Part shown: one piece after another, positions 1 to 64,000 of the stretch
Position numbering within the stretch: the stretch's first letter is position 1
Layout: every line of letters begins with the position of its first letter
NCBI GenBank assembly: GCA_964016885.1
Contig: OZ024744.1
Location: 19,530,001-19,594,000, forward strand
DNA length: 64,000 bases
Origin: Eledone cirrhosa
Lineage: Eukaryota
Reading direction: 5' to 3'
Position numbers and translations under genes: made by a program
The notes under the pieces: model-generated
The model's database searches: none
What the model saw: the letters and a program-made list of their open reading frames with translations, nothing else
Told to the model about the DNA's origin: nothing

Positions 1-375
1 AATTAGAAATTATAAGCTTTCACCGTATTTTAGACTAAAGAAATGTATAGCTTGATAGTGGGGTTTATAACCCAAGGAGAAATAGAAAAATATGAGTGTT
101 GCCATACCTGGGAGTCGAACCCACATATTTTGTTATCCAGACCATTGTGCTACCATTACACCAATACACATCCCATCTCCTTCCATTCGAATTAGAAGCT
201 ATGAACTTAGCAAGTGAATGATAAACAAGCAAATCATAAACGTAAACATGTAAGTATGTATTTGAAACGGTGCGCTCGTTTGAAATTAAAAATTAGAAAT
301 TATAAGCTCTCACCGTATTTTAGAATAAAGAAATTTATAGCTTGATAGTGGGGTTTATAACCCTCGGAGAAATGG

Positions 376-381
376 AAAAAA
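376..381 (-). terminator. Putative Pol III oligo(T) terminator (T6 here, T5 in most monomers)
   Basis: The + strand A5/A6 run is a minus-strand T-run starting 9 nt after tRNA position 73 (…GGCA-ACACTCATC-TTTTT). It is present in every monomer I inspected. Confidence 0.6.
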
Positions 382-401
382 GATGAGTGTTGCCATACAT
401 G

Positions 402-412
402 GGAGTCGAACC
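402..412 (-). promoter_or_regulatory. Pol III type-2 internal promoter B box (representative; one per monomer)
   Basis: GGTTCGACTCC matches the B-box consensus GGTTCGANTCC and lies 31 nt downstream of the A box. It is intact in most monomers. Confidence 0.8.
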
Positions 413-443
413 CACATATTTGGTTATCCAGACCACTGTGCTA

Positions 444-454
444 CCATTACACCA
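444..454 (-). promoter_or_regulatory. Pol III type-2 internal promoter A box (representative; one per monomer)
   Basis: TGGTGTAATGG (other allele TGGTCTAATGG) fits the A-box pattern TRGYNNARNGG in its 11-nt form, at tRNA positions 8-19. Confidence 0.7.
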
Positions 455-572
455 ATACACATCCCATCTTCTTCCATTCGAATTAGAAGCTATGAACTTA
501 GCAAGTGAATGATAAACAAGCAAATTATAAACGTAAACATGTAAGTATGTTTTTGAAACGGTGCGCGAGTTT

Positions 573-593
573 GAAATTAGAAATTAGAAATTA
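573..593 (+). repeat. (GAAATTA)3 heptamer sub-repeat in each monomer
   Basis: GAAATTAGAAATTAGAAATTA is directly visible. It is reduced to one unit in the 276-bp monomers, and the region is 7 bp shorter near 60190. Confidence 0.95.
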
Positions 594-661
594 TAAGCTT
601 TCACCGGATTTTAGACTAAAGAAATGTATAGCTTGATAGTGGGGTTTATAACCCTAGGAGA

Positions 662-768
662 AATGGAAAAAGATGAGTGTTGCCATACCTGGGAGTCGAA
701 CCCACATCTTTGGTTATCCAGACCACTGTGCTACCATTACACCAATACACATCCCATCTCCTTCCATT
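662..768 (-). repeat. Imperfect inverted repeat enclosing the tRNA-like element (arms 662-680 and 749-768; one per monomer)
   Basis: Arm 1 (+) is AATGGAAAAAGATGAG-TGT; the reverse complement of arm 2 is AATGGAAGGAGATGGGATGT. They differ by three A/G substitutions and one extra base. Confidence 0.85.
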
Positions 769-3569
769 CGAATTAGAAGCTATGAACTTAGCAAGTGAAT
801 GATAAACAAGCAAATTATAAACGTAAACATGTAAGTATGTTTTTGAAACGGTGCGCTCGTTTGAAACTAGAAATTAGAAATTATAAGCTTTCACCGTATT
901 TTAGACTGAAGAAATTTATAGCGTGATAGTGGGGATTATAACCCTCGGAGAAATGGAAAAAGATGAGTGTTGCCATACATGGGAGTCGAACCCACATATT
1001 TGGTTATCCAGACCACTGTGCTACCATTACACCAATACACATCCCATCTCCTTCCATTCGAATTAGAAACTATGAACTTAGCAAGTGAATGATAAACAAG
1101 CACATTATAAACGTAAACATGTAAGTATGTTTTTGAAACGGTGCGCTCGTTTGAAACTAGAAATTAGAAATTATAAGCTTTCACCGTATTTTAGACTAAA
1201 GAAATTTATAGCTTGATAGTGGGGATTATAACCCTCGGAGAAATGGAAAAAAGATGAGTGTTGCCATACATGGGAGTCGAACCCACATATTTGGTTATCC
1301 AGACCACTGTGCTACCATTACACCAATACACATCCCATCTTCTTCCATTCGAATTAGAAGCTATGAACTTAGCAAGTGAATGATAAACAAGCAAATTATA
1401 AACGTAAACATGTAAGTATGTTTTTGAAACGGTGCGCGAGTTTGAAATTAGAAATTAGAAATTATAAGCTTTCACCGGATTTTAGACTAAAGAAATGTAT
1501 AGCTTGATAGTGGGGTTTATAACCCAAGGAGAAATGGAAAAAGATGAGTGTTGCCATACCTGGGAGTCGAACCTACATATATTGTTATCCAGACCATTGT
1601 GCTACCATTACACCAATACACATCCCATCTCCTTCCATTCGAATTAGAAGCTATGAACTTAGCAAGTGAATGATAAACAAACAAATTATAAACGTAAACA
1701 TGTAAGTATGTATTTGAAACGGTGCGCTCGTTTGAAATTAGAAATTAGAAATTATAAGCTTTCACCGTATTTTAGAATAAAGAAATTTATAGCTTGATAG
1801 TGGGGTTTATAACCCTCGGAGAAATGGAAAAAAGATGAGTGTTGCCATACATGGGAGTTGAACCCATATATTTGGTTATCCAGACCACTGTGCTACCATT
1901 ACACCAATACACGTCCCATCTCCTTCCATTCGAATTAGAAGCTATGAACTTAGCAAGTGTATGAAAAACAAGCAAATTATAAACGCAAACATGTAAGTAT
2001 GTATTTGAAACGGTGCGCTCGTTTGAAATTAAAAATTAGAAATTATAAGCTCTCACCGTATTTTAGAATAAAGAAATTTATAGCTTGATAGTGGGGTTTA
2101 TAACCCTCGGAGAAATGGAAAAAAGATGAGTGTTGCCATACATGGGAGTCGAACCCACATATTTGGTTATCCAGACCACTGTGCTACCATTACACCAATA
2201 CACATCCCATCTCCTTCCATTCGAATTAGAAGCTATGAACTTAGCAAGTGAATGATAAACAAGCAAATTATAAACGTAAACATGTAAGTATGTTTTTGAA
2301 ACGGTGCGCTCGTTTGAAACTAGAAATTAGAAATTATAAGCTTTCACCGTATTTTAGACTGAAGAAATTTATAGCGTGATAGTGGGGATTATAACCCTCG
2401 GAGAAATGGAAAAAGATGAGTGTTGCCATACATGGGAGTCGAACCCACATATTTGGTTATCCAGACCACTGTGCTACCATTACACCAATACACATCCCAT
2501 CTCCTTCCATTCGAATTAGAAACTATGAACTTAGCAAGTGAATGATAAACAAGCACATTATAAACGTAAACATGTAAGTATGTTTTTGAAACGGTGCGCT
2601 CGTTTGAAACTAGAAATTAGAAATTATAAGCTTTCACCGTATTTTAGACTAAAGAAATTTATAGCTTGATAGTGGGGATTATAACCCTCGGAGAAATTGA
2701 AAAAGATGAGTGTTGCCATACATGGGAGTCGAACCCACATATATTGTTATCCAGACCACTGTCCTACCATTAGACCAATACACATCCCATCTCCTTCCAT
2801 TCGAATTAGAAGCTATGAACTGAGCAAGTGAATGATAGACAAGCAAATTATAAACGTAAACATGTAAGTATCTTTTTGAAACGGTGCACGAGTTTGAAAT
2901 TATAAGCTTTCACCGTATTTTAGACTAAAGAAATGTATAGCTTGATAGTGGGGTTTATAACCCTAGGAGAAATGGAAAAAGATGAGTGTTGCCATACCTG
3001 GGAGTCGAACCCACATCTTTGGTTATCCAGACCACTGTCCTACCATTAGACCAATACACATCCCATCTCCTTCCATTCGAATTAGAAGCTATGAACTTAG
3101 CAAGTGAATGATAAACAAGCAAATTATAAACGTAAACATGTAAGTATGTTTTTGAAACGGTGCGCTCGTTTGAAATTAGAAATTAGAAATTATAAGCTTT
3201 CACCGTATGTTAGACTAAAGATATTTATATCTTGATAGTTGGGTTTATAACCCTCGGAGAAATGGAAAAAGATGAGTGTTGCCATACCTGGGAGTCGAAC
3301 CCACATATTTGGTTATCCAGACCACTGTGCTACCATTACACTAATACACATCCCATCTCCTTCCATTCGAATTAGAAGCTATGAACTTAGCAAGTGAATG
3401 ATAAACAAGCTAATTATAAACGTAAACATGTAAGTATGTGTTTGAAACGGTGCGCGAGTTTGAAATTAGAAATTAGAAATTATAAGCTTTCACCGTATTT
3501 TAGACTAAAGAAATTTATAGCTTGATAGTGGGGATTATAACCCTCGGAGAAATGGAAAAAGATGAGTGT

Positions 3570-3640
3570 TGCCATACATGGGAGTCGAACCCACATCTTT
3601 GGTTATCCAGACCACTGTCCTACCATTAGACCAATACACA
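3570..3640 (-). pseudogene. Degenerate tRNA-like element, representative copy with the C12-G23 D-arm allele
   Basis: Same cloverleaf layout, but the D arm reads GTCT-AATGGTA-GGAC (+ strand gtcctaccattagac) and the variable loop AGAT. Confidence 0.85.
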
Positions 3641-6600
3641 TCCCATCTCCTTCCATTCGAATTAGAAGCTATGAACTTAGCAAGTGAATGATAAACAAGT
3701 AAATTATAAACGTAAACATGTGAGTATGTTTTTGAAACGGTGCGCTCGTTTGAAATTAGAAATTAGAAATTATAAGCTTTCACCGTATGTTAGACTAAAG
3801 ATATTTATAGCTTGATAGTGGGGATTATAATCCTCGGAGAAATGGAAAAAGATGAGTGTTGCCATACCTGGGAGTCGAACCCACATCTCTGGTTATCCAG
3901 ACCACTGTCCTACCATTAGACCAATACACATCCCATCTCCTTCCATTCGAAATAGAAGCTATGAACTTAGCAAGTGAATGATAAACAAGCAAATTATAAA
4001 CGTAAACATGTAAGTATGTTTTTGAAACGGTGCGCGAGTTTGAAATTAGAAATTAGAAATTATAAGCTTTCACCGTATTTTAGACTAAAGAAATTTATAG
4101 CTTGATAGTGGGGATTATAACCCTCGCAGAAATGGAAAAAGATGAGTGTTGCCATACATGGGAGTCGAACCCACATCTTTGGTTATCCAGACCACTGTCC
4201 TACCATTAGACCAATACACATCCCATCTCCTTCCATTCGAATTAGAAGCTATGAACTTAGCAAGTGAATGATAAACAAGCAAATTATAAACGTAAACATG
4301 TAAGTATGTATTTGAAACGGTGCGCTCGTTTGAAATTAGAAATTATAAATTATAAGCTTTCACCGTATTTTAGAATAAAGAAATTTATAGCTTGATAGTG
4401 GGGTTTATAACCCTCGGAGACATGGAAAAAGATGAGTGTTGCCATACCTGGGAGTCGAACCCACATCTCTGGTTATCCAGACCACTGTCCTACCATTAGA
4501 CCAATACACATCCCATCTCCTTCTATTCGAATTAGAAGCTATGAACTTAGCAAGTGAATGATAAACAAGCAAATTATAAACGTAACCATGTAAGTATGTT
4601 TTTGAAACGGTGCGCTCGTTTGAAATTAGAAATTAGAAATTATAAGCTTTCACCGGATTTTAGACTAAAGAAATGTATAGCTTGATAGTGGGGTTTATAA
4701 CCCAAGGAGAAATGGAAAAAGATGAGTGTTGCCATACCTGGGAGTCGAACCCACATATTTTGTTATCCAGACCATTGTGCTACCATTACACTAATACACA
4801 TCCCATCTCCTTCCATTCGAATTAGAAGCTATGAACTTAGCAAGTGAATGATAAACAAGCACATTATAAACGTAAACATGTAAGTATGTATTTGAAACGG
4901 TGCGCTCGTTTGAAATTAGAAATTAGAAATTATAAGCTTTCACCGTATTTTAGAATAAAGAAATTTATAGCTTGATAGTGGGGTTTATAACCCTCGGAGA
5001 AATGGAAAAAAGATGAGTGTTGCCATACATGGGAGTCGAACCCACATATTTGGTTATCCAGACCACTGTGCTACCATTACACCAATACACGTCCCATCTC
5101 CTTCCATTCGAATTAGAAGCTATGAACTTAGCAAGTGAATGATAAACAAGCACATTATAAACGTAAACATGTAAGTATGTTTTTGAAACGGTGCGCTCGT
5201 TTGAAATTAGAAATTAGAAATTATAAGCTTTCACCGGATTTTAGACTAAAGAAATGTATAGCTTGATAGTGGGGTTTATAACCCAAGGAGAAATAGAAAA
5301 ATATGAGTGTTGCCATACCTGGGAGTCGAACCCACATATTTTGTTATCCAGACCATTGTGCTACCATTACACCAATACACATCCCATCTCCTTCCATTCG
5401 AATTAGAAGCTATGAACTTAGCAAGTGAATGATAAACAAGCAAATCATAAACGTAAACATGTAAGTATGTATTTGAAACGGTGCGCTCGTTTGAAATTAA
5501 AAATTAGAAATTATAAGCTCTCACCGTATTTTAGAATAAAGAAATTTATAGCTTGATAGTGGGGTTTATAACCCTCGGAGAAATGGAAAAAAGATGAGTG
5601 TTGCCATACATGGGAGTCGAACCCACATATTTGGTTATCCAGACCACTGTGCTACCATTACACCAATACACGTCCCATCTCCTTCCATTCGAATTAGAAG
5701 CTATGAACTTAGCAAGTGAATGATAAACAAGCACATTATAAACGTAAACATGTAAGTATGTTTTTGAAACGGTGCGCTCGTTTGAAATTAGAAATTAGAA
5801 ATTATAAGCTTTCACCGTATTTTAGACTGAAGAAATTTATAGCGTGATAGTGGGGATTATAACCCTCGGAGAAATGGAAAAAGATGAGTGTTGCCATACA
5901 TGGGAGTCGAACCCACATATTTGGTTATCCGGACCACTGTGCTACCATTACACCAATACACATCCCATCTCCTTCCATTCGAATTAGAAACTATGAACTT
6001 AGCAAGTGAATGATAAACAAGCACATTATAAACGTAAACATGTAAGTATGTTTTTGAAACGGTGCGCTCGTTTGAAACTAGAAATTAGAAATTATAAGCT
6101 TTCACCGTATTTTAGACTAAAGAAATTTATAGCTTGATAGTGGGGATTATAACCCTCGGAGAAATTGAAAAAGATGAGTGTTGCCATACATGGGAGTCGA
6201 ACCCACATATATTGTTATCCAGACCACTGTCCTACCATTAGACCAATACACATCCCATCTCCTTCCATTCGAATTAGAAGCTATGAACTGAGCAAGTGAA
6301 TGATAGACAAGCAAATTATAAACGTAAACATGTAAGTATCTTTTTGAAACGGTGCACGAGTTTGAAATTATAAGCTTTCACCGTATTTTAGACTAAAGAA
6401 ATTTATAGCTTGATAGTGGGGATTATAACCCTCGGAGAAATTGAAAAAGATGAGTGTTGCCATACATGGGAGTCGAACCCACATATTTGGTTATCCAGAC
6501 CACTGTGCTACCATTACACTAATACACATCCCATCTCCTTCCATTCGAATTAGAAGCTATGAACTTAGCAAGTGAATGATAAACAAGCTAATTATAAACG

Positions 6601-9600
6601 TAAACATGTAAGTATGTGTTTGAAACGGTGCGCGAGTTTGAAATTAGAAATTAGAAATTATAAGCTTTCACCGTATTTTAGACTAAAGAAATTTATAGCT
6701 TGATAGTGGGGATTATAACCCTCGGAGAAATGGAAAAAGATGAGTGTTGCCATACATGGGAGTCGAACCCACATCTCTGGTTATCCAGACCACTGTCCTA
6801 CCATTAGACCAATACACATCCCATCTCCTTCCATTCGAATTAGAAGCTATGAACTTAGCAAGTGAATGATAAACAAGCAAATTATAAACGTAAACATGTA
6901 AGTATGTTTTTGAAACGGTGCGCGAGTTTGAAATTAGAAATTAGAAATTATAAGCTTTCACCGTATTTTAGACTAAAGAAATTTATAGCTTGATAGTGGG
7001 GATTATAACCCTCGCAGAAATGGAAAAAGATGAGTGTTGCCATACATGGGAGTCGAACCCACATCTTTGGTTATCCAGACCACTGTCCTACCATTAGACC
7101 AATACACATCCCATCTCCTTCCATTCGAATTAGAAGCTATGAACTTAGCAAGTGAATGATAAACAAGCAAATTATAAACGTAAACATGTAAGTATGTATT
7201 TGAAACGGTGCGCTCGTTTGAAATTAGAAATTATAAATTATAAGCTTTCACCGTATTTTAGAATAAAGAAATTTATAGCTTGATAGTGGGGTTTATAACC
7301 CTCGGAAACATGGAAAAAGATGAGTGTTGCCATACCTGGGAGTCGAACCCACATCTCTGGTTATCCAGACCACTGTCCTACCATTAGACCAATACACATC
7401 CCATCTCCTTCTATTCGAATTAGAAGCTATGAACTTAGCAAGTGAATGATAAACAAGCAAATTATAAACGTAACCATGTAAGTATGTTTTTGAAACGGTG
7501 CGCTCGTTTGAAATTAGAAATTAGAAATTATAAGCTTTCACCGGATTTTAGACTAAAGAAATGTATAGCTTGATAGTGGGGTTTATAACCCAAGGAGAAA
7601 TGGAAAAAGATGAGTGTTGCCATACCTGGGAGTCGAACCTACATATATTGTTATCCAGACCATTGTGCTACCATTACACCAATACACATCCCATCTCCTT
7701 CCATTCGAATTAGAAGCTATGAACTTAGCAAGTGAATGATAAACAAACAAATTATAAACGTAAACATGTAAGCATGTATTTGAAACGGTGCGCTCGTTTG
7801 AAATTAGAAATTAGAAATTATAAGCTTTCACCGTATTTTAGAATAAAGAAATGTATAGCTTGATAGTGGGGTTTATAACCCTCGGAGAAATGGAAAAAAG
7901 ATGAGTGTTGCCATACATGGGAGTCGAACCCACATATTTGGTTATCCAGACCACTGTGCTACCATTACACCAATACACGTCCCATCTCCTTCCATTCGAA
8001 TTAGAAGCTATGAACTTAGCAAGTGAATGATAAACAAGCAAATTATAAACGCAAACATGTAAGTATGTGTTTGAAACGGTGCGCGAGTTTGAAATTAGAA
8101 ATTAGAAATTATAACTTTCACAGTATTTTAGACTAAAGAAATTTATAGCTTGATAGTGGGGATTATAACCCTCGGAGAAATGGAAAAAGATGAGTGTTGC
8201 CATACATGGGAGTCGAACCCACATCTTTGGCTATCCAGACCACTGTCCTACCATTAGACCAATACACATCCCATCTCCTTCCATTCGAATTAGAAGCTAT
8301 GAACTTAGCAAGTGAATGATAAACTAGCAAATTATAAACGTAAACATGTTAGTATGTTTTTGAAACGGTGCTCGAGTTTGAAATTAGAAATTAGAAATTA
8401 TAAGCTTTCACCTTATTTTAGACTAAAGAAATGTATAGCTTGATAGTGGGGTTTATAACCCTAGGAGAAATGGAAAAAGATGAGTGTTGCCATACCTGGG
8501 AGTCGAACCCACATCTTTGGTTATCCAGACCACTGTCCTACCATTAGACCAATACACATCCCATCTCCTTCCATTCGAATTAGAAGCTATGAACTTAGCA
8601 AGTGAATGATAAACAAGTAAATTATAAACGTAAACATGTGAGTATGTTTTTGAAACGGTGCGCTCGTTTGAAATTAGAAATTAGAAATTATAAGCTTTCA
8701 CCGTATGTTAGACTAAAGATATTTATAGCTTGATAGTGGGGATTATAATCCTCGGAGAAATGGAAAAAGATGAGTGTTGCCATACCTGGGAGTCGAACCC
8801 ACATCTCTGGTTATCCAGACCACTGTCCTACCATTAGACCAATACACATCCCATCTCCTTCCATTCGAATTAGAAGCTATGAACTTAGCAAGTGAATGAT
8901 AAACAAGCAAATTATAAACGTAAACATGTAAGAATGTTTTTGAAACGGTGCGCGAGTTTGAAATTAGAAATTAGAAATTATAAGCTTTCACCGTATTTTA
9001 GACTAAAGAAATTTATAGCTTGATAGTGGGGATTATAACCCTCGCAGAAATGGAAAAAGATGAGTGTTGCCATACATGGGAGTCGAACCCACATCTTTGG
9101 TTATCCATACCACTGTCCTACCATTAGACCAATACACATCCCATCTCCTTCCATTCGAATTAGAAGCTATGAACTTAGCAAGTGAATGATAAACAAGCAA
9201 ATTATAAACGTAAACATGTAAGTATGTATTTGAAACGGTGCGCTCGTTTGAAATTAGAAATTATAAATTATAAGCTTTCACCGTATTTTAGAATAAAGAA
9301 ATTTATAGCTTGATAGTGGGGTTTATAACCCTCGGAGACATGGAAAAAGATGAGTGTTGCCATACCTGGGAGTCGAACCCACATCTCTGGTTATCCAGAC
9401 CACTGTCCTACCATTAGACCAATACACATCCCATCTCCTTCTATTCGAATTAGAAGCTATGAACTTAGCAAGTGAATGATAAACAAGCAAATTATAAACG
9501 TAAACATGTAAGTATGTTTTTGAAACGGTGCGCTCGTTTGAAATTAGAAATTAGAAATTATAAGCTTACACCGGATTTTAGACTAAAGAAATGTATAGCT

Positions 9601-11318
9601 TGATAGTGGGGTTTATAACCCAAGGAGAAATGGAAAAAGATGAGTGTTGCCATACCTGGGAGTCGAACCTACATATATTGTTATCCAGACCATTCTGCTA
9701 CCATTACACCAATACACATCCCATCTCCTTCCATTCGAATTAGAAGCTATGAACTTAGCAAGTGAATGATAAACAAACAAATTATAAACGTAAACATGTA
9801 AGCATGTATTTGAAACGGTGCGCTCGTTTGAAATTAGAAATTAGAAATTATAAGCTTTCACCGTATTTTAGAATAAAGAAACGTATAGCTTGATAGTGGG
9901 GTTTATAACCCTCGGAGAAATGGAAAAAAGATGAGTGTTGCCATACATGGGAGTCGAACCCACATATTTGGTTATCCAGACCACTGTGCTACCATTACAC
10001 CAATACACGTCCCATCTCCTTCCATTCGAATTAGAAGCTATGAACTTAGCAAGTGAATGATAAACAAGCAAATTATAAACGCAAACATGTAAGTATGTTT
10101 TTGAAACGGTGCGCTCGTTTGAAATTAGAAATTAGAAATTATAAGCTTTCACCGTATGTTAGACTAAAGATATTTATAGCTTGATAGTGGGGATTATAAT
10201 CCTCGGAGAAATGGAAAAAGATGAGTGTTGCCATACCTGGGAGTCGAACCCACATCTCTGGTTATCCAGACCACTGTCCTACCATTAGACCAATACACAT
10301 CCCATCTCCTTCCATTCGAATTAGAAGCTATGAACTTAGCAAGTGAATGATAAACAAGCAAATTATAAACGTAAACATGTAAGTATGTTTTTGAAACGGT
10401 GCGCGAGTTTGAAATTAGAAATTAGAAATTATAAGCTTTCACCGTATTTTAGACAAAAGAAATTTATAGCTTGATAGTGGGGATTATAACCCTCGCAGAA
10501 ATGGAAAAAGATGAGTGTTGCCATACATGGGAGTCGAACCCACATCTTTGGTTATCCAGACCACTGTCCTACCATTAGACCAATACACATCCCATCACCT
10601 TCCATTCGAATTAGAAGCTATGAACTTAGCAAGTGAATGATAAACAAGCAAATTATAAACGTAAACATGTAAGTATGTATTTGAAACGGTGCGCTCGTTT
10701 GAAATTAGAAATTATAAATTATAAGCTTTCACCGTATTTTAGAATAAAGAAATTTATAGCTTGATAGTGGGGTTTATAACCCTCGGAGACATGGAAAAAG
10801 ATGAGTGTTGCCATACCTGGGAGTCGAACCCACATCTCTGGTTATCCAGACCACTGTCCTACCATTAGACCAATACACATCCCATCTCCTTCTATTCGAA
10901 TTAGAAGCTATGAACTTAGCAAGTGAATGATAAACAAGCAAATTATAAACGTAAACATGTAAGTATGTTTTTGAAACGGTGCGCTCGTTTGAAATTAGAA
11001 ATTAGAAATTATAAGCTCTCACCGGATTTTAGACTAAAGAAATGTATAGCTTGATAGTGGGGTTTATAACCCAAGGAGAAATGGAAAAAGATGAGTGTTG
11101 CCATACCTGGGAGTCGAACCTACATATATTGTTATCCAGACCATTGTGCTACCATTACACCAATACACATCCCATCTCCTTCCATTCGAATTAGAAGCTA
11201 TGAACTTAGCAAGTGAATGATAAACATACAAATTATAAACGTAAACATGTAAGCATGTATTTGAAACGGTGCGCTCGTTTGAAATTAGAAATTAGAAATT
11301 ATAAGCTTTCACCGTATT

Positions 11319-14220
11319 TTAGAATAAAGAAATGTATAGCTTGATAGTGGGGTTTATAACCCTCGGAGAAATGGAAAAAAGATGAGTGTTGCCATACATG
11401 GGAGTCGAACCCACATATTTGGTTATCCAGACCACTGTGCTACCATTACACCAATACACGTCCCATCTCCTTCCATTCGAATTAGAAGCTATGAACTTAG
11501 CAAGTGAATGATAAACAAGCAAATTATAAACGCAAACATGTAAGTATGTGTTTGAAACGGTGCGCGAGTTTGAAATTAGAAATTAGAAATTATAACTTTC
11601 ACAGTATTTTAGACTAAAGAAATTTATAGCTTGATAGTGAGGATTATAACCCTCGGAGAAATGGAAAAAGATGAGTGTTGCCATACATGGGAGTCGAACC
11701 CACATCTTTGGCTATCCAGACCACTGTCCTACCATTAGACCAATACACATCCCATCTCCTTCCATTCGAATTAGAAGCTATGAACTTAGCAAGTGAATGA
11801 TAAACTAGCAAATTATAAACGTAAACATGTAAGTATGTTTTTGAAACGGTGCGCTCGTTTGAAATTAGAAATTAGAAATTATAAGCTGTCACCGTATGTT
11901 AGACTAAAGATATTTATAGCTTGATAGTGGGGATTATAATCCTCGGAGAAATGGAAAAAGATGAGTGTTGCCATACCTGGGAGTCAAACACACATCTTTG
12001 GTTATCCAGACCACTGTGCTACCATTACACGAATACACATCCCATCTCCTTCCATTCGAATTAGAAGCTATGAACTTAGCAAGTGAATGATAAACGAGCA
12101 AATTATAAACGTAAACATGTTAGTATCTTTTTGAAACGGTGCTCGAGTTTGAAATTAGAAATTAGAAATTATAAGCTTTCACCTTATTTTAGACTAAAGA
12201 AATGTATAGCTTGATAGTGGGGTTTATAACCCTAGGAGAAATGGAAAAAGATGAGTGTTGCCATACCTGGGAGTCGAACCCACATCTCTGGTTATCCAGA
12301 CCACTGTCCTACCATTAGACCAATACACATCCCATCTCCTTCTATTCGAATTAGAAGCTATGAACTTAGCAAGTGAATGATAAACAAGCAAATTATAAAT
12401 GTAAACATGTAAGTATGTTTTTGAAACGGTGCGCTCGTTTGAAATTAGAAATTAGAAATTATAAGCTTTCACCGGATTTTAGACTAAAGAAATGTATAGC
12501 TTGATAGTGGGGTTTATAACCCAAGGAGAAATGGAAAAAGATGAGTGTTGCCATACCTGGGAGTCGAACCTACATATATTGTTATCCAGACCATTGTGCT
12601 ACCATTACACCAATACACATCCCATCTCCTTCCATTCGAATTAGAAGCTATGAACTTAGCAAGTGAATGATAAACATACAAATTATAAACGTAAACATGT
12701 AAGCATGTATTTGAAACGGTGCGCTCGTTTGAAATTAGAAATTAGAAATTATAAGCTTTCACCGTATTTTAGAATAAAGAAATGTATAGCTTGATAGTGG
12801 GGTTTATAACCCTCGGAGAAATGGAAAAAAGATGAGTGTTGCCATACATGGGAGTCGAACCCACATATTTGATTATCCAGACCACTGTGCTACCATTACA
12901 CCAATACACGTCCCATCTCCTTCCATTCGAATTAGAAGCTATGAACTTAGCAAGTGAATGATAAACAAGCAAATTATAAACGCAAACATGTAAGTATGTG
13001 TTTGAAACGGTGCGCGAGTTTGAAATTAGAAATTAGAAATTATAACTTTCACAGTATTTTAGACTAAAGAAATTTATAGCTTGATAGTGGGGATTATAAC
13101 CCTCGGAGAAATGGAAAAAGATGAGTGTTGCCATACATGGGAGTCGAACCCACATCTTTGGCTATCCAGACCACTGTCCTACCATTAGATCAATACACAT
13201 CCCATCTCCTTCCATTCGAATTAGAAGCTATGAACTTAGCAAGTGAATGATAAACTAGCAAATTATAAACGTAAACATGTAAGTATGTTTTTGAAACGGT
13301 GCGCTCGTTTGAAATTAGAAATTAGAAATTATAAGCTGTCACCGTATGTTAGACTAAAGATATTTATAGCTTGATAGTGGGGATTATAATCCTCGGAGAA
13401 ATGGAAAAAGATGAGTGTTGCCATACCTGGGAGTCGAACACACATCTTTGGTTATCCAGACCACTGTGCTACCATTACACGAATACACATCCCATCTCCT
13501 TCCATTCGAATTAGAAGCTATGAACTTAGCAAGTGAATGATAAACGAGCAAATTATAAACGTAAACATGTTAGTATCTTTTTGAAACGGTGCTCGAGTTT
13601 GAAATTAGAAATTAGAAATTATAAGCTTTCACCTTATTTTAGACTAAAGAAATGTATAGCTTGATAGTGGGGTTTATAACCCTAGGAGAAATGGAAAAAG
13701 ATGAGTGTTGCCATACCTGGGAGTCGAACCCACATCTCTGGTTATCCAGACCACTGTCCTACCATTAGAGCAATACACATCCCATCTCCTTCCATTCGAA
13801 TTAGAAGCTATGAACTTAGCAAGTGAATGATAAACAAGCAAATTATAAACGTAAACATGTAAGTATGTTTTTGAAACGGTGCGCTCGTTTGAAATTAGAA
13901 ATTAGAAATTAGAAGCTTTCACCGGATTTTAGACTAAAGAAATGTATAGCTTGATAGTGGGGTTTATAACCCAAGGAGAAATGGAAAAAGATGAGTGTTG
14001 CCATACCTGGGAGTCGAACCCACATATTTTGTTATCCAGACCATTGTGCTACCATTACACCAATACACATCCCATCTCCTTCCATTCGAATTAGAAGCTA
14101 TGAACTTAGCAAGTGAATGATAAACAAACAAATTATAAACGTAAACATGTAAGCATGTATTTGAAACGGTGCGCTCGTTTGAAATTAGAAATTAGAAATT
14201 ATAAGCTTTCACCGTATTTT
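11319..14220. repeat. 5-monomer higher-order repeat (1450 bp)
   Basis: Ordered variants: A6 monomer, then 'ataactttcacag/ggctatcc', 'gctgtc/acacgaat', 'caccttat/cctagg', 'caccgg/ccaagg'. The A6 ORF marker recurs at 11319 and 12769 (1450 apart). Boundaries approximate. Confidence 0.85.
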
Positions 14221-17200
14221 AGAATAAAGAAATGTATAGCTTGATAGTGGGGTTTATAACCCTCGGAGAAATGGAAAAAAGATGAGGTTGCCATACATGG
14301 GAGTCGAACCCACATATTTGGTTATCCAGACCACTGTGCTACCATTACACCAATACACGTCCCATCTCCTTCCATTCGAATTAGAAGCTATGAACTTAGC
14401 AAGTGAATGATAAACAAGCAAATTATAAACGCAAACATGTAAGTATGTGTTTGAAACGGTGCGCGAGTTTGAAATTAGAAATTAGAAATTATAACTTTCA
14501 CAGTATTTTAGACTAAAGAAATTTATAGCTTGATAGTGGGGATTATAACCCTCGGAGAAATGGAAAAAGATGAGTGTTGCCATACATGGGAGTCGAACCC
14601 ACATCTTTGGCTATCCAGACCACTGTCCTACCATTAGACCAATACACATCCCATCTCCTTCCATTCGAATTAGAAGCTATGAACTTAGCAAGTGAATGAT
14701 AAACTAGCAAATTATAAACGTAAACATGTAAGTATGTTTTTGAAACGGTGCGCTCGTTTGAAATTAGAAATTAGAAATTATAAGCTGTCACCGTATGTTA
14801 GACTAAAGAAATTTATAGCTTGATAGTGGGGATTATAACCCTCGGAGAAATTGAAAAAGATGAGTGTTGCCATACATGGGAGTCGAACCCACATATATTG
14901 TTATCCAGACCACTGTCCTACCATTAGACCAATACACATCCCATCTCCTTCCATTCGAATTAGAAGCTATGAACTGGGCAAGTGAATGATAGACAAGCAA
15001 ATTATAAACGTAAACATGTAAGTATCTTTTTGAAACGGTGCACGAGTTTGAAATTATAAGCTTTCACCGTATTTTAGACTAAAGAAATGTATAGCTTGAT
15101 AGTGGGGTTTATAACCCTAGGAGAAATGGAAAAAGATGAGTGTTGCCATACCTGGGAGTCGAACCCACATCTTTGGTTATCCAGACCACTGTCCTACCAT
15201 TAGACCAATACACATCCCATCTCCTTCCATTCGAATTAGAAGCTATGAACTTAGCAAGTGAATGATAAACTAGCAAATTATAAACGTAAACATGTAAGTA
15301 TGTTTTTGAAACGGTGCGCTCGTTTGAAATTAGAAATTAGAAATTATAAGCTGTCACCGTATGTTAGACTAAAGATATTTATAGCTTGATAGTGGGGATT
15401 ATAATCCTCGGAGAAATGGAAAAAGATGAGTGTTGCCATACCTGGGAGTCAAACACACATCTTTGGTTATCCAGACCACTGTGCTACCATTACACGAATA
15501 CACATCCCATCTCCTTCCATTCGAATTAGAAGCTATGAACTTAGCAAGTGAATGATAAACGAGCAAATTATAAACGTAAACATGTTAGTATCTTTTTGAA
15601 ACGGTGCTCGAGTTTGAAATTAGAAATTAGAAATTATAAGCTTTCACCTTATTTTAGACTAAAGAAATGTATAGCTTGATAGTGGGGTTTATAACCCTAG
15701 GAGAAATGGAAAAAGATGAGTGTTGCCATACCTGGGAGTCGAACCCACATCTCTGGTTATCCAGACCACTGTCCTACCATTAGACCAATACACATCCCAT
15801 CTCCTTCTATTCGAATTAGAAGCTATGAACTTAGCAAGTGAATGATAAACAAGCAAATTATAAATGTAAACATGTAAGTATGTTTTTGAAACGGTGCGCT
15901 CGTTTGAAATTAGAAATTAGAAATTATAAGCTTTCACCGGATTTTAGACTAAAGAAATGTATAGCTTGATAGTGGGGTTTATAACCCAAGGAGAAATGGA
16001 AAAAGATGAGTGTTGCCATACCTGGGAGTCGAACCTACATATATTGTTATCCAGACCATTGTGCTACCATTACACCAATACACATCCCATCTCCTTCCAT
16101 TCGAATTAGAAGCTATGAACTTAGCAAGTGAATGATAAACATACAAATTATAAACGTAAACATGTAAGCATGTATTTGAAACGGTGCGCTCGTTTGAAAT
16201 TAGAAATTAGAAATTATAAGCTTTCACCGTATTTTAGAATAAAGAAATGTATAGCTTGATAGTGGGGTTTATAACCCTCGGAGAAATGGAAAAAAGATGA
16301 GTGTTGCCATACATGGGAGTCGAACCCACATATTTGATTATCCAGACCACTGTGCTACCATTACACCAATACACGTCCCATCTCCTTCCATTCGAATTAG
16401 AAGCTATGAACTTAGCAAGTGAATGATAAACAAGCAAATTATAAACGCAAACATGTAAGTATGTGTTTGAAACGGTGCGCGAGTTTGAAATTAGAAATTA
16501 GAAATTATAACTTTCACAGTATTTTAGACTAAAGAAATTTATAGCTTGATAGTGGGGATTATAACCCTCGGAGAAATGGAAAAAGATGAGTGTTGCCATA
16601 CATGGGAGTCGAACCCACATCTTTGGCTATCCAGACCACTGTCCTACCATTAGATCAATACACATCCCATCTCCTTCCATTCGAATTAGAAGCTATGAAC
16701 TTAGCAAGTGAATGATAAACTAGCAAATTATAAACGTAAACATGTAAGTATGTTTTTGAAACGGTGCGCTCGTTTGAAATTAGAAATTAGAAATTATAAG
16801 CTGTCACCGTATGTTAGACTAAAGATATTTATAGCTTGATAGTGGGGATTATAATCCTCGGAGAAATGGAAAAAGATGAGTGTTGCCATACCTGGGAGTC
16901 GAACACACATCTTTGGTTATCCAGACCACTGTGCTACCATTACACGAATACACATCCCATCTCCTTCCATTCGAATTAGAAGCTATGAACTTAGCAAGTG
17001 AATGATAAACGAGCAAATTATAAACGTAAACATGTTAGTATCTTTTTGAAACGGTGCTCGAGTTTGAAATTAGAAATTAGAAATTATAAGCTTTCACCTT
17101 ATTTTAGACTAAAGAAATGTATAGCTTGATAGTGGGGTTTATAACCCTAGGAGAAATGGAAAAAGATGAGTGTTGCCATACCTGGGAGTCGAACCCACAT

Positions 17201-20200
17201 CTCTGGTTATCCAGACCACTGTCCTACCATTAGAGCAATACACATCCCATCTCCTTCCATTCGAATTAGAAGCTATGAACTTAGCAAGTGAATGATAAAC
17301 AAGCAAATTATAAACGTAAACATGTAAGTATGTTTTTGAAACGGTGCGCTCGTTTGAAATTAGAAATTAGAAATTAGAAGCTTTCACCGGATTTTAGACT
17401 AAAGAAATGTATAGCTTGATAGTGGGGTTTATAACCCAAGGAGAAATAGAAAAAGATGAGTGTTGCCATACCTGGGAGTCGAACCCACATATTTTGTTAT
17501 CCAGACCATTGTGCTACCATTACACCAATACACATCCCATCTCCTTCCATTCGAATTAGAAGCTATGAACTTAGCAAGTGAATGATAAACAAACAAATTA
17601 TAAACGTAAACATGTAAGCATGTATTTGAAACGGTGCGCTCGTTTGAAATTAGAAATTAGAAATTATAAGCTTTCACCGTATTTTAGAATAAAGAAATGT
17701 ATAGCTTGATAGTGGGGTTTATAACCCTCGGAGAAATGGAAAAAAGATGAGGTTGCCATACATGGGAGTCGAACCCACATATTTGGTTATCCAGACCACT
17801 GTGCTACCATTACACCAATACACGTCCCATCTCCTTCCATTCGAATTAGAAGCTATGAACTTAGCAAGTGAATGATAAACAAGCAAATTATAAACGCAAA
17901 CATGTAAGTATGTGTTTGAAACGGTGCGCGAGTTTGAAATTAGAAATTAGAAATTATAACTTTCACAGTATTTTAGACTAAAGAAATTTATAGCTTGATA
18001 GTGGGGATTATAACCCTCGGAGAAATGGAAAAAGATGAGTGTTGCCATACATGGGAGTCGAACCCACATCTTTGGCTATCCAGACCACTGTCCTACCATT
18101 AGACCAATACACATCCCATCTCCTTCCATTCGAATTAGAAGCTATGAACTTAGCAAGTGAATGATAAACTAGCAAATTATAAACGTAAACATGTAAGTAT
18201 GTTTTTGAAACGGTGCGCTCGTTTGAAATTAGAAATTAGAAATTATAAGCTGTCACCGTATGTTAGACTAAAGAAATTTATAGCTTGATAGTGGGGATTA
18301 TAACCCTCGGAGAAATTGAAAAAGATGAGTGTTGCCATACATGGGAGTCGAACCCACATATATTGTTATCCAGACCACTGTCCTACCATTAGACCAATAC
18401 ACATCCCATCTCCTTCCATTCGAATTAGAAGCTATGAACTGGGCAAGTGAATGATAGACAAGCAAATTATAAACGTAAACATGTAAGTATCTTTTTGAAA
18501 CGGTGCACGAGTTTGAAATTATAAGCTTTCACCGTATTTTAGACTAAAGAAATGTATAGCTTGATAGTGGGGTTTATAACCCTAGGAGAAATGGAAAAAG
18601 ATGAGTGTTGCCATACCTGGGAGTCGAACCCACATCTTTGGTTATCCAGACCACTGTCCTACCATTAGACCAATACACATCCCATCTCCTTCCATTCGAA
18701 TTAGAAGCTATGAACTTAGCAAGTGAATGATAAACAAGCAAATTATAAACGTAAACATGTAAGTATGTGTTTGAAACGGTGCGCGAGTTTGAAATTAGAA
18801 ATTAGAAATTATAACTTTCACAGTATTTTAGACTAAAGAAATTTATAGCTTGATAGTGGGGATTATAACCCTCGGAGAAATGGAAAAAGATGAGTGTTGC
18901 CATACATGGGAGTCGAACCCACATCTTTGGCTATCCAGACCACTGTCCTACCATTAGACCAATACACATCCCATCTCCTTCCATTCGAATTAGAAGCTAT
19001 GAACTTAGCAAGTGAATGATAAACTAGCAAATTATAAACGTAAACATGTAAGTATGTTTTTGAAACGGTGCGCTCGTTTGAAATTAGAAATTAGAAATTA
19101 TAAGCTGTCACCGTATGTTAGACTAAAGAAATTTATAGCTTGATAGTGGGGATTATAACCCTCGGAGAAATTGAAAAAGATGAGTGTTGCCATACATGGG
19201 AGTCGAACCCACATATATTGTTATCCAGACCACTGTCCTACCATTAGACCAATACACATCCCATCTCCTTCCATTCGAATTAGAAGCTATGAACTGGGCA
19301 AGTGAATGATAGACAAGCAAATTATAAACGTAAACATGTAAGTATCTTTTTGAAACGGTGCACGAGTTTGAAATTATAAGCTTTCACCGTATTTTAGACT
19401 AAAGAAATGTATAGCTTGATAGTGGGGTTTATAACCCTAGGAGAAATGGAAAAAGATGAGTGTTGCCATACCTGGGAGTCGAACCCACATCTTTGGTTAT
19501 CCAGACCACTGTCCTACCATTAGACCAATACACATCCCATCTCCTTCCATTCGAATTAGAAGCTATGAACTTAGCAAGTGAATGATAAACTAGCAAATTA
19601 TAAACGTAAACATGTAAGTATGTTTTTGAAACGGTGCGCTCGTTTGAAATTAGAAATTAGAAATTATAAGCTGTCACCGTATGTTAGACTAAAGATATTT
19701 ATAGCTTGATAGTGGGGATTATAATCCTCGGAGAAATGGAAAAAGATGAGTGTTGCCATACCTGGGAGTCAAACACACATCTTTGGTTATCCAGACCACT
19801 GTGCTACCATTACACGAATACACATCCCATCTCCTTCCATTCGAATTAGAAGCTATGAACTTAGCAAGTGAATGATAAACGAGCAAATTATAAACGTAAA
19901 CATGTTAGTATCTTTTTGAAACGGTGCTCGAGTTTGAAATTAGAAATTAGAAATTATAAGCTTTCACCTTATTTTAGACTAAAGAAATGTATAGCTTGAT
20001 AGTGGGGTTTATAACCCTAGGAGAAATGGAAAAAGATGAGTGTTGCCATACCTGGGAGTCGAACCCACATCTCTGGTTATCCAGACCACTGTCCTACCAT
20101 TAGACCAATACACATCCCATCTCCTTCTATTCGAATTAGAAGCTATGAACTTAGCAAGTGAATGATAAACAAGCAAATTATAAATGTAAACATGTAAGTA

Positions 20201-23200
20201 TGTTTTTGAAACGGTGCGCTCGTTTGAAATTAGAAATTAGAAATTATAAGCTTTCACCGGATTTTAGACTAAAGAAATGTATAGCTTGATAGTGGGGTTT
20301 ATAACCCAAGGAGAAATGGAAAAAGATGAGTGTTGCCATACCTGGGAGTCGAACCTACATATATTGTTATCCAGACCATTGTGCTACCATTACACCAATA
20401 CACATCCCATCTCCTTCCATTCGAATTAGAAGCTATGAACTTAGCAAGTGAATGATAAACATACAAATTATAAACGTAAACATGTAAGCATGTATTTGAA
20501 ACGGTGCGCTCGTTTGAAATTAGAAATTAGAAATTATAAGCTTTCACCGTATTTTAGAATAAAGAAATGTATAGCTTGATAGTGGGGTTTATAACCCTCG
20601 GAGAAATGGAAAAAAGATGAGTGTTGCCATACATGGGAGTCGAACCCACATATTTGATTATCCAGACCACTGTGCTACCATTACACCAATACACGTCCCA
20701 TCTCCTTCCATTCGAATTAGAAGCTATGAACTTAGCAAGTGAATGATAAACAAGCAAATTATAAACGCAAACATGTAAGTATGTGTTTGAAACGGTGCGC
20801 GAGTTTGAAATTAGAAATTAGAAATTATAACTTTCACAGTATTTTAGACTAAAGAAATTTATAGCTTGATAGTGGGGATTATAACCCTCGGAGAAATGGA
20901 AAAAGATGAGTGTTGCCATACATGGGAGTCGAACCCACATCTTTGGTTATCCAGACCACTGTCCTACCATTAGATCAATACACATCCCATCTCCTTCCAT
21001 TCGAATTAGAAGCTATGAACTTAGCAAGTGAATGATAAACTAGCAAATTATAAACGTAAACATGTAAGTATGTTTTTGAAACGGTGCGCTCGTTTGAAAT
21101 TAGAAATTAGAAATTATAAGCTGTCACCGTATGTTAGACTAAAGATATTTATAGCTTGATAGTGGGGATTATAATCCTCGGAGAAATGGAAAAAGATGAG
21201 TGTTGCCATACCTGGGAGTCGAACACACATCTTTGGTTATCCAGACCACTGTGCTACCATTACACGAATACACATCCCATCTCCTTCCATTCGAATTAGA
21301 AGCTATGAACTTAGCAAGTGAATGATAAACGAGCAAATTATAAACGTAAACATGTTAGTATCTTTTTGAAACGGTGCTCGAGTTTGAAATTAGAAATTAG
21401 AAATTATAAGCTTTCACCTTATTTTAGACTAAAGAAATGTATAGCTTGATAGTGGGGTTTATAACCCTAGGAGAAATGGAAAAAGATGAGTGTTGCCATA
21501 CCTGGGAGTCGAACCCACATCTCTGGTTATCCAGACCACTGTCCTACCATTAGAGCAATACACATCCCATCTCCTTCCATTCGAATTAGAAGCTATGAAC
21601 TTAGCAAGTGAATGATAAACAAGCAAATTATAAACGTAAACATGTAAGTATGTTTTTGAAACGGTGCGCTCGTTTGAAATTAGAAATTAGAAATTAGAAG
21701 CTTTCACCGTATTTTAGACTAAAGAAATGTATAGCTTGATAGTGGGGTTTATAACCCTAGGAGAAATGGAAAAAGATGAGTGTTGCCATACCTGGGAGTC
21801 GAACCCACATCTTTGGTTATCCAGACCACTGTCCTACCATTAGACCAATACACATCCCATCTCCTTCCATTCGAATTAGAAGCTATGAACTTAGCAAGTG
21901 AATGATAAACTAGCAAATTATAAACGTAAACATGTAAGTATGTTTTTGAAACGGTGCGCTCGTTTGAAATTAGAAATTAGAAATTATAAGCTGTCACCGT
22001 ATGTTAGACTAAAGATATTTATAGCTTGATAGTGGGGATTATAATCCTCGGAGAAATGGAAAAAGATGAGTGTTGCCATACCTGGGAGTCAAACACACAT
22101 CTTTGGTTATCCAGACCACTGTGCTACCATTACACGAATACACATCCCATCTCCTTCCATTCGAATTAGAAGCTATGAACTTAGCAAGTGAATGATAAAC
22201 GAGCAAATTATAAACGTAAACATGTTAGTATCTTTTTGAAACGGTGCTCGAGTTTGAAATTAGAAATTAGAAATTATAAGCTTTCACCTTATTTTAGACT
22301 AAAGAAATGTATAGCTTGATAGTGGGGTTTATAACCCTAGGAGAAATGGAAAAAGATGAGTGTTGCCATACCTGGGAGTCGAACCCACATCTCTGGTTAT
22401 CCAGACCACTGTCCTACCATTAGACCAATACACATCCCATCTCCTTCTATTCGAATTAGAAGCTATGAACTTAGCAAGTGAATGATAAACAAGCAAATTA
22501 TAAATGTAAACATGTAAGTATGTTTTTGAAACGGTGCGCTCGTTTGAAATTAGAAATTAGAAATTATAAGCTTTCACCGGATTTTAGACTAAAGAAATGT
22601 ATAGCTTGATAGTGGGGTTTATAACCCAAGGAGAAATGGAAAAAGATGAGTGTTGCCATACCTGGGAGTCGAACCTACATATATTGTTATCCAGACCATT
22701 GTGCTACCATTACACCAATACACATCCCATCTCCTTCCATTCGAATTAGAAGCTATGAACTTAGCAAGTGAATGATAAACATACAAATTATAAACGTAAA
22801 CATGTAAGCATGTATTTGAAACGGTGCGCTCGTTTGAAATTAGAAATTAGAAATTATAAGCTTTCACCGTATTTTAGAATAAAGAAATGTATAGCTTGAT
22901 AGTGGGGTTTATAACCCTCGGAGAAATGGAAAAAAGATGAGTGTTGCCATACATGGGAGTCGAACCCACATATTTGATTATCCAGACCACTGTGCTACCA
23001 TTACACCAATACACGTCCCATCTCCTTCCATTCGAATTAGAAGCTATGAACTTAGCAAGTGAATGATAAACAAGCAAATTATAAACGCAAACATGTAAGT
23101 ATGTGTTTGAAACGGTGCGCGAGTTTGAAATTAGAAATTAGAAATTATAACTTTCACAGTATTTTAGACTAAAGAAATTTATAGCTTGATAGTGGGGATT

Positions 23201-23990
23201 ATAACCCTCGGAGAAATGGAAAAAGATGAGTGTTGCCATACATGGGAGTCGAACCCACATCTTTGGTTATCCAGACCACTGTCCTACCATTAGATCAATA
23301 CACATCCCATCTCCTTCCATTCGAATTAGAAGCTATGAACTTAGCAAGTGAATGATAAACTAGCAAATTATAAACGTAAACATGTAAGTATGTTTTTGAA
23401 ACGGTGCGCTCGTTTGAAATTAGAAATTAGAAATTATAAGCTGTCACCGTATGTTAGACTAAAGATATTTATAGCTTGATAGTGGGGATTATAATCCTCG
23501 GAGAAATGGAAAAAGATGAGTGTTGCCATACCTGGGAGTCGAACACACATCTTTGGTTATCCAGACCACTGTGCTACCATTACACGAATACACATCCCAT
23601 CTCCTTCCATTCGAATTAGAAGCTATGAACTTAGCAAGTGAATGATAAACGAGCAAATTATAAACGTAAACATGTTAGTATCTTTTTGAAACGGTGCTCG
23701 AGTTTGAAATTAGAAATTAGAAATTATAAGCTTTCACCTTATTTTAGACTAAAGAAATGTATAGCTTGATAGTGGGGTTTATAACCCTAGGAGAAATGGA
23801 AAAAGATGAGTGTTGCCATACCTGGGAGTCGAACCCACATCTCTGGTTATCCAGACCACTGTCCTACCATTAGAGCAATACACATCCCATCTCCTTCCAT
23901 TCGAATTAGAAGCTATGAACTTAGCAAGTGAATGATAAACAAGCAAATTATAAACGTAAACATGTAAGTATGTTTTTGAAACGGTGCGCT
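11810..23990. repeat. Nested recent block duplications (offsets 3465, 4320 and 2320 bp)
   Basis: The rare B-box variant 'gtcaaacac' occurs at 11986, 15451, 19771 and 22091. The 'gattatcc' (VWIIK) ORF marker shows the same offsets (12769, 16234, 20554, 22874). Boundaries approximate. Confidence 0.85.
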
Positions 23991-26900
23991 CGTTTGAAAT
24001 TAGAAATTAGAAATTAGAAGCTTTCACCGGATTTTAGACTAAAGAAATGTATAGCTTGATAGTGGGGTTTATAACCCAAGGAGAAATAGAAAAAGATGAG
24101 TGTTGCCATACCTGGGAGTCGAACCCACATATTTTGTTATCCAGACCATTGTGCTACCATTACACCAATACACATCCCATCTCCTTCCATTCGAATTAGA
24201 AGCTATGAACTTAGCAAGTGAATGATAAACAAACAAATTATAAACGTAAACATGTAAGCATGTATTTGAAACGGTGCGCTCGTTTGAAATTAGAAATTAG
24301 AAATTATAAGCTTTCACCGTATTTTAGAATAAAGAAATGTATAGCTTGATAGTGGGGTTTATAACCCTCGGAGAAATGGAAAAAAGATGAGGTTGCCATA
24401 CATGGGAGTCGAACCCACATATTTGGTTATCCAGACCACTGTGCTACCATTACACCAATACACGTCCCATCTCCTTCCATTCGAATTAGAAGCTATGAAC
24501 TTAGCAAGTGAATGATAAACAAGCAAATTATAAACGCAAACATGTAAGTATGTGTTTGAAACGGTGCGCGAGTTTGAAATTAGAAATTAGAAATTATAAC
24601 TTTCACAGTATTTTAGACTAAAGAAATTTATAGCTTGATAGTGGGGATTATAACCCTCGGAGAAATGGAAAAAGATGAGTGTTGCCATACATGGGAGTCG
24701 AACCCACATCTTTGGCTATCCAGACCACTGTCCTACCATTAGACCAATACACATCCCATCTCCTTCCATTCGAATTAGAAGCTATGAACTTAGCAAGTGA
24801 ATGATAAACTAGCAAATTATAAACGTAAACATGTAAGTATGTTTTTGAAACGGTGCGCTCGTTTGAAATTAGAAATTAGAAATTATAAGCTGTCACCGTA
24901 TGTTAGACTAAAGAAATTTATAGCTTGATAGTGGGGATTATAACCCTCGGAGAAATTGAAAAAGATGAGTGTTGCCATACATGGGAGTCGAACCCACATA
25001 TATTGTTATCCAGACCACTGTCCTACCATTAGACCAATACACATCCCATCTCCTTCCATTCGAATTAGAAGCTATGAACTGGGCAAGTGAATGATAGACA
25101 AGCAAATTATAAACGTAAACATGTAAGTATCTTTTTGAAACGGTGCACGAGTTTGAAATTATAAGCTTTCACCGTATTTTAGACTAAAGAAATGTATAGC
25201 TTGATAGTGGGGTTTATAACCCTAGGAGAAATGGAAAAAGATGAGTGTTGCCATACCTGGGAGTCGAACCCACATCTTTGGTTATCCAGACCACTGTCCT
25301 ACCATTAGACCAATACACATCCCATCTCCTTCCATTCGAATTAGAAGCTATGAACTTAGCAAGTGAATGATAAACAAGCAAATTATAAACGTAAACATGT
25401 AAGTATGTTTTTGAAACGGTGCGCTCGTTTGAAATTAGAAATTAGAAATTATAAGCTTTCACCGTATGTTAGACTAAAGATATTTATAGCTTGATAGTTG
25501 GGTTTATAACCCTCGGAGAAATGGAAAAAGATGAGTGTTGCCATACATGGGAGTCGAACCCACATATTTGGTTATCCAGACCACTGTGCTACCATTACAC
25601 TAATACACATCCCATCTCCTTCCATTCGAATTAGAAGCTATGAACTTAGCAAGTGAATGATAAACAAGCTAATTATAAACGTAAACATGTAAGTATGTGT
25701 TTGAAACGGTGCGCGAGTTTGAAATTAGAAATTAGAAATTATAAGCTTTCACCGTATTTTAGACTAAAGAAATTTATAGCTTGATAGTGGGGATTATAAC
25801 CCTCGGAGAAATGGAAAAAGATGAGTGTTGCCATACATGGGAGTCGAACCCACATCTTTGGTTATCCAGACCACTGTCCTACCATTAGACCAATACATAT
25901 CCCATCTCCTTCCATTCGAATTAGAAGCTATGAACTTAGCAAGTGAATGATAAACAAGTAAATTATAAACGTAAACATGTGAGTATGTTTTTGAAACGGT
26001 GCGCTCGTTTGAAATTAGAAATTAGAAATTATAAGCTTTCACCGTATGTTAGACTAAAGATATTTATAGCTTGATAGTGGGGATTATAATCCTCGGAGAA
26101 ATGGAAAAAGATGAGTGTTGCCATACCTGGGAGTCGAACCCACATCTCTGGTTATCCAGACCACTGTCCTACCATTAGACCAATACACATTCCATCTCCT
26201 TCCATTCGAATTAGAAGCTATGAACTTAGCAAGTGAATGATAAACATGCAAATTATAAACGTAAACATGTAAATATGTTTTTGAAACGGTGCGCGAGTTT
26301 GAAATTAGAAATTAGAAATTATAAGCTTTCACCGTATTTTAGACTAAAGAAATTTATAGCTTGATAGTGGGGATTATAACCCTCGCAGAAATGGAAAAAG
26401 ATGAGTGTTGCCATACATGGGAGTCGAACCCACATCTTTGGTTATCCAGACCACTGTCCTACCATTAGACCAATACACATCCCATCTCCTTCCATTCGAA
26501 TTAGAAGCTATGAACTTAGCAAGTGAATGATAAACAAGCAAATTATAAACGTAAACATGTAAGTATGTATTTGAAACGGTGCGCTCGTTTGAAATTAGAA
26601 ATTATAAATTATAAGCTTTCACCGTATTTTAGAATAAAGAAATTTATAGCTTGATAGTGGGGTTTATAACCCTCGGAGAAATGGAAAAAAGATGAGTGTT
26701 GCCATACATGGGAGTTGAACCCACATATTTGATTATCCAGACCACTGTGCTACCATTACACCAATACACGTCCCATCTCCTTCCATTCGAATTAGAAGCT
26801 ATGAACTTAGCAAGTGAATGATAAACAAGCAAATTATAAACGCAAACATGTAAGTATGTGTTTGAAACGGTGCGCGAGTTTGAAATTAGAAATTAGAAAT

Positions 26901-29499
26901 TATAACTTTCACAGTATTTTAGACTAAAGAAATTTATAGCTTGATAGTGGGGATTATAACCCTCGGAGAAATGGAAAAAGATGAGTGTTGCCATACATGG
27001 GAGTCGAACCCACATCTTTGGCTATCCAGACCACTGTCCTACCATTAGATCAATACACATCCCATCTCCTTCCATTCGAATTAGAAGCTATGAACTTAGC
27101 AAGTGAATGATAAACTAGCAAATTATAAACGTAAACATGTAAGTATGTTTTTGAAACGGTGCGCTCGTTTGAAATTAGAAATTAGAAATTATAAGCTGTC
27201 ACCGTATGTTAGACTAAAGATATTTATAGCTTGATAGTGGGGATTATAATCCTCGGAGAAATGGAAAAAGATGAGTGTTGCCATACCTGGGAGTCGAACA
27301 CACATCTTTGGTTATCCAGACCACTGTGCTACCATTACACGAATACACATCCCATCTCCTTCCATTCGAATTAGAAGCTATGAACTTAGCAAGTGAATGA
27401 TAAACGAGCAAATTATAAACGTAAACATGTTAGTATCTTTTTGAAACGGTGCTCGAGTTTGAAATTAGAAATTAGAAATTATAAGCTTTCACCTTATTTT
27501 AGACTAAAGAAATGTATAGCTTGATAGTGGGGTTTATAACCCTAGGAGAAATGGAAAAAGATGAGTGTTGCCATACCTGGGAGTCGAACCCACATCTCTG
27601 GTTATCCAGACCACTGTCCTACCATTAGAGCAATACACATCCCATCTCCTTCCATTCGAATTAGAAGCTATGAACTTAGCAAGTGAATGATAAACAAGCA
27701 AATTATAAACGTAAACATGTAAGTATGTTTTTGAAACGGTGCGCTCGTTTGAAATTAGAAATTAGAAATTAGAAGCTTTCACCGGATTTTAGACTAAAGA
27801 AATGTATAGCTTGATAGTGGGGTTTATAACCCAAGGAGAAATAGAAAAAGATGAGTGTTGCCATACCTGGGAGTCGAACCCACATATTTTGTTATCCAGA
27901 CCATTGTGCTACCATTACACCAATACACATCCCATCTCCTTCCATTCGAATTAGAAGCTATGAACTTAGCAAGTGAATGATAAACAAACAAATTATAAAC
28001 GTAAACATGTAAGCATGTATTTGAAACGGTGCGCTCGTTTGAAATTAGAAATTAGAAATTATAAGCTTTCACCGTATTTTAGAATAAAGAAATGTATAGC
28101 TTGATAGTGGGGTTTATAACCCTCGGAGAAATGGAAAAAAGATGAGGTTGCCATACATGGGAGTCGAACCCACATATTTGGTTATCCAGACCACTGTGCT
28201 ACCATTACACCAATACACGTCCCATCTCCTTCCATTCGAATTAGAAGCTATGAACTTAGCAAGTGAATGATAAACAAGCAAATTATAAACGCAAACATGT
28301 AAGTATGTGTTTGAAACGGTGCGCGAGTTTGAAATTAGAAATTAGAAATTATAACTTTCACAGTATTTTAGACTAAAGAAATTTATAGCTTGATAGTGGG
28401 GATTATAACCCTCGGAGAAATGGAAAAAGATGAGTGTTGCCATACATGGGAGTCGAACCCACATCTTTGGCTATCCAGACCACTGTCCTACCATTAGACC
28501 AATACACATCCCATCTCCTTCCATTCGAATTAGAAGCTATGAACTTAGCAAGTGAATGATAAACTAGCAAATTATAAACGTAAACATGTAAGTATGTTTT
28601 TGAAACGGTGCGCTCGTTTGAAATTAGAAATTAGAAATTATAAGCTGTCACCGTATGTTAGACTAAAGAAATTTATAGCTTGATAGTGGGGATTATAACC
28701 CTCGGAGAAATTGAAAAAGATGAGTGTTGCCATACATGGGAGTCGAACCCACATATATTGTTATCCAGACCACTGTCCTACCATTAGACCAATACACATC
28801 CCATCTCCTTCCATTCGAATTAGAAGCTATGAACTGGGCAAGTGAATGATAGACAAGCAAATTATAAACGTAAACATGTAAGTATCTTTTTGAAACGGTG
28901 CACGAGTTTGAAATTATAAGCTTTCACCGTATTTTAGACTAAAGAAATGTATAGCTTGATAGTGGGGTTTATAACCCTAGGAGAAATGGAAAAAGATGAG
29001 TGTTGCCATACCTGGGAGTCGAACCCACATCTTTGGTTATCCAGACCACTGTCCTACCATTAGACCAATACACATCCCATCTCCTTCCATTCGAATTAGA
29101 AGCTATGAACTTAGCAAGTGAATGATAAACAAGCAAATTATAAACGTAAACATGTAAGTATGTTTTTGAAACGGTGCGCTCGTTTGAAATTAGAAATTAG
29201 AAATTATAAGCTTTCACCGTATGTTAGACTAAAGATATTTATAGCTTGATAGTTGGGTTTATAACCCTCGGAGAAATGGAAAAAGATGAGTGTTGCCATA
29301 CATGGGAGTCGAACCCACATATTTGGTTATCCAGACCACTGTGCTACCATTACACTAATACACATCCCATCTCCTTCCATTCGAATTAGAAGCTATGAAC
29401 TTAGCAAGTGAATGATAAACAAGCTAATTATAAACGTAAACATGTAAGTATGTGTTTGAAACGGTGCGCGAGTTTGAAATTAGAAATTAGAAATTATAA

Positions 29500-32400
29500 G
29501 CTTTCACCGTATTTTAGACTAAAGAAATTTATAGCTTGATAGTGGGGATTATAACCCTCGGAGAAATGGAAAAAGATGAGTGTTGCCATACATGGGAGTC
29601 GAACCCACATCTTTGGTTATCCAGACCACTGTCCTACCATTAGACCAATACATATCCCATCTCCTTCCATTCGAATTAGAAGCTATGAACTTAGCAAGTG
29701 AATGATAAACAAGTAAATTATAAACGTAAACATGTGAGTATGTTTTTGAAACGGTGCGCTCGTTTGAAATTAGAAATTAGAAATTATAAGCTTTCACCGT
29801 ATGTTAGACTAAAGATATTTATAGCTTGATAGTGGGGATTATAATCCTCGGAGAAATGGAAAAAGATGAGTGTTGCCATACCTGGGAGTCGAACCCACAT
29901 CTCTGGTTATCCAGACCACTGTCCTACCATTAGACCAATACACATTCCATCTCCTTCCATTCGAATTAGAAGCTATGAACTTAGCAAGTGAATGATAAAC
30001 ATGCAAATTATAAACGTAAACATGTAAGTATGTTTTTGAAACGGTGCGCGAGTTTGAAATTAGAAATTAGAAATTATAAGCTTTCACCGTATTTTAGACT
30101 AAAGAAATTTATAGCTTGATAGTGGGGATTATAACCCTCGCAGAAATGGAAAAAGATGAGTGTTGCCATACATGGGAGTCGAACCCACATCTTTGGTTAT
30201 CCAGACCACTGTCCTACCATTAGACCAATACACATCCCATCTCCTTCCATTCGAATTAGAAGCTATGAACTTAGCAAGTGAATGATAAACAAGCAAATTA
30301 TAAACGTAAACATGTAAGTATGTATTTGAAACGGTGCGCTCGTTTGAAATTAGAAATTATAAATTATAAGCTTTCACCGTATTTTAGAATAAAGAAATTT
30401 ATAGCTTGATAGTGGGGTTTATAACCCTCGGAGACATGGAAAAAGATGAGTGTTGCCATACCTGGGAGTCGAACCCACATCTCTGGTTATCCAGACCACT
30501 GTCCTACCATTAGACCAATACACATCCCATCTCCTTCTATTCGAATTAGAAGCTATGAACTTAGCAAGTGAATGATAAACAAGCAAATTATAAACGTAAA
30601 CATGTAAGTATGTTTTTGAAACGGTGCGCTCGTTTGAAATTAGAAATTAGAAATTATAAGCTTTCACCGGATTTTAGACTAAAGAAATGTATAGCTTGAT
30701 AGTGGGGTTTATAACCCAAGGAGAAATGGAAAAAGATGAGTGTTGCCATACCTGGGAGTCGAACCTACATATATTGTTATCCAGACCATTGTGCTACCAT
30801 TACACCAATACACATCCCATCTCCTTCCATTCGAATTAGAAGCTATGAACTTAGCAAGTGAATGATAAACAAACAAATTATAAACGTAAACATGTAAGCA
30901 TGTATTTGAAACGGTGCGCTCGTTTGAAATTAGAAATTAGAAATTATAAGCTTTCACCGTATTTTAGAATAAAGAAATGTATAGCTTGATAGTGGGGTTT
31001 ATAACCCTCGGAGAAATGGAAAAAAGATGAGTGTTGCCATACATGGGAGTCGAACCCACATATTTGGTTATCCAGACCACTGTGCTACCATTACACCAAT
31101 ACACGTCCCATCTCCTTCCATTCGAATTAGAAGCTATGAACTTAGCAAGTGAATGATAAACAAGCAAATTATAAACGCAAACATGTAAGTATGTGTTTGA
31201 AACGGTGCGCGAGTTTGAAATTAGAAATTAGAAATTATAACTTTCACAGTATTTTAGACTAAAGAAATTTATAGCTTGATAGTGGGGATTATAACCCTCG
31301 GAGAAATGGAAAAAGATGAGTGTTGCCATACATGGGAGTCGAACCCACATCTTTGGTTATCCAGACCACTGTCCTACCATTAGACCAATACACATCCCAT
31401 CTCCTTCCATTCGAATTAGAAGCTATGAACTTAGCAAGTGAATGATAAACAAGTAAATTATAAACGTAAACATGTGAGTATGTTTTTGAAACGGTGCGCT
31501 CGTTTGAAATTAGAAATTAGAAATTATAAGCTTTCACCGTATGTTAGACTAAAGATATTTATAGCTTGATAGTGGGGATTATAATCCTCGGAGAAATGGA
31601 AAAAGATGAGTGTTGCCATACCTGGGAGTCGAACCCACATCTCTGGTTATCCAGACCACTGTCCTACCATTAGACCAATACACATCCCATCTCCTTCCAT
31701 TCGAATTAGAAGCTATGAACTTAGCAAGTGAATGATAAACAAGCAAATTATAAACGTAAACATGTAAGTATGTTTTTGAAACGGTGCGCGAGTTTGAAAT
31801 TAGAAATTAGAAATTATAAGCTTTCACCGTATTTTAGACAAAAGAAATTTATAGCTTGATAGTGGGGATTATAACCCTCGCAGAAATGGAAAAAGATGAG
31901 TGTTGCCATACATGGGAGTCGAACCCACATCTTTGGTTATCCAGACCACTGTCCTACCATTAGACCAATACACATCCCATCTCCTTCCATTCGAATTAGA
32001 AGCTATGAACTTAGCAAGTGAATGATAAACAAGCAAATTATAAACGTAAACATGTAAGTATGTATTTGAAACGGTGCGCTCGTTTGAAATTAGAAATTAT
32101 AAATTATAAGCTTTCACCGTATTTTAGAATAAAGAAATTTATAGCTTGATAGTGGGGTTTATAACCCTCGGAGACATGGAAAAAGATGAGTGTTGCCATA
32201 CCTGGGAGTCGAACCCACATCTCTGGTTATCCAGACCACTGTCCTACCATTAGACCAATACACATCCCATCTCCTTCTATTCGAATTAGAAGCTATGAAC
32301 TTAGCAAGTGAATGATAAACAAGCAAATTATAAACGTAAACATGTAAGTATGTTTTTGAAACGGTGCGCTCGTTTGAAATTAGAAATTAGAAATTATAAG

Positions 32401-33550
32401 CTTTCACCGGATTTTAGACTAAAGAAATGTATAGCTTGATAGTGGGGTTTATAACCCAAGGAGAAATGGAAAAAGATGAGTGTTGCCATACCTGGGAGTC
32501 GAACCTACATATATTGTTATCCAGACCATTGTGCTACCATTACACCAATACACATCCCATCTCCTTCCATTCGAATTAGAAGCTATGAACTTAGCAAGTG
32601 AATGATAAACAAACAAATTATAAACGTAAACATGTAAGCATGTATTTGAAACGGTGCGCTCGTTTGAAATTAGAAATTAGAAATTATAAGCTTTCACCGT
32701 ATTTTAGAATAAAGAAATGTATAGCTTGATAGTGGGGTTTATAACCCTCGGAGAAATGGAAAAAAGATGAGTGTTGCCATACATGGGAGTCGAACCCACA
32801 TATTTGGTTATCCAGACCACTGTGCTACCATTACACCAATACACGTCCCATCTCCTTCCATTCGAATTAGAAGCTATGAACTTAGCAAGTGAATGATAAA
32901 CAAGCAAATTATAAACGCAAACATGTAAGTATGTGTTTGAAACGGTGCGCGAGTTTGAAATTAGAAATTAGAAATTATAACTTTCACAGTATTTTAGACT
33001 AAAGAAATTTATAGCTTGATAGTGGGGATTATAACCCTCGGAGAAATGGAAAAAGATGAGTGTTGCCATACATGGGAGTCGAACCCACATCTTTGGTTAT
33101 CCAGACCACTGTCCTACCATTAGACCAATACACATCCCATCTCCTTCCATTCGAATTAGAAGCTATGAACTTAGCAAGTGAATGATAAACAAGTAAATTA
33201 TAAACGTAAACATGTGAGTATGTTTTTGAAACGGTGCGCTCGTTTGAAATTAGAAATTAGAAATTATAAGCTTTCACCGTATGTTAGACTAAAGATATTT
33301 ATAGCTTGATAGTGGAGATTATAATCCTCGGAGAAATGGAAAAAGATGAGTGTTGCCATACCTGGGAGTCGAACCCACATCTCTGGTTATCCAGACCACT
33401 GTCCTACCATTAGACCAATACACATCCCATCTCCTTCCATTCGAATTAGAAGCTATGAACTTAGCAAGTGAATGATAAACAAGCAAATTATAAACGTAAA
33501 CATGTAAGTATGTTTTTGAAACGGTGCGCGAGTTTGAAATTAGAAATTAG
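29500..33550. repeat. 6-monomer higher-order repeat (1740 bp)
   Basis: A6 ORF markers at 30964 and 32704 (also 35025 and 36765) are 1740 apart, with ordered variants 'aagta/gtgag', 'ataatcc', 'ctcgcag', 'gagacatg/ttctatt', 'ccaagg/acctac'. Boundaries approximate. Confidence 0.85.
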
Positions 33551-36500
33551 AAATTATAAGCTTTCACCGTATTTTAGAATAAAGAAATTTATAGCTTGAT
33601 AGTGGGGTTTATAACCCTCGGAGACATGGAAAAAGATGAGTGTTGCCATACCTGGGAGTCGAACCCACATCTCTGGTTATCCAGACCACTGTCCTACCAT
33701 TAGACCAATACACATCCCATCTCCTTCCATTCGAATTAGAAGCTATGAACTTAGCAAGTGAATGATAAACGAGCAAATTATAAACGTAAACATGTTAGTA
33801 TCTTTTTGAAACGGTGCTCGAGTTTGAAATTAGAAATTAGAAATTATAAGCTTTCACCTTATTTTAGACTAAAGAAATGTATAGCTTGATAGTGGGGTTT
33901 ATAACCCTAGGAGAAATGGAAAAAGATGAGTGTTGCCATACCTGGGAGTCGAACCCACATCTCTGGTTATCCAGACCACTGTCCTACCATTAGAGCAATA
34001 CACATCCCATCTCCTTCCATTCGAATTAGAAGCTATGAACTTAGCAAGTGAATGATAAACAAGCAAATTATAAACGTAAACATGTAAGTATGTTTTTGAA
34101 ACGGTGCGCTCGTTTGAAATTAGAAATTAGAAATTAGAAGCTTTCACCGGATTTTAGACTAAAGAAATGTATAGCTTGATAGTGGGGTTTATAACCCTAG
34201 GAGAAATGGAAAAAAGATGAGTGTTGCCATACCTGGGAGTCGAACCCACATCTCTGGTTATCCAGACCACTGTCCTACCATTAGAGCAATACACATCCCA
34301 TCTCCTTCCATTCGAATTAGAAGCTATGAACTTAGCAAGTGAATGATAAACAAGCAAATTATAAACGTAAACATGTAAGTATGTTTTTGAAACGGTGCGC
34401 TCGTTTGAAATTAGAAATTATAAATTATAAGCTTTCACCGTATTTTAGAATAAAGAAATTTATAGCTTGATAGTGGGGTTTATAACCCTCGGAGACATGG
34501 AAAAAGATGAGTGTTGCCATACCTGGGAGTCGAACCCACATCTCTGGTTATCCAGACCACTGTCCTACCATTAGACCAATACACATCCCATCTCCTTCTA
34601 TTCGAATTAGAAGCTATGAACTTAGCAAGTGAATGATAAACAAGCAAATTATAAACGTAAACATGTAAGTATGTTTTTGAAACGGTGCGCTCGTTTGAAA
34701 TTAGAAATTAGAAATTATAAGCTTTCACCGGATTTTAGACTAAAGAAATGTATAGCTTGATAGTGGGGTTTATAACCCAAGGAGAAATGGAAAAAGATGA
34801 GTGTTGCCATACCTGGGAGTCGAACCTACATATATTGTTATCCAGACCATTGTGCTACCATTACACCAATACACATCCCATCTCCTTCCATTCGAATTAG
34901 AAGCTATGAACTTAGCAAGTGAATGATAAACAAACAAATTATAAACGTAAACATGTAAGCATGTATTTGAAACGGTGCGCTCGTTTGAAATTAGAAATTA
35001 GAAATTATAAGCTTTCACCGTATTTTAGAATAAAGAAATGTATAGCTTGATAGTGGGGTTTATAACCCTCGGAGAAATGGAAAAAAGATGAGTGTTGCCA
35101 TACATGGGAGTCGAACCCACATATTTGGTTATCCAGACCACTGTGCTACCATTACACCAATACACGTCCCATCTCCTTCCATTCGAATTAGAAGCTATGA
35201 ACTTAGCAAGTGAATGATAAACAAGCAAATTATAAACGCAAACATGTAAGTATGTGTTTGAAACGGTGCGCGAGTTTGAAATTAGAAATTAGAAATTATA
35301 ACTTTCACAGTATTTTAGACTAAAGAAATTTATAGCTTGATAGTGGGGATTATAACCCTCGGAGAAATGGAAAAAGATGAGTGTTGCCATACATGGGAGT
35401 CGAACCCACATCTTTGGTTATCCAGACCACTGTCCTACCATTAGACCAATACACATCCCATCTCCTTCCATTCGAATTAGAAGCTATGAACTTAGCAAGT
35501 GAATGATAAACAAGTAAATTATAAACGTAAACATGTGAGTATGTTTTTGAAACGGTGCGCTCGTTTGAAATTAGAAATTAGAAATTATAAGCTTTCACCG
35601 TATGTTAGACTAAAGATATTTATAGCTTGATAGTGGGGATTATAATCCTCGGAGAAATGGAAAAAGATGAGTGTTGCCATACCTGGGAGTCGAACCCACA
35701 TCTCTGGTTATCCAGACCACTGTCCTACCATTAGACCAATACACATCCCATCTCCTTCCATTCGAATTAGAAGCTATGAACTTAGCAAGTGAATGATAAA
35801 CAAGCAAATTATAAACGTAAACATGTAAGTATGTTTTTGAAACGGTGCGCGAGTTTGAAATTGGAAATTAGAAATTATAAGCTTTCACCGTATTTTAGAC
35901 AAAAGAAATTTATAGCTTGATAGTGGGGATTATAACCCTCGCAGAAATGGAAAAAGATGAGTGTTGCCATACATGGGAGTCGAACCCACATCTTTGGTTA
36001 TCCAGACCACTGTCCTACCATTAGACCAATACACATCCCATCTCCTTCCATTCGAATTAGAAGCTATGAACTTAGCAAGTGAATGATAAACAAGCAAATT
36101 ATAAACGTAAACATGTAAGTATGTATTTGAAACGGTGCGCTCGTTTGAAATTAGAAATTATAAATTATAAGCTTTCACCGTATTTTAGAATAAAGAAATT
36201 TATAGCTTGATAGTGGGGTTTATAACCCTCGGAGACATGGAAAAAGATGAGTGTTGCCATACCTGGGAGTCGAACCCACATCTCTGGTTATCCAGACCAC
36301 TGTCCTACCATTAGACCAATACACATCCCATCTCCTTCTATTCGAATTAGAAGCTATAAACTTAGCAAGTGAATGATAAACAAGCAAATTATAAACGTAA
36401 ACATGTAAGTATTTTTTTGAAACGGTGCGCTCGTTTGAAATTAGAAATTAGAAATTATAAGCTTTCACCGGATTTTAGACTAAAGAAATGTATAGCTTGA

Positions 36501-39500
36501 TAGTGGGGTTTATAACCCAAGGAGAAATGGAAAAAGATGAGTGTTGCCATACCTGGGAGTCGAACCTACATATATTGTTATCCAGACCATTGTGCTACCA
36601 TTACACCAATACACATCCCATCTCCTTCCATTCGAATTAGAAGCTATGAACTTAGCAAGTGAATGATAAACATACAAATTATAAACGTAAACATGTAAGC
36701 ATGTATTTGAAACGGTGCGCTCGTTTGAAATTAGAAATTAGAAATTATAAGCTTTCACCGTATTTTAGAATAAAGAAATGTATAGCTTGATAGTGGGGTT
36801 TATAACCCTCGGAGAAATGGAAAAAAGATGAGTGTTGCCATACATGGGAGTCGAACCCACATATTTGGTTATCCAGACCACTGTGCTACCATTACACCAA
36901 TACACGTCCCATCTCCTTCCATTCGAATTAGAAGCTATGAACTTAGCAAGTGAATGATAAACAAGCAAATTATAAACGCAAACATGTAAGTATGTGTTTG
37001 AAACGGTGCGCGAGTTTGAAATTAGAAATTAGAAATTATAACTTTCACAGTATTTTAGACTAAAGAAATTTATAGCTTGATAGTGGGGATTATAACCCTC
37101 GGAGAAATGGAAAAAGATGAGTGTTGCCATACATGGGAGTCGAACCCACATCTTTGGCTATCCAGACCACTGTCCTACCATTAGACCAATACACATCCCA
37201 TCTCCTTCCATTCGAATTAGAAGCTATGAACTTAGCAAGTGAATGATAAACTAGCAAATTATAAACGTAAACATGTAAGTATGTTTTTGAAACGGTGCGC
37301 TCGTTTGAAATTAGAAATTAGAAATTATAAGCTGTCACCGTATGTTAGACTAAAGATATTTATAGCTTGATAGTGGGGATTATAATCCTCGGAGAAATGG
37401 AAAAAGATGAGTGTTGCCATACCTGGGAGTCGAACACACATCTTTGGTTATCCAGACCACTGTGCTACCATTACACGAATACACATCCCATCTCCTTCCA
37501 TTCGAATTAGAAGCTATGAACTTAGCAAGTGAATGATAAACGAGCAAATTATAAACGTAAACATGTTAGTATCTTTTTGAAACGGTGCTCGAGTTTGAAA
37601 TTAGAAATTAGAAATTATAAGCTTTCACCGTATTTTAGAATAAAGAAATTTATAGCTTGATAGTGGGGTTTATAACCCTCGGAGACATGGAAAAAGATGA
37701 GTGTTGCCATACCTGGGAGTCGAACCCACATCTCTGGTTATCCAGACCACTGTCCTACCATTAGACCAATACACATCCCATCTCCTTCCATTCGAATTAG
37801 AAGCTATGAACTTAGCAAGTGAATGATAAACAAGCAAATTATAAACGTAAACATGTAAGTATGTTTTTGAAACGGTGCGCTCGTTTGAAATTAGAAATTA
37901 GAAATTAGAAGCTTTCACCGGATTTTAGACTAAAGAAATGTATAGCTTGATAGTGGGGTTTATGACCCAAGGAGAAATGGAAAAAGATGAGTGTTGCCAT
38001 ACCTGGGAGTCGAACCCACATATTTTGTTATCCAGACCATTGTGCTACCATTACACCAATACACATCCCATCTCCTTCCATTCGAATTAGAAGCTATGAA
38101 CTTAGCAAGTGAATGATAAACAAACAAATTATAAACGTAAACATGTAAGCATGTATTTGAAACGGTGCGCTCGTTTGAAATTAGAAATTAGAAATTATAA
38201 GCTTTCACCGTATTTTAGAATAAAGAAATGTATAGCTTGATAGTGGGGTTTATAACCCTCGGAGAAATGGAAAAAAGATGAGGTTGCCATACATGGGAGT
38301 CGAACCCACATATTTGGTTATACAGACCACTGTGCTACCATTACACCAATACACGTCCCATCTCCTTCCATTCGAATTAGAAGCTATGAACTTAGCAAGT
38401 GAATGATAAACAAGCAAATTATAAACGCAAACATGTAAGTATGTGTTTGAAACGGTGCGCGAGTTTGAAATTAGAAATTAGAAATTATAACTTTCACAGT
38501 ATTTTAGACTAAAGAAATTTATAGCTTGATAGTGGGGATTATAACCCTCGGAGAAATGGAAAAAGATGAGTGTTGCCATACATGGGAGTCGAACCCACAT
38601 CTTTGGTTATCCAGACCACTGTCCTACCATTAGACCAATACACATCCCATCTCCTTCCATTCGAATTAGAAGCTATGAACTTAGCAAGTGAATGATAAAC
38701 AAGTAAATTATAAACGTAAACATGTGAGTATGTTTTTGAAACGGTGCGCTCGTTTGAAATTAGAAATTAGAAATTATAAGCTTTCACCGTATGTTAGACT
38801 AAAGATATTTATAGCTTGATAGTGGGGATTATAATCCTCGGAGAAATGGAAAAAGATGAGTGTTGCCATACCTGGGAGTCGAACCCACATCTCTGGTTAT
38901 CCAGACCACTGTCCTACCATTAGACCAATACACATCCCATCTCCTTCCATTCGAATTAGAAGCTATGAACTTAGCAAGTGAATGATAAACAAGCAAATTA
39001 TAAACGTAAACATGTAAGTATGTTTTTGAAACGGTGCGCGAGTTTGAAATTAGAAATTAGAAATTATAAGCTTTCACCGTATTTTAGAATAAAGAAATTT
39101 ATAGCTTGATAGTGGGGTTTATAACCCTCGGAGACATGGAAAAAGATGAGTGTTGCCATACCTGGGAGTCGAACCCACATCTCTGGTTATCCAGACCACT
39201 GTCCTACCATTAGACCAATACACATCCCATCTCCTTCCATTCGAATTAGAAGCTATGAACTTAGCAAGTGAATGATAAACGAGCAAATTATAAACGTAAA
39301 CATGTTAGTATCTTTTTGAAACGGTGCTCGAGTTTGAAATTAGAAATTAGAAATTATAAGCTTTCACCTTATTTTAGACTAAAGAAATGTATAGCTTGAT
39401 AGTGGGGTTTATAACCCTAGGAGAAATGGAAAAAGATGAGTGTTGCCATACCTGGGAGTCGAACCCACATCTCTGGTTATCCAGACCACTGTCCTACCAT

Positions 39501-42500
39501 TAGAGCAATACACATCCCATCTCCTTCCATTCGAATTAGAAGCTATGAACTTAGCAAGTGAATGATAAACAAGCAAATTATAAACGTAAACATGTAAGTA
39601 TGTTTTTGAAACGGTGCGCTCGTTTGAAATTAGAAATTAGAAATTAGAAGCTTTCACCGGATTTTAGACTAAAGAAATGTATAGCTTGATAGTGGGGTTT
39701 ATAACCCTCGGAGAAATGGAAAAAAGATGAGTGTTGCCATACATGGGAGTCGAACCCACATATTTGGTTATCCAGACCACTGTGCTACCATTACACCAAT
39801 ACACGTCCCATCTCCTTCCATTCGAATTAGAAGCTATGAACTTAGCAAGTGAATGATAAACAAGCAAATTATAAACGCAAACATGTAAGTATGTGTTTGA
39901 AACGGTGCGCGAGTTTGAAATTAGAAATTAGAAATTATAACTTTCACAGTATTTTAGACTAAAGAAATTTATAGCTTGATAGTGGGGATTATAACCCTCG
40001 GAGAAATGGAAAAAGATGAGTGTTGCCATACATGGGAGTCGAACCCACATCTTTGGCTATCCAGACCACTGTCCTACCATTAGACCAATACACATCCCAT
40101 CTCCTTCCATTCGAATTAGAAGCTATGAACTTAGCAAGTGAATGATAAACTAGCAAATTATAAACGTAAACATGTAAGTATGTTTTTGAAACGGTGCGCT
40201 CGTTTGAAATTAGAAATTAGAAATTATAAGCTGTCACCGTATGTTAGACTAAAGATATTTATAGCTTGATAGTGGGGATTATAATCCTCGGAGAAATGGA
40301 AAAAGATGAGTGTTGCCATACCTGGGAGTCGAACACACATCTTTGGTTATCCAGACCACTGTGCTACCATTACACGAATACACATCCCATCTCCTTCCAT
40401 TCGAATTAGAAGCTATGAACTTAGCAAGTGAATGATAAACGAGCAAATTATAAACGTAAACATGTTAGTATCTTTTTGAAACGGTGCTCGAGTTTGAAAT
40501 TAGAAATTAGAAATTATAAGCTTTCACCTTATTTTAGACTAAAGAAATGTATAGCTTGATAGTGGGGTTTATAACCCTAGGAGAAATGGAAAAAGATGAG
40601 TGTTGCCATACCTGGGAGTCGAACCCACATCTCTGGTTATCCAGACCACTGTCCTACCATTAGAGCAATACACATCCCATCTCCTTCCATTCGAATTAGA
40701 AGCTATGAACTTAGCAAGTGAATGATAAACAAGCAAATTATAAACGTAAACATGTAAGTATGTTTTTGAAACGGTGCGCTCGTTTGAAATTAGAAATTAG
40801 AAATTAGAAGCTTTCACCGGATTTTAGACTAAAGAAATGTATAGCTTGATAGTGGGGTTTATGACCCAAGGAGAAATGGAAAAAGATGAGTGTTGCCATA
40901 CCTGGGAGTCGAACCCACATATTTTGTTATCCAGACCATTGTGCTACCATTACACCAATACACATCCCATCTCCTTCCATTCGAATTAGAAGCTATGAAC
41001 TTAGCAAGTGAATGATAAACAAACAAATTATAAACGTAAACATGTAAGCATGTATTTGAAACGGTGCGCTCGTTTGAAATTAGAAATTAGAAATTATAAG
41101 CTTTCACCGTATTTTAGAATAAAGAAATGTATAGCTTGATAGTGGGGTTTATAACCCTCGGAGAAATGGAAAAAAGATGAGGTTGCCATACATGGGAGTC
41201 GAACCCACATATTTGGTTATCCAGACCACTGTGCTACCATTACACCAATACACGTCCCATCTCCTTCCATTCGAATTAGAAGCTATGAACTTAGCAAGTG
41301 AATGATAAACAAGCAAATTATAAACGCAAACATGTAAGTATGTGTTTGAAACGGTGCGCGAGTTTGAAATTAGAAATTAGAAATTATAACTTTCACAGTA
41401 TTTTAGACTAAAGAAATTTATAGCTTGATAGTGGGGATTATAACCCTCGGAGAAATGGAAAAAGATGAGTGTTGCCATACATGGGAGTCGAACCCACATC
41501 TTTGGTTATCCAGACCACTGTCCTACCATTAGACCAATACACATCCCATCTCCTTCCATTCGAATTAGAAGCTATGAACTTAGCAAGTGAATGATAAACA
41601 AGTAAATTATAAACGTAAACATGTGAGTATGTTTTTGAAACGGTGCGCTCGTTTGAAATTAGAAATTAGAAATTATAAGCTTTCACCGTATGTTAGACTA
41701 AAGATATTTATAGCTTGATAGTGGGGATTATAATCCTCGGAGAAATGGAAAAAGATGAGTGTTGCCATACCTGGGAGTCGAACCCACATCTCTGGTTATC
41801 CAGACCACTGTCCTACCATTAGACCAATACACATCCCATCTCCTTCCATTCGAATTAGAAGCTATGAACTTAGCAAGTGAATGATAAACAAGCAAATTAT
41901 AAACGTAAACATGTAAGTATGTTTTTGAAACGGTGCGCGAGTTTGAAATTGGAAATTAGAAATTATAAGCTTTCACCGTATTTTAGACAAAAGAAATTTA
42001 TAGCTTGATAGTGGGGATTATAACCCTCGCAGAAATGGAAAAAGATGAGTGTTGCCATACATGGGAGTCGACCCCACATCTTTGGTTATCCAGACCACTG
42101 TCCTACCATTAGACCAATACACATCCCATCTCCTTCCATTCGAATTAGAAGCTATGAACTTAGCAAGTGAATGATAAACAAGCAAATTATAAACGTAAAC
42201 ATGTAAGTATGTATTTGAAACGGTGCGCTCGTTTGAAATTAGAAATTATAAATTATAAGCTTTCACCGTATTTTAGAATAAAGAAATTTATAGCTTGATA
42301 GTGGGGTTTATAACCCTCGGAGACATGGAAAAAGATGAGTGTTGCCATACCTGGGAGTCGAACCCACATCTCTGGTTATCCAGACCACTGTCCTACCATT
42401 AGACCAATACACATCCCATCTCCTTCTATTCGAATTAGAAGCTATAAACTTAGCAAGTGAATGATAAACAAGCAAATTATAAACGTAAACATGTAAGTAT

Positions 42501-45500
42501 TTTTTTGAAACGGTGCGCTCGTTTGAAATTAGAAATTAGAAATTATAAGCTTTCACCGGATTTTAGACTAAAGAAATGTATAGCTTGATAGTGGGGTTTA
42601 TAACCCAAGGAGAAATGGAAAAAGATGAGTGTTGCCATACCTGGGAGTCGAACCTACATATATTGTTATCCAGACCATTGTGCTACCATTACACCAATAC
42701 ACATCCCATCTCCTTCCATTCGAATTAGAAGCTATGAACTTAGCAAGTGAATGATAAACATACAAATTATAAACGTAAACATGTAAGCATGTATTTGAAA
42801 CGGTGCGCTCGTTTGAAATTAGAAATTAGAAATTATAAGCTTTCACCGTATTTTAGAATAAAGAAATGTATAGCTTGATAGTGGGGTTTATAACCCTCGG
42901 AGAAATGGAAAAAAGATGAGTGTTGCCATACATGGGAGTCGAACCCACATATTTGGTTATCCAGACCACTGTGCTACCATTACACCAATACACGTCCCAT
43001 CTCCTTCCATTCGAATTAGAAGCTATGAACTTAGCAAGTGAATGATAAACAAGCAAATTATAAACGCAAACATGTAAGTATGTGTTTGAAACGGTGCGCG
43101 AGTTTGAAATTAGAAATTAGAAATTATAACTTTCACAGTATTTTAGACTAAAGAAATTTATAGCTTGATAGTGGGGATTATAACCCTCGGAGAAATGGAA
43201 AAAGATGAGTGTTGCCATACATGGGAGTCGAACCCACATCTTTGGCTATCCAGACCACTGTCCTACCATTAGACCAATACACATCCCATCTCCTTCCATT
43301 CGAATTAGAAGCTATGAACTTAGCAAGTGAATGATAAACTAGCAAATTATAAACGTAAACATGTAAGTATGTTTTTGAAACGGTGCGCTCGTTTGAAATT
43401 AGAAATTAGAAATTATAAGCTGTCACCGTATGTTAGACTAAAGATATTTATAGCTTGATAGTGGGGATTATAATCCTCGGAGAAATGGAAAAAGATGAGT
43501 GTTGCCATACCTGGGAGTCGAACACACATCTTTGGTTATCCAGACCACTGTGCTACCATTACACGAATACACATCCCATCTCCTTCCATTCGAATTAGAA
43601 GCTATGAACTTAGCAAGTGAATGATAAACAAGCAAATTATAAACGTAAACATGTTAGTATCTTTTTGAAACGGTGCTCGAGTTTGAAATTAGAAATTAGA
43701 AATTATAAGCTTTCACCTTATTTTAGACTAAAGAAATGTATAGCTTGATAGTGGGGTTTATAACCCTAGGAGAAATGGAAAAAGATGAGTGTTGCCATAC
43801 CTGGGAGTCGAACCCACATCTCTGGTTATCCAGACCACTGTCCTACCATTAGAGCAATACACATCCCATCTCCTTCCATTCGAATTAGAAGCTATGAACT
43901 TAGCAAGTGAATGATAAACAAGCAAATTATAAACGTAAACATGTAAGTATGTTTTTGAAACGGTGCGCTCGTTTGAAATTAGAAATTAGAAATTAGAAGC
44001 TTTCACCGGATTTTAGACTAAAGAAATGTATAGCTTGATAGTGGGGTTTATGACCCAAGGAGAAATGGAAAAAGATGAGTGTTGCCATACCTGGGAGTCG
44101 AACCCACATATTTTGTTATCCAGACCATTGTGCTACCATTACACCAATACACATCCCATCTCCTTCCATTCGAATTAGAAGCTATGAACTTAGCAAGTGA
44201 ATGATAAACAAACAAATTATAAACGTAAACATGTAAGCATGTATTTGAAACGGTGCGCTCGTTTGAAATTAGAAATTAGAAATTATAAGCTTTCACCGTA
44301 TTTTAGAATAAAGAAATGTATAGCTTGATAGTGGGGTTTATAACCCTCGGAGAAATGGAAAAAAGATGAGGTTGCCATACATGGGAGTCGAACCCACATA
44401 TTTGGTTATCCAGACCACTGTGCTACCATTACACCAATACACGTCCCATCTCCTTCCATTCGAATTAGAAGCTATGAACTTAGCAAGTGAATGATAAACA
44501 AGCAAATTATAAACGCAAACATGTAAGTATGTGTTTGAAACGGTGCGCGAGTTTGAAATTAGAAATTAGAAATTATAACTTTCACAGTATTTTAGACTAA
44601 AGAAATTTATAGCTTGATAGTGGGGATTATAACCCTCGGAGAAATGGAAAAAGATGAGTGTTGCCATACATGGGAGTCGAACCCACATCTTTGGTTATCC
44701 AGACCACTGTCCTACCATTAGACCAATACACATCCCATCTCCTTCCATTCGAATTAGAAGCTATGAACTTAGCAAGTGAATGATAAACAAGCAAATTATA
44801 AACGTAAACATGTAAGTATGTATTTGAAACGGTGCGCTCGTTTGAAATTAGAAATTATAAATTATAAGCTTTCACCGTATTTTAGAATAAAGAAATTTAT
44901 AGCTTGATAGTGGGGTTTATAACCCTCGGAGACATGGAAAAAGATGAGTGTTGCCATACCTGGGAGTCGAACCCACATCTCTGGTTATCCAGACCACTGT
45001 CCTACCATTAGACCAATACACATCCCATCTCCTTCTATTCGAATTAGAAGCTATAAACTTAGCAAGTGAATGATAAACAAGCAAATTATAAACGTAAACA
45101 TGTAATTATTTTTTTGAAACGGTGCGCTCGTTTGAAATTAGAAATTAGAAATTATAAGCTTTCACCGGATTTTAGACTAAAGAAATGTATAGCTTGATAG
45201 TGGGGTTTATAACCCAAGGAGAAATGGAAAAAGATGAGTGTTGCCATACCTGGGAGTCGAACCTACATATATTGTTATCCAGACCATTGTGCTACCATTA
45301 CACCAATACACATCCCATCTCCTTCCATTCGAATTAGAAGCTATGAACTTAGCAAGTGAATGATAAACATACAAATTATAAACGTAAACATGTAAGCATG
45401 TATTTGAAACGGTGCGCTCGTTTGAAATTAGAAATTAGAAATTATAAGCTTTCACCGTATTTTAGAATAAAGAAATGTATAGCTTGATAGTGGGGTTTAT

Positions 45501-48500
45501 AACCCTCGGAGAAATGGAAAAAAGATGAGTGTTGCCATACATGGGAGTCGAACCCACATATTTGGTTATCCAGACCACTGTGCTACCATTACACCAATAC
45601 ACGTCCCATCTCCTTCCATTCGAATTAGAAGCTATGAACTTAGCAAGTGAATGATAAACAAGCAAATTATAAACGCAAACATGTAAGTATGTGTTTGAAA
45701 CGGTGCGCGAGTTTGAAATTAGAAATTAGAAATTATAACTTTCACAGTATTTTAGACTAAAGAAATTTATAGCTTGATAGTGGGGATTATAACCCTCGGA
45801 GAAATGGAAAAAGATGAGTGTTGCCATACATGGGAGTCGAACCCACATCTTTGGCTATCCAGACCACTGTCCTACCATTAGACCAATACACATCCCATCT
45901 CCTTCCATTCGAATTAGAAGCTATGAACTTAGCAAGTGAATGATAAACTAGCAAATTATAAACGTAAACATGTAAGTATGTTTTTGAAACGGTGCGCTCG
46001 TTTGAAATTAGAAATTAGAAATTATAAGCTGTCACCGTATGTTAGACTAAAGATATTTATAGCTTGATAGTGGGGATTATAATCCTCGGAGAAATGGAAA
46101 AAGATGAGTGTTGCCATACCTGGGAGTCGAACACACATCTTTGGTTATCCAGACCACTGTGCTACCATTACACGAATACACATCCCATCTCCTTCCATTC
46201 GAATTAGAAGCTATGAACTTAGCAAGTGAATGATAAACGAGCAAATTATAAACGTAAACATGTTAGTATCTTTTTGAAACGGTGCTCGAGTTTGAAATTA
46301 GAAATTAGAAATTATAAGCTTTCACCTTATTTTAGACTAAAGAAATGTATAGCTTGATAGTGGGGTTTATAACCCTAGGAGAAATGGAAAAAGATGAGTG
46401 TTGCCATACCTGGGAGTCGAACCCACATCTCTGGTTATCCAGACCACTGTCCTACCATTAGAGCAATACACATCCCATCTCCTTCCATTCGAATTAGAAG
46501 CTATGAACTTAGCAAGTGAATGATAAACAAGCAAATTATAAACGTAAACATGTAAGTATGTTTTTGAAACGGTGCGCTCGTTTGAAATTAGAAATTAGAA
46601 ATTAGAAGCTTTCACCGGATTTTAGACTAAAGAAATGTATAGCTTGATAGTGGGGTTTATGACCCAAGGAGAAATGGAAAAAGATGAGTGTTGCCATACC
46701 TGGGAGTCGAACCCACATATTTTGTTATCCAGACCATTGTGCTACCATTACACCAATACACATCCCATCTCCTTCCATTCGAATTAGAAGCTATGAACTT
46801 AGCAAGTGAATGATAAACAAACAAATTATAAACGTAAACATGTAAGCATGTATTTGAAACGGTGCGCTCGTTTGAAATTAGAAATTAGAAATTATAAGCT
46901 TTCACCGTATTTTAGAATAAAGAAATGTATAGCTTGATAGTGGGGTTTATAACCCTCGGAGAAATGGAAAAAAGATGAGGTTGCCATACATGGGAGTCGA
47001 ACCCACATATTTGGTTATCCAGACCACTGTGCTACCATTACACCAATACACGTCCCATCTCCTTCCATTCGAATTAGAAGCTATGAACTTAGCAAGTGAA
47101 TGATAAACAAGCAAATTATAAACGCAAACATGTAAGTATGTGTTTGAAACGGTGCGCGAGTTTGAAATTAGAAATTAGAAATTATAACTTTCACAGTATT
47201 TTAGACTAAAGAAATTTATAGCTTGATAGTGGGGATTATAACCCTCGGAGAAATGGAAAAAGATGAGTGTTGCCATACATGGGAGTCGAACCCACATCTT
47301 TGGCTATCCAGACCACTGTCCTACCATTAGACCAATACACATCCCATCTCCTTCCATTCGAATTAGAAGCTATGAACTTAGCAAGTGAATGATAAACTAG
47401 CAAATTATAAACGTAAACATGTAAGTATGTTTTTGAAACGGTGCGCTCGTTTGAAATTAGAAATTAGAAATTATAAGCTGTCACCGTATGTTAGACTAAA
47501 GATATTTATAGCTTGATAGTGGGGATTATAATCCTCGGAGAAATGGAAAAAGATGAGTGTTGCCATACCTGGGAGTCGAACACACATCTTTGGTTATCCA
47601 GACCACTGTGCTACCATTACACGAATACACATCCCATCTCCTTCCATTCGAATTAGAAGCTATGAACTGGGCAAGTGAATGATAGACAAGCAAATTATAA
47701 ACGTAAACATGTAAGTATCTTTTTGAAACGGTGCACGAGTTTGAAATTATAAGCTTTCACCGTATTTTAGACTAAAGAAATGTATAGCTTGATAGTGGGG
47801 TTTATAACCCTAGGAGAAATGGAAAAAGATGAGTGTTGCCATACCTGGGAGTCGAACCCACATCTTTGGTTATCCAGACCACTGTCCTACCATTAGACCA
47901 ATACACATCCCATCTCCTTCCATTCGAATTAGAAGCTATGAACTTAGCAAGTGAATGATAAACAAGCAAATTATAAACGTAAACATGTAAGTATGTTTTT
48001 GAAACGGTGCGCTCGTTTGAAATTAGAAATTAGAAATTATAAGCTTTCACCGTATGTTAGACTAAAGATATTTATAGCTTGATAGTTGGGTTTATAACCC
48101 TCGGAGAAATGAAAAAAGATGAGTGTTGCCATACATGGGAGTCGAACCCACATATTTGGTTATCCAGACCACTGTGCTACCATTACACTAATACACATCC
48201 CATCTCCTTCCATTCGAATTAGAAGCTATGAACTTAGCAAGTGAATGATAAACAAGCTAATTATAAACGTAAACATGTAAGTATGTGTTTGAAACGGTGC
48301 GCGAGTTTGAAATTAGAAATTAGAAATTATAAGCTTTCACCGTATTTTAGACTAAAGAAATTTATAGCTTGATAGTGGGGATTATAACCCTCGGAGAAAT
48401 GGAAAAAGATGAGTGTTGCCATACATGGGAGTCGAACCCACATCTTTGGTTATCCAGACCACTGTCCTACCATTAGACCAATACACATCCCATCTCCTTC

Positions 48501-51500
48501 CATTCGAATTAGAAGCTATGAACTTAGCAAGTGAATGATAAACAAGTAAATTATAAACGTAAACATGTGAGTATGTTTTTGAAACGGTGCGCTCGTTTGA
48601 AATTAGAAATTAGAAATTATAAGCTTTCACCGTATGTTAGACTAAAGATATTTATAGCTTGATAGTGGGGATTATAATCCTCGGAGAAATGGAAAAAGAT
48701 GAGTGTTGCCATACCTGGGAGTCGAACCCACATCTCTGGTTATCCAGACCACTGTCCTACCATTAGACCAATACACATCCCATCTCCTTCCATTCGAATT
48801 AGAAGCTATGAACTTAGCAAGTGAATGATAAACAAGCAAATTATAAACGTAAACATGTAAGTATGTTTTTGAAACGGTGCGCGAGTTTGAAATTAGAAAT
48901 TAGAAATTATAAGCTTTCACCGTATTTTAGACTAAAGAAATTTATAGCTTGATAGTGGGGATTATAACCCTCGCAGAAATGGAAAAAGATGAGTGTTGCC
49001 ATACATGAGAGTCGAACCCACATCTTTGGTTATCCAGACCACTGTCCTACCATTAGACCAATACACATCCCATCTCCTTCCATTCGAATTAGAAGCTATG
49101 AACTTAGCAAGTGAATGATAAACAAGCAAATTATAAACGTAAACATGTAAGTATGTATTTGAAACGGTGCGCTCGTTTGAAATTAGAAATTATAAATTAT
49201 AAGCTTTCACCGTATTTTAGAATAAAGAAATTTATAGCTTGATAGTGGGGTTTATAACCCTCGGAGACATGGAAAAAGATGAGTGTTGCCATACCTGGGA
49301 GTCGAACCCACATCTCTGGTTATCCAGACCACTGTCCTACCATTAGACCAATACACATCCCATCTCCTTCTATTCGAATTAGAAGCTATGAACTTAGCAA
49401 GTGAATGATAAACAAGCAAATTATAAACGTAAACATGTAAGTATGTTTTTGAAACGGTGCGCTCGTTTGAAATTAGAAATTAGAAATTATAAGCTTTCAC
49501 CGGATTTTAGACTAAAGAAATGTATAGCTTGATAGTGGGGTTTATAACCCAAGGAGAAATGGAAAAAGATGAGTGTTGCCATACCTGGGAGTCGAACCTA
49601 CATATATTGTTATCCAGACCATTGTGCTACCATTACACCAATACACATCCCATCTCCTTCCATTCGAATTAGAAGCTATGAACTTAGCAAGTGAATGATA
49701 AACAAACAAATTATAAACGTAAACATGTAAGCATGTATTTGAAACGGTGCGCTCGTTTGAAATTAGAAATTAGAAATTATAAGCTTTCACCGTATTTTAG
49801 AATAAAGAAACGTATAGCTTGATAGTGGGGTTTATAACCCTCGGAGAAATGGAAAAAAGATGAGTGTTGCCATACATGGGAGTCGAACCCACATATTTGG
49901 TTATCCAGACCACTGTGCTACCATTACACCAATACACGTCCCATCTCCTTCCATTCGAATTAGAAGCTATGAACTTAGCAAGTGAATGATAAACAAGCAA
50001 ATTATAAACGCAAACATGTAAGTATGTGTTTGAAACGGTGCGCGAGTTTGAAATTAGAAATTAGAAATTATAACTTTCACAGTATTTTAGACTAAAGAAA
50101 TTTATAGCTTGATAGTGGGGATTATAACCCTCGGAGAAATGGAAAAAGATGAGTGTTGCCATACATGGGAGTCGAACCCACATCTTTGGCTATCCAGACC
50201 ACTGTCCTACCATTAGACCAATACACATCCCATCTCCTTCCATTCGAATTAGAAGCTATGAACTTAGCAAGTGAATGATAAACTAGCAAATTATAAACGT
50301 AAACATGTAAGTATGTTTTTGAAACGGTGCGCTCGTTTGAAATTAGAAATTAGAAATTATAAGCTGTCACCGTATGTTAGACTAAAGATATTTATAGCTT
50401 GATAGTGGGGATTATAATCCTCGGAGAAATGGAAAAAGATGAGTGTTGCCATACCTGGGAGTCGAACACACATCTTTGGTTATCCAGACCACTGTGCTAC
50501 CATTACACGAATACACATCCCATCTCCTTCCATTCGAATTAGAAGCTATGAACTTAGCAAGTGAATGATAAACGAGCAAATTATAAACGTAAACATGTTA
50601 GTATGTTTTTGAAACGGTGCTCGAGTTTGAAATTAGAAATTAGAAATTATAAGCTTTCACCTTATTTTAGACTAAAGAAATGTATAGCTTGATAGTGGGG
50701 TTTATAACCCTAGGAGAAATGGAAAAAGATGAGTGTTGCCATACCTGGGAGTCGAACCCACATCTCTGGTTATCCAGACCACTGTCCTACCATTAGAGCA
50801 ATACACATCCCATCTCCTTCCATTCGAATTAGAAGCTATGAACTTAGCAAGTGAATGATAAACAAGCAAATTATAAACGTAAACATGTAAGTATGTTTTT
50901 GAAACGGTGCGCTCGTTTGAAATTAGAAATTAGAAATTATAAGCTTTCACCGGATTTTAGACTAAAGAAATGTATAGCTTGATAGTGGGGTTTATAACCC
51001 AAGGAGAAATGGAAAAAGATGAGTGTTGCCATACCTGGGAGTCGAAACACATATTTTGTTATCCAGACCATTGTGCTACCATTACACCAATACACATCCC
51101 ATCTCCTTCCATTCGAATTAGAAGCTATGAACTTAGCAAGTGAATGATAAACAAACAAATTATAAACGTAAACATGTAAGCATGTATTTGAAACGGTGCG
51201 CTCGTTTGAAATTAGAAATTAGAAATTATAAGCTTTCACCGTATTTTAGAATAAAGAAATGTATAGCTTGATAGTGGGTTTATAACCCTCGGAGAAATGG
51301 AAAAAAGATGAGTGTTGCCATACATGGGAGTCGAACCCACATATTTGGTTATCCAGACCACTGTGCTACCATTACACCAATACACGTCCCATCTCCTTCC
51401 ATTCGAATTAGAAGCTATGAACTTAGCAAGTGAATGATAAACAAGCAAATTATAAACGCAAACATGTAAGTATGTGTTTGAAACGGTGCGCGAGTTTGAA

Positions 51501-54500
51501 ATTAGAAATTAGAAATTATAACTTTCACAGTATTTTAGACTAAAGAAATTTATAGCTTGATAGTGGGGATTATAACCCTCGGAGAAATGGAAAAAGATGA
51601 GTGTTGCCATACATGGGAGTCGAACCCACATCTTTGGCTATCCAGACCACTGTCCTACCATTAGACCAATACACATCCCATCTCCTTCCATTCGAATTAG
51701 AAGCTATGAACTTAGCAAGTGAATGATAAACTAGCAAATTATAAACGTAAACATGTAAGTATGTTTTTGAAACGGTGCGCTCGTTTGAAATTAGAAATTA
51801 GAAATTATAAGCTGTCACCGTATGTTAGACTAAAGATATTTATAGCTTGATAGTGGGGATTATAATCCTCGGAGAAATGGAAAAAGATGAGTGTTGCCAT
51901 ACCTGGGAGTCGAACACACATCTTTGGTTATCCAGACCACTGTGCTACCATTACACGAATACACATCCCATCTCCTTCCATTCGAATTAGAAGCTATGAA
52001 CTTAGCAAGTGAATGATAAACAAACAAATTATAAACGTAAACATGTAAGTATGTATTTGAAACGGTGCGCTCGTTTGAAATTAGAAATTAGAAATTATAA
52101 GCTTTCACCGTATTTTAGAATAAAGAAATTTATAGCTTGATAGTGGGGTTTATAACCCTCGGAGAAATGGAAAAAAGATGAGTGTTGCCATACATGGGAG
52201 TCGAACCCACATATTTGGTTATCCAGACCACTGTGCTACCATTACACCAATACACGTCCCATCTCCTTCCATTCGAATTAGAAGCTATGAACTTAGCAAG
52301 TGAATGATAAACAAGCACATTATAAACGTAAACATGTAAGTATGTTTTTGAAACGGTGCGCTCGTTTGAAATTAGAAATTAGAAATTATAAGCTTTCACC
52401 GGATTTTAGACTAAAGAAATGTATAGCTTGATAGTGGGGTTTATAACCCAAGGAGAAATAGAAAAATATGAGTGTTGCCATACCTGGGAGTCGAACCCAC
52501 ATATTTTGTTATCCAGACCATTGTGCTACCATTACACCAATACACATCCCATCTGCTTCCATTCGAATTAGAAGCTATGAACTTAGCAAGTGAATGATAA
52601 ACAAGCAAATCATAAACGTAAACATGTAAGTATGTATTTGAAACGGTGCGCGAGTTTGAAATTAAAAATTAGAAATTATAAGCTCTCACCGTATTTTAGA
52701 ATAAAGAAATTTATAGCTTGATAGTGGGGTTTATAACCCTCGGAGAAATGGAAAAAAGATGAGTGTTGCCATACATGGGAGTCACACCCACATATTTGGT
52801 TATCCAGACCACTGTGCTACCATTACACCAATACACATCCCATCTTCTTCCATTCGAATTAGAAGCTATGAACTTAGCAAGTGAATGATAAACAAGCAAA
52901 TTATAAACGTAAACATGTAAGTATGTTTTTGAAACGGTGCGCGAGTTTGAAATTAGAAATTAGAAATTATAAGCTTTCACCGGATTTTAGACTAAAGAAA
53001 TGTATAGCTTGATAGTGGGGTTTATAACCCTAGGAGAAATGGAAAAAGATGAGTGTTGCCATACCTGGGAGTCGAACCCACATCTTTGGTTATCCAGACC
53101 ACTGTCCTACCATTAGACCAATACACATCCCATCTCCTTCCATTCGAATTAGAAGCTATGAACTTAGCAAGTGAATGATAAACAAACAAATTATAAACGT
53201 AAACATGTAAGTATGTATTTGAAACGGTGCGCTCGTTTGAAATTAGAAATTAGAAATTATAAGCTTTCACCGTATTTTAGAATAAAGAAATTTATAGCTT
53301 GATAGTGGGGTTTATAACCCTCGGAGAAATGGAAAAAAGATGAGTGTTGCCATACATGGGAGTTGAACCCATATATTTGGTTATCCAGACCACTGTGCTA
53401 CCATTACACCAATACACGTCCCATCTCCTTCCATTCGAATTAGAAGCTATGAACTTAGCAAGTGAATGATAAACAAGCAAATTATAAACGCAAACATGTA
53501 AGTATGTATTTGAAACGGTGCGCTCGTTTGAAATTAAAAATTAGAAATTATAAGTTCTCACCGTATTTTAGAATAAAGAAATTTATAGCTTGATAGTGGG
53601 GTTTATAACCCTCGGAGAAATGGAAAAAAGATGAGTGTTGCCATACATGGGAGTCGAACCCACATCTTTGGTTATCCAGACCACTGTGCTACCATTACAC
53701 CAATACACATCCCATCTCCTTCCATTCGAATTAGAAGCTATGAACTTAGCAAGTGAATGATAAACAAGCAAATTATAAACGTAAACATGTAAGTATGTTT
53801 TTGAAACGGTGCGCTCGTTTGAAACTAGAAATTAGAAATTATAAGCTTTCACCGTATTTTAGACTGAAGAAATTTATAGCGTGATAGTGGGGATTATAAC
53901 CCTCGGAGAAATGGAAAAAGATGAGTGTTGCCATACATGGGAGTCGAACCCACATATTTGGTTATCCAGACCACTGTGCTACCATTACACCAATACACAT
54001 CCCATCTCCTTCCATTCGAATTAGAAACTATGAACTTAGCAAGTGAATGATAAACAAGCACATTATAAACGTAAACATGTAAGTATGTTTTTGAAACGGT
54101 GCGCTCGTTTGAAACTAGAAATTAGAAATTATAAGCTTTCACCGTATTTTAGACTAAAGAAATTTATAGCTTGATAGTGGGGATTATAACCCTCGGAGAA
54201 ATTGAAAAAGATGAGTGTTGCCATACATGGGAGTCGAACCCACATATATTGTTATCCAGACCACTGTCCTACCATTAGACCAATACACATCCCATCTCCT
54301 TCCATTCGAATTTGAAGCTATGAACTGAGCAAGTGAATGATAGACAAGCAAATTATAAACGTAAACATGTAAGTATCTTTTTGAAACGGTGCACGAGTTT
54401 GAAATTATAAGCTTTCACCGTATTTTAGACTAAAGAAATGTATAGCTTGATAGTGGGGTTTATAACCCTAGGATAAATGGAAAAAGATGAGTGTTGCCAT

Positions 54501-57500
54501 ACCTGGGAGTCGAACCCACATCTTTGGTTATCCAGACCACTGTCCTACCATTAGACCAATACACATCCTATCTCCTTCCATTCGAATTAGAAGCTATGAA
54601 CTTAGCAAGTGAATGATAAACAAGCAAATTATAAACGTAAACATGTAAGTATGTTTTTGAAACGGTGCGCTCGTTTGAAATTAGAAATTAGAAATTATAA
54701 GCTTTCACCGTATGTTAGACTAAAGATATTTATAGCTTGATAGTTGGGTTTATAACCCTCGGAGAAATGGAAAAAGATGAGTGTTGCCATACATGGGAGT
54801 CGAACCCACATATTTGGTTATCCAGACCACTGTGCTACCATTACACTAATACACATCCCATCTCCTTCCATTCGAATTAGAAGCTATGAACTTAGCAAGT
54901 GAATGATAAACAAGCTAATTATAAACGTAAACATGTAAGTATGTGTTTGAAACGGTGCGCTCGTTTGAAATTAGAAATTAGAAATTATAAGCTTTCACCG
55001 TATTTTAGACTAAAGAAATTTATAGCTTGATAGTGGGGATTATAACCCTCGGAGAAATGGAAAAAGATGAGTGTTGCCATACATGGGAGTCGAACCCACA
55101 TCTTTGGTTATCCAGACCACTGTCCTACCATTAGACCAATACATATCCCATCTCCTTCCATTCGAATTAGAAGCTATGAACTTAGCAAGTGAATGATAAA
55201 CAAGTAAATTATAAACGTAAACATGTGAGTATGTTTTTGAAACGGTGCGCTCGTTTGAAATTAGAAATTAGAAATTATAAGCTTTCACCGTATGTTAGAC
55301 TAAAGATATTTATAGCTTGATAGTGGGGATTATAATCCTCGGAGAAATGGAAAAAGATGAGTGTTGCCATACCTGGGAGTCGAACCCACATCTCTGGTTA
55401 TCCAGACCACTGTCCTACCATTAGACCAATACACATCCCATCTCCTTCCATTCGAATTAGAAGCTATGAACTTAGCAAGTGAATGATAAACAAGCAAATT
55501 ATAAACGTAAACATGTAAGTATGTTTTTGAAACGGTGCGCTCGTTTGAAATTAGAAATTAGAAATTATAAGCTTTCACCGTATTTTAGACTAAAGAAATG
55601 TATAGCTTGATAGTGGGGTTTATAACCCAAGGAGAAATGGAAAAAGATGAGTGTTGCCATACCTGGGAGTCGAACCCACATATTTTGTTATCCAGACCAT
55701 TGTGCTACCATTACACCAATCCACATCCCATCTCCTTCCATTCGAATTAGAAGCTATGAACTTAGCAAGTGAATGATAAACAAACAAATTATAAACGTAA
55801 ACATGTAAGTATGTATTTGAAACGGTGCGCTCGTTTGAAATTAGAAATTATAAATTATAAGCTTTCACCGTATTTTAGAATAAATAAATTTATAGCTTGA
55901 TAGTGGGGTTTATAACCCTCGGAGAAATGGAAAAAATATGAGTGTTGCCATACATGGGAGTCGAACCCACATATTTGGTTATCCAGACCACTCTGCTACC
56001 ATTACACCAATACACGTCCCATCTCCTTCCATTCGAATTAGAAGCTATGAACTTAGCAAGTGAATGATAAACAAGCACATTATAAACGTAAACATGTAAG
56101 TATGATTTTGAAACGGTGCGCGAGTTTGAAATTAGAAATTAGAAATTATAAGCTTTCACCGTATTTTAGACTAAAGAAATTTATAGCTTGATAGTGGGGA
56201 TTATAACCCTCGGAGAAATGGAAAAAGATGAGTGTTGCCATACATGGGAGTCGAACCCACATCTTTGGTTATCCAGACCACTGTCCTACCATTAGACCAA
56301 TACACATCCCATCTCCTTCCATTCGAATTAGAAGCTATGAACTTAGCAAGTGAATGATAAACAAGCAAATTATAAACGTAAACATGTAAGTATGTATTTG
56401 AAACGGTGCGCTCGTTTGAAATTAGAAATTATAAATTATAAGCTTTCACCGTATTTTAGAATAAAGAAATTTATAGCTTGATAGTGGGGTTTATAACCCT
56501 CGGAGAAATGGAAAAAGATGAGTGTTGCCATACCTGGGAGTCGAACCCACATCTCTGGTTATCCAGACCACTGTCCTACAATTAGACCAATACACATCCC
56601 ATCTCCTTCTATTCGAATTAGAAGCTATGAACTTAGCAAGTGAATGATAAACAAGCAAATTATAAACGTAAACATGTAAGTATGTTTTTGAAACGGTGCG
56701 CTCGTTTGAAATTAGAAATTAGAAATTATAAGCTTTCACCGGATTTTAGACTAAAGAAATGTATAGCTTGATAGTGGGGTTTATAACCCAAGGAGAAATG
56801 GAAAAAGATGAGTGTTGCCATACCTGGGAGTCGAACCCACATATTTTGTTATCCAGACCATTGTGCTACCATTACACCAATACACATCCCATCTCCTTCC
56901 ATTCGAATTAGAAGCTATGAACTTAGCAAGTGAATGATAAACAAACAAATTATAAACGTAAACATGTAAGTATGTATTTGAAACGGTGCGCTCGTTTGAA
57001 ATTATAAATTATAAATTATAAGCTTTCACCGTATTTTAGAATAAAGAAATTTATAGCTTGATAGTGGGGTTTATAACCCTCGGAGAAATGGAAAAAATAT
57101 GAGTGTTGCCATACATGGGAGTCGAACCCACATATTTGGTTATCCAGACCACTGTGCTACCATTACACCAATACACGTCCCATCTCCTTCCATTCGAATT
57201 AGAAGCTATGAACTTAGCAAGTGAATGATAAACAAGCACATTATAAACGTAAACATGTAAGTATGTTTTTGAAACGGTGCGCTCGTTTGAAATTAGAAAT
57301 TAGAAATTATAAGCTTTCACCGGATTTTAGACTAAAGAAATGTATAGCTTGATAGTGGGGTTTATAACCCAAGGAGAAATGGAAAAAGATGAGTGTTGCC
57401 ATACCTGGGAGTCGAACCTACATATATTGTTATCCAGACCATTGTGCTACCATTACACCAATACACATCCCATCTCCTTCCATTCGAATTAGAAGCTATG

Positions 57501-60500
57501 AACTTAGCAAGTGAATGATAAACAAACAAATTATAAACGTAAACATGTAAGTATGTATTTGAAACGGTGCGCTCGTTTGAAATTAGAAATTAGAAATTAT
57601 AAGCTTTCACCGGATTTTAGAATAAAGAAATGTATAGCTTGATAGTGGGGTTTATAACCGTCGGAGAAATGGAAAAAAGATGAGTGTTGCCATACATGGG
57701 AGTCGAACCCACATATTTGGTTATCCAGACCACTGTGCTACCATTACACCAATACACGTCCCATCTCCTTCCATTCGAATTAGAAGCTATGAACTTAGCA
57801 AGTGAATGATAAACAAGCAAATTATAAACGCAAACATGTAAGTATGTTTTTGAAACGGTGCGCTCGTTTGAAACTAGAAATTAGAAATTATAAGCTTTCA
57901 CCGTATTTTAGACTAAAGAAATTTATAGCGTGATAGTGGGGATTATAACCCTCGGAGAAATGGAAAAAGATGAGTGTTGCCATACCTGGGAGTCGAACCC
58001 ACATCTTTGGTTATCCAAACCACTGTTCTACCATTAGACCAATACACATCCCATCTCCTTCCATTCGAATTAGAAGCTATGAACTTAGCAAGTGAATGAT
58101 AACCAAGCTAATTATAAGCGTAAACATGTAAGTATGTGTTTGAAACGGTGCGCGAGTTTGAAATTAGAAATTAGAAATTATAAGCTTTCACCGTATTTTA
58201 GAATAAAGAAATTTATAGCTTGATAGTGGGGTTTATAACCCTCGGAGAAATGGAAAAAGATGAGTGTTGCCATACCTGGGAGTCGAACCCACATCTCTGG
58301 TTTTCCAGACCACTGTCCTACCATTAGACCAATACACATCCCATCTCCTTCTATTCGAATTAGAAGCTATGAACTTAGCAAGTGAATGATAAACAAGCAA
58401 ATAATAAACGTAAACATGTAAGTATGTTTTTGAAACGGTGCGCTCGTTTGAAATTAGAAATTAGAAATTATAAGCTTTCACCGGATTTTAGACTAAAGAA
58501 ATGTATAGCTTGATAGTGGGGTTTATAACCCAAGGAGAAATGGAAAAAGATGAGTGTTGCCATACATGGGAGTCGAACCCACATATTTGGTTATCCAGAC
58601 CACTGTGCTACCATTACACCAATACACATCCCATCTCCTTCTATTCGAATTAGAAGCTATGAACTTAGCAAGTGAATGATAAACAAGCAAATAATAAACG
58701 TAAACATGTAAGTATGTTTTTGAAACGGTGCGCTCGTTTGAAATTAGAAATTAGAAATTATAAGCTTTCACCGTATTTTAGAATAAAGAAATGTATAGCT
58801 TGATAGTGGGGTTTATAACCCTCGGAGAAATGGAAAAAAGATGAGTGTTGCCATACATGGGAGTCGAACCCACATATTTGGTTATCCAGACCACTGTGCT
58901 ACCATTACACCAATACACGTCCCATCTCCTTCCATTCGAATTAGAAGCTATGAACTTAGCAAGTGAATGATAAACAAGCAAATTATAAACGCAAACATGT
59001 AAGTATGTTTTTGAAACGGTGCGCTCGTTTGAAACTAGAAATTAGAAATTATAAGCTTTCACCGTATTTTAGACTAAAGAAATTTATAGCGTGATAGTGG
59101 GGATTATAACCCTCGGAGAAATGGAAAAAGATGAGTGTTCCTATACATGGGTGTCGAACCCACATCTTTGGTTATCCAGACCACTGTCCTACCATTAGAC
59201 CAATACACATCCCATCTCCTACCATTCGAATTAGAAGCTATGAACTTAGCAAGTGAATGATAAACAAGCTAATTATAAGCGTAAACATGTAAGTATGTGT
59301 TTGAAACGGTGCGCGAGTTTGAAATTAGAAATTAGAAATTATAACTTTCACAGTATTTTAGACTAAAGAAATTTATAGCTTGATAGTGGGGATTATAACC
59401 CTCGGAGAAATGGAAAAAGATGAGTGTTGCCATACATGGGAGTCGAACCCACATCTTTGGCTATCCAGACCACTGTCCTACCATTAGACCAATACACATC
59501 CCATCTCCTTCCATTCGAATTAGAAGCTATGAACTTAGCAAGTGAATGATAAACTAGCAAATTATAAACGTAAACATGTAAGTATGTTTTTGAAACGGTG
59601 CGCTCGTTTGAAATTAGAAATTAGAAATTATAAGCTGTCACCGTATGTTAGACTAAACATATTTATAGCTTGATAGTGGGGATTATAATCCTCGGAGAAA
59701 TGGAAAAAGATGAGTGTTGCCATACCTGGGAGTCGAACACACATCTTTGGTTATCCAGACCACTGTGCTACCATTACACGAATACACATCCCATCTCCTT
59801 CCATTCGAATTAGAAGCTATGAACTTAGCAAGTGAATGATAAACGAGCAAATTATAAACGTAAACATGTTAGTATGTTTTTGAAACGGTGCTCGAGTTTG
59901 AAATTAGAAATTAGAAATTATAAGCTTTCACCGTATTTTAGACTAAAGAAATGTATAGCTTGATAGTGGGGTTTATAACCCTAGGAGAAATGGAAAAAGA
60001 TGAGTGTTGCCATACCTGGGAGTCGAACCCACATCTCTGGTTATCCAGACCACTGTCCTACCATTAGAGCAATACACATCCCATCTCCTTCCATTCGAAT
60101 TAGAAGCTATGAACTTAGCAAGTGAATGATAAACAAGCAAATTATAAACGTAAACATGTAAGTATGTTTTTGAAACGGTGCGCTCGTTAGAAATTAGAAA
60201 TTATAAGCTTTCACCGGATTTTAGACTAAAGAAATGTATAGCTTGATAGTGGGGTTTATAACCCAAGGAGAAATGGAAAAAGATGAGTGTTGCCATACCT
60301 GGGAGTCGAACCCACATATTTTGTTATCCAGACCATTGTGCTACCATTACACCAATACACATCCCATCTCCTTCCATTCGAATTAGAAGCTATGAACTTA
60401 GAAAGTGAATGATAAACAAGCAAATTATAAACGCAAACATGTAAGTATGTTTTTGAAACGGTGCGCTCGTTTGAAATTAGAAATTATAAATTATAAGCTT

Positions 60501-63500
60501 TCACCGTATTTTAGAATAAAGAAATTTATAGCTTGATAGTGGGGTTTATAACCCTCGGAGAAATGGAAAAAATATGAGTGTTGCCATACATGGGAGTCGA
60601 ACCCATATATTTGGTTATCCAGACCACTGTGCTACCATTACACCAATACACGTCCCATCTCCTTCCATTCGAATTAGAAGCTATGAACTTAGCAAGTGAA
60701 TGATAAACAAGCACATTATAAACGTAAACATGTAAGTATGTTTTTGAAACGGTGCGCTCGTTTGAAATTAGAAATTAGTAATTATAAGCTTTCACCGGAT
60801 TTTAGACTAAAGAAATGTATAGCTTGATAGTGGGGTTTATAACCCAAGGAGAAATGGAAAAAGATGAGTGTTGCCATACCTGGGAGTCGAACCTACATAT
60901 ATTGTTATCCAGACCATTGTGCTACCATTACACCAATACACATCCCATCTCCTTCCATTCGAATTAGAAGCTATGAACTTAGCAAGTGAATGATAAACAA
61001 ACAAATTATAAACGTAAACATGTAAGTATGTATTTGAAACGGTGCGCTCGTTTGAAATTAGAAATTAGAAATTATAAGCTTTCACCGTATTTTAGAATAA
61101 AGAAATGTATAGCTTGATAGTGGGGTTTATAACCCTCGGAGAAATGGAAAAAAGATGAGTGTTGCCATACATGGGAGTCGAACCCACATCTTTGGCTATC
61201 CAGACCACTGTCCTACCATTAGACCAATACACATCCCATCTCCTTCCATTCGAATTAGAAGCTATGAACTTAGCAAGTGAATGATAAACTAGCAAATTAT
61301 AAACGTAAACATGTAAGTATGTTTTTGAAACGGTGCGCTCGTTTGAAATTAGAAATTAGAAATTATAAGCTGTCACCGTATGTTAGACTAAACATATTTA
61401 TAGCTTGATAGTGGGGATTATAACCCAAGGAGAAATGGAAAAAGATGAGTGTTGCCATACCTGGGAGTCGAACCCACATATTTTGTTATCCAGACCATTG
61501 TGCTACCATTACACCAATACACATCCCATCTCCTTCCATTCGAATTAGAAGCTATGAACTTAGAAAGTGAATGATAAACAAGCAAATTATAAACGCAAAC
61601 ATGTAAGTATGTTTTTGAAACGGTGCGCTCGTTTGAAATTAGAAATTATAAATTATAAGCTTTCACCGTATTTTAGAATAAAGAAATTTATAGCTTGATA
61701 GTGGGGTTTATAACCCTCGGAGAAATGGAAAAAATATGAGTGTTGCCATACATGGGAGTCGAACCCATATATTTGGTTATCCAGACCACTGTGCTACCAT
61801 TACACCAATACACGTCCCATCTCCTTCCATTCGAATTAGAAGCTATGAACTTAGCAAGTGAATGATAAACAAGCACATTATAAACGTAAACATGTAAGTA
61901 TGTTTTTGAAACGGTGCGCTCGTTTGAAATTAGAAATTAGTAATTATAAGCTTTCACCGGATTTTAGACTAAAGAAATGTATAGCTTGATAGTGGGGTTT
62001 ATAACCCAAGGAGAAATGGAAAAAGATGAGTGTTGCCATACCTGGGAGTCGAACCTACATATATTGTTATCCAGACCATTGTGCTACCATTACACCAATA
62101 CACATCCCATCTCCTTCCATTCGAATTAGAAGCTATGAACTTAGAAAGTGAATGATAAACAAGCAAATTATAAACGCAAACATGTAAGTATGTTTTTGAA
62201 ACGGTGCGCTCGTTTGAAATTAGAAATTATAAATTATAAGCTTTCACCGTATTTTAGAATAAAGAAATTTATAGCTTGATAGTGGGGTTTATAACCCTCG
62301 GAGAAATGGAAAAAATATGAGTGTTGCCATACATGGGAGTCGAACCCATATATTTGGTTATCCAGACCACTGTGCTACCATTACACCAATACACGTCCCA
62401 TCTCCTTCCATTCGAATTAGAAGCTATGAACTTAGCAAGTGAATGATAAACAAGCACATTATAAACGTAAACATGTAAGTATGTTTTTGAAACGGTGCGC
62501 TCGTTTGAAATTAGAAATTAGTAATTATAAGCTTTCACCGGATTTTAGACTAAAGAAATGTATAGCTTGATAGTGGGGTTTATAACCCAAGGAGAAATGG
62601 AAAAAGATGAGTGTTGCCATACCTGGGAGTCGAACCTACATATATTGTTATCCAGACCATTGTGCTACCATTACACCAATACACATCCCATCTCCTTCCA
62701 TTCGAATTAGAAGCTATGAACTTAGCAAGTGAATGATAAACAAACAAATTATAAACGTAAACATGTAAGTATGTATTTGAAACGGTGCGCTCGTTTGAAA
62801 TTAGAAATTAGAAATTATAAGCTTTCACCGTATTTTAGAATAAAGAAATGTATAGCTTGATAGTGGGGTTTATAACCCTCGGAGAAATGGAAAAAAGATG
62901 AGTGTTGCCATACATGGGAGTCGAACCCACATATTTGGTTATCCAGACCACTGTGCTACCATTACACCAATACACGTCCCATCTCCTTCCATTCGAATTA
63001 GAAGCTATGAACTTAGCAAGTGAATGATAAACAAGCAAATTATAAACGCAAACATGTAAGTATGTTTTTGAAACGGTGCGCTCGTTTGAAACTAGAAATT
63101 AGAAATTATAAGCTTTCACCGTATTTTAGACTAAAGAAATTTATAGCGTGATAGTGGGGATTATAACCCTCGGAGAAATGGAAAAAGATGAGTGTTCCTA
63201 TACATGGGTGTCGAACCCACATCTTTGGTTATCCAGACCACTGTCCTACCATTAGACCAATACACATCCCATCTCCTACCATTCGAATTAGAAGCTATGA
63301 ACTTAGCAAGTGAATGATAAACAAGCTAATTATAAGCGTAAACATGTAAGTATGTGTTTGAAACGGTGCGCGAGTTTGAAATTAGAAATTAGAAATTATA
63401 ACTTTCACAGTATTTTAGACTAAAGAAATTTATAGCTTGATAGTGGGGATTATAACCCTCGGAGAAATGGAAAAAGATGAGTGTTGCCATACATGGGAGT

Positions 63501-64000
63501 CGAACCCACATCTTTGGCTATCCAGACCACTGTCCTACCATTAGACCAATACACATCCCATCTCCTTCCATTCGAATTAGAAGCTATGAACTTAGCAAGT
63601 GAATGATAAACTAGCAAATTATAAACGTAAACATGTAAGTATGTTTTTGAAACGGTGCGCTCGTTTGAAATTAGAAATTAGAAATTATAAGCTGTCACCG
63701 TATGTTAGACTAAACATATTTATAGCTTGATAGTGGGGATTATAATCCTCGGAGAAATGGAAAAAGATGAGTGTTGCCATACCTGGGAGTCGAACACACA
63801 TCTTTGGTTATCCAGACCACTGTGCTACCATTACACGAATACACATCCCATCTCCTTCCATTCGAATTAGAAGCTATGAACTTAGCAAGTGAATGATAAA
63901 CGAGCAAATTATAAACGTAAACATGTTAGTATGTTTTTGAAACGGTGCTCGAGTTTGAAATTAGAAATTAGAAATTATAAGCTTTCACCGTATTTTAGAC

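Follow-up and report, generated by a model that had tools for sequence, protein, structure and literature searches.

A tRNA-carrying repeat with Penelope-like insertion ends and its satellite array in Eledone cirrhosa

Penelope-like elements (PLEs) leave characteristic insertions, described as 5'-truncated partial tandems that frequently include an inverted 5'-truncated copy, bear a 30-40-bp tail at one end and occupy (TA)n targets (PMC8557442). The tail has been linked to two start sites of the reverse transcriptase (RT) (PMC11167929). PLEs include non-autonomous members (PMC8557442), and the known non-autonomous partners either carry hammerheads, as retrozymes and Schistosoma repeats do, or resemble the pLTR of their driver. 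For example, MRC1 and other non-autonomous Chlamys elements are non-coding and occur as head-to-tail multicopy insertions with inverted 5' parts, a tail at one end and microsatellite targets, and their 3' ends are generally similar to those of an autonomous family; Naiad and Chlamys elements are also described as lacking hammerheads (PMC8557442). Metazoan non-LTR retrozymes, for which PLE dependence has been proposed, are few-hundred-base tandem units found as anything from monomers to large arrays, and their defining feature is a type I hammerhead in every unit (PMC7229834; bioRxiv 10.64898/2026.07.22.740005). The Sm-alpha and Sj-alpha tandem repeats of Schistosoma have an internal Pol III promoter and self-cleave by a hammerhead, multimeric transcripts being the mobile form (PMC6765202). 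The passage from a dispersed tRNA-related retroposon to a tandem array is known from squamate SINE-derived satellites (PMC10702118) and bivalve tandem SINE arrays (PMC11481361), in which the parents are LINE-dependent SINEs and the arrays are modest. Thousands of tRNA-derived loci have been reported in a squid genome (PMC6962438).

A 290-bp unit of Eledone cirrhosa resembles each of these systems in part. It shares the organisation of MRC1 and the Chlamys elements, but has only a weak 3'-end match to an autonomous family, and it contains an internal tRNA gene and a closing stem, which the available text of PMC8557442 does not describe for MRC1/Chlamys-type PLEs. Unlike the non-LTR retrozymes, it has a whole tRNA-like cloverleaf in place of the hammerhead, and unlike Sm-alpha and Sj-alpha, for which the available text of PMC6765202 does not mention a closing stem, it has such a stem and no hammerhead was found in it. 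In contrast to the squamate and bivalve arrays, its ends are of PLE type and its array may reach about 950 units. We consider it probable that the 290-bp unit is a non-autonomous PLE passenger that carries a tRNA but no ribozyme, was dispersed in PLE fashion in trans and has here been amplified as a satellite. No tRNA-bearing, ribozyme-less PLE passenger was found in the open-licence literature; Repbase and Dfam, which lay outside that search, may already name the family.

The 290-bp array and its tRNA-like body

The window, by which we mean the whole stretch of 64,000 nucleotides analysed, is occupied from 1 to 64000 by one tandem array of the 290-bp unit on the minus strand, with 221 copies, in agreement with the roughly 220 counted in an earlier note on this DNA. 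The full array spans C28:19,440,624-19,716,546, or ~276 kb (~950 units if uninterrupted), in a genome of 3.0 Gb whose tRNA-Gln genes appear animal-like and whose repeats seem to resemble those of cephalopods. Its monomers in the window show a weak five-unit periodicity and include eight 275-bp deletion units, and the mean pairwise divergence of the tRNA region is 4.9% (120 copies). The features of one copy, in window coordinates, are as follows.

582-871, minus strand: single monomer, subfamily A (array type), of a putative dispersed non-coding retroelement
749-768, minus strand: 5' arm (leader) of the closing stem; A752 is bulged, and in subfamily A the positions 751-749 are paired to the trailer
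681-751, minus strand: tRNA-like cloverleaf, acceptor pairs 1-72 and 2-71 broken, variable loop of 4 nt
734-744, minus strand: A box / D arm
715-721, minus strand: anticodon loop, GGA with a non-canonical U37
692-702, minus strand: B box
662-680, minus strand: 3' arm (trailer) of the closing stem
667-671, minus strand: T5 run, Pol III terminator, within the 3' arm; the sole run of at least four T on the RNA strand of the monomer
512-592, minus strand: 3' tail of the tRNA copy at 681-751; onto it map the short 3' ends of dispersed copies, at ~592, 583 and 576, and their long end, at ~512

The Rfam model RF00005 matched this copy at 689-744 (tRNA positions 8-63) with 29.9 bits against a gathering threshold of 29, and tRNA was the only Rfam family above threshold. 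Both the A and the B box fit the consensus in 168 of the 221 window copies, and the T run is present in all of them (five T in 175 copies, six in 46). In the array, the T stem and anticodon stem frequently contain mismatches. At the D-stem pair G12-C23, 111/221 copies have C-G and 109 have G-C, with one mismatch. Genome-wide, the swapped pair gave 270 matches, of which 269 lie on the array strand and one in a separate array; the 99 matches listed are all inside the large array. The separate array (L035, C1:131,459,100-131,466,000) is 6.9 kb long, consists of older subfamily-B units and contains a G-G intermediate together with one C-G version of this pair. The swap favours constraint, but it may also represent one or two events spread by homogenisation.

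A host tRNA-Gln as the parent tRNA was rejected, because only the D arm is in common (42-47/71 positions). A viral homologue was likewise rejected: 27 viral contigs matched the D-arm motif by construction, the best agreeing at 54/71 positions, and no homologue was found among them. Genuine tRNA-Gln/tRNA-Thr gene clusters lie at C1:168.21-168.28 Mb, C1:243.65-243.68 Mb and, as motif matches only, C6:47.25-47.30 Mb.

At its left end (L013:2-628), which is the RNA-3' end, the array does not have a canonical element end and touches a Helitron-like ORF (Helraiser match, E 3.8e-4), which it cuts off. A broken PLE RT/GIY-YIG fragment lies ~3 kb further left. The right end (L016) is the RNA-5' end and stops at the A box beside (TA)n, as some dispersed copies do. 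Relative to dispersed A copies, the array differs by three substitutions, two of them fixed in 221/221 window copies and one present in 214/221. The array-type motif has 791 matches in the genome. Among the matches listed, seven lie before contig C28, comprising five unrelated sites and the two arms of one inverted insertion of another subfamily; there is thus no sign, among these matches, that the array seeded new dispersed insertions. Homogenisation over 276 kb, array-specific substitutions and a dispersed parent element are together the marks of a retroposon-derived satellite, and by sequence comparison the 221 window copies stem from one subfamily of a dispersed retroelement that expanded into a satellite.

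The closing stem and its variation

The stem is as the earlier note had described it: in the minus-strand RNA, 768-749 and 680-662 form 19 bp, three of them G·U, and a single A is bulged. RNAfold gave -34.5 kcal/mol for 662-768 on the minus strand (z -2.38, 2/200 shuffles equal or better) and -21.5 kcal/mol on the plus strand (z -1.41). The leader/trailer duplex (25 nt each) has -22.8 kcal/mol, reached by none of 2000 composition shuffles and by only 18/2000 shuffles that preserve the purine/pyrimidine pattern, a control that had been named as a way to test the stem. The corresponding duplex of the opposite strand has -15.1 kcal/mol, reached by 82/2000 and 245/2000, respectively. The duplex ranks best among 290 like-spaced segment pairs of the monomer, and in genuine tRNA genes of the same genome the leader and trailer reach merely -2.7 to -8.1 kcal/mol (tRNA-Gln type, n=10) or -4.1 to -8.5 kcal/mol (tRNA-Thr, n=3). 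The closing stem is non-random. When whole monomers were folded as circles, subfamily A was unremarkable (z -0.4 and -0.3), and a single B monomer reached a modest z of -2.7 (40 shuffles).

Leader-trailer stems with a purine-rich leader and a U-rich trailer are also described in eukaryotic pre-tRNAs, where extensive pairing inhibits RNase P (PMC9705548). Blocking of RNase P, a role already suggested for this stem, is plausible by that analogy. Unlike the pre-tRNA stems, the present one comprises 17-19 bp, continues beyond the terminator and is much stronger than those of host tRNA genes.

Within the window, 19 stem pairs are retained in 141/221 copies, 18 in 63 and 17 in 17. Distinct variant pairs break the stem in 12 cases and preserve it in three, and one variant, found in 3/221 copies (470, 1340 and 52846), turns a G·U into A-U. 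The fraction of variable columns is 0.26 and 0.40 in the arms and 0.32 and 0.41 in the spacers.

The dispersed copies extend this comparison to other subfamilies. Subfamily B, which is dispersed, has a unit of 260 bp, all seven acceptor pairs and a 17-bp closing stem after a 3-nt bulge; its acceptor, T and closing stems hold six or seven G·U on the RNA strand and no A·C. In subfamily A, the 5' strand of the acceptor is rearranged, the pairs 1-72 and 2-71 are lost and the closing stem is extended inward. Among these related, unrooted subfamilies, the broken acceptor appears to be a derived trait of subfamily A. The leader of one subfamily C copy differs from the reverse complement of its trailer at 2/17 positions. 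The same end structure is seen in a further subfamily of the element that is older and has diverged more (L208/L209, L220-L224). One sequencing run (X1) contained both A and B types, and another (X4) three low-depth contigs only, too few for use as a second species.

We aligned the stem in 39 copies of three subfamilies, namely 35 of the 38 distinct dispersed full units and 4 of the 221 window copies; these were picked by the A box, so that D-stem invariance is there by construction. A two-sided change was found in 0/17 closing-stem pairs of these copies, and the covariation score of 0.066, compared with 0.072 in shuffles, gives no covariation support for selection. Leader changes opposite the T run are mostly A/G and keep the pairing, and a central U to C change breaks one pair in subfamily C and in 20/39 dispersed A copies. 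For A-to-I editing as a source of the G·U pairs, post-insertion spectra showed no A>G excess in the leader, and G·U cannot separate A>G from C>U.

Pol III transcription stops at a T run such as T5. The outer five stem pairs would therefore exist only in DNA or in read-through RNA, because a Pol III transcript ends at T5. Cut there, the stem keeps ~11-12 bp, which 281 (A) or 558 (B) of 2000 purine/pyrimidine-preserving shuffles match. T5 should also stop Pol III before the tail, which leaves the source of the transposing RNA unexplained. Its position inside the arm fits an origin by inverted duplication and a role, if any, in a long transposition template. The terminal stem and the tRNA-like module or A/B boxes recall bacterial YrlA and Y RNAs and adenoviral VA RNA, in which the U tail follows a completed stem. 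In the present unit the T run lies mid-arm, and no Rfam match to those families was obtained.

Dispersed copies and their insertion ends

Exact genome-wide searches gave 1,767 matches to the A-box motif (554 forward, 1,213 reverse) and 4,954 to the tail motif (2,221 and 2,733), with no match to either reversed control; from the strand excess, these searches suggest about 1,100 A-box and 4,400 tail matches outside the array. The insertion set was built from the loci of the 100 A-box matches listed and of the first 30 tail matches, plus four further loci; almost all lie on contig C1. It comprises 98 distinct clusters, of which three represent a single locus that has been duplicated. With the tRNA strand as sense, 66/98 clusters have 3' ends on both outer sides and are inverted internally. 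Another 31 are direct and 5'-truncated, their 3' end being fixed and their 5' ends scattered, and one is mixed. Counted from the tRNA start, the 3' ends fall into one group at ~160-176 and another at ~201-216 (B) or 240 (A). A short and a long end occur together in 54 of the 66 two-3'-ended clusters, with a stagger of ~35-46 nt in B and ~64 nt in A. TA repeats adjoin 134/164 3' ends and 24/32 5' ends, compared with 2,414/15,389 background 20-mers (15.7%). Except for the 6.9-kb array L035, insertions measure at most 1.2 kb. Paired outward 3' ends with partial tandems, a tail at one end and a microsatellite target bias, all typical of PLE insertions, were thus found. A classical tRNA-derived SINE was rejected despite the A and B boxes, because sequence upstream of the tRNA is included and two staggered 3' ends are present.

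The orientation of the ends is evidence of past germ-line copying of RNA from the tRNA strand, and it independently points to the minus strand as the RNA strand, as had been assumed from the pairing and the boxes. Judged from these ends, the copied RNA extended beyond the tRNA by 90-170 nt and frequently started within the preceding unit; it is not a 90-110-nt molecule. Divergence within and between insertions is 0.043 versus 0.077 in A and 0.052 versus 0.079 in B. In a test of rolling-circle copying, private variants were shared by the copies of an insertion at only 6/21 and 5/35 loci. The direct copies L149, L158, L162, L182 and L046, as well as the right end of the array (L016), have a truncated 5' end that lies no more than about 8 nt from the tRNA start. 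Pol III initiation or RNase P cleavage at this place may be the reason, or else (TA)n/(TG)n microhomology.

Rfam scans found no ribozyme at E up to 10 in the window or up to 5 at six loci. Hammerhead core motif searches found none in the unit, and five matches in the genome compared with one in the control, one of the five being an inversion junction. A hammerhead reading of the GAAAGC motif was rejected, as GAAA is GATA in subfamily C. PLE coding sequence is abundant in the genome. A search for a driver PLE among 30 + 20 GIY-YIG loci and 58 hammerhead-bearing ends by BLAST, tail profile and local alignment yielded nothing firm; the long PLE ORFs compared carried a C-terminal GIY-YIG, Naiad-type elements being left out. 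The tail profile had no significant match outside its own family. The best local match to the 3' end of a PLE family (z ~3.4 among 116 comparisons) is a weak lead. The 3' end of a hammerhead-bearing PLE family (L107, L110, L113, L139) weakly aligns with the subfamily-B tail and has a similarly placed short end; this family is a candidate driver, the match being non-significant after multiple testing.

A second dispersed element of ~1.73 kb (L132, L134-L142; L198-L201; for example C1:420,766,010) has an inverted repeat of ~175 bp, one arm of which is internal and the other at the 3' end. The tRNA-like gene that it carries is near-perfect (RF00005, 53-71 bits), with an anticodon drifting among GGC, GAC, AGC, GGT and GTC. 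The leader and trailer of this gene pair with -18 kcal/mol, reached by 8-9/2000 shuffles and by 25-47/2000 of those preserving the purine/pyrimidine pattern. Because this second, unrelated mobile element also has a closing stem, mobile DNA may have taken up stem-locked tRNAs repeatedly.

Origin and meaning of the element

The retroelement origin may stand while the stem is a selectively neutral remnant of a single inversion and the array a plain satellite without functional RNA, a reading that we regard as nearly as probable as its opposite. It is favoured by the lack of two-sided stem changes among the 39 aligned copies, the excess of breaking over preserving variants in the window, the similar variability of arms and spacers, and the absence, among the matches listed, of recognisable dispersed copies seeded by the array; three G·U on one strand have, taken alone, a chance of 1 in 8. 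In contrast, a mere relic accounts poorly for the six or seven G·U and zero A·C of subfamily B, for the presence of the stem throughout A, B and C, for its lengthening in subfamily A while acceptor pairs went, and for the compensatory D-stem swap, seen in half of the window copies and once in another array. The opposite extreme would be an array retained as a cluster of genes whose product, an abundant Pol III tRNA mimic of ~95-110 nt, serves the host; we consider this unlikely. The good promoter boxes in most copies, the terminator in every copy, the D-stem pair with its single mismatch intermediate and a stem far stronger than in genuine pre-tRNAs are what such a cluster would have. However, the terminator shortens the stem to the level of purine/pyrimidine controls, stem mismatches are frequent in the array, the double D-stem change is nearly confined to the array and may be one homogenised event, and Rfam recognises a tRNA only. 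The stand-alone family of novel 90-110-nt non-coding RNAs proposed in the earlier note is likewise not borne out, since the copies appear to be the satellite of a dispersed retroelement, T5 lies within the 3' arm and none of the 17 pairs covaries.

ARAGORN called 27 of the 221 copies tRNA-Ser(GGA) and RF00005 scores reach 49.7 bits in dispersed B copies, but a functional or recently functional tRNA-Ser GGA gene cluster is extremely improbable: genuine tRNA genes score 70-75 bits, the acceptor that has seven pairs in subfamily B is broken in the array, position 37 is U, and the anticodon is GGA or CGA by sub-lineage, one dispersed sub-lineage having CGA with G33. Moreover, tRNA-Ser normally has a long variable arm, and the one here is short for a Ser anticodon. 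Spread at the DNA level, by a Helitron/Helentron or as a foldback element, would bypass RNA altogether. Such elements can have tandem units and inverted arms, and a Helitron-like ORF adjoins the array, but we disfavour this mode as distinctly unlikely because the ends are staggered instead of forming equal terminal repeats, fixed 3' ends are combined with scattered 5' ends, and no common Helitron flank was seen in the dispersed copies inspected.

The tRNA-carrying PLE passenger that we prefer would work as follows. The RT/endonuclease of a PLE would copy minus-strand read-through RNA in trans, the A and B boxes supplying a Pol III promoter, or host Pol II transcripts being used. Transposition would be restricted to RNA that passes T5 and hence carries the tail, and the full stem would form in that RNA. 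The leader arm probably originated by inverted duplication of the trailer, such as PLE integration produces, and the stem was likely kept because leader-trailer pairing would, by analogy with pre-tRNAs, shield the cloverleaf from RNase P and RNase Z cutting the transposition template. The ~95-nt Pol III RNA with its 11-12-bp stem would be a by-product. In the array, one insertion likely expanded to a satellite by DNA-level amplification. Against this explanation speak the weak match to a driver PLE, the 0/17 covarying pairs, the position of T5 before the tail and the non-canonical 3' end of the array. A bolder version, which we hold to be doubtful, takes the element as a ribozyme-less counterpart of retrozymes, that is a PLE-dependent 'SINE' whose tRNA promoter is stem-locked against RNase P/Z, in an array selected to express a processing-resistant tRNA-mimic RNA.

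The element is likely selfish and not a new host RNA gene, and on present evidence no new class of host non-coding RNA is added. Arrays of this kind inflate tRNA gene counts through false tRNA-Ser calls. If the PLE passenger reading is true, PLEs, like LINEs, can mobilise Pol III-type elements; the unit would then offer a short natural template for how a PLE RT chooses its two start sites, as well as a clean case of a retroposon turned into a 276-kb satellite.
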